DNA of 43,505 bases from Chthonomonadaceae bacterium. Lineage in GTDB: Bacteria; Armatimonadota; Chthonomonadetes; Chthonomonadales; Chthonomonadaceae. This document shows positions 1-43,505 of this stretch, piece after piece (position 1 is the stretch's first letter; each line of letters begins with the position of its first letter). The position numbers were made by a program, and so were the translations under genes. Under the pieces are notes generated by a model. The model worked only from the letters and a program-made list of their open reading frames with translations, was not told where the DNA came from and ran no database searches. The stretch is from assembly GCA_035650735.1 (NCBI GenBank), contig DASRGZ010000015.1:1-43505 (forward strand). The letters run 5' to 3'.

Positions 1-142
1 AGCCCAGACGACAAACACTCACCCGCCGTCCTCTGACTGGCTGGCAGGCAGACACCTGGGTAGGCCGGGTGGGGCAGAGAGCCGCCTCTTCCAGGCGCGT
101 GCCATAGGCCAGCGTCCATAAGGTGGCGATGGCTAAGACCAT
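1..142 (-). CDS. possible N-terminus of a hypothetical protein running off the window edge
   Basis: ATG at 142 opens MVLAIATLWTLAYGTRLEE..., with no stop before the window edge; no clear RBS and no recognisable motif. Confidence 0.25.
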   Translation of the reverse strand, partial: MVLAIATLWTLAYGTRLEEAALCPTRPTQVSACQPVRGRRVSVCRLG

Positions 143-222
143 AAAAGGAATTTATTCCGTCGTATAGAGAGGCCAAGCGAGCTTACCTACCCCTCTGAGC
201 GGGAGAGGGCGAACAGGCCCTC

Positions 223-1974
223 CTACCGCAGCCGGAACTGGCGGGTGCTCGCCGCAGACTGCTGGCCGACGGCATTGACGTCCGTGACCGTGATCGTGTA
301 CTGCATATTGCGCGTGGAGAACAGGCCCGCCAGGTCAATGGGCTGGGTCTGCCAGTTGCCGTTCTTGTCCACGTTGACCACCTCATCGGCAGCCGTGCCT
401 CGCACGGCCAACACGCCCAGCAGCTTATTCTGGTAATCCACGCGGACGCGTACCTGCGTATTGGGCGTAGCCTTGCCTTTGACGACGAGCGGATTGGTGG
501 GCCGGTCGTTGGGGCCGGGGTAAGTAATGACGGGCTGCATCGGCTTGCCGGTGCTGATCACCACGGCCCGCGTCGCCTGCGCGGTATACTTCTGGCCGTT
601 GGGCGCAGAGAGGGTTGTTATCAGCACGCCATTGCTCGTGTCCTCGCCTTTGCGGATCGTGTAGTCGGCGGCATAGTGACCGGGCTGTATCTCCTGCATC
701 GGCACGTTCTTGATATTGCCCACCGAGAAGAACGCTTTGCCGCCCGGCATGCCCTGCATCTCCACATGCAGCGTATCGCCCGGCTCCAGGGGCCGGGTAG
801 CGTTAGAGGTAACGGCCTTGATACCCTGCGCGGCGCTCGACTCCTCGATGAAGGTCCACTGGGTCGCCACTTTGTTGCCGGCTCTATCGGCAGCGGTGAG
901 CTCCACCAGCTGCGGGCCGGCTGAGAGGGGCGATGGTGGCGTATAGGAGACGAAATCGCGCGTCACGGTGGCCTCCGGGGTCACGTCGCGCTGGTTGAGG
1001 CGCAGGCGGACGGCGTTCTGGTTGAGGCCGCTGCCCTGATCTTCGAACACCGCATAGATATTCGGGCGCGGCGTGGTCACCCTGGTGTTGGGCTCCGGGG
1101 CAAGGTCGCGAATGCGGGGCGGCACGGCATCCACAGAGATAGTGCCGGCGGCCTGGATCAGGGGGGCGGTCTTGTTGCCGATGCGCAGGCTGCCGATGAC
1201 GGCGGCATCGGAGAGCTGGATCGCTTTGCCGGTAGGAACCTGCCAGACGCCTGTGTAGTGGCCGGGCGAAGTCTCCCGCATCGGCGTCTCGTTGGCCAGG
1301 CCGGGAATGCGGAAGCTGGCCTGTCCGCCCGGCGTACCGACGAGTGTGACATGCACCACCTGTCCGGGGTGCAGCCAGCCGCCAGCATCCTGGGTGAAAG
1401 AGTCGATGACCGGCGCGGGGGCGTTGCCCGCAGGGGGCGCGGGACGGGCCGGAGGCGGATTATTTCCCTGCCCTGTGGTATCAACGGTGACGGTGTGGGT
1501 TCTGCCGTCCCAGCCGACATGAGCGCCCAGCGCCTCGCTAAGAAAGCGCAGCGGCACCATCGTGTGGTTTTCAATGACCTGGGCGGGAACATCCAGGAGG
1601 ACGGTTCTGCCGTTGACGGTGGCGCGTCGGTCGCCGATCTTGAGCTCGATATCTACGTTGGCATTGCTGGCGACGACCGAGCGGGTCTGGGGCACCCAGG
1701 CGACGTTAGCGCCCAACTGTTCGAGCACGCCGCGCACGGGCACCAGCACGCGCCCTTCCACCTCGAGCGGGCCGACGCCCTGAAAATGGACCGGCTGGCC
1801 GTTGACCAGGACGCTGATGCCCTGGGCCAGCACGCCGCCCGCGCTGAGAGCCAGCAACGCGCCCACGCCAAGCAGACTATGCCACGCCTGGCAGAGTCTG
1901 AGCAAAGAGAAAGCCTGAAGAGGCCGGATGTCTCTGGGTCGCCGGTCGCCAGGCCATGTTATTCGGATACGCAT
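223..1974 (-). CDS. secreted copper amine oxidase N-terminal (stalk) domain protein with Ig-like domains
   Basis: GGAGGT RBS; signal-peptide-like hydrophobic stretch; stalk-domain motifs GRVLVPVRGVLEQLGANVAW and TMVPLRFLSEALGAHVGWD; Pro-rich linker followed by beta-rich repeats. Confidence 0.85.
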   Translation of the reverse strand: MRIRITWPGDRRPRDIRPLQAFSLLRLCQAWHSLLGVGALLALSAGGVLAQGISVLVNGQPVHFQGVGPLEVEGRVLVPVRGVLEQLGANVAWVPQTRSVVASNANVDIELKIGDRRATVNGRTVLLDVPAQVIENHTMVPLRFLSEALGAHVGWDGRTHTVTVDTTGQGNNPPPARPAPPAGNAPAPVIDSFTQDAGGWLHPGQVVHVTLVGTPGGQASFRIPGLANETPMRETSPGHYTGVWQVPTGKAIQLSDAAVIGSLRIGNKTAPLIQAAGTISVDAVPPRIRDLAPEPNTRVTTPRPNIYAVFEDQGSGLNQNAVRLRLNQRDVTPEATVTRDFVSYTPPSPLSAGPQLVELTAADRAGNKVATQWTFIEESSAAQGIKAVTSNATRPLEPGDTLHVEMQGMPGGKAFFSVGNIKNVPMQEIQPGHYAADYTIRKGEDTSNGVLITTLSAPNGQKYTAQATRAVVISTGKPMQPVITYPGPNDRPTNPLVVKGKATPNTQVRVRVDYQNKLLGVLAVRGTAADEVVNVDKNGNWQTQPIDLAGLFSTRNMQYTITVTDVNAVGQQSAASTRQFRLR

Positions 1975-2201
1975 CGCTCGGTACCTCCCGATAAATGAAA
2001 TTGAGGATAGGCTCGACCGGGCCGTCTACCCGGCACGCGCGCCTCGCGGGGGGCACGCAGGCGCACAACGAAAACGGGAGGTCGCTGCCAGCAGCGACCT
2101 CCCATATGGCGACTCACGGCGTGAATTGGACGGACAAGGGATTGCCGCTCCTGCCGAACAAGGGAGCGCGCCGCACGCAGCAGCAAATCAGGTATCCCCT
2201 G

Positions 2202-2999
2202 TTACGGGCCCGTATTCGTGCTCGTTCCCGACGTGCTGCTGCTAGTGCCGGTGCTGCTAGTGCCGGTATTGGTCTCATTCGTACCGGTACCTGTTTCGTT
2301 GTTATTGGTGCCGGTATTTGCCCCGTTCGCGCCTGCGCCCGTATTGCCGGAGGTGCCGGGCGTGGCCTCAGAGCCGCGTGGGCTGGTATTTTGGTTATTG
2401 GAGTTATTGGGCGGAGGCACCCGCACCTCGTTATGAATCTCCGTGTTGGGCGTCCCTGCGGCCGGCGGCGCCGAGGCCGGCGGCGTCACGACCACCGGAG
2501 GCGGCGGGGTTGTCGGGGCCGGCTGGTTCTGGATGATCACGGGCGGCGAAGGATTCGACGTCGTGGCCGGCGCCGATGTGGTCGCGGGCGTACCGGAGGT
2601 CGCGGTGGCCGTCTGCGTCTGCGACGGCTGGCTGGTCCAGTACCAGATGCCCACGCCCAGCAGCACCGCTATCACCAGCGCGGCGATCACATAGAAACCG
2701 AAATTGGCGTTGGCGGCGTCTGCACGCGCGGCCTCCGCGCTCTCCCGATATACGTTGCGCTCGGTGGCCAGATGGGCCGCCCGATTGCGCTCCTGGTTGG
2801 CGGCGATACTGGCGCTCACCGCCGCATTTTCCGCCTGCTGGCGGCGGACATTCTCATCTACCGCAACTTGCTCGGCGACGTCGCGCCCCACCGCCTCATT
2901 GGCGGCGACGTTGAGCGCGGCGTCCCGCTGGAGTTCCGCCTGGGCGCGCTCTGCCTGCGCCCGGGCCGCTTGATTGTTCAGATTATCTTGGTCACTCAT
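2202..2999 (-). CDS. hypothetical single-pass membrane protein (coiled-coil N-terminus, Pro/Thr/Asn-rich disordered C-terminus)
   Basis: GAGGAG RBS; 265 aa; one TM helix FGFYVIAALVIAVLLGVGIWYW. Confidence 0.75.
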   Translation of the reverse strand: MSDQDNLNNQAARAQAERAQAELQRDAALNVAANEAVGRDVAEQVAVDENVRRQQAENAAVSASIAANQERNRAAHLATERNVYRESAEAARADAANANFGFYVIAALVIAVLLGVGIWYWTSQPSQTQTATATSGTPATTSAPATTSNPSPPVIIQNQPAPTTPPPPVVVTPPASAPPAAGTPNTEIHNEVRVPPPNNSNNQNTSPRGSEATPGTSGNTGAGANGANTGTNNNETGTGTNETNTGTSSTGTSSSTSGTSTNTGP

Positions 3000-3234
3000 G
3001 GTTCGTGCTCCTCATTCTTAAATATCGTACCGCTATTGACGACGGGCATACGAAACCGTAGATGGCGCCGGCACAACGGTCTGAACCTGTAAGCGTCACC
3101 CACGGAATTGCCTCTATCTACCGATAAGAGCAAATACAGACCGGAAGGCGGCAAAATGACTTGCTGCACCTATCTGCGTTTTATGTCCGCTCCTCAGCCT
3201 TTCATGCGCGGGCCCACCCTCTCGCATCAAAACA

Positions 3235-3279
3235 CCTCTCCCCTCTCCTGTGCAAGGAGAGGGGACGGGGGTGAGGTCT
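3235..3279. repeat. CCCCTCTCC-N-GGAGAGGGG palindromic REP-like element, copy 1
   Basis: Reverse complement matches 40599-40643 at 40/45 positions; internal hairpin. Confidence 0.8.
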
Positions 3280-3288
3280 CTTTTCACC

Positions 3289-4068
3289 TCAGGAAGCAGG
3301 CTGATACTGCTGGTAATTGGATTCAAACGGGAACCGACCGGATACTCTCTCACGAGAGCCATCCAGGGCGACCCGCGTGCGCGCCTGCTTCTCCTTGCGT
3401 TCCGCCTGTGTCTGGCGATCCAGAGCCTCTTCCTGATGCTGTAGCTTCAGGAAGTACTGCCGGAGCAATTGCCGGCCGCGATGCAAGCGGCTACGCACGG
3501 TGCCGACCGGACAGCCGACGCGTTGGGCGATCTCCTCGTAGCTATAGCCCTGCACGTCTGCCAGCACGATCACGGTGCGATAATCGCGGGAAAGCGCCGA
3601 GAGCGCGCGCCGCACCGAGCGACCTGCTTCCGCTCGAAAGTAGGCCGGTTCCGGCAGCACGCTGGTGCGCTCATCGGCCAGGCAGGCGATCAGCGAAGTA
3701 TGCCGGTTGCCGCCGTTGGAGGAGGCGACCCGGCCATGATGGCTGGTATTCCCGCTGGTTTCCGCATCAAGAGAGCAGGCCGGGGCGCCGGCGGAACGCC
3801 GCCAGCGGTCTATGGCCAGATTGGTCAGAATGCGAAACAGCCACCCTTCAAACGGGCGCGACCGGTCATAACGGTCAAAGGCCGACCAGACGCGCACAAA
3901 TGCTTCCTGCGTTAGATCCTCGGCGTCGCTGGCATTCCCCATCATCCGGTAGGCAACGCTATAGGCACGGCTATAATTGCGGCGCATCAATGCCTCAAAT
4001 TCAGCAGCGGACGAAGTCGCGTCTTCTTCATCAGACGTGTGCTTCGGCCCTGTGAACGGCATGATCAT
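3289..4068 (-). CDS. ECF-subfamily sigma-70 RNA polymerase sigma factor
   Basis: sigma2 motifs DAEDLTQEAFVRVW and FEGWLFRILTNLAIDRWR; sigma4 motif GYSYEEIAQRVGCPVGTVRSRLHRGR. Confidence 0.95.
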   Translation of the reverse strand: MIMPFTGPKHTSDEEDATSSAAEFEALMRRNYSRAYSVAYRMMGNASDAEDLTQEAFVRVWSAFDRYDRSRPFEGWLFRILTNLAIDRWRRSAGAPACSLDAETSGNTSHHGRVASSNGGNRHTSLIACLADERTSVLPEPAYFRAEAGRSVRRALSALSRDYRTVIVLADVQGYSYEEIAQRVGCPVGTVRSRLHRGRQLLRQYFLKLQHQEEALDRQTQAERKEKQARTRVALDGSRERVSGRFPFESNYQQYQPAS

Positions 4069-4457
4069 GATGGTATCCCCCTGGCCTGATTTCCCATGAT
4101 ACGGCGTGATAGGATGGTGTGAAATAGCCTCCTCTTGCTTCCTGGCAGAGGAAGGAGGCTAGGATTGGGTCCGTGATGGTTTGCACCGACAGTTCACGAA
4201 GCAGACGAAGGGACGGGAAGGAAGGTTCCCACGTTTTCGCCAATTAGCCGTCCAGCGAACTGTCAAATATGGGAACAAAGCCGGCAACAGAGGCGTCAAG
4301 TGCGCGAAGGTAGCGCAAATTGGTTCCGGCGGAGCTGCTGGCGCCGAAACGGGAAGGTGCGCAGGCTCTCGTTGTGGGTGCGCACGGTGGCGGGGCCGTT
4401 CACACCGGAAGGGGAAGACTGTCGGCACGTTGCGGGAAGGCTGCGAGGAGAAGAGAG

Positions 4458-4808
4458 ATGCCATTATACTGGTGGGGGTTGTCTGCGGCGCTTTGCATCC
4501 TGGGTACCCTCTTTCTGCTTATCAGCATGGGCGTATTGGGAGGGATCAGTGGCCAGCTCATGCCGCTGCTGGACGAGGTAAAAGCCCAGCTTCAGGATTT
4601 CGGAGATATAACCACCAACACGGTGGGGCGGGCGGCGGACACAATGGATATTGTGGAGGTGCGGGTTTCCCAGGCAATGGGACAGGCGGCCGAGGCCAGC
4701 ACGACGGTGCGGCGGCAGGCGCTTGGAGTGGGGGCGGTGCTGGCAGGGCTCTACGCGGCAACGCGCATCGTCGGCGCCTTCCGCAAATCCCGCCGTCGCC
4801 GCCGTTAG
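4458..4808 (+). CDS. small membrane protein (two TM helices flanking a coiled coil; DUF948-like architecture)
   Basis: GAGGAG RBS before ATG 4458; MPLYWWGLSAALCILG...; Arg-rich C-terminus. Confidence 0.7.
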   Translation: MPLYWWGLSAALCILGTLFLLISMGVLGGISGQLMPLLDEVKAQLQDFGDITTNTVGRAADTMDIVEVRVSQAMGQAAEASTTVRRQALGVGAVLAGLYAATRIVGAFRKSRRRRR

Positions 4809-5015
4809 GTTAGAACCGACGGCCGGCTCCCCGCATGGTCTCCAGGAAAGCGGACAGAAGTGCGCGAATCCGACGAGCGCCTGGCAGCCGGTGATCTGCT
4901 CCACTTCCGCAGAGCCAGGCAAAGTGCGAACGCGCTCCCCTCTCGCAAGCGAGGCCGGGAGCGCGTTGCTTTTGGCGGGTTTCCTTTGAAATAAATCAAG
5001 AGCAAGTAAACGGCA

Positions 5016-6329
5016 ATGATAGAGATCCGAATTAGCGCAGGAAATAGCCGACGCTGGGTGCGGGGGATACTGCTTTTTCTGGGCCTGGTGCTGGCCCTGT
5101 GGCTGGCGTATCTGGTGCGCGAGATCTGGCTGCCCCTGATCCTCGCGTTGCTGATCGCCATGGTGCTCGACCCCATCGTGGATCGCATGGAGCGGCGGGG
5201 ATGGTCGCGCCTGCGCGGGGCCGCCGTGATCTATCTCCTCTTTTTTATTACGGTGGCCGTTATCCTGACCTTCGCGGTGCCAGCGATCATCACGCAGGCT
5301 TCGCAAGTCGTCAGTTCCATCGGCCAGTATCTTCCCAGCGACAGCGATACCCAGACCAAGCGCGCGCTCCTGCGCCTGCTGCATAAAGCGCACGCCAACG
5401 CGCTGGTCCAAAACACGGTGCTGAATTCCAGCGCGCGAATCAGTCTGGCGATGGGCCATCTGGGAATGTGGTTCGGCAATCTGGCGCAGGGATTTGCCGC
5501 CAACCTGATCTGGCTGGTGCTGATCCCCATTCTCGCCTTCTATTTCCTCAAGGACTTTCACATCCTCCTGGCGCGGCTGCTGCTGCTGGTGCCGCACGAA
5601 CACCGCAACACCGCGGAACGATTAGTCAATGACATCAGCGCCATTTTTGCGGGCTATCTGCGCGGGCTGGTGATCGTCTGCGCGCTCAACGCCGCCTTCA
5701 CCGCCTTTGTGCTGGCTATGTTTCAGGTGCCGAACCCGCTGGCGCTGGGCGCCATCTCCGGCGTGCTCTACATGGTGCCCTACCTGGGGGCAGCACTGAC
5801 GATCCTGATGATTGGCGCTGTCGTGCTGATGTCGAGCACAGTCCAGATGATGCTCATTGTCGTGGTAACGATGATACTGCTCCATCATGTCATCTTTGAT
5901 CAAATCATCACGCCGCGCATTGTCGGGCGTCATGTCGGGCTGCATCCAATCTTGAGCCTCCTGGCGTTGCTTGTCGGAGGCTCACTGTTAGGAATCGTTG
6001 GGATGATTCTGGCCGTGCCGTTTGCTGCCATCGTCCAGATAGTCTTAGTGACTCTGTTTCCGAAGTTGATCCAGCCCATTGAGGTTCCGGAGGGGGAGCG
6101 GCTGCACGAAAAAGCGGGTCAGATCGCCGAGGCGGCCCAGAAAACGGATGAGATCAAAGATATGGTAGACGTCCATCAGACATTGGTGGCGCTGGTGGAT
6201 TCTGCCGACGAGAACGTGCCTTCGCCGGAGCCGGCGAGCCCACAAAAGCAGGCTGTGGAGGCGCCACTGCCCCCTACGGCCGATACGACCCCTCCGGCCC
6301 CCAATATCGGGACGGCCCCTTCCGGGTAG
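5016..6329 (+). CDS. AI-2E family transporter (PerM/YhhT-like)
   Basis: Multi-TM; motifs LDPIVDRMERRG, FYFLKD, VPYLG and PRIVGRHVGLHP...GMILAVP. Confidence 0.93.
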   Translation: MIEIRISAGNSRRWVRGILLFLGLVLALWLAYLVREIWLPLILALLIAMVLDPIVDRMERRGWSRLRGAAVIYLLFFITVAVILTFAVPAIITQASQVVSSIGQYLPSDSDTQTKRALLRLLHKAHANALVQNTVLNSSARISLAMGHLGMWFGNLAQGFAANLIWLVLIPILAFYFLKDFHILLARLLLLVPHEHRNTAERLVNDISAIFAGYLRGLVIVCALNAAFTAFVLAMFQVPNPLALGAISGVLYMVPYLGAALTILMIGAVVLMSSTVQMMLIVVVTMILLHHVIFDQIITPRIVGRHVGLHPILSLLALLVGGSLLGIVGMILAVPFAAIVQIVLVTLFPKLIQPIEVPEGERLHEKAGQIAEAAQKTDEIKDMVDVHQTLVALVDSADENVPSPEPASPQKQAVEAPLPPTADTTPPAPNIGTAPSG

Positions 6330-6365
6330 AGGAAAGGGCCGCATGGGGAAAGCGGGGGCAGCGCG

Positions 6366-7448
6366 TCACAGCTTGGGCGGCTGGAACGTCTGGACGGCCT
6401 CCAGGGTGGTCGGGGGAATCACCTGACCGTCGGCGATCATTTTGGTGACTTTGTCCAGGCGGGCCAGCACCGTAGGCGGGACATCCTGCTTCGTGAACTT
6501 CATCGCGGAGAGGCCGATGCCGTTGGATTTCAGGTCGTAGAGCTGGATACCGGGCTGGAAACGGCCCTCCTTGACGCGCTTTATGGTATCGAAGACGGCG
6601 TTATCCAGGCGCTTGACCATGCTGGTCAGCACGCGGCCTGGCGCTTCGTCGTCCTGGTCGCGGTCTACGCCGATGGCATAGTAGCCCGTCCCTTTCTCCC
6701 GCACCGCCTGAATGACGCCCAGGCCCGCCTTGCCCGCCGCGTGATAGAGGACGTCGGCGCCGTTGGCTATCTCCTGCATGGCCTGGAGCTTGCCCTTGTT
6801 CTGGTCGTTCCAGTCGCCAGTATAGGCGGAAACCACCTTGACGTTGGGATCGGCGGTCTTGGCCCCAGCGCGGTAGCCAGCCTCGAATTTCTGGATGAGC
6901 GGGATCTGCTCGCCGCCCACAAAGCCTATCGTTTTGGTCTTGCTCATGGAAGCGGCCAGGAAGCCGGCCAGGAACGAGCCCTGCTCCTCCTTGAACTTGA
7001 GCGCAGCGGTGTTGGGCAGGTCGGGCGCATTGCCGTCGGCAATGGCAAACTTGACGCTCGGAAACTGAGGCGCGACCTCTTTGAGCGCATCCTCCATCTT
7101 GTAGCCGATGGCGAACACGACGTCGTAGCCGTCGTTGGCCAGAGAGGTGAGGTTGGTCTTATATTCGGACTCGTCCTTCGATTCTACGTAACGTCCCTCG
7201 ACCCCCAGTTCCTTCTTGGCCCGCTCCAGGCCCTCGACCGCCGCCGCGTTGAACGACTTATCGTCCGGGCCGCCGGTATCCAGCACCACCGCCGCACGGA
7301 TGGTTTTGCCGCCCGCAGCGCCTCTGGCGCCGGATGTGCTCTCCGTGGCCGCGTTCGCCTGGCCGGGTTTGGGAGCGCCGCATCCGGCCAGCGCCCCCAG
7401 CAACAAAGCCGCCAGCGCGGCCAGCATCCATTTTTGTGTCATGCGCAT
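6366..7448 (-). CDS. BMP family ABC transporter substrate-binding lipoprotein (nucleoside-binding type)
   Basis: Lipobox LAGC; motifs DDKSFN, EEQGSFLAG, AIGVDRDQ and LTSMVKRLD. Confidence 0.93.
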   Translation of the reverse strand: MRMTQKWMLAALAALLLGALAGCGAPKPGQANAATESTSGARGAAGGKTIRAAVVLDTGGPDDKSFNAAAVEGLERAKKELGVEGRYVESKDESEYKTNLTSLANDGYDVVFAIGYKMEDALKEVAPQFPSVKFAIADGNAPDLPNTAALKFKEEQGSFLAGFLAASMSKTKTIGFVGGEQIPLIQKFEAGYRAGAKTADPNVKVVSAYTGDWNDQNKGKLQAMQEIANGADVLYHAAGKAGLGVIQAVREKGTGYYAIGVDRDQDDEAPGRVLTSMVKRLDNAVFDTIKRVKEGRFQPGIQLYDLKSNGIGLSAMKFTKQDVPPTVLARLDKVTKMIADGQVIPPTTLEAVQTFQPPKL

Positions 7449-7502
7449 CTGGAAAACGGTTCCTTTGTGGATAGGTTCAAGCTATCGCCGCGGCTTGTGA
7501 AA

Positions 7503-7537
7503 CCCTACCCCCTAAATCCTATCCCTACACCCTAAAC
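7503..7537. repeat. short tandem heptamer-like CCTANNN repeat
   Basis: CCTA at 7504, 7511, 7518, 7524 and 7531 (spacing 7/7/6/7) in the intergenic space. Confidence 0.55.
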
Positions 7538-7554
7538 TTGGGGATAGGCTCACG

Positions 7555-9237
7555 CTATCGCCTCGGCTTGTGAATCGCTTCGCCCTTGACATCCAGGGCC
7601 GCTTCGCCAACCGCTTCGGCGAGCGTCGGGTGCGCGTGAATGGCCGTCATCAGTTCCTCGACGGTCGACTCCAGCTTGATCGCCATCACCCCTTCATGGA
7701 TCAGCTCGGTGGCGTGCGGGCCGACGATGTGGACGCCCAGCAGCTCGCCGTATTTGCGCTCCGCCACGACCTTGACCATGCCCTCCTGCTCGTTCATCGC
7801 CATGGCGCGGCCCAGCGGCCGGAAGGGGAAGCGACCGGTCATCACGTCGTAGCCCTGAGCGCGCGCCGCCTCCTCCGTCAGCCCGACGGAGGCCACCTCC
7901 GGCACGGTAAAGATCGGGGCGGGCACGGCGCGGTAGTCCATCTTGACGGGGTGGCCCATCGCGTTCTCGGCGGCGACAATGCCCATATGGGAGGCCAGGT
8001 GCGCCAGCAGTTGCTTGCCGGTCACATCGCCGATGGCGTAGATGTTGGGCACGCTCGTTTGCAGGTACTCATTGACCTCGACGCCGGTGTGCATGAGCCG
8101 GACGCCGACCTTATCCAGGCCCAGGCCGTCGAAGTAGGCTTTGCGGCCCGTGGCCACCAGGATGACCTCCGCCTCCACCGTCTTGCTGCCCTTATCTCCC
8201 TGGATGGTGACGACCCAATTCCCGTTCTTCCGCTCGACCTGCTTGACGCTGGCGCCGATATAGAAGCGAATGCCCTGACGCTCCAGGCTCTTGCGCAGCT
8301 CACGGGCGATCTCGCGGTCGCCGGTAGGCAAGATCTCCTCGGCGATCTCGACCAGATCGACCTCGGCGCCCAGGTTGCGGAACAGGTATCCGAATTCCAG
8401 GCCGACTGCGCCGCAGCCGATGATGAGCATACTTTTCGGGCACTCCTTCGCGGAGACGGCCTCATCGCTGGTCCAGATGCCGTTGCTGCTCTGGCCGCGC
8501 GGGTCGTTGGAATTGCGCTCTACGCCGGGGATCCGCGGAATAACCGGCACGGAGCCGGTGGCGAGGATGATGTTCTGGGTGGTGATGCGCTCGGCCTTGC
8601 CGTCGGCGCCCGTCACCTCGACCGTGTGCGCGTCCAGCAGTTTGCCAGTGCCGACGACGGAACGGACGTGGTTGCTCTTGAGAAGGCCACTTACGCCTCC
8701 GCGCAGGGTAGTGACGATCTTCTGCTTGCGCTCCATCATCTTGCCGAAGTCGAAGCCGACCTCGCCGTTGATGAGCACGCCCATCGCGTTAGCGGTCTTG
8801 ACCTGATGCAGGCGCTCCACGCTGGCGATCATGGCCTTGGTGGGAATGCAGCCCCAGTTGAGGCAGGTACCGCCCCACTCGGTGGCTTCCTTTTCGATGC
8901 AGACGGTGCGCGCGCCTAGCTGCGCGGCGCGAATGGCGGCCACGTAGCCGCCCGGGCCGGAGCCGATAACCACGATATCGGCGTCAAACTCTCCCGTGGG
9001 GGACATTCTCGGTTGCTCCTTTGGTTGCGGGGCCAGCAGCCTATCCACGATCTCGTTCTGCTGCGCATCCATGAGCGCTTCGCGTTCGCTGGAGCGGGAA
9101 GGCGGCGGCAGCGTCTCCGGTGCCGGGGGCTCGGCGATGCGAACGGTCGCGTCTCCTGCCCCTGGGAGAGGGGCGGAAGCGGTGGGGGATGCCGGGATAT
9201 TCGGATCGGGACAGGTATCGCGCTGTTGCTCGCTCAC
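7555..9237 (-). CDS. lpdA: dihydrolipoyl dehydrogenase (E3)
   Basis: GSGPGGYVAAIRAAQLG, redox-active GGTCLNWGCIPTK, C-terminal HAHPTLAE; GTG 9237 follows an AGGAG RBS (start uncertain; ATG 9072 is an alternative). Confidence 0.93.
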   Translation of the reverse strand: MSEQQRDTCPDPNIPASPTASAPLPGAGDATVRIAEPPAPETLPPPSRSSEREALMDAQQNEIVDRLLAPQPKEQPRMSPTGEFDADIVVIGSGPGGYVAAIRAAQLGARTVCIEKEATEWGGTCLNWGCIPTKAMIASVERLHQVKTANAMGVLINGEVGFDFGKMMERKQKIVTTLRGGVSGLLKSNHVRSVVGTGKLLDAHTVEVTGADGKAERITTQNIILATGSVPVIPRIPGVERNSNDPRGQSSNGIWTSDEAVSAKECPKSMLIIGCGAVGLEFGYLFRNLGAEVDLVEIAEEILPTGDREIARELRKSLERQGIRFYIGASVKQVERKNGNWVVTIQGDKGSKTVEAEVILVATGRKAYFDGLGLDKVGVRLMHTGVEVNEYLQTSVPNIYAIGDVTGKQLLAHLASHMGIVAAENAMGHPVKMDYRAVPAPIFTVPEVASVGLTEEAARAQGYDVMTGRFPFRPLGRAMAMNEQEGMVKVVAERKYGELLGVHIVGPHATELIHEGVMAIKLESTVEELMTAIHAHPTLAEAVGEAALDVKGEAIHKPRR

Positions 9238-9532
9238 GCCGTAACTCCTGGCGAAAACTAGAAGGCCAGCCCCGCATGATACCTGTATCGTGCGGGCGTT
9301 GCGATGAGACGATAGGCCCAAAAGAAAACCAGAAGCCCTCCGCCGGACGTGGCCGCCGGATGCTCCTGGATAAATGCGCGTGTCTTGCTTTTCGCGCCGG
9401 TCTACAAACGGCGAGAACACAGCAAAAAGTATAGCATACAGCGCGAAGGGCCGTCAACGTGCGCGCCCGCAGACAGCAATAGGCCGAAGTTGCACGGTTT
9501 CGTCGCCTTGGCGGGCTGGCGGTAGTGGGCCG

Positions 9533-12500
9533 CTAGGGCGTGACTCCCTCGCCGCAAACCCACCGCATCGCCGATGCCAGGCTCTTAACCCAGTCGGGCG
9601 TGCTCCAAAAGGCGCGCGCACCCGCAGGCGCTTCGCCCAGGACGGTGCCGGTGAACACCGCGACGCGCCCCTTACCATAGGCCGCGCCGACGAGGAGCGG
9701 CTCGCCACCCACGCCCTTCATCAGCACGGTCGCCCCGGGCTTGGGCGCGACCATGTGCCGGTAGAGGACAACCTCCGGGCTCTGCCCTCGCGCGCCGGCT
9801 ATCCGCACGGGCGGTTCGCACTTACGTATTTCCCAGGGGCCGCTCAACGTCACCGGCAGGAAGAGCGGCCAGGCCCGCTTCATGTTATCATCCTGGCCCA
9901 GCGTCACATTGCCACCCAGGATCACCAGGCCGCCCCCGTCTTTGACCCACTCCGAAAGCATCAGTATCTGCCCGTAGTTCAAGCCCTTGGCCTCGACGTT
10001 GGCCAGGACGATCAGGTCCTGCTTCCACAGGTCCTCCCAGCTCCACTTGTAGCCCCTCAGGTTCGTGCCTTGCTGCGGATGATAGGAGGTGTAGGCGTCG
10101 GTGAGCTTGGCGCCCGGCAGGAGGGCAGCCGCCTCGTCTATGCGATAGAGCCGATTGTACAGGCCGCGGACCGCCAGGATGCGCGGTGGACCTGCGGGGC
10201 TCCGGCTCAACCCGGCCGGCCGTTGGAACTGCGCGTAGTGATCCGCAAGCTGCCGGTCGGTCCACGGGCGCACGAGCTCCAGCGTGGTGCAATCCCACCA
10301 GCCCTTGGCATTGCCCAGGTACTCCGCGCTGACGCCCATGAAGCCATAGTCCGCGTAGTCGAACTCGATGGCGAAGTCCTGGTAGACGTTGGGTCTGGCG
10401 AAGTCGGTCGCTTTGAGCGTCTTCTCCTCGCTATAGAGGCCGCCAACCCCGGGAAATGGCGACTCGACGGAACGGCCGCACGAGAGCCGGAAGACCGGCT
10501 TGGCGACGGTGTTGTCGTCCACCTTGAGGCGAAAGGTGGCCCGGTAGCGGCCCGGAATTCGCGGGTACTGATAGGTGTAGGCCATCGAGCCGGGCGGGCG
10601 GCCCGGTTTGCCCACGCAAGCCGTTCCGCCGGTGGCATCGGGATCCGGCTCCCTGTCCGCGGTGCTCTCGCCTCCGCCCCATTCGGCGGGGTGCTGAACC
10701 TCCCGCCACGCCGGCTGGCTCTGCCCCGTCGGCGCGGTGAGCTGTAGGTCAGCCGCGCTCGGGCCGGTCGGCTTCGGTTGCGTGCGCGGCTCCTCGAAGG
10801 TCGGTGCCGGCGGCTCGCCCTCCGTATCCACAACCAGGATCTTCCAGTACGGAATGTTGCCGACTCGGAACACGCCGCCCTCGAGCGCGATGGGCGCGGC
10901 GGATGTGTGCTCCATATCCACGAGCCACGCCCGGCGGATCCGCGCCGTCGGCTTCCAGGCGACGGTAACGTTCTCGGCCGTCGCCGCCGGCATCTGGTTC
11001 TTCCCCAGCGTCGTTTGCGCCTCCGGCGTGTTGTAGAGGTGGAGGATGTAGCGCGTGCCTCCCTCGGGCGCCCGGCCAACGGCGGCGAACTCCTTCCACA
11101 GCAGCGGGCGGCTGCCGGTGACGGAGACAGTCCGCTCCGCACCCCGCCATGTGGACAGGCTGTCGTCCCACAGTAGCCGGCTGAAGCGTGTGGCGCTGCG
11201 GTTGACCCACTCGCTGCCGCCTCCCGGGCCGGTGTAGGCGTTCATCACATGGGCGCGCAAACCGTACTCGAAGATGAAGTTGTAGAGGTTGTCGCCGCCC
11301 CGGTTGAAACCGTACGTGGCGTAATGGCCGCCGTAGTGGCGCACGATCTCCGCCTCTCGGCGCACGCGGAGGCAGTAGTCAATCCAGGGCACGTCGCCCG
11401 GGAAGGCGTCGGCCTCGTTGGCGATGAGGCCATCGTCCCGGCACTTCTCCTGGAAGGAGGCCGGCACGTTCCCTTTGCCGATGGACCAGGTGATGTCCGT
11501 ACCCGCGTTATAGCCGAAGAGGTAGCCGGGCTTCGCGGCCCAACACGCCTGCTTCATCCGCCGCACCAGAGCCACGTTGGCGGCCTCAGAATCGAACTTC
11601 TCCGGGGCGTTCCACGATCCGTCGAGGCGCTGGTTGCGCAATGCTCCGAACTCTCCGTCGAAGCGCACGCCGTCGAACCCGAACGCCTTGGCCGAGCCGG
11701 CCAGCTCGCCGATCCCGACGTCGGCCACACGTGGATCCGTGCAGCTATACCAGACGTCGCACCAGTTATAGCCGTCCGTAAAAGGCTGGAAGCGCCCGGC
11801 ACCCGCGTAGCCGGCTGCCTCCATCTCGACCGGCGTACCGGGCACCATCCGCGACTCGCCAGGCTTGGGCGGGTCGAGCGCTTGCAGGTAATCGAGACCG
11901 GCGGCATCATAGTTTCCCCAGAAGCGGCCGTTGGTGTACCCGGCCAGGTCCGGATTGCGGCGTAGCTTCTCGTACCCGACGGGTCCGCCCGCCGCCGCCT
12001 TGCCGTAGGTCGCCACCTTGATCCCCTGCGCGTGAAACGCCTGGATCATGGCCCGCATGTTCGTCGCGCACTCGTTGTAGGCGGTCTGCCCGGCCCACCA
12101 GCGGTCGGCAGCGGGGGTCAGGTCGTCGAAGTCGCTTGGGGCCCAGGCGAACTTCTCCAGCCAGTTGCCGTAGGTGGAGCGGATCTGACCCGCGAACTCG
12201 GCGGGGTAGGTAGACCGTATCTTGTCCATCGTGCCGGAGAACTGCCACCCCCCGTGGCTGCCGCTGCCGAGAATGAGGACTTGATGCACGCTGCGCGCGC
12301 AGTTGAACACGTCGCTTGCCGCTGCGACGACCTTGCCGTCGCGCAATAAGGTGGCTGTGAGCTCCATCCCCAGGACCGGCTGCAGCTTGGCGGAGCCGGA
12401 CCATTCGAATTGGCCCTTCCCCTGCACCGTAATCGGCTGCTCGACCAGCCGCACGCGCGTGTCCAGGTCACTGATGAGCTCCACGCGCAGCGTTGCCGAG

Positions 12501-12763
12501 GCGGACTCCGTGTCCGGGTTGGCGATGGTCGCTTCCAGGCGGGCCGTAACGCCAGGCTCGTAGTAGATGCGGTCGGCTGCCACCTTGAGGATCTGTAGCT
12601 CCGCACGCGCCGGATACGAGCCGGCCAAAGTGAGCATGAGCGCGCTACACAGCATCAGCAGGGCAATCTGCGGTATGCCGGCCGCTTGCCGGGCCGTACC
12701 GCCGGGCGGCACGGGCGCGATATCCACGACCGGTCCTGAATCGAGTTCTCGTCTCGCTTGCAT
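9533..12763 (-). CDS. large secreted multidomain glycoside hydrolase (GH66/dextranase-like barrel) with C-terminal class-I glutamine-amidotransferase-like domain
   Basis: GGAGGAG RBS before ATG 12763; signal peptide; ADRIYYEPG N-terminal motif; FGFDGVRFD; C-terminal DLIVLANV...WVKDGGGLVILGG...YGKGRVAVF. Confidence 0.6.
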   Translation of the reverse strand: MQARRELDSGPVVDIAPVPPGGTARQAAGIPQIALLMLCSALMLTLAGSYPARAELQILKVAADRIYYEPGVTARLEATIANPDTESASATLRVELISDLDTRVRLVEQPITVQGKGQFEWSGSAKLQPVLGMELTATLLRDGKVVAAASDVFNCARSVHQVLILGSGSHGGWQFSGTMDKIRSTYPAEFAGQIRSTYGNWLEKFAWAPSDFDDLTPAADRWWAGQTAYNECATNMRAMIQAFHAQGIKVATYGKAAAGGPVGYEKLRRNPDLAGYTNGRFWGNYDAAGLDYLQALDPPKPGESRMVPGTPVEMEAAGYAGAGRFQPFTDGYNWCDVWYSCTDPRVADVGIGELAGSAKAFGFDGVRFDGEFGALRNQRLDGSWNAPEKFDSEAANVALVRRMKQACWAAKPGYLFGYNAGTDITWSIGKGNVPASFQEKCRDDGLIANEADAFPGDVPWIDYCLRVRREAEIVRHYGGHYATYGFNRGGDNLYNFIFEYGLRAHVMNAYTGPGGGSEWVNRSATRFSRLLWDDSLSTWRGAERTVSVTGSRPLLWKEFAAVGRAPEGGTRYILHLYNTPEAQTTLGKNQMPAATAENVTVAWKPTARIRRAWLVDMEHTSAAPIALEGGVFRVGNIPYWKILVVDTEGEPPAPTFEEPRTQPKPTGPSAADLQLTAPTGQSQPAWREVQHPAEWGGGESTADREPDPDATGGTACVGKPGRPPGSMAYTYQYPRIPGRYRATFRLKVDDNTVAKPVFRLSCGRSVESPFPGVGGLYSEEKTLKATDFARPNVYQDFAIEFDYADYGFMGVSAEYLGNAKGWWDCTTLELVRPWTDRQLADHYAQFQRPAGLSRSPAGPPRILAVRGLYNRLYRIDEAAALLPGAKLTDAYTSYHPQQGTNLRGYKWSWEDLWKQDLIVLANVEAKGLNYGQILMLSEWVKDGGGLVILGGNVTLGQDDNMKRAWPLFLPVTLSGPWEIRKCEPPVRIAGARGQSPEVVLYRHMVAPKPGATVLMKGVGGEPLLVGAAYGKGRVAVFTGTVLGEAPAGARAFWSTPDWVKSLASAMRWVCGEGVTP

Positions 12764-12968
12764 CGTGTCTCCTCCCCATTGCCAAAGGATGCCTATTGCC
12801 GTCCGAGGCAATCCCTTCCCCATGGGGTGCGCCCATGCACCCATTGAATCCAGCGGCGAAAACAGGCATGGGCGCCTTCCAAGCAACCCGAATGGAGCTT
12901 GATTCATCGTGTCGCGATAGATTTCCTTATAACCATCAATTTAGATGCGCCCACCCTGGCGCCGCTAC

Positions 12969-13808
12969 TTAACCGCGGGAGGGCTCGGCCATTTTGGCGC
13001 GGGCCTGACGGGAGAGCTCCGCGAGGTGGTAGTCGTTGGCCATGACCTGTTCCAGATGCCGCATCCGCTCTGGCCCAGCGGTGGACATCATGATCTCGCC
13101 ATAGTTGCGCTCGACCCAGAAGCGGGCATGGCCGCTGATATAGTCGCGCAGGTCCTGGAGACGATGTTCCGGGTAGCGCTGGCAGAGGTTGATGGTGAAC
13201 ATCCGCCGCCGCGTTCCTCCGCCGAAGGCCGCGTGCTTGGTGTTGTGATTAAAGCAGACCAGGTCGCCTGGCTGAGTCTCTAAGGCCACCGCAGGAACGT
13301 CCTTGCCGGGGATGCCCCAGAATTGCTGACTCTTGCCGGCCTGCTGCATCAGCCAATCGGCATAGCGGTCGCCGGGCAGATGGCTACCGGGAATGACGCG
13401 CAGGCAGCCGGTATCGCGGGTGAGCGGATCGAGGTAGAAGGCGATCTTGATGTGGCGGATGTCGGTGTGCCAGCCGTCGGAGTGCCAGCCGGTATCCCCG
13501 ACATAGTAGTTGCCGTCGCTGCCCATGTAGTTAAAGTCCTCGCCGAGCAGACCGTAGGCGATGCCGAGGATGCGTGGGTCGTCTAAGAGCGTGCAGAGCC
13601 GCGCGCTCTGATCGATGAAGGGCACAATGCAGGAGCGGGCCTTGCCGTCGTGGGGCCTGCCGTAGTGCCCGCCGCCCCGCGCCGCCCAAACGCCCTCGAA
13701 CTCCGCGATAATCTCCTCGATACGGTCGGCCATCAGGCCGGGGAAGGCCAGGTAGCCGAACGTATCGAAGAAGCTGATCTGCTGCTCGGATAATGGGTTT
13801 ACGTTCAT
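12969..13808 (-). CDS. phytanoyl-CoA dioxygenase (PhyH) family Fe(II)/2-oxoglutarate oxygenase
   Basis: AGGAG RBS before ATG 13808; motifs FFDTFGYL, WHSD, GCLRVIPGSH and PGDLVCFNHNTKH. Confidence 0.9.
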   Translation of the reverse strand: MNVNPLSEQQISFFDTFGYLAFPGLMADRIEEIIAEFEGVWAARGGGHYGRPHDGKARSCIVPFIDQSARLCTLLDDPRILGIAYGLLGEDFNYMGSDGNYYVGDTGWHSDGWHTDIRHIKIAFYLDPLTRDTGCLRVIPGSHLPGDRYADWLMQQAGKSQQFWGIPGKDVPAVALETQPGDLVCFNHNTKHAAFGGGTRRRMFTINLCQRYPEHRLQDLRDYISGHARFWVERNYGEIMMSTAGPERMRHLEQVMANDYHLAELSRQARAKMAEPSRG

Positions 13809-13862
13809 AGCGCAACTCCTACACCCGGATAAGTTCCGACGGTATATCTTCTGTATCAAGGG

Positions 13863-14404
13863 TTAGGCTTGATAGGCCGCTCTCTTTTCCAGCGCCAAGG
13901 AAAGCTGTGCGTTCTGTCCAGGGCCGCGTTTGGTCTGCTGTTTTCCCCTGTCAGGCGTTGCAAAGCCAGGCTTGATAAGCAGTGCCTCATCCATCGCGTT
14001 GCGAAGGTCTTCGCTGGAACCAACATGATAAAAGTGGCTGCACACCCTGATCTCTGTATCCTGCCAGCATCGCTCGATATGCTCATTTCTTCTATGTCGG
14101 TTCTCCAGCCACATAGACAGGGCAAAGCCGCAGGGCAGTTGTTTCGCTGCTATTGAGAGGGCTTGCGCCTCTGCCTCGTCCCAGGCGTTGTAGTAATCGG
14201 TGTGGCGTCCGATATAGGGAGGGTCCAGATAGACGAAATCCTCCTGCTGGGCCTCTGCCAGAACTTCCCCCCAGCGCGCCACCCGAAACTCCCAATCTTT
14301 GCCCTGCATCTGCCGGGCTGCCCAGCCGATCTGATTGACGATTTTGGTGATGTAGGCTTTCGTGAAACGCTGGGGCTTATGTCAAAGGGAACGTTGAATT
14401 CTCC
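13863..14404 (-). pseudogene. C-terminal half of a Dam/M.EcoRV-like N6-adenine methyltransferase
   Basis: GEFNVPF / frameshift / HKPQRFTKAYITKIVNQ...FVYLDPPY; the N-terminal half with FxGxG is missing. Confidence 0.85.
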
Positions 14405-15167
14405 AAATCGAATACCTCTTCGCCCAGCGACGCAAACGGTCCTGTACCATTTATAAGTGCAGAAACCGAAGTTACCGACCCGATGTTCTTTGTGTTGCCG
14501 CTGCCTGGCTGGTCTTTGGCAATGCGATACTTGGGTTGCACAAAGAACTGCAAGTCCCTCACCACAGAGGGCATCTGTTCCAACTCATCGAGTGTATGCG
14601 TCCTGAGTTGATCCACCGGCGCTTCCGCCCGCGAATAGATAACACCCAGCACAAAATGCCCAGAATACTCCGCATAGGGAAAGGTAATGTTCTTGGTCGA
14701 AGTCCGATTCCGAAAATATCCGGTGAAGGCTCCGAGCGTCATGGCATTGACCGTATCTGCGGTAATCCGATACGTGCTTTTCAAATCTACGGCAAACTTG
14801 TAGCCCTCCTCAAAGATAAATGTTAGGTCAGGGTAGTGGTTTTGTTCGCGGGAGAGAACCATTTTAAGATTATGTTGAGCCGGGTAGTGTACCCATAGAG
14901 AGTTGATACTTCGTCGCCGATGACCTTATCAACTCTGTAGAGGGACACTACCTTGAGCCGCAAAGTTGACAAAATGCGGGAACAGCATAATTTCTATAAG
15001 CTTGGAAACGACTTTGGTATCGCCGGAAATCGTGTAGACGTTTTGGAAGATGTCTATAAAACCTTGACCGTCCAATCCCCTGTCGAGGTTGAAAGCAACC
15101 TATCGAACGTCACGGCTTCTTGCTGAAGTAAGAGCAGAAATTCTGAAGCCGCTTCTTTTGAAATCAT
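14405..15167 (-). pseudogene. EcoRV-family type II restriction endonuclease, disrupted
   Basis: DWTVK / frameshift near 15061 / FIDIFQNVYTISGDTKVVSKLIE, then an insertion, then QNHYPDLTF...VDLKSTY...GSGNTKNIGS; truncated after EEVFD. Confidence 0.88.
14883..14952. mobile_element. 70-bp MITE / internally deleted IS with IS1-family-like GGTAGTG ends
   Basis: 26-bp terminal inverted repeats (22/26 match), 18-bp core, flanked by perfect 8-bp direct repeat TTGAGCCG (14875-14882 and 14953-14960). Confidence 0.9.
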
Positions 15168-15203
15168 CCAGCCGGATTCTTCTTAGATTCATGATGGAGG
15201 GCA

Positions 15204-15230
15204 CAGAGGGTAGAAACTATCTACCCTCTG
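15204..15230 (-). terminator. hairpin downstream of the isomerase gene
   Basis: Perfect 11-bp stem CAGAGGGTAGA/TCTACCCTCTG with a 5-nt loop, 10 bp after the stop; no strong U-tract. Confidence 0.55.
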
Positions 15231-15240
15231 CCTGCAATTC

Positions 15241-16362
15241 CTAACCAGCTACCAAAATGCGCTTGACGACATCAATGACGTTGCCGGCGTCGCCGGTGGC
15301 CTGCGCCGCCTCCAGCTTGTCCTTGACGGCGTAGATCTTGAGCGCCTTCTTCATCGCGTTGGCGAAGAGCTCCTTGCTCAGTACCATTGCCTTGACCGGC
15401 TCCATGCGGTAGGTGAACTGGTCCTCGCCGAACCAGCCCTGATAATCCGTGTCCACAGCGGCGTAGCAGAACTCGGCCAGCCGCCAGATATCGTCCGTGC
15501 CTGTGACGCGATCCTCGTCGTTGGAGTTGTATTTGGCGGCGTTGATATGGAAGTTGGCGATGGGCACGCCCATGCGCTTGAGCAGGTAGAGGCTGTCGGC
15601 AGGCTGATTGCCGACCATCTGCTCGTGGCCGTAATCAATGACCACGCCCATCACCGTCTCCCCAACCGTTTCGTTGACCGTCTTGGCGACCAGGGCGGCT
15701 TTGGCGGTGGTGTTGAGGATCATGTTGCCCTCGCGCGGCTCCTTCTGCTTGGCCTCCGTGCCGAACTTCAGCCCGTAGCTGTGCGCTTTGCGCGCGATCT
15801 CCACACAGCCATCAATAAACCAGTCGAGTTGCTTGCCATAGTTGACCTCGAAATGGTAATCCCAGCCGTCCGAGCCGGGCCAGAGCTGGACGCTGGGGCA
15901 GTTCAGCCTTTTGGCGAGCTCTACCGTCTGCAGGCAGTAGTCCAGGGCTTCACGGCGCCGTCCGGGGTCGGGGTTGGTGATCCCGCCCATACGATAGTAG
16001 GCGCGCGTCCAGATGTTGGTGTTCATGTTGGTGGCGATCAGGTTGTGCTGCTGGATGGCGTCGCGCACCTGGCGCACTTTCGCTTCGGAAATCTGCAGCT
16101 TGTCATCCAGGAACATCTCGTTGTTAAGCTCGACGCCCTTGATGCCAGCCTGGGCGACGCGCGTGATCTGCCCGACAGGCGACTCATCCAGCGGTTCTTC
16201 CAGGTAGGAGCGGCAGAAACGGTCGCTAAAGCCCCCAGCGCACCAGTGCCCGGCGGAGAAGTTGATGCCGTAGGTATCGAAAAAGGCGTTGACGATGTCG
16301 CCTTCCAGATAGTCGGCGAACTCGGTGCTGAGTTTGGAAAGGTTGTCTGCGGTGACGCGCAT
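15241..16362 (-). CDS. xylose isomerase-like sugar isomerase (TIM barrel)
   Basis: GAGGAGG RBS before ATG 16362; motifs WPGSDG, EAKQKEPR, DYGHEQM, DEDR and EDQF match the XylA/RhaI-type metal sites; substrate uncertain. Confidence 0.85.
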   Translation of the reverse strand: MRVTADNLSKLSTEFADYLEGDIVNAFFDTYGINFSAGHWCAGGFSDRFCRSYLEEPLDESPVGQITRVAQAGIKGVELNNEMFLDDKLQISEAKVRQVRDAIQQHNLIATNMNTNIWTRAYYRMGGITNPDPGRRREALDYCLQTVELAKRLNCPSVQLWPGSDGWDYHFEVNYGKQLDWFIDGCVEIARKAHSYGLKFGTEAKQKEPREGNMILNTTAKAALVAKTVNETVGETVMGVVIDYGHEQMVGNQPADSLYLLKRMGVPIANFHINAAKYNSNDEDRVTGTDDIWRLAEFCYAAVDTDYQGWFGEDQFTYRMEPVKAMVLSKELFANAMKKALKIYAVKDKLEAAQATGDAGNVIDVVKRILVAG

Positions 16363-16695
16363 GGCGTAAAACCTCCTCGCTTGCCGTTGGGGAATGGTAA
16401 CGGGCTTATTTTCGTGATGGTGCGGCGCGGTTCCTGCCCGCTTAAGGTCGCTGCGGGAGAGGAACTCTACTCGAGGCCGAAATTGGCGGTCCGGCACAAA
16501 AATAAATAGACGAATATTGTCTTCTTTTAGATCGGCTTTTGGAACTTTTGCCGGACTATTGCCGTCTTCTCGCTGTCAAATACCACCCGGCGGATGGTTT
16601 ACGCGCGCTTTCTCGATTGGTGCATAGCCCGCGTTTGCCGGTTGGCCCAGGTTAGAAAGGAGTCCTTGTGTTGTTAGGATACGGAGCATAAGGGA

Positions 16696-18975
16696 ATGGG
16701 CAGTGATAACTCTGGATCCGCCGAACATACAGATGAGGCGATCCAGCCCGATGCCGAGTTAGCGCATGATCGCCGCCAGGATGGGGAGGAGCGCTTCCAT
16801 CGCGAAGCGGAGAGCAGGGCGCGTGCCGAACTGGAACGACTCAAGCACGCTTACCAGAAGAGCACTGCCGAAGCCCGTCTGCTCTATGAGGCTGGCCGCC
16901 TCCTGGGAAGCACGCTCGACCCGGAAACGATCTTCGAGACCATGCGTAAACTGGTCTCCGGCATCATGCCGGTAGATACGCTTCTTGTTTCTTCATTTGA
17001 TCCACAGACCAACTTGATCACCTGCTCTTATGCCTGGATCGAAGGCAATCGCGCGGACGTAAGCGGTTTTCCCGCTGTGCCCTTATCTCCCGACGGCAGC
17101 GGGATGCAGAGCACGGTCATTCTGACGGGCAAGCCGCTGATGGTCCTGGATGCTTTCGAGCGGGCCATGAACAGCAAGAGCCATTTTCATGTCGATCCCG
17201 ATGGCACGGTACATGACCACCCGGACCCACATAAGCCCCAATCGCACTCGATCTTGATGGTGCCTATCAAACTCGAAGACCAGGTTCTGGGGATTGTTCA
17301 GGTCCAGAGCCTGCAAAAGGGAGCTTATACGGAAGACGACCTGCGCATTTTGGAGGCGATGGTGCTGCAGATGGCTGCCGCCAATCGCAATGCCTTTTTG
17401 TATCAGCAGGTCAGGGAGGAACTGACAGAACGACAGCGGACAGAGCAGGCGCTGCGGGAGAGCGAAACCCAGTACCGCACCCTGGTTGAAACCTCCACTG
17501 ACCTGATCTGGTCTCTCGACGCCGAAGGAAAGGTGCTCTTCGTCAACCAGGCGGCACACCGGATACTCGGCTTTGATCCTGAAGAGATGATTGGACGTCC
17601 GATCACCGACTTTCTGGCGGATGAGCGGGATCGGAAGAATCTGGAAGACTTTCCACGATTTCTCCGCGATAAAACCCAACTGCGTTACGAAATGGCCTTT
17701 CGCTGCAAGAAAGGCACCGCCATCCTGCTCGCGATCAATGGGGTCGTCTTGCGAGATGATCGGGGCAACGTTGTTGGCGCGACCGGGACGGCTGCCGATA
17801 TTACCGAGCACCGTCGTTTGCAAGAGCAGTTGCTGCAGGCGCAGAAGATGGAAAGCATCGGCCGATTGGCTGGCGGAATCGCCCATGACTTCAATAATCT
17901 GATGACCGCGATCCTGGGCTATGCCAGTCTGGCTCAGATGAGCCTGCCATCAGAAGGCGAGTTGAGCGCCGACCTGCAGCGCATTCAGCAGGCGGCCCGG
18001 CGCGCGTCCGAGCTGACCCAGCAATTGCTGGCGTTTGCCCGTAAGCAGATTGCCGAGCCCAAGATCGTAAATCTTAACGATCTCATCCTGGATATTGATA
18101 AGATGCTGCGCCGTCTGATCGGCGCGGATGTCGAGCTCATTATTCTGCCCAAAGCCGACCTCTGGCACGTCCGGATCGATCCCGGCCAGTTCGGGCAAGT
18201 CCTGGTCAATCTGGCGGTGAACGCGCGGGGTGCCATGCCAAACGGCGGCAAGTTAATTATTGAGACAGATAATATTACTTTGGGCAATGCTTATGGATAT
18301 CAAGGTGCCGAAGGAAGGGCCGGGGACTATGTGATGCTGGCCGTTACCGATACTGGGATCGGCATGACCCCCGAGGTCCAGGCCCATCTTTTCGAACCGT
18401 TCTTTACCACCAAGGAGGTCGGCAAGGGAACCGGGCTGGGGCTGGCGACCTGCTATGGCATCGTGCAGCAGAGTGGCGGTCATATCCAGGTCGAAAGCGA
18501 GCCAGGGCGGGGAACTACGTTTCGCATCTACTTGCCGCGCACCGAAGCGCCCGCAAAGTCAGGCGCGCGCGCGGAGGCTCCCAAGACGCTGCCGGGCGGA
18601 ACGGAAACCCTCTTGCTGGTAGAAGATAACCCCATGGTAAGGGAGCTCGGCGTGCAAACGTTGACGGCGTTAGGCTACACCGTCCTGGCGGCTGCCAATG
18701 GGAATGAGGCGCTCCGCCTGGTGGATCAACATGAGGGACAGATCGCTCTATTAATCTCGGATGTCATTATGCCGCAGATGGGAGGTGTGGAACTGGCCCA
18801 GCGTCTTCATGAGAAGCGGCCAGGAATTCCGGTACTGTTCACGTCTGGCTATACAGCGACGACGCTGGCTTCTGGTTATCGTGGGCTCCCACCCGACCAG
18901 CCATTTTTACAGAAACCATTCACACCGACGGTGCTGGCGCAGAAAGTACGCCAGATTCTGGATGCCTCTAAGTGA
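16696..18975 (+). CDS. cytoplasmic hybrid sensor kinase (GAF-PAS-HisKA-HATPase-REC, CckA-like)
   Basis: LAGGIAHDFNN H-box, NLAVNA, DTGIGM, FFTTK, GTGLGL and receiver motif LLISDVIMP. Confidence 0.95.
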   Translation: MGSDNSGSAEHTDEAIQPDAELAHDRRQDGEERFHREAESRARAELERLKHAYQKSTAEARLLYEAGRLLGSTLDPETIFETMRKLVSGIMPVDTLLVSSFDPQTNLITCSYAWIEGNRADVSGFPAVPLSPDGSGMQSTVILTGKPLMVLDAFERAMNSKSHFHVDPDGTVHDHPDPHKPQSHSILMVPIKLEDQVLGIVQVQSLQKGAYTEDDLRILEAMVLQMAAANRNAFLYQQVREELTERQRTEQALRESETQYRTLVETSTDLIWSLDAEGKVLFVNQAAHRILGFDPEEMIGRPITDFLADERDRKNLEDFPRFLRDKTQLRYEMAFRCKKGTAILLAINGVVLRDDRGNVVGATGTAADITEHRRLQEQLLQAQKMESIGRLAGGIAHDFNNLMTAILGYASLAQMSLPSEGELSADLQRIQQAARRASELTQQLLAFARKQIAEPKIVNLNDLILDIDKMLRRLIGADVELIILPKADLWHVRIDPGQFGQVLVNLAVNARGAMPNGGKLIIETDNITLGNAYGYQGAEGRAGDYVMLAVTDTGIGMTPEVQAHLFEPFFTTKEVGKGTGLGLATCYGIVQQSGGHIQVESEPGRGTTFRIYLPRTEAPAKSGARAEAPKTLPGGTETLLLVEDNPMVRELGVQTLTALGYTVLAAANGNEALRLVDQHEGQIALLISDVIMPQMGGVELAQRLHEKRPGIPVLFTSGYTATTLASGYRGLPPDQPFLQKPFTPTVLAQKVRQILDASK

Positions 18976-18996
18976 GGGGCAGTCCTGCCACGAAGC

Positions 18997-19095
18997 AAGG
19001 ATGAAGGATGAAAAAAGCAAGGTCTGCTTCCTCATCCCTTCCCAACAAGGAGAAAGACGAGAAGAGGAAAAGAGCCAGGGCTTTTCTTCATCCTT
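18997..19095. repeat. AAGGATG / TTCATCC heptamer repeats in inverted arrangement
   Basis: AAGGATGAAGGATGAA at 18997-19012 and complementary TTCATCCTT at 19087-19095. Confidence 0.5.
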
Positions 19096-19370
19096 TGCAG
19101 GGGGCTGCCTACGTGAAGCACGCTGTTATTGGAATTTGCCTGCAAGCGAGAGAGCGAATGGAGCCTTACCTATCACCCGCCCCTATCTGAGAGTGAACTT
19201 ATCCATAGGGGTCAGCGGGTGGGCGCCTCCCCATCGGAATTGGGATCTCCTTTGCTATCGAGCAAGGCAAATCGGACGAACCGTGCACAAAGGCTGCAAA
19301 TTTCGCTCTCTCAAGTCAGAGGGCAGCGTCTTACAACGCCTAGATTGCAATCGTAGCAAGGAGTAAAACA

Positions 19371-21062
19371 ATGTTTACCTCTGGTCATGGCCGGGCGCGG
19401 CGGCCCCACCATGTCCCTGCCGCGCGCCTTAACGTTGGGCGGTACGTAGTTGCCGTAACTTTTTTCCTCGCAGCGGGGATGGGCGCGCTGCTGGTAGGAG
19501 CACAGCCGCCCGCGCAGGCGGACGCGCTCGCGGATAAAAGTGAGCCGCTGCTTCGACAGAGATTGGCGACAAGGCCGCTGCCAAGAGCCACCTCCGTTAT
19601 TGTAACTATAGCAGGCCACCTTACGCCCGGTAAGGAGCAGCGGTTGAAGTCTCTGGGAGGGGACATCTATCGTCACCTCTCCCTGATTCATGCGGTGGCT
19701 CTCCGACTGCCGACCCGTCGGCTGCCACGTCTGGCGGCCTTGCCGTTTGTGGCGCATCTGTCGCAAGACTGGCAGGTGAAGCCGGAGGATGCCTTCACGG
19801 TCGGTCACAGCACCGCCGATATTGCCTATCAGTACGGCTACACCGGACTGGGTGTCACCGTCGCCGTAGTGGACAGCGGGATCTATCCCCATCCCGATCT
19901 CTACGATCCCGCCACAGGCCGCTGGCGCATCCTCGCGCAGGTGAATTTTGTATCCACAGCCTTAAACGCCAACGACCAGTATGGGCATGGCACGCACGTG
20001 GCCGGCATTATTGCTGGCAACGGCGCCTCGTCCACCGGCAGCAACTACTATCGTACGTTTTATGGCATCGCCCGACGCGCCAACCTGGTCAATGTCCGCG
20101 TTCTGGATGCCAACGGCAACGGCAGCGCGAGCGCGGTAATCGCCGGAATTCAGTGGGTCGTCCGGTACAAGACAACCTATAACATCCGCGTGATCAACCT
20201 GTCGCTCGGACATCCGGTCACCGAGCATTACACAACCGATCCGCTCTGCCAGGCCGTCGAACAGGCGTGGAAAGCCGGGATCGTGGTGGTCTGCGCCGCC
20301 GGCAACGACGGACGCCTCTATCCGGCGCCGGTCGCCGGGGCCAACAATGAAGGCTATGGGACTAGCTACGGCACCATCTATTCTCCGGGCAATGATCCGT
20401 ATGTGATCTCGGTCGGAGCGATGAAAAACTACAATGGCACGCGCGCCTACGACCGGATTGCCACGTATTCCAGCCGCGGCCCGGCCCTGCTGGACTGGGT
20501 CGTCAAGCCAGATCTGGTCACCCCCGGCAACCAGGTGATCTCGCTGCGCTGTCCCAATAGCACCCTGGGTGTCACGGAAGCCAACCACATCGTCTCTCCC
20601 AGCTACTATATGATTCACCCGACGGTTCTGTCTTCGTCCGCCTACTTTGAGATGTCGGGGACCTCGCTGGCTGCCCCGGTGGTTTCCGGAGCCGTCGCGC
20701 TGTTGCTACAGGCCAATCCCTATCTTTCGCCCGATACGATCAAAGTCCGCTTGCTGGTCTCGGCGACCCGGTGGCGTTTCCCGGATGGGACGGCGGATGC
20801 CTGCACGTTTGGAGCCGGGTATCTCTATATTATGGGCGCCCTCGCCTGCCGTTCGGTGGCGACCGGATACGCGCTCAGCCCGACGCTGACGCGCGACAGC
20901 CAGGGCAATATAACGCTCAATGCCAACATGGCGATATGGGGAACGACCGCCATCTGGGGAACACAGACGACCTGGGGAACGCAGGCCCTCTGGACGGACT
21001 ACCATCAGACCTGGCGCGAGAGCAAGGCGAGCGCCCTGCCGATCCTGGAAAATGAACAGTAG
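19371..21062 (+). CDS. S8 family subtilisin-like serine peptidase (AprX-like) with C-terminal WG repeats
   Basis: AAGGAG RBS; catalytic motifs VDSG, HGTHVAG and SGTSLAAP; oxyanion AAGN; tail AIWGTTAIWGTQTTWGTQALW. Confidence 0.93.
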   Translation: MFTSGHGRARRPHHVPAARLNVGRYVVAVTFFLAAGMGALLVGAQPPAQADALADKSEPLLRQRLATRPLPRATSVIVTIAGHLTPGKEQRLKSLGGDIYRHLSLIHAVALRLPTRRLPRLAALPFVAHLSQDWQVKPEDAFTVGHSTADIAYQYGYTGLGVTVAVVDSGIYPHPDLYDPATGRWRILAQVNFVSTALNANDQYGHGTHVAGIIAGNGASSTGSNYYRTFYGIARRANLVNVRVLDANGNGSASAVIAGIQWVVRYKTTYNIRVINLSLGHPVTEHYTTDPLCQAVEQAWKAGIVVVCAAGNDGRLYPAPVAGANNEGYGTSYGTIYSPGNDPYVISVGAMKNYNGTRAYDRIATYSSRGPALLDWVVKPDLVTPGNQVISLRCPNSTLGVTEANHIVSPSYYMIHPTVLSSSAYFEMSGTSLAAPVVSGAVALLLQANPYLSPDTIKVRLLVSATRWRFPDGTADACTFGAGYLYIMGALACRSVATGYALSPTLTRDSQGNITLNANMAIWGTTAIWGTQTTWGTQALWTDYHQTWRESKASALPILENEQ

Positions 21063-21097
21063 GGAGCGTGCTGCCCGCATAAGCATACGCTCTTCAG

Positions 21098-21134
21098 GCC
21101 GCCTGGTCGCTTGGACCGGGCGGCTTTTTTGTTT
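21098..21134 (+). terminator. intrinsic terminator
   Basis: 11-bp GC stem GCCGCCTGGTC/GACCGGGCGGC followed by TTTTTTGTTT. Confidence 0.88.
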
Positions 21135-21266
21135 GTTATTATGCAAGCAGGGAGGATTAAAAACGCGGAATCGCTAAAGGAGAATTCCTAGAGGCGGCAC
21201 AGCACCGCTGGAGGCAATACCTCGCCGCTGTGTGGCCAGTTATCACCCTCAGAAAGGAACAGGGAA

Positions 21267-22334
21267 ATGCCGATCCTGCGTGTGGCCATTCTCGGCCAGG
21301 GAAGAAGCGGTCGCGATATTCATGGGGCTTATCTATCCAAAGATACCGACAGATACCGCATTGTCGCCGTTGTGGACCCGCTGCAAGAGCGACGGGAACG
21401 CGCTCAGGCAGAGTATGGCTGCCAGACCTACCCGAACCACACCGCGCTGCTAGAGCGGAACGATCTGGACCTTATCGTAAACGCCGCTCCCAGCAAGTTT
21501 CACGTTCCGATCACGCTTCAATTCCTGGAGGCGGGATTTAATGTGCTGTGCGAAAAGCCCCTCGCCTCACGGGCAGCGGATGTAGATCGGCTCATCGCCG
21601 CGTCCGAAAAGTCCGGCAAGGTTCTGGCTATCTTCCAGCAATCGCGCTTCGCTCCCTATTTCCGCAAAGTCCGGGAGGTGATTGACTCCGGCGTGCTGGG
21701 CGACATCGTCCAGATTTCGGTTGCCGCCAACGGCTTCTCACGCCGCTACGATTGGCAGACGCTGACCTCGGAGATGGGAGGCAACCTGCTCAATACGGGG
21801 CCGCATCCTCTCGACCAGGCCTTGCAGTTGTTTGGCACGGACGTCATGCCCCAGGTAACCTGCTTTATGCGCAACACGATAAGTTACGGGGATGCCGACG
21901 ATCACGTGCTGCTGATCCTGAGCGGAGAGGGGCGTCCGCTCATCCATCTGGAGATCTCCTCCTGCTGCCGCTACCCGGTTTTTACCTATAACGTGTACGC
22001 CACGCGGGGCGGGCTGAAGGGCGATACGCAGCGCCTGGAATGGCAATACTACGATCCGGCCACCGCGCCGGAGCTCAAGCTTATCACCACTCCCCTCCAA
22101 CATGCCGACGGCACGCCGGCCTATTGCAGCGACTCCCTGGAGTGGCATAAGGAGGAGTGGAGCGCGCCGACGAACCGGGGCTTGTTCGAGAGCATGTCCC
22201 ATGCGTTCTACTCCATGCTCTACCGAACCCTGACCGAAGGCCAGCCGCTGGAGATCACCCCGCAGCAGGTCCGCCAGCAGATCGCAGTCATCGAGGAGTG
22301 CCAGCGTCAAAACCCGCATATCTACAAGAGGTAG
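21267..22334 (+). CDS. Gfo/Idh/MocA family oxidoreductase
   Basis: GQGRSG Rossmann motif, CEKP, GGNLLNTGPHPLDQ. Confidence 0.93.
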   Translation: MPILRVAILGQGRSGRDIHGAYLSKDTDRYRIVAVVDPLQERRERAQAEYGCQTYPNHTALLERNDLDLIVNAAPSKFHVPITLQFLEAGFNVLCEKPLASRAADVDRLIAASEKSGKVLAIFQQSRFAPYFRKVREVIDSGVLGDIVQISVAANGFSRRYDWQTLTSEMGGNLLNTGPHPLDQALQLFGTDVMPQVTCFMRNTISYGDADDHVLLILSGEGRPLIHLEISSCCRYPVFTYNVYATRGGLKGDTQRLEWQYYDPATAPELKLITTPLQHADGTPAYCSDSLEWHKEEWSAPTNRGLFESMSHAFYSMLYRTLTEGQPLEITPQQVRQQIAVIEECQRQNPHIYKR

Positions 22335-22400
22335 CTCACTGTGGCGCTGCCATTCGCCGCTTTTGCGCCCGGCATCGTTCCGCTCAGGAGCGGTGAAGCT

Positions 22401-22574
22401 TTACCGTAGGTAGAGGCTCATCCAGGCGGCGCAGGCCAGCAGAATAGAGGCGAGAACGTATTCGGTATGTTCGCGCCCGATCCGGCGCTGCCGGGCCAGT
22501 AGCATCGAGCGTATCCAGGAGTATCCGGAGAGAGCAAGCAGGCTTGAGCCTACGAGGAATTTGAAAGGCAACAT
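22401..22574 (-). CDS. 57-aa small membrane protein, possibly leaderless
   Basis: MLPFKFLVGSSLLALSGYSWIRSMLLARQRRIGREHTEYVLASILLACAAWMSLYLR; two hydrophobic helices; TAGACT -10-like box 6 nt before the ATG; below the ORF-track cutoff. Confidence 0.5.
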   Translation of the reverse strand: MLPFKFLVGSSLLALSGYSWIRSMLLARQRRIGREHTEYVLASILLACAAWMSLYLR

Positions 22575-22786
22575 GGGTATAGTCTACCGCAAAGAAGGCC
22601 GTTTAGGGAAGGGGCACGCATCCGAGGGGCTGCCAGCGTCGTAACCCTCTCGGAGAGCGCCCAGCCGTCGCGTGGAAAGTGCTCCCCTTCGGAACTGTTC
22701 TCCCTGAGGAAGCTTTCGAGCTGAGAGTGATCAGGAAAAACCACCGCTTCACGATGTAGGCAGGTTCCCTCGTTCCCTTTAGCGAA

Positions 22787-24202
22787 ATGGCATCCATGAA
22801 CACCCTGCTGCCCTCTACCCTGCATACTATCGAGGCTTTAGACCGGCAACTGCTCAATGATTTCCGGGATAGATTGCGGGTGCAGTCTGTTCTGTCGCGC
22901 CCATTGGTCAGTTTTCAGGCGAACAAGACCCGTGCCGCCTACCGCTGGTATAAGTACAAAGAAGCGTTCTCCGCCTCGCTGGTGGAGTATCTGCTATGCT
23001 CCTACGGAAACGTTTCCGGGCGCATCCTTGACCCCTTCGCGGGCAGCGGAACGGCACTGTTCGCGGCAAGCGCGGCAGGTTTAGAAGCCGACGGTATCGA
23101 GATCCTGCCCATCGGCCAGCAGATTATCCAAACCCGTCTCCTGCTGGAGCGAGAGTTCCACCTGGACGATCTGGCGCGATTGGTGTGCTGGCAGACAACA
23201 CGCCCCTGGAATCACACCGACACGCGCTGTCCTCTGCCGACCCTGCGGATTACCGAGGGCGCGTATCCGCCGGAGACCCAGGACGCCATCGAGCGATTTA
23301 CGGGCGCATGGCGGCAGGAGAATACCAGCGTACAACAGGTGCTGCGTTTTGCCCTCCTCTGCGTTCTGGAGTCGGTCAGCTATACGCGCAAGGATGGGCA
23401 GTATCTGCGCTGGGATAGGCGTTCCGGGCGCAAGCAGGGCAAAAAGCCCTTTGATAAAGGCCCTATTCCCCCGTTTGATGAGGCGGTCTGCGCCAAACTC
23501 GCCGAGATAATCAGCGACCTGCGCTCCGGCAATGAGCCACAGGATCTGTTTGCGGCGGAACCTCCCAAAGCGGGCGCCGTTCGCCTGCTGCCTGGTTCCT
23601 GTCTGGAACTCCTGCCCGGGCTGCCGGACGCCGTTTATGACGCGGTGCTCACCTCTCCGCCCTACTGCAACCGCTATGACTACACACGCACCTACGCCCT
23701 CGAGCTCGCTATGCTGGGTGTCGGGACCCAAGAGATACTCCAGCTGCGTCAGCAGATGCTCTCCTGTACGGTGGAGAACCGCGCCAAAGACCTGTTGCAA
23801 ATGAATCCGCAATGGGCAAGCGCCATTGCTGCCGCCGATAGTCAAGAGCTACTCCAGGCCATTCTGCGCTATCTGGAAAGCGAAAAAGAGCGCGGCGCAT
23901 TGAACAATCAAGGTATCCCGCGCATGGTACGCAGCTACTTCTATGAGATGGCCTGTGTCCTTGCGGAATGCGCGCGGGTTCTCAAACCGGGCTGTCTCTT
24001 GTTCATGATAAATGACAATGTGCGCTACAGCGGCGCAAGTGTCTCCGTTGATCTCATTCTCTCTGCTATGGCTGAGAGATTAGGCTTCATGGTTCAGAAC
24101 ATTCTTGTGCTGCCCAACGGCAAGGGGAACAGCAGTCAACAGATGGGCGCGCATGGACGCGATCCGCTCAGAAAATGCGTCTATGTCTGGCGGAAAACCT
24201 AG
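22787..24202 (+). CDS. N4-cytosine DNA methyltransferase (alpha group, M.AvaI/M.BsoBI-like)
   Basis: DPFAGSGT precedes TSPPY; adjacent to a BsoBI-like endonuclease; ORF intact. Confidence 0.9.
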
Positions 24203-24203
24203 A

Positions 24204-24301
24204 CCTATGCTCAAACCATATCGTCTGCACCTTCTTCAAGGTGTCTCACGCGGGCGAACCCGGCTCGGAGTCCTATGCTCAAACCATATCGTCTGCACCT
24301 T
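24204..24301 (+). repeat. perfect 30-bp direct repeat separated by 38 unique bp, duplicating the endonuclease start
   Basis: CCTATGCTCAAACCATATCGTCTGCACCTT at 24204-24233 and 24272-24301. Confidence 0.95.
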
Positions 24302-25230
24302 GCTTCTAGCGCCGACCTCGTCACAACTTATGAAGAACGACGCGCTGGGTTTATCGCGCTGGCCCTCGAGAAGAATCGACGCGCCACGCCCTTCGTAGAG
24401 CAGGCGCGCGTTCTCAAGTCTTCCGCCGCCCTCGCCGCCTCGCCCGCCGATCTGCTCTCGATGGAGGGCCTACAGCCTGCCTTACTGACGGCGGCTGGTC
24501 TCTCCGATAAAGCCATCGGGCATCTGCGCCCCGAGGACAAAACCGAAGCAATACGCGGCTTGATCGAGCAGTTTTTGGAGCCTGCCGGAACAGACTTCGT
24601 AGACGAGCTGGTGTACCGCTTTTTGTTGACGCGCGGCGATACGCTCGGCGGTTCCATGCGGAACGTCGGCGGAGCCATCGCGCAGCAGAAACTGACGCGG
24701 GCTATTCTGGCTTCCCTTGCGCTGGCCGGGATCGCTTATGAGTGGCTGCACGCTCCCAGCACCACATGGATCGCCATGTGCAAGGATGATGCCGACATCG
24801 AGCGGCACCTGCGCGGCATCTACTGGCGGCAAGGCGGTCAGCCGCGCACGATCTTGTACAACTTTACCGTTCCGCTTATCAAGAATAACATAGACCTGAG
24901 TATGCTGCAATGCACGCCCAACGAACTGACGGCTGGCGGGAGTAAACGCCCGGAACTGTACCTTGCGCTGGGCGAACTCAAGGGCGGCATTGACCCTGCC
25001 GGAGCGGATGAACACTGGAAAACGGCACGAACCGCCCTTTCACGCATTCGCTCGGCGTTTTCCACAGTAGCGGCGCGTCACCACAAACGTTCTTTGTCGG
25101 AGCCGCTATCGAGAAGAAGATGGCAGAGGAAATCTGGAGCGAGTTGGAGCAGGGAATGCTGAACAACGCCGCCAACCTGACGGTTCCCAATCAGGTGTCT
25201 TCTCTCTGCCTCTGGCTGGTCAATTTGTAG
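24275..25230 (+). pseudogene. AvaI/BsoBI-family type II restriction endonuclease, frameshifted near the C-terminus
   Basis: Motifs [10 protein letters not shown] and [21 protein letters not shown]; the family-like tail [19 protein letters not shown]...NAANLT continues in another frame after ~25070 to TAG 25230. Confidence 0.88.
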
Positions 25231-25276
25231 ACGTCAACCTCCACACTTCTCGCCCGATTTCTCTTTTGGAGATCGC

Positions 25277-26131
25277 ATGGTGAACGCAAAACTACGGCCC
25301 TCGACGGTCAAGCTTGGTATCTCTACCTACTCCTACTGGCATTTTCGCGAGCCGAAACTCCCTGTCGAAACCGTCATTGACCGGGCGAGCGCGCTTGGCG
25401 TGGCGGGGGTGGATGTCCTGCACCGGCAAATGGAGAGTGAGGAGCGGTCTTACCTGCAGCGGCTCAAACGCCGCGCCTTCATCCAGGGCATTGACCTGAT
25501 CTGCCTCTCCATTCACCAGAACTTCGTCTCTCCGGATGCCTCGGTTCGGCAAGGGCAGATAGACCATACCCTGCATTGCATCGAGCTGGCCTACCAGATG
25601 GGCATTCCGTGCATCCGGCTCAACTCTGGGCGCTGGGGAACCGTGGCCTCGTTCGACGAGCTAATGGCGCGCGGGGGCGAAGAGCCGCCGCTGCCCGGCT
25701 ATACGGAGGAGGATGCCTTCGCGTGGTGCATCCAGTCTATCGAGGCGTGTGTGCCGAAGGCGGAGGAGTGCGGGGTACTGCTGGCCCTGGAGAACCATTG
25801 GGGCCTGACCCGCACGCCGGAGGGAGTGCTGCGTATCCTGGAGGCCATCGACTCTCCCTGGCTTGGGGCGCTGATGGATACCGGTAACTTCCGGGAAGAC
25901 CCCTACACGAAGCTGGAGAAGATGGCCCCCAGGACGGTCTTTGTGCAGGCCAAAACCTACTACGGCGGCGGCGAATGGTATACCCTGGATATTGACTATG
26001 ACCGGGTGGCGGCGATTCTGGCGGCGGTAGGCTATCGGGGCTATGTTTCGCTGGAATTCGAGGGCAAAGAAGACCCGGAGACTGCCGTGCCCAGGAGCTT
26101 GAAAATGCTTGAACGGGCGTTCCACCTCTGA
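25277..26131 (+). CDS. sugar phosphate isomerase/epimerase family protein (AP endonuclease 2 TIM barrel)
   Basis: Motifs LALENHWG, DTGNF, VQAK and YRGYVSLEFEG. Confidence 0.9.
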   Translation: MVNAKLRPSTVKLGISTYSYWHFREPKLPVETVIDRASALGVAGVDVLHRQMESEERSYLQRLKRRAFIQGIDLICLSIHQNFVSPDASVRQGQIDHTLHCIELAYQMGIPCIRLNSGRWGTVASFDELMARGGEEPPLPGYTEEDAFAWCIQSIEACVPKAEECGVLLALENHWGLTRTPEGVLRILEAIDSPWLGALMDTGNFREDPYTKLEKMAPRTVFVQAKTYYGGGEWYTLDIDYDRVAAILAAVGYRGYVSLEFEGKEDPETAVPRSLKMLERAFHL

Positions 26132-26160
26132 GCGCATCGCCCTCCTTGAGCCGCGCCGGC

Positions 26161-27045
26161 CTATTTGGGCGTCCAGAAAGGCTCGGGGGTCGGAACGAAC
26201 GCGACCGGAACCTCGGTCACGAAGGTCTTGAGCCAGCGCGCGCACTCGTCCATGCCGGCTTGCTCGGAGGGAATGTGTCCCAGGATAATCAGCGCCTTGT
26301 GTTTTCTGGCTGTGACCGCATCCGCCGCGTATTCGATGGTCTCCCACTCGTGCGCCTCGCCCATCACCAGCACGTCCACGTCCTGCCTTTGCAGCAGGTG
26401 CCTCTGCATGGGGAACCCGGGGAAGCCTGGAGCCAGGCCCAATCGCGTTACCTTCATGTTGGGATCGCCGACAACGCGCAGGGCGTGAATGCCGAGGCGT
26501 TTCTTGATCTGAGCGGCCAGGCTTTCCAGCGTGGTCTGGGGAACCACAAACAGGTGATCATCGTGGGGGTTCTGGTACTTCTGCCAGCCGAGCGCCCGGA
26601 TCATGCCGGTCTGAATGCCATCCGGCCTGCGCATGTGCCAGTGGTCGTGGAAGCGCCAGATGACGAGACCGTGCTTTTGGATGAAGGCTTGCTTGGCTGC
26701 CAACACCGGATCGCTCTCTTTCTCAAGGTCCTCGGTTTTGTCGAAGTGATCATAGAAGGTCGGCTCGTGCGTGATGATCAGGTTGTTGCCGGAGGCGGCG
26801 GCACGCTGGAGGACATCCAGCGTAGCCATCATGGTTACGGCGATGCCGGTCACTGGCGTATCGGGATTTCCAGCCTTGAAGGTATCCACCGTCGGCTCAT
26901 GCCAGGGCACGCCGACGTGCTTTTGAATCCGCTCAATCACCTGTCGGGCGGTGAGGCGGCGGCTCTGTGCTGAGGCGGGAACGCTCAACATGGCAGCCAG
27001 AGTAATTAGAAGCATCGTAGCGAGAGTTGTGTTGGTAGCAAGCAC
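26161..27045 (-). CDS. exported Nif3-like dinuclear metal centre protein
   Basis: AGGAGG RBS; signal peptide; motifs IITHEP, RFHDHWH and LGHIPSE. Confidence 0.88.
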   Translation of the reverse strand: MLATNTTLATMLLITLAAMLSVPASAQSRRLTARQVIERIQKHVGVPWHEPTVDTFKAGNPDTPVTGIAVTMMATLDVLQRAAASGNNLIITHEPTFYDHFDKTEDLEKESDPVLAAKQAFIQKHGLVIWRFHDHWHMRRPDGIQTGMIRALGWQKYQNPHDDHLFVVPQTTLESLAAQIKKRLGIHALRVVGDPNMKVTRLGLAPGFPGFPMQRHLLQRQDVDVLVMGEAHEWETIEYAADAVTARKHKALIILGHIPSEQAGMDECARWLKTFVTEVPVAFVPTPEPFWTPK

Positions 27046-27090
27046 TGCAAGCAGACCTCCTTATAGACAACCCAATCAAAAGCACATTGC

Positions 27091-27298
27091 CCTTGCCGCG
27101 CATTGAAAATACCCGGCTAGAGGGCGGCTGCGCCGCCAACCGTTCTGCCGGACGGAACAACCGGCCTATCGGCAGGCGGCTGCCTTCGTAGAGCGGGAGG
27201 AACCTGGCTTGGCAGGGCGTCCGCAGGACGCTTGGCCGTAGGCCCTAGAGCCGGGTATTTTCAATGCCCGGCGAGGACCAGGGGTTGAAAGCCCCCGG
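27091..27298. repeat. REPIN/MITE-like palindromic element
   Basis: 35-bp inverted repeats at 27091-27125 and 27242-27276 (31/35), each itself a hairpin, plus a third hairpin CCAGGGGTTGAAAGCCCCCGG at 27278-27298. Confidence 0.75.
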
Positions 27299-27446
27299 CT
27301 GGTACGCTCCGGGGTAAGTTCACCTTGCCTGTTCACCGCTCCTTCTTTTGCTTCCACTCCTCCGCCACAGGATATTTCCCTGCCGACACAGAACTACTCC
27401 TCGCTGTCCTATAACAAAGGCTATCCCTCAAACGCAGGAGGGTTTT

Positions 27447-28502
27447 ATGACCGAGAACAATAACAGCCTCAACAAGAGGCGAGACGAGGTTCTTTGCGCC
27501 GGTATACTGGTCGCCGACATTTTCATTCCGCCTCTGACGGCGCTGCCCGCTGCCGGCGAACTGACGGCAACCGAGGACTTTCTGCTCGATACCGGCGGGT
27601 GCGCGGCTAACGTGGCGGTCTCCCTGGCAAAGCTGGGCGCGCAGGCGACCGTAGTGGGCATGGTGGGCGCGGATGTTTTCGGCGACTTTACCGCCAGCGC
27701 TCTGCGCGCTAAAGGCGTAGATACCTCCGGCCTGCGGCGTTCCTCTGCGCACGGCACCTCCAAGACGGTCATCCTTCCTGTGATGGGGGAGGACCGGCGC
27801 TTCATTCATACCTTCGGCGCCAATGTGGATTTGAAGGCGGCGGACATCGATCCCGCTCTGCTTGGGCGTGCGCGCGTTCTGTACCTCGGAGGATATCTTA
27901 TCCTGCCAGGCATCCGGCAGGAAGAGCTCGCCGCGCTCTTCCGTACCGCCAGGGAACAGGGCGTGCGCACCGTGCTGGATGTGGTCGTGCCGACAGGCAG
28001 CGCCCAGCATTCCCTGGAGGACCTGGCCGAAATCCTGCCTTTTGTGGACTACTTCCTGCCCAACGACGACGAAGCGCGCGCCCTCACCGGATGGGAGGCC
28101 CCCCAGGATCAGGCTGCGTGTTTCCTGTCGGCTGGCTGCGGCACGGTAGTCATCACGCAGGGCGGGCGCGGCACCCTCCTGATGGACCAGGAGGGTATCC
28201 TGGAGGCTCCGGCCTACCCGGTAGAGGTCATGGACAGTTCCGGCGCAGGGGATGCGTTCACGGCAGGGCTGATCCTGGGCATCCTGGAAGGCCGGGATCG
28301 GGCGGAAGCGATCCGCTTTGCCAGCGCTGTCGGCGCCTCCGCCTGCACACGGCTGGGCTGCACCACCGGCGTCTTCACGCGCGCAGAGGCGGAAGCGTTT
28401 GTTGCCGCCCATCCGCTGGATATCCACGCGAAACCGCTGCCTCAGAGGGCCGGCATAGATCGAGTCGAGGGCGATCCCGCAACGGCTCGCCGGGAGATAT
28501 GA
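27447..28502 (+). CDS. PfkB family carbohydrate kinase
   Basis: AGGAGG RBS before ATG 27447; motifs GGCAANVA, PNDDEA and DSSGAGDAF. Confidence 0.93.
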   Translation: MTENNNSLNKRRDEVLCAGILVADIFIPPLTALPAAGELTATEDFLLDTGGCAANVAVSLAKLGAQATVVGMVGADVFGDFTASALRAKGVDTSGLRRSSAHGTSKTVILPVMGEDRRFIHTFGANVDLKAADIDPALLGRARVLYLGGYLILPGIRQEELAALFRTAREQGVRTVLDVVVPTGSAQHSLEDLAEILPFVDYFLPNDDEARALTGWEAPQDQAACFLSAGCGTVVITQGGRGTLLMDQEGILEAPAYPVEVMDSSGAGDAFTAGLILGILEGRDRAEAIRFASAVGASACTRLGCTTGVFTRAEAEAFVAAHPLDIHAKPLPQRAGIDRVEGDPATARREI

Positions 28503-28505
28503 CGA

Positions 28506-29426
28506 ATGCCTCTTGTGCCGATGACTGCGCTGTTAAAGGATGCGCTCGCGCGCGGTTACGGCGTGGGCTACTTTGAAGCCTGGGATACCTACTCGCTGGA
28601 GGCGGTCTGCGAGGCTGCCGAGGAGGAGCAAGCCCCGGTCATCCTGGGGTTCGGCTGCATGATGATGGATTCGGCCTGGCTCGACAACGGCGGCATCGCG
28701 TTGCTAGCCGGAATCGGGCGCGTGGTCGCGAATCGAGCGCAGGTTCCGACGGCCCTGCTTCTGAACGAGGCACAGACGCTCGACCAGGCGATGCGGGCAA
28801 TGGAGTTGGGCTTCAACGCCGTGATGCTGGACACCTCGGCGTGGCCGCTGGAGGAGGCGGAAGGCGTTGTGCGGCAACTGGCGCGCGCCGCGCACGCGCG
28901 GGGCGTTGCCGTCGAGGCCGAGCTGGGTCGGTTGCCCGACGCGATTGCCGGAGGAAGCGGCGGCATTGATGACTCCACGGCGCGCCTGACCGATCCGGAG
29001 CAGGCGGCGGCCTTCGTAGAGCGCACCGGCGCCGACTGCCTCGCGGTGTCCATCGGGAACGTCCATCTGCTGACCGCAAGCGCCGCGCCGGTGGATATGG
29101 CGCGGCTGGAAGCGATCCACCGCAGCGTGCGCGTGCCGCTGGTGATTCATGGCGGCACGAGCTTTCCTGCCGAAGCCGTGCCTGCCGCTATTGCCAACGG
29201 CGTCGCAAAGTTCAACGTCGGGACGGCGATCAAGCAAGCCTTTGTGGAGGGTATGCGGGAAGCGGTGGGACGGTGGCCCGCGCGTGTGGACGTCCATGCG
29301 GCGCTCGGCTCGCACGCAAAAGACGATTTCCTGAACGCCGGCAAGGCCGCGATGAAGGCCAAGGTTCGGGAACTGATCCGCCTCTATGGAGGCAGCGGGC
29401 GCGCTGTAAATTGGAAACCAGAGTAA
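28506..29426 (+). CDS. class II fructose/tagatose-bisphosphate aldolase-like protein with atypical active site
   Basis: Motifs VMLDTS, VEAELG, LAVSIGNVH, VIHGGT and KFNVGT; the usual HLDH reads LLNE. Confidence 0.85.
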   Translation: MPLVPMTALLKDALARGYGVGYFEAWDTYSLEAVCEAAEEEQAPVILGFGCMMMDSAWLDNGGIALLAGIGRVVANRAQVPTALLLNEAQTLDQAMRAMELGFNAVMLDTSAWPLEEAEGVVRQLARAAHARGVAVEAELGRLPDAIAGGSGGIDDSTARLTDPEQAAAFVERTGADCLAVSIGNVHLLTASAAPVDMARLEAIHRSVRVPLVIHGGTSFPAEAVPAAIANGVAKFNVGTAIKQAFVEGMREAVGRWPARVDVHAALGSHAKDDFLNAGKAAMKAKVRELIRLYGGSGRAVNWKPE

Positions 29427-29524
29427 AGTGACTGACCACGCGCTGCTATGCCGAACCTTCGGCAACGCAGCCAGCGGGCGCGCTGGAGACTGGAGAGCGA
29501 AGTAAAGAGTAGAGTTTCGGAAGG

Positions 29525-30532
29525 ATGGATACCGCATTGACCTCGTTGACAGAGACACCTACTTGCGCAGAAAGCGCGCTGCTTCTCGACCTGTATCGGC
29601 AGATGTTGCTCATCCGCCGGTTTGAGGAGCGATGCAACGCTCTCTTCCTGCAAGGCCGCATCCCCTCCACCCTCCATCTGTATATCGGGCAGGAGGCCGT
29701 CGCCGTCGGGGTGTGCAGCGCGCTCGGCCCGGAGGACTATATTACCAGCACGCACCGCCCGCACGGCCACGCCCTCGCCAAAGGAGTGAACCCCGGCGCG
29801 ATCATGGCGGAACTCTATGCCAAAGCGACCGGATGCTGCAAGGCCAAGGGCGGCTCAATGCACGTGGGCGATATGGAGGTGGGGATGCCTCCGGCCATCG
29901 CCATCGTCGGCGCGGGCGCGCCTATCGCCGTAGGCGCCGCGCTCTCCGCGAAGATGCGGCGTTCCGGGCAGATAGTCGTCTGCTTCTTCGGCGAGGGCGG
30001 CGCGAACGAGGGCGCGGTGCATGAGGCGATGAACATGGCGGCGATCTGGCGGCTGCCCGTGCTGTTTGTCTGTGAAAATAACCTGTACGGCGCTTCCACG
30101 CCCGTCTCTCAGGTGGTCGCCGTCAAGGATATTGCGGATCGCGCGGCGGCCTATGGAATGCCCGGACGGGTCGTGGACGGCAACGATGTGCTGGCGGTGC
30201 GAGAGGCCGCTTCCGAGGCGGCGGCGCGCGCCCGACGCGGCGAGGGGCCGACGCTGATCGAGTGCAAGACCTACCGGCTGTGTGGCCACTCCCGCAGCGA
30301 TGCCTGCAACTACCGCAGCCGCGAAGAGGAGGCCGAATGGCGCGCGAAGGACCCACTGCTGCGCCTTCAGCAGACACTCCGGGACGAGCCGTTCCGGGTA
30401 GATACGGCGGCGCTGGATCGGATCGAGGCGGAGGTGACTGCCGTGATTGACGACGCGGTGGCCTTTGCGGAGACCAGTCCGAACCCGGCAGCGGAGGACA
30501 CGCTCAAGCACGTGTTCTGGGAGGACCGCTGA
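29525..30532 (+). CDS. ThDP-dependent dehydrogenase E1 alpha subunit (AcoA/PdhA-like)
   Basis: Motifs HLYIGQEA, STHRPHGH, GGSMH, ThDP motif GEG...ENN, and TYRLCGHS. Confidence 0.92.
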   Translation: MDTALTSLTETPTCAESALLLDLYRQMLLIRRFEERCNALFLQGRIPSTLHLYIGQEAVAVGVCSALGPEDYITSTHRPHGHALAKGVNPGAIMAELYAKATGCCKAKGGSMHVGDMEVGMPPAIAIVGAGAPIAVGAALSAKMRRSGQIVVCFFGEGGANEGAVHEAMNMAAIWRLPVLFVCENNLYGASTPVSQVVAVKDIADRAAAYGMPGRVVDGNDVLAVREAASEAAARARRGEGPTLIECKTYRLCGHSRSDACNYRSREEEAEWRAKDPLLRLQQTLRDEPFRVDTAALDRIEAEVTAVIDDAVAFAETSPNPAAEDTLKHVFWEDR

Positions 30533-30534
30533 CC

Positions 30535-31548
30535 ATGCCGCAGATGACCATTGCCGAAGCGCTGCGGGAGGGCATCCGCGAGGAGATGCGCCGCGATCCG
30601 ACCGTCTTCTGCCTGGGGGAGGATATCGGGGTGGAGGGCGGCTTCGGCGGCGCGTTCACCGTCACGCTGGGCCTATCGGAAGAGTTCGGCCATGAGCGCA
30701 TTCTGGACACGCCCATCTCCGAGACGGGCATTGCCGGGGTCGCCATCGGCGCGGCGATGACCGGGATGCGCCCCATCGCCGACGTGCAGTACGGCGACTT
30801 CCTGTTCTGTATGATGGACCAGCTTGCCAACCAGGCGGCCAAGATGTGCTACATGTCCGGGGGGACGGTGAAGGTGCCTCTGGTGATGCGCGCGCCCGTC
30901 GGTTCCACCCGGCGCGGGGCGCAGCACGCGCAAAGCCTGGAGGCGTTCTTTACCCATATTCCCGGCCTGAAGGTGCTCGCCCCATCTACGGCGTACGATG
31001 CCAAAGGGCTTTTGAAGAGCGCGGTGCGGGACGATAACCCGGTGTTACTCTTTGAGCATAAGCTGCTCTACGGCAGCAAAGGGGGCCGTGCGGAGAAGGG
31101 CGCTTTAAGCCCGGTGGGCGAGGTGCCGGAGGAGGAGTACCTGGTGCCCATCGGTAAGGGTGCGATCCGGCGCGAGGGCCGGGACGTGACCCTGGTAGGC
31201 AAGCTGCTGACGGTCTATCGGGCGCTGGGCGCGGCGGAGACGCTAGCGCAGGAGGGCATCGAGGCGGAGGTCATTGACCCGCGCACCCTCGTGCCGCTGG
31301 ATAAGGAGCTCATCCTCAATTCCGTGCGGAAAACAGGACGGCTGGTGGTGGTGGAAGAGGACAACCGCACCAACGGCTGGGCCGCCGAAATCGCGGCGAT
31401 GGTGGCCGAGGAAGCCTTCTTCTGGCTGGATGCGCCCATCAGGCGCGTCTCCGCTCCCGATACGCCGCCGCCGTTCGCGCCGGTCATGGAAGAGTTCTAC
31501 GTGCCGAGCGAGCAGCGAGTCATCGAGGCGGCTAAGTCCCTGTTCTGA
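30535..31548 (+). CDS. ThDP-dependent dehydrogenase E1 beta subunit (AcoB/PdhB-like)
   Basis: Motifs LGEDIG, DTPISE, DQLANQAAK, AQHAQSLE and IDPRTLVPLD. Confidence 0.92.
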   Translation: MPQMTIAEALREGIREEMRRDPTVFCLGEDIGVEGGFGGAFTVTLGLSEEFGHERILDTPISETGIAGVAIGAAMTGMRPIADVQYGDFLFCMMDQLANQAAKMCYMSGGTVKVPLVMRAPVGSTRRGAQHAQSLEAFFTHIPGLKVLAPSTAYDAKGLLKSAVRDDNPVLLFEHKLLYGSKGGRAEKGALSPVGEVPEEEYLVPIGKGAIRREGRDVTLVGKLLTVYRALGAAETLAQEGIEAEVIDPRTLVPLDKELILNSVRKTGRLVVVEEDNRTNGWAAEIAAMVAEEAFFWLDAPIRRVSAPDTPPPFAPVMEEFYVPSEQRVIEAAKSLF

Positions 31549-31552
31549 CCTT

Positions 31553-34500
31553 CTACGCGGCTTTCTGCCAGGACGGCGGTTCCGGAAGAGCGCTGTGGGA
31601 CAGCCAGCGGCTGAGCATCTCGCGCAGGGTGGGCGTATGAATGGGCTTGCTGAGATAGTCATCCATGCCGGCAGCCTGGCAGCGCTCGCGATCTCCGGCC
31701 ATCGCGTGGGCCGTCATCGCCAGGATGGGCACAGGCGGCTTCCCGAGTTCCTGCTCGCGGCTCCGAATGGCCTGCGTCGCCTCAAAACCGTCCATTTCCG
31801 GCATCTGAACATCCATCAAGATCAGGTCATAAGAGGCCGCCTCCAGCGCCTCCAGCGCCTGGCGTCCATTGCTCACCATCGTCACCTGATCCTCGGCAAA
31901 GCCGCACTGTTTGAGCATTTCCAGGGCGACAAGTTGATTGATCCGGTTATCCTCGGCCATCAGGAGGCGCGGGGCACGCGCGCCCACGACTGGCGGTGAT
32001 ACGGCCTGCCGGCCCTCCTGACCCGGCCGCGTTGTGCTGCCCACGTCTGCCGGACCGGCCCCATGGAGCGCCTGGAGCAAGCCCTGGAACAGCTCGCCGG
32101 CGCGGATCGGCTTATTCAGGCAGGTAGCAAAGGCGCTGTCCGGCGATTCGGCGCAGGCCCCCGAAGCGCTTAACGGCCTCAAAAGGATCACGGGCGTTTC
32201 CGTCAGCAGGCGCGACTCTTGCAGCCGCAGCGCGATCTCGATGCCGGCTCCATCCGGCAGTTGCCAATCCACCAGCGCCAGCGAACAGCGCTGCCCTTCG
32301 GCGGCCATGCGCTGCAGCGTCTCCCATGCCTGCGCCCCACTGGCGGCCTCAAAGGGAAGACATCCCCAGGCGGCAAGCTGCTCCCGCAGCAGCCGACGGA
32401 CGGTAGGATTATCGTCGGCGATAAGCACGCGCTGCCCGGCCAGTTGATGCGAAGGAAGCAGGATGTCCTGAGTGGCTTGCGCCTGTTTCTCCAGCGTCAG
32501 CTCGGCCCAGAACGTGCTGCCCTGGCCGACGGCGCTGGTCAGCCCGATCTCGCCGTCCATCAGGCGCATCAACTGGCGGCAGATGGCCAGGCCCAGGCCC
32601 GTGCCGCCATAGCGGCGCGTTGTGGAGCCATCGGCCTGGGTGAAACTCTCAAAGATGGCCTCCTGCCGGTCCGGGGCAATGCCGATGCCGGTGTCGCGCA
32701 CGGATAACCGCCAGCGCGCATGGGTCTGATCCTCCCACAGCAGTTCCGCTCCCAGCACCACCTCGCCGCCAGGCTCGGTAAACTTGATCGCGTTGCCCAG
32801 CAAATTGATCAGCACCTGCCGCAGCCGCACCGGATCTCCCAGCACACGCTCAGCCGGGTCGCCGGAGAGGCGCGCTTGCGGGGGTGGGGCGCAGCAGAAC
32901 TCCAGGCATTTCTCGTGCGCCTGGGGAGCCAGGAGCAGAGCGACCTCTTCCAGCAGATCCCGCAGGGAGAATTCCACCTGCTCGATAGTGAGCTTACCGG
33001 CCTCGATCTTGCTGAGGTCCAGGACATCGTTGATGATGGTCAGCAGGGCCTCGGCGCTCTGCTGAAGGGTGCGGGCATACATCTGCTGGGTGGCGGTGAG
33101 CGGCGTGCTCAACAGAAGCTCCGTCATGCCGAGGACGCCGTTCATCGGCGTGCGGATCTCGTGGCTCATATTGGCCAGGAACTCCGCTTTCAGACGCGCC
33201 GCCGCCAGCGCGGCCTCGTGGGCTTCGGCCAGCTCCGTATTGCGCCGTTCCAGCTCCTGGGCGGTTCGGGCTAGCGCCTCTTCGGCACGCTTGCGGGCGG
33301 TGATATCCACATGGACACTGATAGCGCCGAGGATCGTCCCATCCGGGCCGCGCAGCGGAAAGGTGCTTACCAGCACCCGGCAGGCCGTCCCGTCGGCCCG
33401 CCGGGTGGTCTGCTCCAGGCCCTCCAGGGCTTCCCCGGCCAGCACACGCGCGATCCGTTCCCGGCCCTGCTGCCAGCCCCCCAGGCGCCAGATCGTCTCC
33501 GGCAGGGTCTTGTGCAAAATCTGGGCGGCACTCAGGCCATAGAGCGCTTCAAAAGCCCGGTTCCACTCCTGAATGCGTCCCTGGGCATCCAGGGTAAAAC
33601 AGGCGACCGGCAGGCCCTCAAACAGAGCGGCAAAGCGCTGGCAGGCCGCCTCCATACGCTCATTGGCCAGGGCCAGCTCCTGGGCAGAGTCTTCGAGCGC
33701 CGTATTAAGCATTTCCTGCGCCCGCGCATACTCCTGCACGCTGCGGCTGGTCGCCTCCAATCGGTTGTAGGCGCCGCGCAGCGACTGATAGAGATGGCGG
33801 TTCTCCAGGAGCGCCATCACTTGTCTCAGCAGCACAAGGCCAATCAGCAGCGCGCTGCCGACATAGAGGCCCGGCTCCAACGGATTATCGTTGGGGGCGT
33901 AGCGAGTATAGAGCAGTAGCCCGCCGACCGCCGGCGCCAGCGCATAGGGCAGAAGCGAGCGCCACAGCGCCGGTAGGCGCTCGGGGCCGCCTTGCGTTTC
34001 TGCAGCCGCAGGGACAGAGGCAGCAGCGCCGGAGTCGCTTTCCGCCGCCACGGCGCGCAGGCGCACCTCGCCGGCAGCCAGCCCGATCAGCATATACCCG
34101 AACGACCAGCCCACATCCATCCAGGTGCCGGTCGCGTAGGTGTTATGCAGCGTCTGATAGCCGAAGACGACATCCACCAGCACGATGCTTACCAGGCCCA
34201 TAGAGAGCGTGCAGAGAACGCGCCGGGAGGCCACCTCCTCCGCATGTGTCAACAGGACAAGCAGGCAAAACAACAGGATCAGGTCGCCGATGGGATAGCC
34301 GGCCCCCAGAATTTTGCCGAGCAGCGTCTCGGAGCCCTGCAGGATGGTCGGCCCCAGCAGGAAGTACCAGCTAAACGTGACCAGGGCGGTCATGGTCATG
34401 AGGCTGTCGAGCACCACACGACCGCGCGCCGCCAGCGGCAGGGCACGCCGGGGCAGCAACAGGATGCCGATCAGCAGCAGCGGATAAGCGCTCAGATATC

Positions 34501-34906
34501 CGGCGTCGGCCCAGGAGGGAAACGGCGTCTTGCGGCCCAGGATCAGCTCGTAGTAGGTCCAGATGACCTCTCCCAGGGCGAATGCAAGCACGCCCAGCCC
34601 CAGCCAGGTTGCCGCCCACCTCTGCCGGGTACGACCGGGCCGCGCAGAGGGCGATGCTTCGCCCTGGCGACGCCGCACGGGAAGCAGCCCCCAGAAGGCT
34701 GCCAGCAGAGGGCCCAGGGCGCCCGCGATGTTGTCCACAGCGACGATGAGGGCGTGGCTGGCAGGTTTAAGCGCCAGCCAGGCAAGAAGCAGGGCGTTGG
34801 CAGCAAAGACAAAGATTGCCTTGCGCCGCAGCGATTTTGCCGCCGATATATCCGCAGCCGGAAGTCGGGCGGGAGATAGGCATTCCTGATCGGAAACGGG
34901 TGTCAT
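31553..34906 (-). CDS. membrane-bound hybrid sensor kinase (multi-TM sensor, PAS, HisKA, HATPase, two REC domains)
   Basis: FLANMSHEIRTPMNG, NLLGNAIKFT, GGTGLGL; receiver motifs LVDWQLP and LMDVQMPEMDG. Confidence 0.95.
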   Translation of the reverse strand: MTPVSDQECLSPARLPAADISAAKSLRRKAIFVFAANALLLAWLALKPASHALIVAVDNIAGALGPLLAAFWGLLPVRRRQGEASPSARPGRTRQRWAATWLGLGVLAFALGEVIWTYYELILGRKTPFPSWADAGYLSAYPLLLIGILLLPRRALPLAARGRVVLDSLMTMTALVTFSWYFLLGPTILQGSETLLGKILGAGYPIGDLILLFCLLVLLTHAEEVASRRVLCTLSMGLVSIVLVDVVFGYQTLHNTYATGTWMDVGWSFGYMLIGLAAGEVRLRAVAAESDSGAAASVPAAAETQGGPERLPALWRSLLPYALAPAVGGLLLYTRYAPNDNPLEPGLYVGSALLIGLVLLRQVMALLENRHLYQSLRGAYNRLEATSRSVQEYARAQEMLNTALEDSAQELALANERMEAACQRFAALFEGLPVACFTLDAQGRIQEWNRAFEALYGLSAAQILHKTLPETIWRLGGWQQGRERIARVLAGEALEGLEQTTRRADGTACRVLVSTFPLRGPDGTILGAISVHVDITARKRAEEALARTAQELERRNTELAEAHEAALAAARLKAEFLANMSHEIRTPMNGVLGMTELLLSTPLTATQQMYARTLQQSAEALLTIINDVLDLSKIEAGKLTIEQVEFSLRDLLEEVALLLAPQAHEKCLEFCCAPPPQARLSGDPAERVLGDPVRLRQVLINLLGNAIKFTEPGGEVVLGAELLWEDQTHARWRLSVRDTGIGIAPDRQEAIFESFTQADGSTTRRYGGTGLGLAICRQLMRLMDGEIGLTSAVGQGSTFWAELTLEKQAQATQDILLPSHQLAGQRVLIADDNPTVRRLLREQLAAWGCLPFEAASGAQAWETLQRMAAEGQRCSLALVDWQLPDGAGIEIALRLQESRLLTETPVILLRPLSASGACAESPDSAFATCLNKPIRAGELFQGLLQALHGAGPADVGSTTRPGQEGRQAVSPPVVGARAPRLLMAEDNRINQLVALEMLKQCGFAEDQVTMVSNGRQALEALEAASYDLILMDVQMPEMDGFEATQAIRSREQELGKPPVPILAMTAHAMAGDRERCQAAGMDDYLSKPIHTPTLREMLSRWLSHSALPEPPSWQKAA

Positions 34907-35161
34907 ACAAAGGCCTCAGCCGCTTAAATCAAATGGGCATGTGGCTATTATTGGTCAGGATAGTTACTGGGTTCATGCCCCTGGCCCCGAAATTCTGAGG
35001 GATGGCGAGGGTAGGTCGGGCGCGTGAGAAAATAGGGGTGCGAGGCAGGAATGCGTCGGTCGCAGGCGAATGGAAGAGCAGAGGCCCCTGCTCTGACCAG
35101 GAGGGCCGCATCAGGAAGCCGTCCCGAGCAGGTCTATTTACAACAAAGGGGAGAATCGAAA

Positions 35162-35410
35162 ATGACCGATCAAGAGGTACAGGATAGCATTCTGGGCACG
35201 TTGGCGCAATGGGCCGAGCGCGCAGATGTGAGTGGGGAGGTTCCACCTATGGATGCAGAAACGCTGATGTATGAGGCGGGAATCAAGCCGGCCGACTTTG
35301 AGCGCAACTGCGCGGAACTGCTGCGATCCGGGCTTATTCAGCAAACGGAAGACGGCGGCTTCGAGGTCACCCCGATGGGCTTGCAGGAAAACCGCCGGCG
35401 CAGCCTTTAG
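35162..35410 (+). CDS. small hypothetical protein, winged-helix-like
   Basis: GGGGAG RBS; 82 aa; ends with ELLRSGLIQQTEDGGFEVTPMG, typical of a wHTH wing. Confidence 0.65.
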   Translation: MTDQEVQDSILGTLAQWAERADVSGEVPPMDAETLMYEAGIKPADFERNCAELLRSGLIQQTEDGGFEVTPMGLQENRRRSL

Positions 35411-35417
35411 TGGCGCG

Positions 35418-35870
35418 CTATGGGCTGACAAGAGTGTGCGGATCGACAATTGTGATGCCCGGAAAGCGACGAAAGTGGCCAGGATTCAAGGTAAGCAGGT
35501 GAGTAAGCCCATGCGCCTGCATCACGGCCACAAGCCGGGCATCAAAGACCTGGCGTCCAATAATTGCCTGGGTCTCTACCAGACTGCGCCAGAGGGGATA
35601 GATGGCTGGTGTCTCAGGCAGACAAGGAAAAAACTGTTCGATGCGCTGAACATCAGCAATCACCTGAGCAACTGGTCTGCCCATGCCGTTGGCTTGTGGC
35701 GGAGCTGGCCGAGTAGCGACGGCCTAGAACTCGGCAATACTCTGAGGCGTGATAGCGACTGTCTCTCCCTGCCGATGCAACGCAATAACCGCCGCCCGTG
35801 CCAGGGCGAATAGTGGGTCGTGCGGCAGTACCCAGCGGGCAATAACGTTAGTGTCCGCCAGGTAAGCCAT
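35418..35870 (-). pseudogene. vapC: PIN-domain VapC toxin with in-frame stop
   Basis: MAYLADTNV...IAEF*AVATRP...FDARLVAVM...LLTLNPGHF; TAG at 35724-35726 (codon 49 of 151). Confidence 0.88.
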
Positions 35871-36124
35871 TAGAAGCTATCCTCATAGATGCTCTCCCGT
35901 TCAAAGGCTTCCGAAGGCAGAAGCGGCGTGAGGGTATTATGGCCCTCAGTCCATTCCAAAAAGGCGCGTTCCCACTCCTCAGGCGTAGCCGTCTCATAGA
36001 AGGGTCGCTCCTGTCTACTACTGGATGGCTCCTCTATAATAACCTTGACCTTCCGCCCCTTAAGCTCCTCTTCATGGAGCTTAATCTCTTCCCATGTTCC
36101 TTCTAAGACCTGTGGCTCTGCCAT
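35870..36124 (-). CDS. putative antitoxin of the PIN toxin
   Basis: GGAGG RBS; acidic 84-aa ORF whose TAA overlaps the toxin ATG (TAATG). Confidence 0.8.
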   Translation of the reverse strand: MAEPQVLEGTWEEIKLHEEELKGRKVKVIIEEPSSSRQERPFYETATPEEWERAFLEWTEGHNTLTPLLPSEAFERESIYEDSF

Positions 36125-36199
36125 CTTCGTTACCTCCGGGGCTATTCATCCTATTATATCATGGCTGGCTCCAGAGTACGACGAATATCACCTTTCTGC

Positions 36200-36847
36200 T
36201 TACCAGGAAAATCCGACGGCCTGCAGGAAGGCGCGGGCCAGAAGCATGTGGCCGACGTGGTTGGGATGGACGCGATCCCAGGACAGCGCCGCCGGGTAGT
36301 AGGTCTGCAAGGCCGCGTCGAAGGCCGCCTGCGTATCCACAAACAGGGTGTTGTGCTTTTCCGCAATCTTCCTGACGAGGGCGCCGTAGGCATCCATCCG
36401 AGCGCGCATGGCATCCTGTCGGTTCGGCTCGATATAAAACGGCGTCATCAGCACCAGCCCTTTCAAGAGCGGCTGCGTGCGCGTCACCAAATCCTCCAGC
36501 GTCGTCTCGTACTCCTCCGGGGAGACGTGGATCTCCTTCTGTAGCGGCAGATCGAACTGCCGCCACACGTCATTATCGCCGATCATGATGGAGAGCCAGT
36601 CCGGCTTGAGATCAATCACGTCGGTCTGCCAGCGCGCTTTGAGGTCGCGCACCGTGTTGCCGCTGGTGCCCATGTTGATCACGCGGATCGCCTGATCCGG
36701 ATAAACGGCGCCCAGCAGTGCATCCACCATGCCGACATATCCCCGGCCCACCGCGCCAAACAGCCCTTCCCCTACCGGCCTGGCCCGCTCCGCATCGGTA
36801 ATCGAGTCTCCGATCATGATGAGCTTGCTGCCCTTCTCAATCTGCAT
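36200..36847 (-). CDS. SGNH/GDSL hydrolase (acetylxylan-esterase-like)
   Basis: Motifs GDSITD, GTSGN, GDND and DRVHP; alternative GTG start at 36853. Confidence 0.92.
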   Translation of the reverse strand: MQIEKGSKLIMIGDSITDAERARPVGEGLFGAVGRGYVGMVDALLGAVYPDQAIRVINMGTSGNTVRDLKARWQTDVIDLKPDWLSIMIGDNDVWRQFDLPLQKEIHVSPEEYETTLEDLVTRTQPLLKGLVLMTPFYIEPNRQDAMRARMDAYGALVRKIAEKHNTLFVDTQAAFDAALQTYYPAALSWDRVHPNHVGHMLLARAFLQAVGFSW

Positions 36848-36865
36848 CCTCACGCTCCTCCTCTC

Positions 36866-39800
36866 TCACTCCACCCAGACGGTCTGCCGGCCCAACAGAC
36901 GTTCCAGCGCCGCGCGGAACGGCTCCGTAAACTCGGCGAATAGCGGCGTGCGTACAACATGAAGCTGGTTGCCCTCCGGGACGTGCAGGTAGACCTCCTG
37001 AGCGCTGCCAGAGCCCCGATACTGCTCCACCGTATCGCGCACAAAGCGCAGCATCTCTCGCTTCGATGGGTCCAGGCGAATATGAATCTGACGGGGGCCG
37101 CTGTTGGCGTTGGCGGCGCCGCCGGCCAGCGGCTGTACCTCATCTGCTAGAATCTCGACGATGTGCCCGCCCTCATCATCTTCCCGCACGCGCTCCCGGT
37201 GGCTGGTCCGCCCGCGCAGCAGCACGATTTTATCCTTTTCGAGGTGGTGGCCCTGCGTGGTGTAGGCGGACGGGAACATCGTGCAGGAGACTGTTCCCGT
37301 CATATCTTCGAGCGTGAAGAAGCACATGGGCTCCCCGCTCTTCTTGGAGGTGAAGGGTTTGAGGCTGGTGATGATGCCGCCGAGCATGACCTCCTGGCGG
37401 TCGGCAATCTCGGCTAGGTCAGCGATGCGCGTGATGCCGCGCTTGTCGAAGGTGGCGAGATGGGCCTGGAGCGGGTGGTCGGAGATGTAGAGGCCCAGAA
37501 GCTCACGCTCGAAGCCGAGCAGTTGATCGCGCGGATAGTCGAGGATGTTGGGGATGGGAATGGTTTCGGCGGCAGCGCCGGCGTCCTCCTCGCCGAACAT
37601 CTCCATTAGCGACGCCTGGCCCATCTTCTTTTCGCGCTGGGCGCGCGTGGCGCTTTGCAGAACGTCGTCGAGCATCTGGACGAGGGCGCGGCGGTTGCCG
37701 TGCCCCGGCAATGAGGCGAACGCGCCGCACTGGATGAGGGCTTCTATCGTGCCGCGTGTCACGCCGCCCGCCTCCACCGCCAAAACCCGATGGCAGAAGT
37801 CGGTGAGCGAGGCGAAGGGACCGCCCTCCTCCCGCGCCCGCAGGATCACCTCCACCGCCCCCCGCCCGACGTTCTTGATGGCCGCCAGCCCGAATCGGAT
37901 CGCCTGCGAGGCAGCAGGCCCTTCCTTTTCCCTGTTGGAAGGTGTCGGGAGTTGTCCCTGTTCCCTGTCTCCTTGCGCCTTTTCCTTTGCTTCCCCTTCC
38001 CTGTTCCCTACCACCGTGAAGTCGGCGCTGCTGGCGTTGATGTCCGGTGGCAGGACGGGAATGCGCATCCGCTTGCACTCTTCCATGCAGGTGACCAGCT
38101 TATCGCTCTTTTCGATGAAGCAGGCCATCAGCGCAGCCATGTACTCTACGGGATAGTTGGCTTTGAGGTAGGCGGTCTGGTAGGCGACCATCGCGTAACA
38201 GACGGCATGAGCCTTGTTGAAGGCGTAGCCCGCGAACGGCTCCATCAGGTCGAAAATCTCGTTGGCCTTCTTCTCGGAGACGCCCTTCTCCGCAGCCCCT
38301 TTGAGGAAGTTGGCGCGCTGCTTGACCATCTCCTCTTTCTTCTTCTTGCCCATGGCGCGGCGCAGAATATCGGCCTGACCGAGCGAGTAGCCCGCAATAA
38401 TGCGCGCGATCTGCATCACCTGATCCTGATAGACGATGACGCCGTAGGTCTCCTCCAGCACCTCCTTGAGCCAGGGATGCGGGTACTCGATAGGCTCCAG
38501 GCCGTGCTTGCAGCGGATGAAGCGCGGAATATGGGCCATCGGGCCGGGGCGATAGAGGGCGACCATAGCGGCGACGTCGCGCACGGTGGTCGGCTTAAGC
38601 TCCTGGATGTAGCGGCGCATCTGCGGCGACTCTAGCTGGAACACGCCGACGCACTCGCCGTTGCCGAGCAGCTCGTAGGTCTTGGGGTCGTCAAGGGGAA
38701 GATGGCGCACGTCGAGCTTCTTGCCGGTGGTCTGCTCCACGTTCTTGACGGCCTGGCCCAGGATGGAGAGGTTGATCAGGCCCAGGAAGTCCATCTTCAG
38801 CAGGCCGATCTTCTCCAGCGTGCCGGCCACGTACTGCGTGACGTAGCCGCCGTCGGCGGATCGGGTGAGCGGGGTGTACTCGACCAGCGGGTTGTGCGAG
38901 ATGATCACGCCCGCCGCATGGACGGAGGCGTGCCGGGAGATGCCTTCCAGGCGCTTGGCAGTGTCTATGAGCTTGCGGGCGTTGGGATCGCGGATGTAGG
39001 CGTTCTTGAACTCCGGGTTGACCTCCATTGTTTTGTCAATGGTCATGCCGACGGGAATGGTCGGGATCATCTTGCAGAGGCGATCCACCTCGGAGCCGGG
39101 CATACCCAGGGCGCGGCCCGCATCCTTGAGGACGGCGCGCGCCGCCAGCGTCCCGAACGTGATGATCTGGGCGACACGGGCCTCGGACGGATCAATATGG
39201 TTGGGATCGTTCGGTTTGTTAAAGGCTTCGGGCGGCGTGTATTTTTTCGTGACGTACTCGATGACCTCGGCGCGGCGGGCGTCCTCGAAGTCCATATCCA
39301 CGTCGGGCATCTGGACGCGCTCCGGGTTGAGGAATCGCTCGAAGGTCAGGCCGTACTCGACCGGGTCAATGTCGGTGATGTCCACTAAATAGGAGGTGAG
39401 GCTGCCCGCCGCCGAGCCGCGCACGCCGAAGAAGATGCCCTTCGACTGGGCGAACTTGGCGAAGTCGCGCACGATGAGGATGTACTGCGAGAAGCCGGTC
39501 TTCTCGATGACGTCGAGCTCGTAGTTGAGGCGCTCGCAGACGGCCTCGGGCGGGTTGCCGTTGTATTTGCGGATCAGGCCCTCCTGGGCCAGTTGGGTCA
39601 GGTAGGCGTGCGGAGTGTACCCCTCCGGGATGCCGGGCGAGGGCAGCGGACAGCGCCCGAACTCCAGTTCCACATCGCAGCGCTCGGCAATCTCTAAAGT
39701 CTGCTCCACGGCGTAGGGGTGGTCGCGGAAGAGGGCTTTCATCTGCTCCGCGTCCTTAAGGTAGAACTCCTGGGTGGCGTAGCGGAGGCGGTCGGCGTCG

Positions 39801-40501
39801 TTGACATTCGCGCCCGTGCCGATGCAGAGCAGAATGTCGTGGGCGTCGGCGTCCTGGCTGCCGAGGTAGTGGACATCGTTGGAGCAGATAATGGGCAGCT
39901 TAAGCTCGCGGGCGATCTTCAAGAGGTCTTCGTTGCAGCGTATCTGTTCGGGGAGGTTGTGGTTCTGAATCTCGATATAGAAGTTGTCCTCGCCGAAGAG
40001 GTCGCGGTAGAAGCCGGCGGCATCGCGGGCGGTCTTGTAGTCGCCGCGCATCAGGGCGGTGCAGATCTCGCCGCCGAGGCAGGCGCTCGTTCCGATGAGG
40101 CCCTCGCGGTACTTCATCAGCAGGTCGCGGTCAATGCGGGGCTTGTAGTAGAAGCCTTCCAGGGCGGCGATGGAGGTGAGCTTGAGCAGGTTCTTGTAGC
40201 CCTGGAGGTTGCGGGCGAGCAGGACCATGTGATAGGCGGCGCTGTCGCGCTTGGGCTCTTTGTCGGTGTGGCGGCGGGGGGCGACGTAGGCTTCGACGCC
40301 GAGGATGGGCTTGACGCCGTAGCTTTTGCACTTGGTGTAGAAGTCCGCCGTGCCGTACATAACGCCGTGGTCGGTGAGAGCCAGGGCGGGCATGCCCAGT
40401 TCGGCGGCGCGCTGGATGAGCGGGTCGAGGCGGTTGGCGCCGTCGAGCAGGCTGAATTCGGAGTGGCAATGAAGGTGGACAAAATCGCTGCTGTTGGCCA
40501 T
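36866..40501 (-). CDS. dnaE: DNA polymerase III subunit alpha
   Basis: PHP motifs HLHCHSEFSLLDG, RGSAAGSL, MPDVDMD, KMDFLGL, YAFNKAHA; OB fold; no intein. Confidence 0.98.
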   Translation of the reverse strand: MANSSDFVHLHCHSEFSLLDGANRLDPLIQRAAELGMPALALTDHGVMYGTADFYTKCKSYGVKPILGVEAYVAPRRHTDKEPKRDSAAYHMVLLARNLQGYKNLLKLTSIAALEGFYYKPRIDRDLLMKYREGLIGTSACLGGEICTALMRGDYKTARDAAGFYRDLFGEDNFYIEIQNHNLPEQIRCNEDLLKIARELKLPIICSNDVHYLGSQDADAHDILLCIGTGANVNDADRLRYATQEFYLKDAEQMKALFRDHPYAVEQTLEIAERCDVELEFGRCPLPSPGIPEGYTPHAYLTQLAQEGLIRKYNGNPPEAVCERLNYELDVIEKTGFSQYILIVRDFAKFAQSKGIFFGVRGSAAGSLTSYLVDITDIDPVEYGLTFERFLNPERVQMPDVDMDFEDARRAEVIEYVTKKYTPPEAFNKPNDPNHIDPSEARVAQIITFGTLAARAVLKDAGRALGMPGSEVDRLCKMIPTIPVGMTIDKTMEVNPEFKNAYIRDPNARKLIDTAKRLEGISRHASVHAAGVIISHNPLVEYTPLTRSADGGYVTQYVAGTLEKIGLLKMDFLGLINLSILGQAVKNVEQTTGKKLDVRHLPLDDPKTYELLGNGECVGVFQLESPQMRRYIQELKPTTVRDVAAMVALYRPGPMAHIPRFIRCKHGLEPIEYPHPWLKEVLEETYGVIVYQDQVMQIARIIAGYSLGQADILRRAMGKKKKEEMVKQRANFLKGAAEKGVSEKKANEIFDLMEPFAGYAFNKAHAVCYAMVAYQTAYLKANYPVEYMAALMACFIEKSDKLVTCMEECKRMRIPVLPPDINASSADFTVVGNREGEAKEKAQGDREQGQLPTPSNREKEGPAASQAIRFGLAAIKNVGRGAVEVILRAREEGGPFASLTDFCHRVLAVEAGGVTRGTIEALIQCGAFASLPGHGNRRALVQMLDDVLQSATRAQREKKMGQASLMEMFGEEDAGAAAETIPIPNILDYPRDQLLGFERELLGLYISDHPLQAHLATFDKRGITRIADLAEIADRQEVMLGGIITSLKPFTSKKSGEPMCFFTLEDMTGTVSCTMFPSAYTTQGHHLEKDKIVLLRGRTSHRERVREDDEGGHIVEILADEVQPLAGGAANANSGPRQIHIRLDPSKREMLRFVRDTVEQYRGSGSAQEVYLHVPEGNQLHVVRTPLFAEFTEPFRAALERLLGRQTVWVE

Positions 40502-40598
40502 CGTCTGCTTTCAATCCCTTCCCCTGCCCCTGCGGCCAGGGTCGGTTCGCCAAAGGTTGAGAATCTCCGCCTGGCGACCTACACTGCGAGATAGGGAT

Positions 40599-40643
40599 AG
40601 ACCTCACCCCCGGCCCCTCTCCTTCTGAAGGAGAGGGGAGAGG
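40599..40643. repeat. CCCCTCTCC-N-GGAGAGGGG palindromic REP-like element, copy 2
   Basis: 40/45 identical to the reverse complement of 3235-3279. Confidence 0.8.
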
Positions 40644-40978
40644 AGAAGCCCTTACTCCCTATCCCTCTTCCAGGTTACGGGACAGGGGAGTTTCTGTCTT
40701 CAAAACAGTAGACAAAGATGCCAGAGGGCTGCCTGAATTGGCAATAGGGTAGAGCCGGGATGCGGACGTGATAGGACGCTATGTAGCGCAATAAAGAACG
40801 ATTGTCCCTATATTTAGGCTACTGCGCTATTCTAGTTCGCTCGGTACTTTCTGGCAAGTAGACGTGTTTCCACGCAACACACCTGCTGATTCTATCTGTG
40901 AGTCCCTGACAGTAAATGAGTTAGAGAATTTTGGGGCCTCCTCCCGCCGACCTTAAGCGGGCGGGTAAAGACCGTCTT

Positions 40979-41018
40979 TAATCTTCATCCAGGTTATCTA
41001 ATCTTCATCCAGGTTATC
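40979..41018. repeat. perfect 20-bp tandem duplication
   Basis: TAATCTTCATCCAGGTTATC x2. Confidence 0.95.
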
Positions 41019-41033
41019 GTAGTGTCACGGCCA

Positions 41034-41042
41034 TGTGGATAA
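41034..41042 (-). promoter_or_regulatory. consensus DnaA box upstream of dnaE
   Basis: TGTGGATAA, i.e. TTATCCACA on the minus strand; single copy, function unproven. Confidence 0.35.
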
Positions 41043-41043
41043 T

Positions 41044-42845
41044 GGGTCAGCGCCAACTTCGGTGAAGGCCGCCCGTCTGCTATAGGGTCAGACCGGGTTC
41101 AGTACGCGCCTCCGCAGCAAGTCAAAGTTGGCTCTGCCGTACCCGCGCCGCTTCACGAATTTGAGCCGGTTCACGCTTCCTTCCACTGGCCCATTACTCC
41201 AATGCAGCGATAGTCCCGCTTCGACGGCGGCCTGGTCGCGCTGTAAACTGGCGGCATAACCACGCATCGGGGCCACCTCACAGGCAAACGCCTCGGTCAG
41301 CCAAGCGGTCAAGTTTTGTTTCTGCGGAGTTCGCGGTGTTTGGCGCACGATCTGCAGAAACCGCTGGCTCAGTTGGGCGGCGATATGGAACGGCTCACAG
41401 AGGCGGGCGAGTTGTTCCAACACGGCTATCTGACGGGAGCTGCGCTCACTTTCCCGCCGTAAGAGCCACTGGACGACTTGGGACGGCGTTACTAGCGGGG
41501 CAGACGGCGGCAGGATGTCTGCTGATCCGCGCAGCGGCTTGACCCAGTCTTTGAGCGTGGTATAGCAACCCTGGTACCCTTGGGCGCGGATCTCGGAGAG
41601 AAGCTCTACGACATTGTGGCAGCCCTCTTCCCACCGGCGGCGCAGATACGCTTCATAGGCCTCGAGCTTACGAGGCCGCTTCTGGGTCGGTGTGCGTTGC
41701 TTGCGCTCGGGAAACAGGTCGGCACAGAGGAACTTGCGGATGGTCTTCCGATCCAGGTGCAGGCGGCGGTGGATATCGCTCTGGCTCAGCCCCTCGCGCC
41801 AGAGTTGGCGGACCGCTTCGTAGCGATCCAGGCGCTCCTGGCGGTGAGATTGTTTCAGGCGTTCGGCGTAGAGGACTCGCGCTGGAACGGTACGGACGGG
41901 CTTTCCCTCTGGGGTTTGTGTGTCCAGCCCTGCGCTCGTTGGAGCGGCAGACTGGGCTGCGAGCTGCTGTGCTGCCTGCCGTAGCAGCAGGCGCTTATCG
42001 TCCAAGAAGCGTTCGAGCGCCTGTCCCAGGTTTCTGACCAGATGCCAGCGGTCTGCCACCTGCACGGCCTCAGGCGCCCCCTGTCGGACGGCGTCCGCAT
42101 AGCACTCGGCACGATCTCGGGTGACGATCTGGACACCGGGGTGAGACTGCAGCCACTGAGCAACCGTTTCGGTATCGCGATCTGGCAGCAGGTCTACGAC
42201 GCAGTGGCGCTCGTGGTCATAGAGCAGAGTGCCATATCGGTGTCCCCGCCGAAACGCCCAGTCGTCTATGCCCAGCACGCGCGGGGTGGGAAACGCGGGA
42301 AGCGGGGCCGCACGTTCCAGACGCAGGAGTGTCGTGGCGCTGGTGTCCAGAGCCAGGTGCTAGGCCAGGCGCACACCGGGTCGGCTTCCGAGCGCTTGGG
42401 CGAGTGCCGTTTGCGCCTGTCGCAGACGTTCTGTTCTCTGGGCATAGGGGCGGGCCAACTCTGGCAGACGCTCGGCAAAGATACGGCGGGGGCAGCGGGA
42501 GTTGGCGCAAAAGAAACGGCGCACGCGGACCCGCAGGCACACCGCCTGACCATTCTGAGGCAAGTCGGCCAGCGTCCGCCAGTACTGGCTGTGAACCCGG
42601 TGGGACAGACGGTTGCAAACGGGGCAGCGTTGGCGTGACGTGGCGGATTTGACGCACATCACGGCGGGATCGTGTTCGGCTGCCGGGAGCCGCCTCAGTC
42701 CGGGAGGCAGCACAAAAGCAGAGGGCATGGGGACACCTCACAGGGGAGATTTCACCATGCCCCCTACGCCAATGCGGAGGAAAATTCCCCTCCCAGTCTG
42801 ACCCTATAGCAGACGGGCGGCCTTCACCGAAGTTGGCGCTGACCC
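41044..42845 (-). mobile_element. ISL3-family insertion sequence (~1.8 kb)
   Basis: Perfect 50-bp terminal inverted repeats GGGTCAGCGCCAACTTCGGTGAAGG... (41044-41093 and 42796-42845) enclosing an ISL3 transposase; no target duplication. Confidence 0.92.
41088..42728 (-). pseudogene. ISL3 transposase with a single in-frame TAG
   Basis: Zinc finger CPVC...RFFCANSRC; motifs LGIDDWAFRRG, DRWHL and SNGPVEGSVNRLK; TAG at 42360-42362 splits two in-frame ORFs. Confidence 0.92.
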
Positions 42846-42872
42846 ACGATTCACTTTGCCCTTGGCACACAA

Positions 42873-42908
42873 GGCCCCCTCTCCTGTGTTGTTTCAGGAA
42901 AGGGGGCC
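42873..42908 (-). terminator. hairpin downstream of rpoC (terminator or REP-like)
   Basis: 14-bp stem GGCCCCCTTTCCTG/CAGGAGAGGGGGCC with one G-U pair on the minus strand; weak U-tract. Confidence 0.5.
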
Positions 42909-43003
42909 AAAGAGGGAAGAGCTTCCAGGAACCGGCGTTCATCCGGTCCCAGGAAAATGCCTCTCCCCTCCCCCTGTTCTTGGGGAGGGTTAGGGTGGGG
43001 GGC

Positions 43004-43505
<502 letters not shown>

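Follow-up and report, generated by a model that had tools for sequence, protein, structure and literature searches.

A spacer-sized insert between duplicated 30-nt targets at the start of a restriction endonuclease gene in a Chthonomonadaceae bacterium, and its putative origin by off-target CRISPR integration

The restriction-modification locus and its repeat unit

The window, i.e. the whole stretch of 43,505 nucleotides that was analysed, contains a restriction-modification locus in which a methylase gene is followed directly by an endonuclease gene, and the start of the latter lies within a repeat-insert-repeat unit. The features of the locus are as follows.

22787..24202, forward strand: DNA methyltransferase gene (N6_N4_Mtase), an open frame of 471 aa identified by family match, with an orthologue in the relative G001
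24204..24233, forward strand: target-site duplication, copy 1 (30 nt), with the methylase-adjacent ATG at 24207; single copy in G001
24207..24398, forward strand: out-of-frame ORF of 63 codons made by the insertion, overrunning the second ATG
24234..24271, forward strand: insert of 38 nt, a putative spacer, with GGAG (24267-24270) at its end, before the second ATG
24272..24301, forward strand: target-site duplication, copy 2, with the ATG (24275) of the endonuclease frame
24275..25230, forward strand: BsoBI-family restriction endonuclease gene, broken; the ORF ends at 25162, with the native tail running on in a different frame up to 25230

The two 30-mers are identical, and the exact match extends 0 bases to either side, so that the original prediction of an exact 30/38/30 unit is borne out. 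The two ATGs are offset by 68 nt, which puts the first of them out of frame as was claimed, and the GGAG said to be new before the second ATG does lie 4 nt upstream of it. The assembly has no third copy of the 30-mer, for which the closest other match has 8 mismatches, and the insert occurs in it once, its closest other match having 13 mismatches. The unit is covered by contigs of all four sequencing runs examined (three studies, 2017 and 2024), with 0 differing letters and 0 gaps; three run contigs hold the 2.7-kb stretch around it in one piece, the fourth run covers 22700-25343, and no joint bypassing the unit is listed in the run contigs. This comparison was made with assembled contigs, not raw reads, three runs with a word share of 7-8% were left out of it, and all four runs may be the source of this assembly, so that they weigh against a one-off misassembly and do not count as independent samples. 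The nine runs that a DNA-kind search listed as holding this sequence include no RNA run. That possible common source, and an assembly in 224 contigs, are what could speak for an assembly artefact, but the agreement among the runs, a further metagenome contig with the identical unit and the uniqueness of the insert make the chance of one practically negligible.

Forty relatives were searched with the region and six matched. In G001, which belongs to the same genus, the target is single-copy, the gap of 4 nt between methylase stop and ATG is the same and the endonuclease is intact, while in the alignments to G005 and G004 about 68-70 nt are missing at the position of the unit. The unit is an insertion, and three relatives bear the single-copy allele. 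The empty allele that the original prediction had proposed to look for is thus present, and the large integrated element that it had named as evidence to the contrary is found at the orthologous site in none of the three. What we see is a unique insert in a duplicated, pre-existing target, which is the structure of a neo-CRISPR unit.

The endonuclease matches BsoBI (PDB 1DC1, PF09194) with an E-value of 2e-93 over residues 3-264, and the order of methylase and endonuclease is the same as in the BsoBI system, but here the gene start is disrupted by the unit and the endonuclease frame is not intact. A 2-nt frameshift relative to the orthologue is found at about 25066-25067, also in the run contigs, and because of it the ORF lacks an equivalent of the C-terminal 53 or so residues of BsoBI. 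The endonuclease gene is broken independently of the unit, by this separate frameshift. The claim that the insertion uncouples the endonuclease from its methylase holds for the reading frame only, and the gene has this second lesion as well. Translation of the endonuclease is predicted to be lower, as the methylase-adjacent ATG opens a 63-codon frame across the real start, which is itself preceded by only a GGAG at 4 nt. A predicted hairpin over the GGAG and the second ATG was not significant (z -0.86), and a search for a sigma-70-type promoter found none.

The methylase has 75% amino acid identity to its G001 orthologue and a dN/dS of about 0.12, and the corresponding dN/dS of the endonuclease is about 0.11, so relaxed selection is not seen. 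This suggests that the damage to the endonuclease is recent, and does not give the order of the two lesions. The recognition site of BsoBI-type enzymes we take to be CYCGRG, and the four words that it covers rank 2, 8, 19 and 20 of 4096 hexamers for avoidance in the genome. From this avoidance and the low dN/dS it is likely that a BsoBI-type restriction system was functional until recently. The insertion may have been either the first, selected step in disarming it or a neutral hit in an already dead gene.

Some other features of the window and of the genome were recorded as well. A second decayed restriction-modification locus lies at about 13700-15000 on the minus strand, with both of its genes in pieces:

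13866-14309, minus strand: D12 methylase fragment
14380-14862, minus strand: EcoRV-like endonuclease fragment

There is an intergenic inverted repeat of 35 nt at 27091-27276, with 89% complementarity and arms 116 nt apart, and a gene for an ISL3-family transposase at 41088-42278, near the contig end. Dozens of near-identical copies of a 107-nt element, together with several other short dispersed repeats, are spread across many contigs.

Units of the same kind elsewhere in the genome

The 6.5-Mb assembly, without the CRISPR array, was scanned at periods 30-300 for exact direct repeats with sharp ends and a length of at least 22 nt. This gave 141 repeats, of which 69 have periods of 64-70, 25 have periods of 71-75 and 8 have a period of 61. 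When two mismatches were allowed and multi-copy targets dropped, 110 units were found at periods 58-80 (23 periods), compared to 7 at 68 control periods. The repeats of these sibling units differ from one another and each is derived from the host, and the duplications are still exact in 71 of the 110 units, from which it follows that many are recent. Three geometry classes can be recognised: 69 units are type I-B-like (about 30/36-38), 29 have duplications of at least 34 nt and 8 have a period of 61-62, with 4 left unclassed. Exact ectopic duplications of 29, 30, 31 and 32 nt number 9, 23, 11 and 6, a spread that fits a cut of 30 nt with chance extension and not one of 29 nt. A crude custom gene caller places 16 of the 77 classed units within coding sequence, compared to 76% of random sites, which fits either a purging of harmful insertions or an intergenic bias.

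A direct repeat would also result from slippage during replication or from an old tandem duplication of 68 nt with a diverged middle, and a few extra edge matches are seen here. However, 30 nt are perfect while the other 38 are unrelated to any local or genomic sequence, the inserts of siblings are exact copies of distant loci, and a sharp peak of periods is not expected from slippage; we find such an origin extremely unlikely. The original prediction carried the caveat that weak homology reaches past the perfect core, which would also fit the scar of an integrative element that restores the gene start. Read in this way, the unit would be attL - 38 nt - attR, left behind after the inner part of the element was lost. 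The homology does exist on both sides (6/7 with a gap), the first seven bases of the insert equal the continuation of the gene in G001 after a 1-nt gap, and the GGAG is placed ahead of the second ATG. Such an extension is however present in 1 of 61 units, namely this one, where 1.0 is expected by chance, an integrase family was matched in none of the 35 ORFs of the window that were scanned, and the orthologous sites are, as said, free of any element. Independent scars would moreover not converge on a 30/36-38 geometry and an in-register motif. The caveat finds no footing in these results, and we regard the remnant as very unlikely.

The relatives were sampled with 0.2-0.4 Mb from each of three genomes, and these samples held fewer units. 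G012 gave seven rows in 400 kb, five of them within arrays, one a palindromic repeat and one a true candidate, where 6.7 would be expected at the density of the present genome; G001 had 2 units in 345 kb (5.8 expected), one of which resembles a real CRISPR repeat, and G008 had 0 in 198 kb (3.3 expected). In the near-complete relative G012 a 31/36/31 unit (L029, 16694) shifts the frame of a gene end, which we name UvrA-like from its peptide.

Two further observations concern single sites in the present genome (G000). A unit on contig C224 (43547-43709) has three copies and two inserts, with periods of 68 and 66, and is a candidate nascent array formed by repeated integration at one off-target site. 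Short units with a period of 61 are found at C109 6231-6381, C1 10060 and C19 53152, and one of their spacers is an exact match to the genome's own contig C91. We take these to be type I-E-like repeats; a type I-E cas1 for them is absent from the assembly, as is a cognate cas1 for the period classes 61-62 and 69-78.

The host CRISPR-Cas system and the sequence of the target

On contig C93, cas6, cas7, cas5, cas3, cas4, a type III-A module, cas1b and cas2 are found beside an array of 80 repeats, and 2 of the 14 ORFs scanned there had no family match. Judged from these family matches, the host has a complete type I-B system including the adaptation module cas1b, cas2 and cas4, so that an absence of cas1 and cas2, which the original prediction would have counted against itself, does not apply. 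The cas1b is the sole cas1 found in the assembly. Its product (L001 1363-2541) has 392 aa, and an acidic insert of about 70 residues splits its Pfam match at position 129; the split is also seen in several relatives.

The spacers of the array measure 36, 37 and 38 nt in 34, 24 and 14 of 79 cases, and the 38 nt of the insert are thus within the range of the host. This part of the proposed comparison of geometries agrees. As for the other, the array repeat (G000:C93 2502-7721) is 29 nt and the duplication 30, and a period of 68, which is common among the scars, is found in 1 of 79 array steps. The repeat is scored as 29 nt because the base before it varies. The type I-B arrays of G012 and G008 have repeats of 30 nt. 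If the final base of the leader is added to the host repeat, a 30-mer of the same form results. Either the present enzyme is shifted by one base at its leader junction, or an earlier system with a 30-nt repeat wrote the scars.

The mismatches in repeat length and period mean that the present cas1b may not be the author of the scars, or that it measures differently away from the leader. If integration by Cas1-Cas2 is accepted, it is possible, although we lean against it, that another type I-B integrase was at work, one that uses a repeat of 30 nt and that either preceded the present one or was missed by the assembly. Such an integrase would agree with the 30-nt repeats of the two relatives, with ectopic duplications that peak at 30 and have periods of 66-68 where the array has 29 and 65-67, and with two further geometry classes that have no cas1 in the assembly. 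On the other hand, the first array repeat and the base that precedes it together make up a 30-mer like those of the relatives, some scars share words of 16-17 nt with spacers of the present array, and the large share of duplications still exact speaks for many recent events.

In the type I-B system of Haloarcula hispanica the duplication is reported to need repeat motifs at positions 11-15 and 18-22, the first of them some 10 bp into the duplication, which thereby comes to 30 bp (PMC4872114). An unsupervised motif search ranked the true leader-end target only modestly (top 1.9%), and for this reason we used the test of positions defined in the literature instead. In the 30-nt register, the present target has the first mid-repeat motif of the host in full:

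24214..24218, forward strand: AACCA at target positions 11-15, matching the host motif at 5/5

Of the second motif, at positions 18-22, it has 1/5, so its in-register resemblance to the sites that the integrase recognises is in the first motif. The 28 units with a 30-nt duplication match at 2.64/5 on average at positions 11-15 (null 1.40 +/- 0.18, maximum 1.93 in 1000 draws) and at 2.32/5 at positions 18-22 (null 1.52 +/- 0.19), the latter also above all 1000 draws. A four-base version of the signal reaches 2.36 in register, and a shift of the register by 1-3 nt lowers it to 0.7-1.2.

The first half of the target matches the leader-end repeat at 11/15, as do 2.3e-4 of random sites, and the repeat of G012 at 12/15 (8e-5 of random sites), both by a test that was picked after the match had been seen. 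This site is the best leader-half match among 25 exact 30-nt units. Its identity to the repeat over the whole length is unremarkable, with 21% of random sites as good, but for 54 units taken together the best identity averages 11.1 of 29 compared to 9.2-9.5 in three nulls. The last 15 nt of the target match the host repeat at 1/15, which means that the half needed for the 3' handle of a functional array is lacking, and no fold of the unit's repeat was found (z -0.18). With a target that is without the 3' half of the repeat, the unit is predicted to yield no crRNA, and self-derived inserts could for this reason persist at such sites but not in the array.

A capture of DNA of similar dimensions by a recombinase or by repair of staggered breaks, with no part played by CRISPR, deserves mention here, as the link to CRISPR is drawn from sequence, the genome is rich in short dispersed repeats, and two of the geometry classes are without a cas1. 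This is highly improbable, considering that the targets match the CRISPR mid-repeat motifs in register, that inserts have PAM-like flanks at their sources, and that the geometry classes fit CRISPR types, including the period-61 class with what we presume to be type I-E-like repeats.

In a type III-A system, off-target integration is reported to be held down by HU (PMC13769266). HU/IHF (PF00216) was not found in this genome, and of the 41 genomes of the order that were searched (this one and the 40 relatives) a single one gave a match, so its absence is at most permissive and does not single out this genome.

Inserts, interpretation and known systems

The search for a source of the 38-nt insert, which the original prediction had called for, came back empty. 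No source was found in the genome itself, the exact 38-mer had no match in viral contigs, its 24-nt core had none in genome contigs, and in metagenome contigs only the same locus matched. Matches to phage and plasmid sequences had E-values of 0.1 or worse and were taken as chance, as were an 18-nt match in a run contig and a 13-mer shared with a repeated contig-end element. As no source was found, this insert has no PAM of its own to show.

The siblings are more informative, as 11 of the 110 inserts have a near-full second copy in the genome. Flanks were tested on seven sources, with two multi-copy repeats and two sources of period 61-62 excluded, and CYG (CCG or CTG) stands directly 5' of five of the seven single-copy self sources (P 2e-4, for a motif chosen post hoc); in the remaining two it is one base off. 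Self matches comparable to those of the siblings are absent among the 79 array spacers. A 16-mer in common with array spacers occurs in 2 of 110 inserts where 0.02 is expected, which suggests that inserts and array spacers were drawn from a common pool of invaders.

Four of ten single-copy in-genome insert sources fall in the window, which is 0.67% of the genome, and the chance of four of ten in any one contig is 2e-4. They are:

2024..2055, forward strand: source of the insert of unit C135:1248 (period 61)
4215..4251, strand not given: source of the insert of unit C57:1424
17136..17172, forward strand: source of the insert of unit C31:3766
32865..32903, forward strand: source of the insert of unit C135:1594, with CCG directly 5'

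Their clustering makes the window a putative hot spot of spacer acquisition. What was looked at as a cause of the hot spot gave no explanation: array spacers have no match in the window that could serve for priming (8 mismatches in 32 at best), a dif-like motif is absent from it, the GC skew is flat, and the position relative to dnaA is not conserved in four near-complete relatives.

Taken together, the unit is very probably an off-target integration of a spacer by Cas1-Cas2, putatively by a type I-B integrase. The original prediction of an off-target spacer acquisition is in this respect well sustained by the empty allele, the type I-B adaptation module, the match of the target to the leader half of the repeat and about 100 sibling units. 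The course of events could have been that a type I-B Cas1b-Cas2 carrying a 38-nt prespacer treated the start of the restriction gene as if it were a CRISPR repeat, docked on the AACCA 10 nt inside the target and attacked the two strands 30 nt apart. Gap filling would then have duplicated the 30-nt target, and the allele, being harmless or helpful, would have become fixed.

A wider reading, in which our confidence stops somewhat short of even, is that CRISPR adaptation acts here as a standing, genome-wide insertional mutagen. The about 100 fixed scars would then be the work of up to three types of integrase, in a lineage where HU/IHF is, save for one genome, not found, and they would make up a natural in vivo map of the target preference of Cas1b, of the PAM and of chromosomal hot spots of acquisition, the window being one. 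At this site the slip would have helped to disarm a restriction endonuclease, one defence system switching off another. If this is true, the integrase acts in nature as a mutator whose past events can be counted from their scars, and this record makes it possible to test how fidelity is guarded in lineages without HU/IHF, how new arrays start and in what way self-derived spacers are stored harmlessly. The present site is an unusually full case: the orthologous allele is empty, no other exact 30-nt unit matches the leader half as well, and the place that was struck is a restriction gene. A literature search, with most subscription papers outside its reach, found no natural genome with scars on this scale.

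Non-canonical integration of spacers is described from the type I-E system of E. coli, where it gave neo-CRISPR loci (Nivala, Shipman, Church 2018; bioRxiv 10.1101/148544; cited in PMC6698737). According to the preprint, these needed artificial up-regulation, the evidence from two other species was only circumstantial, and the natural occurrence of off-target integration was called unclear. Our unit is like the E. coli loci in having a spacer-sized insert flanked by copies of a repeat-like host target, duplicated over about the length of a repeat, and unlike them in that about 100 scars, mostly of type I-B geometry and with two further classes, are seen in the assembled consensus of a wild genome. 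With the Haloarcula hispanica type I-B system (PMC4872114) it has in common that the scars are enriched for equivalents of the host motifs at exactly positions 11-15 and 18-22; that work was done with a mutated array repeat, whereas the sites here are natural and off-target, and this target has the first motif only. Cas1-Cas2 of Pyrococcus furiosus is reported to integrate off-target into plasmids in vitro (PMC6698737). There, much as here, integrations come in pairs, spaced by about 30 bp, at sites outside CRISPR that share features of the repeat, but they took place in vitro and were not inherited.
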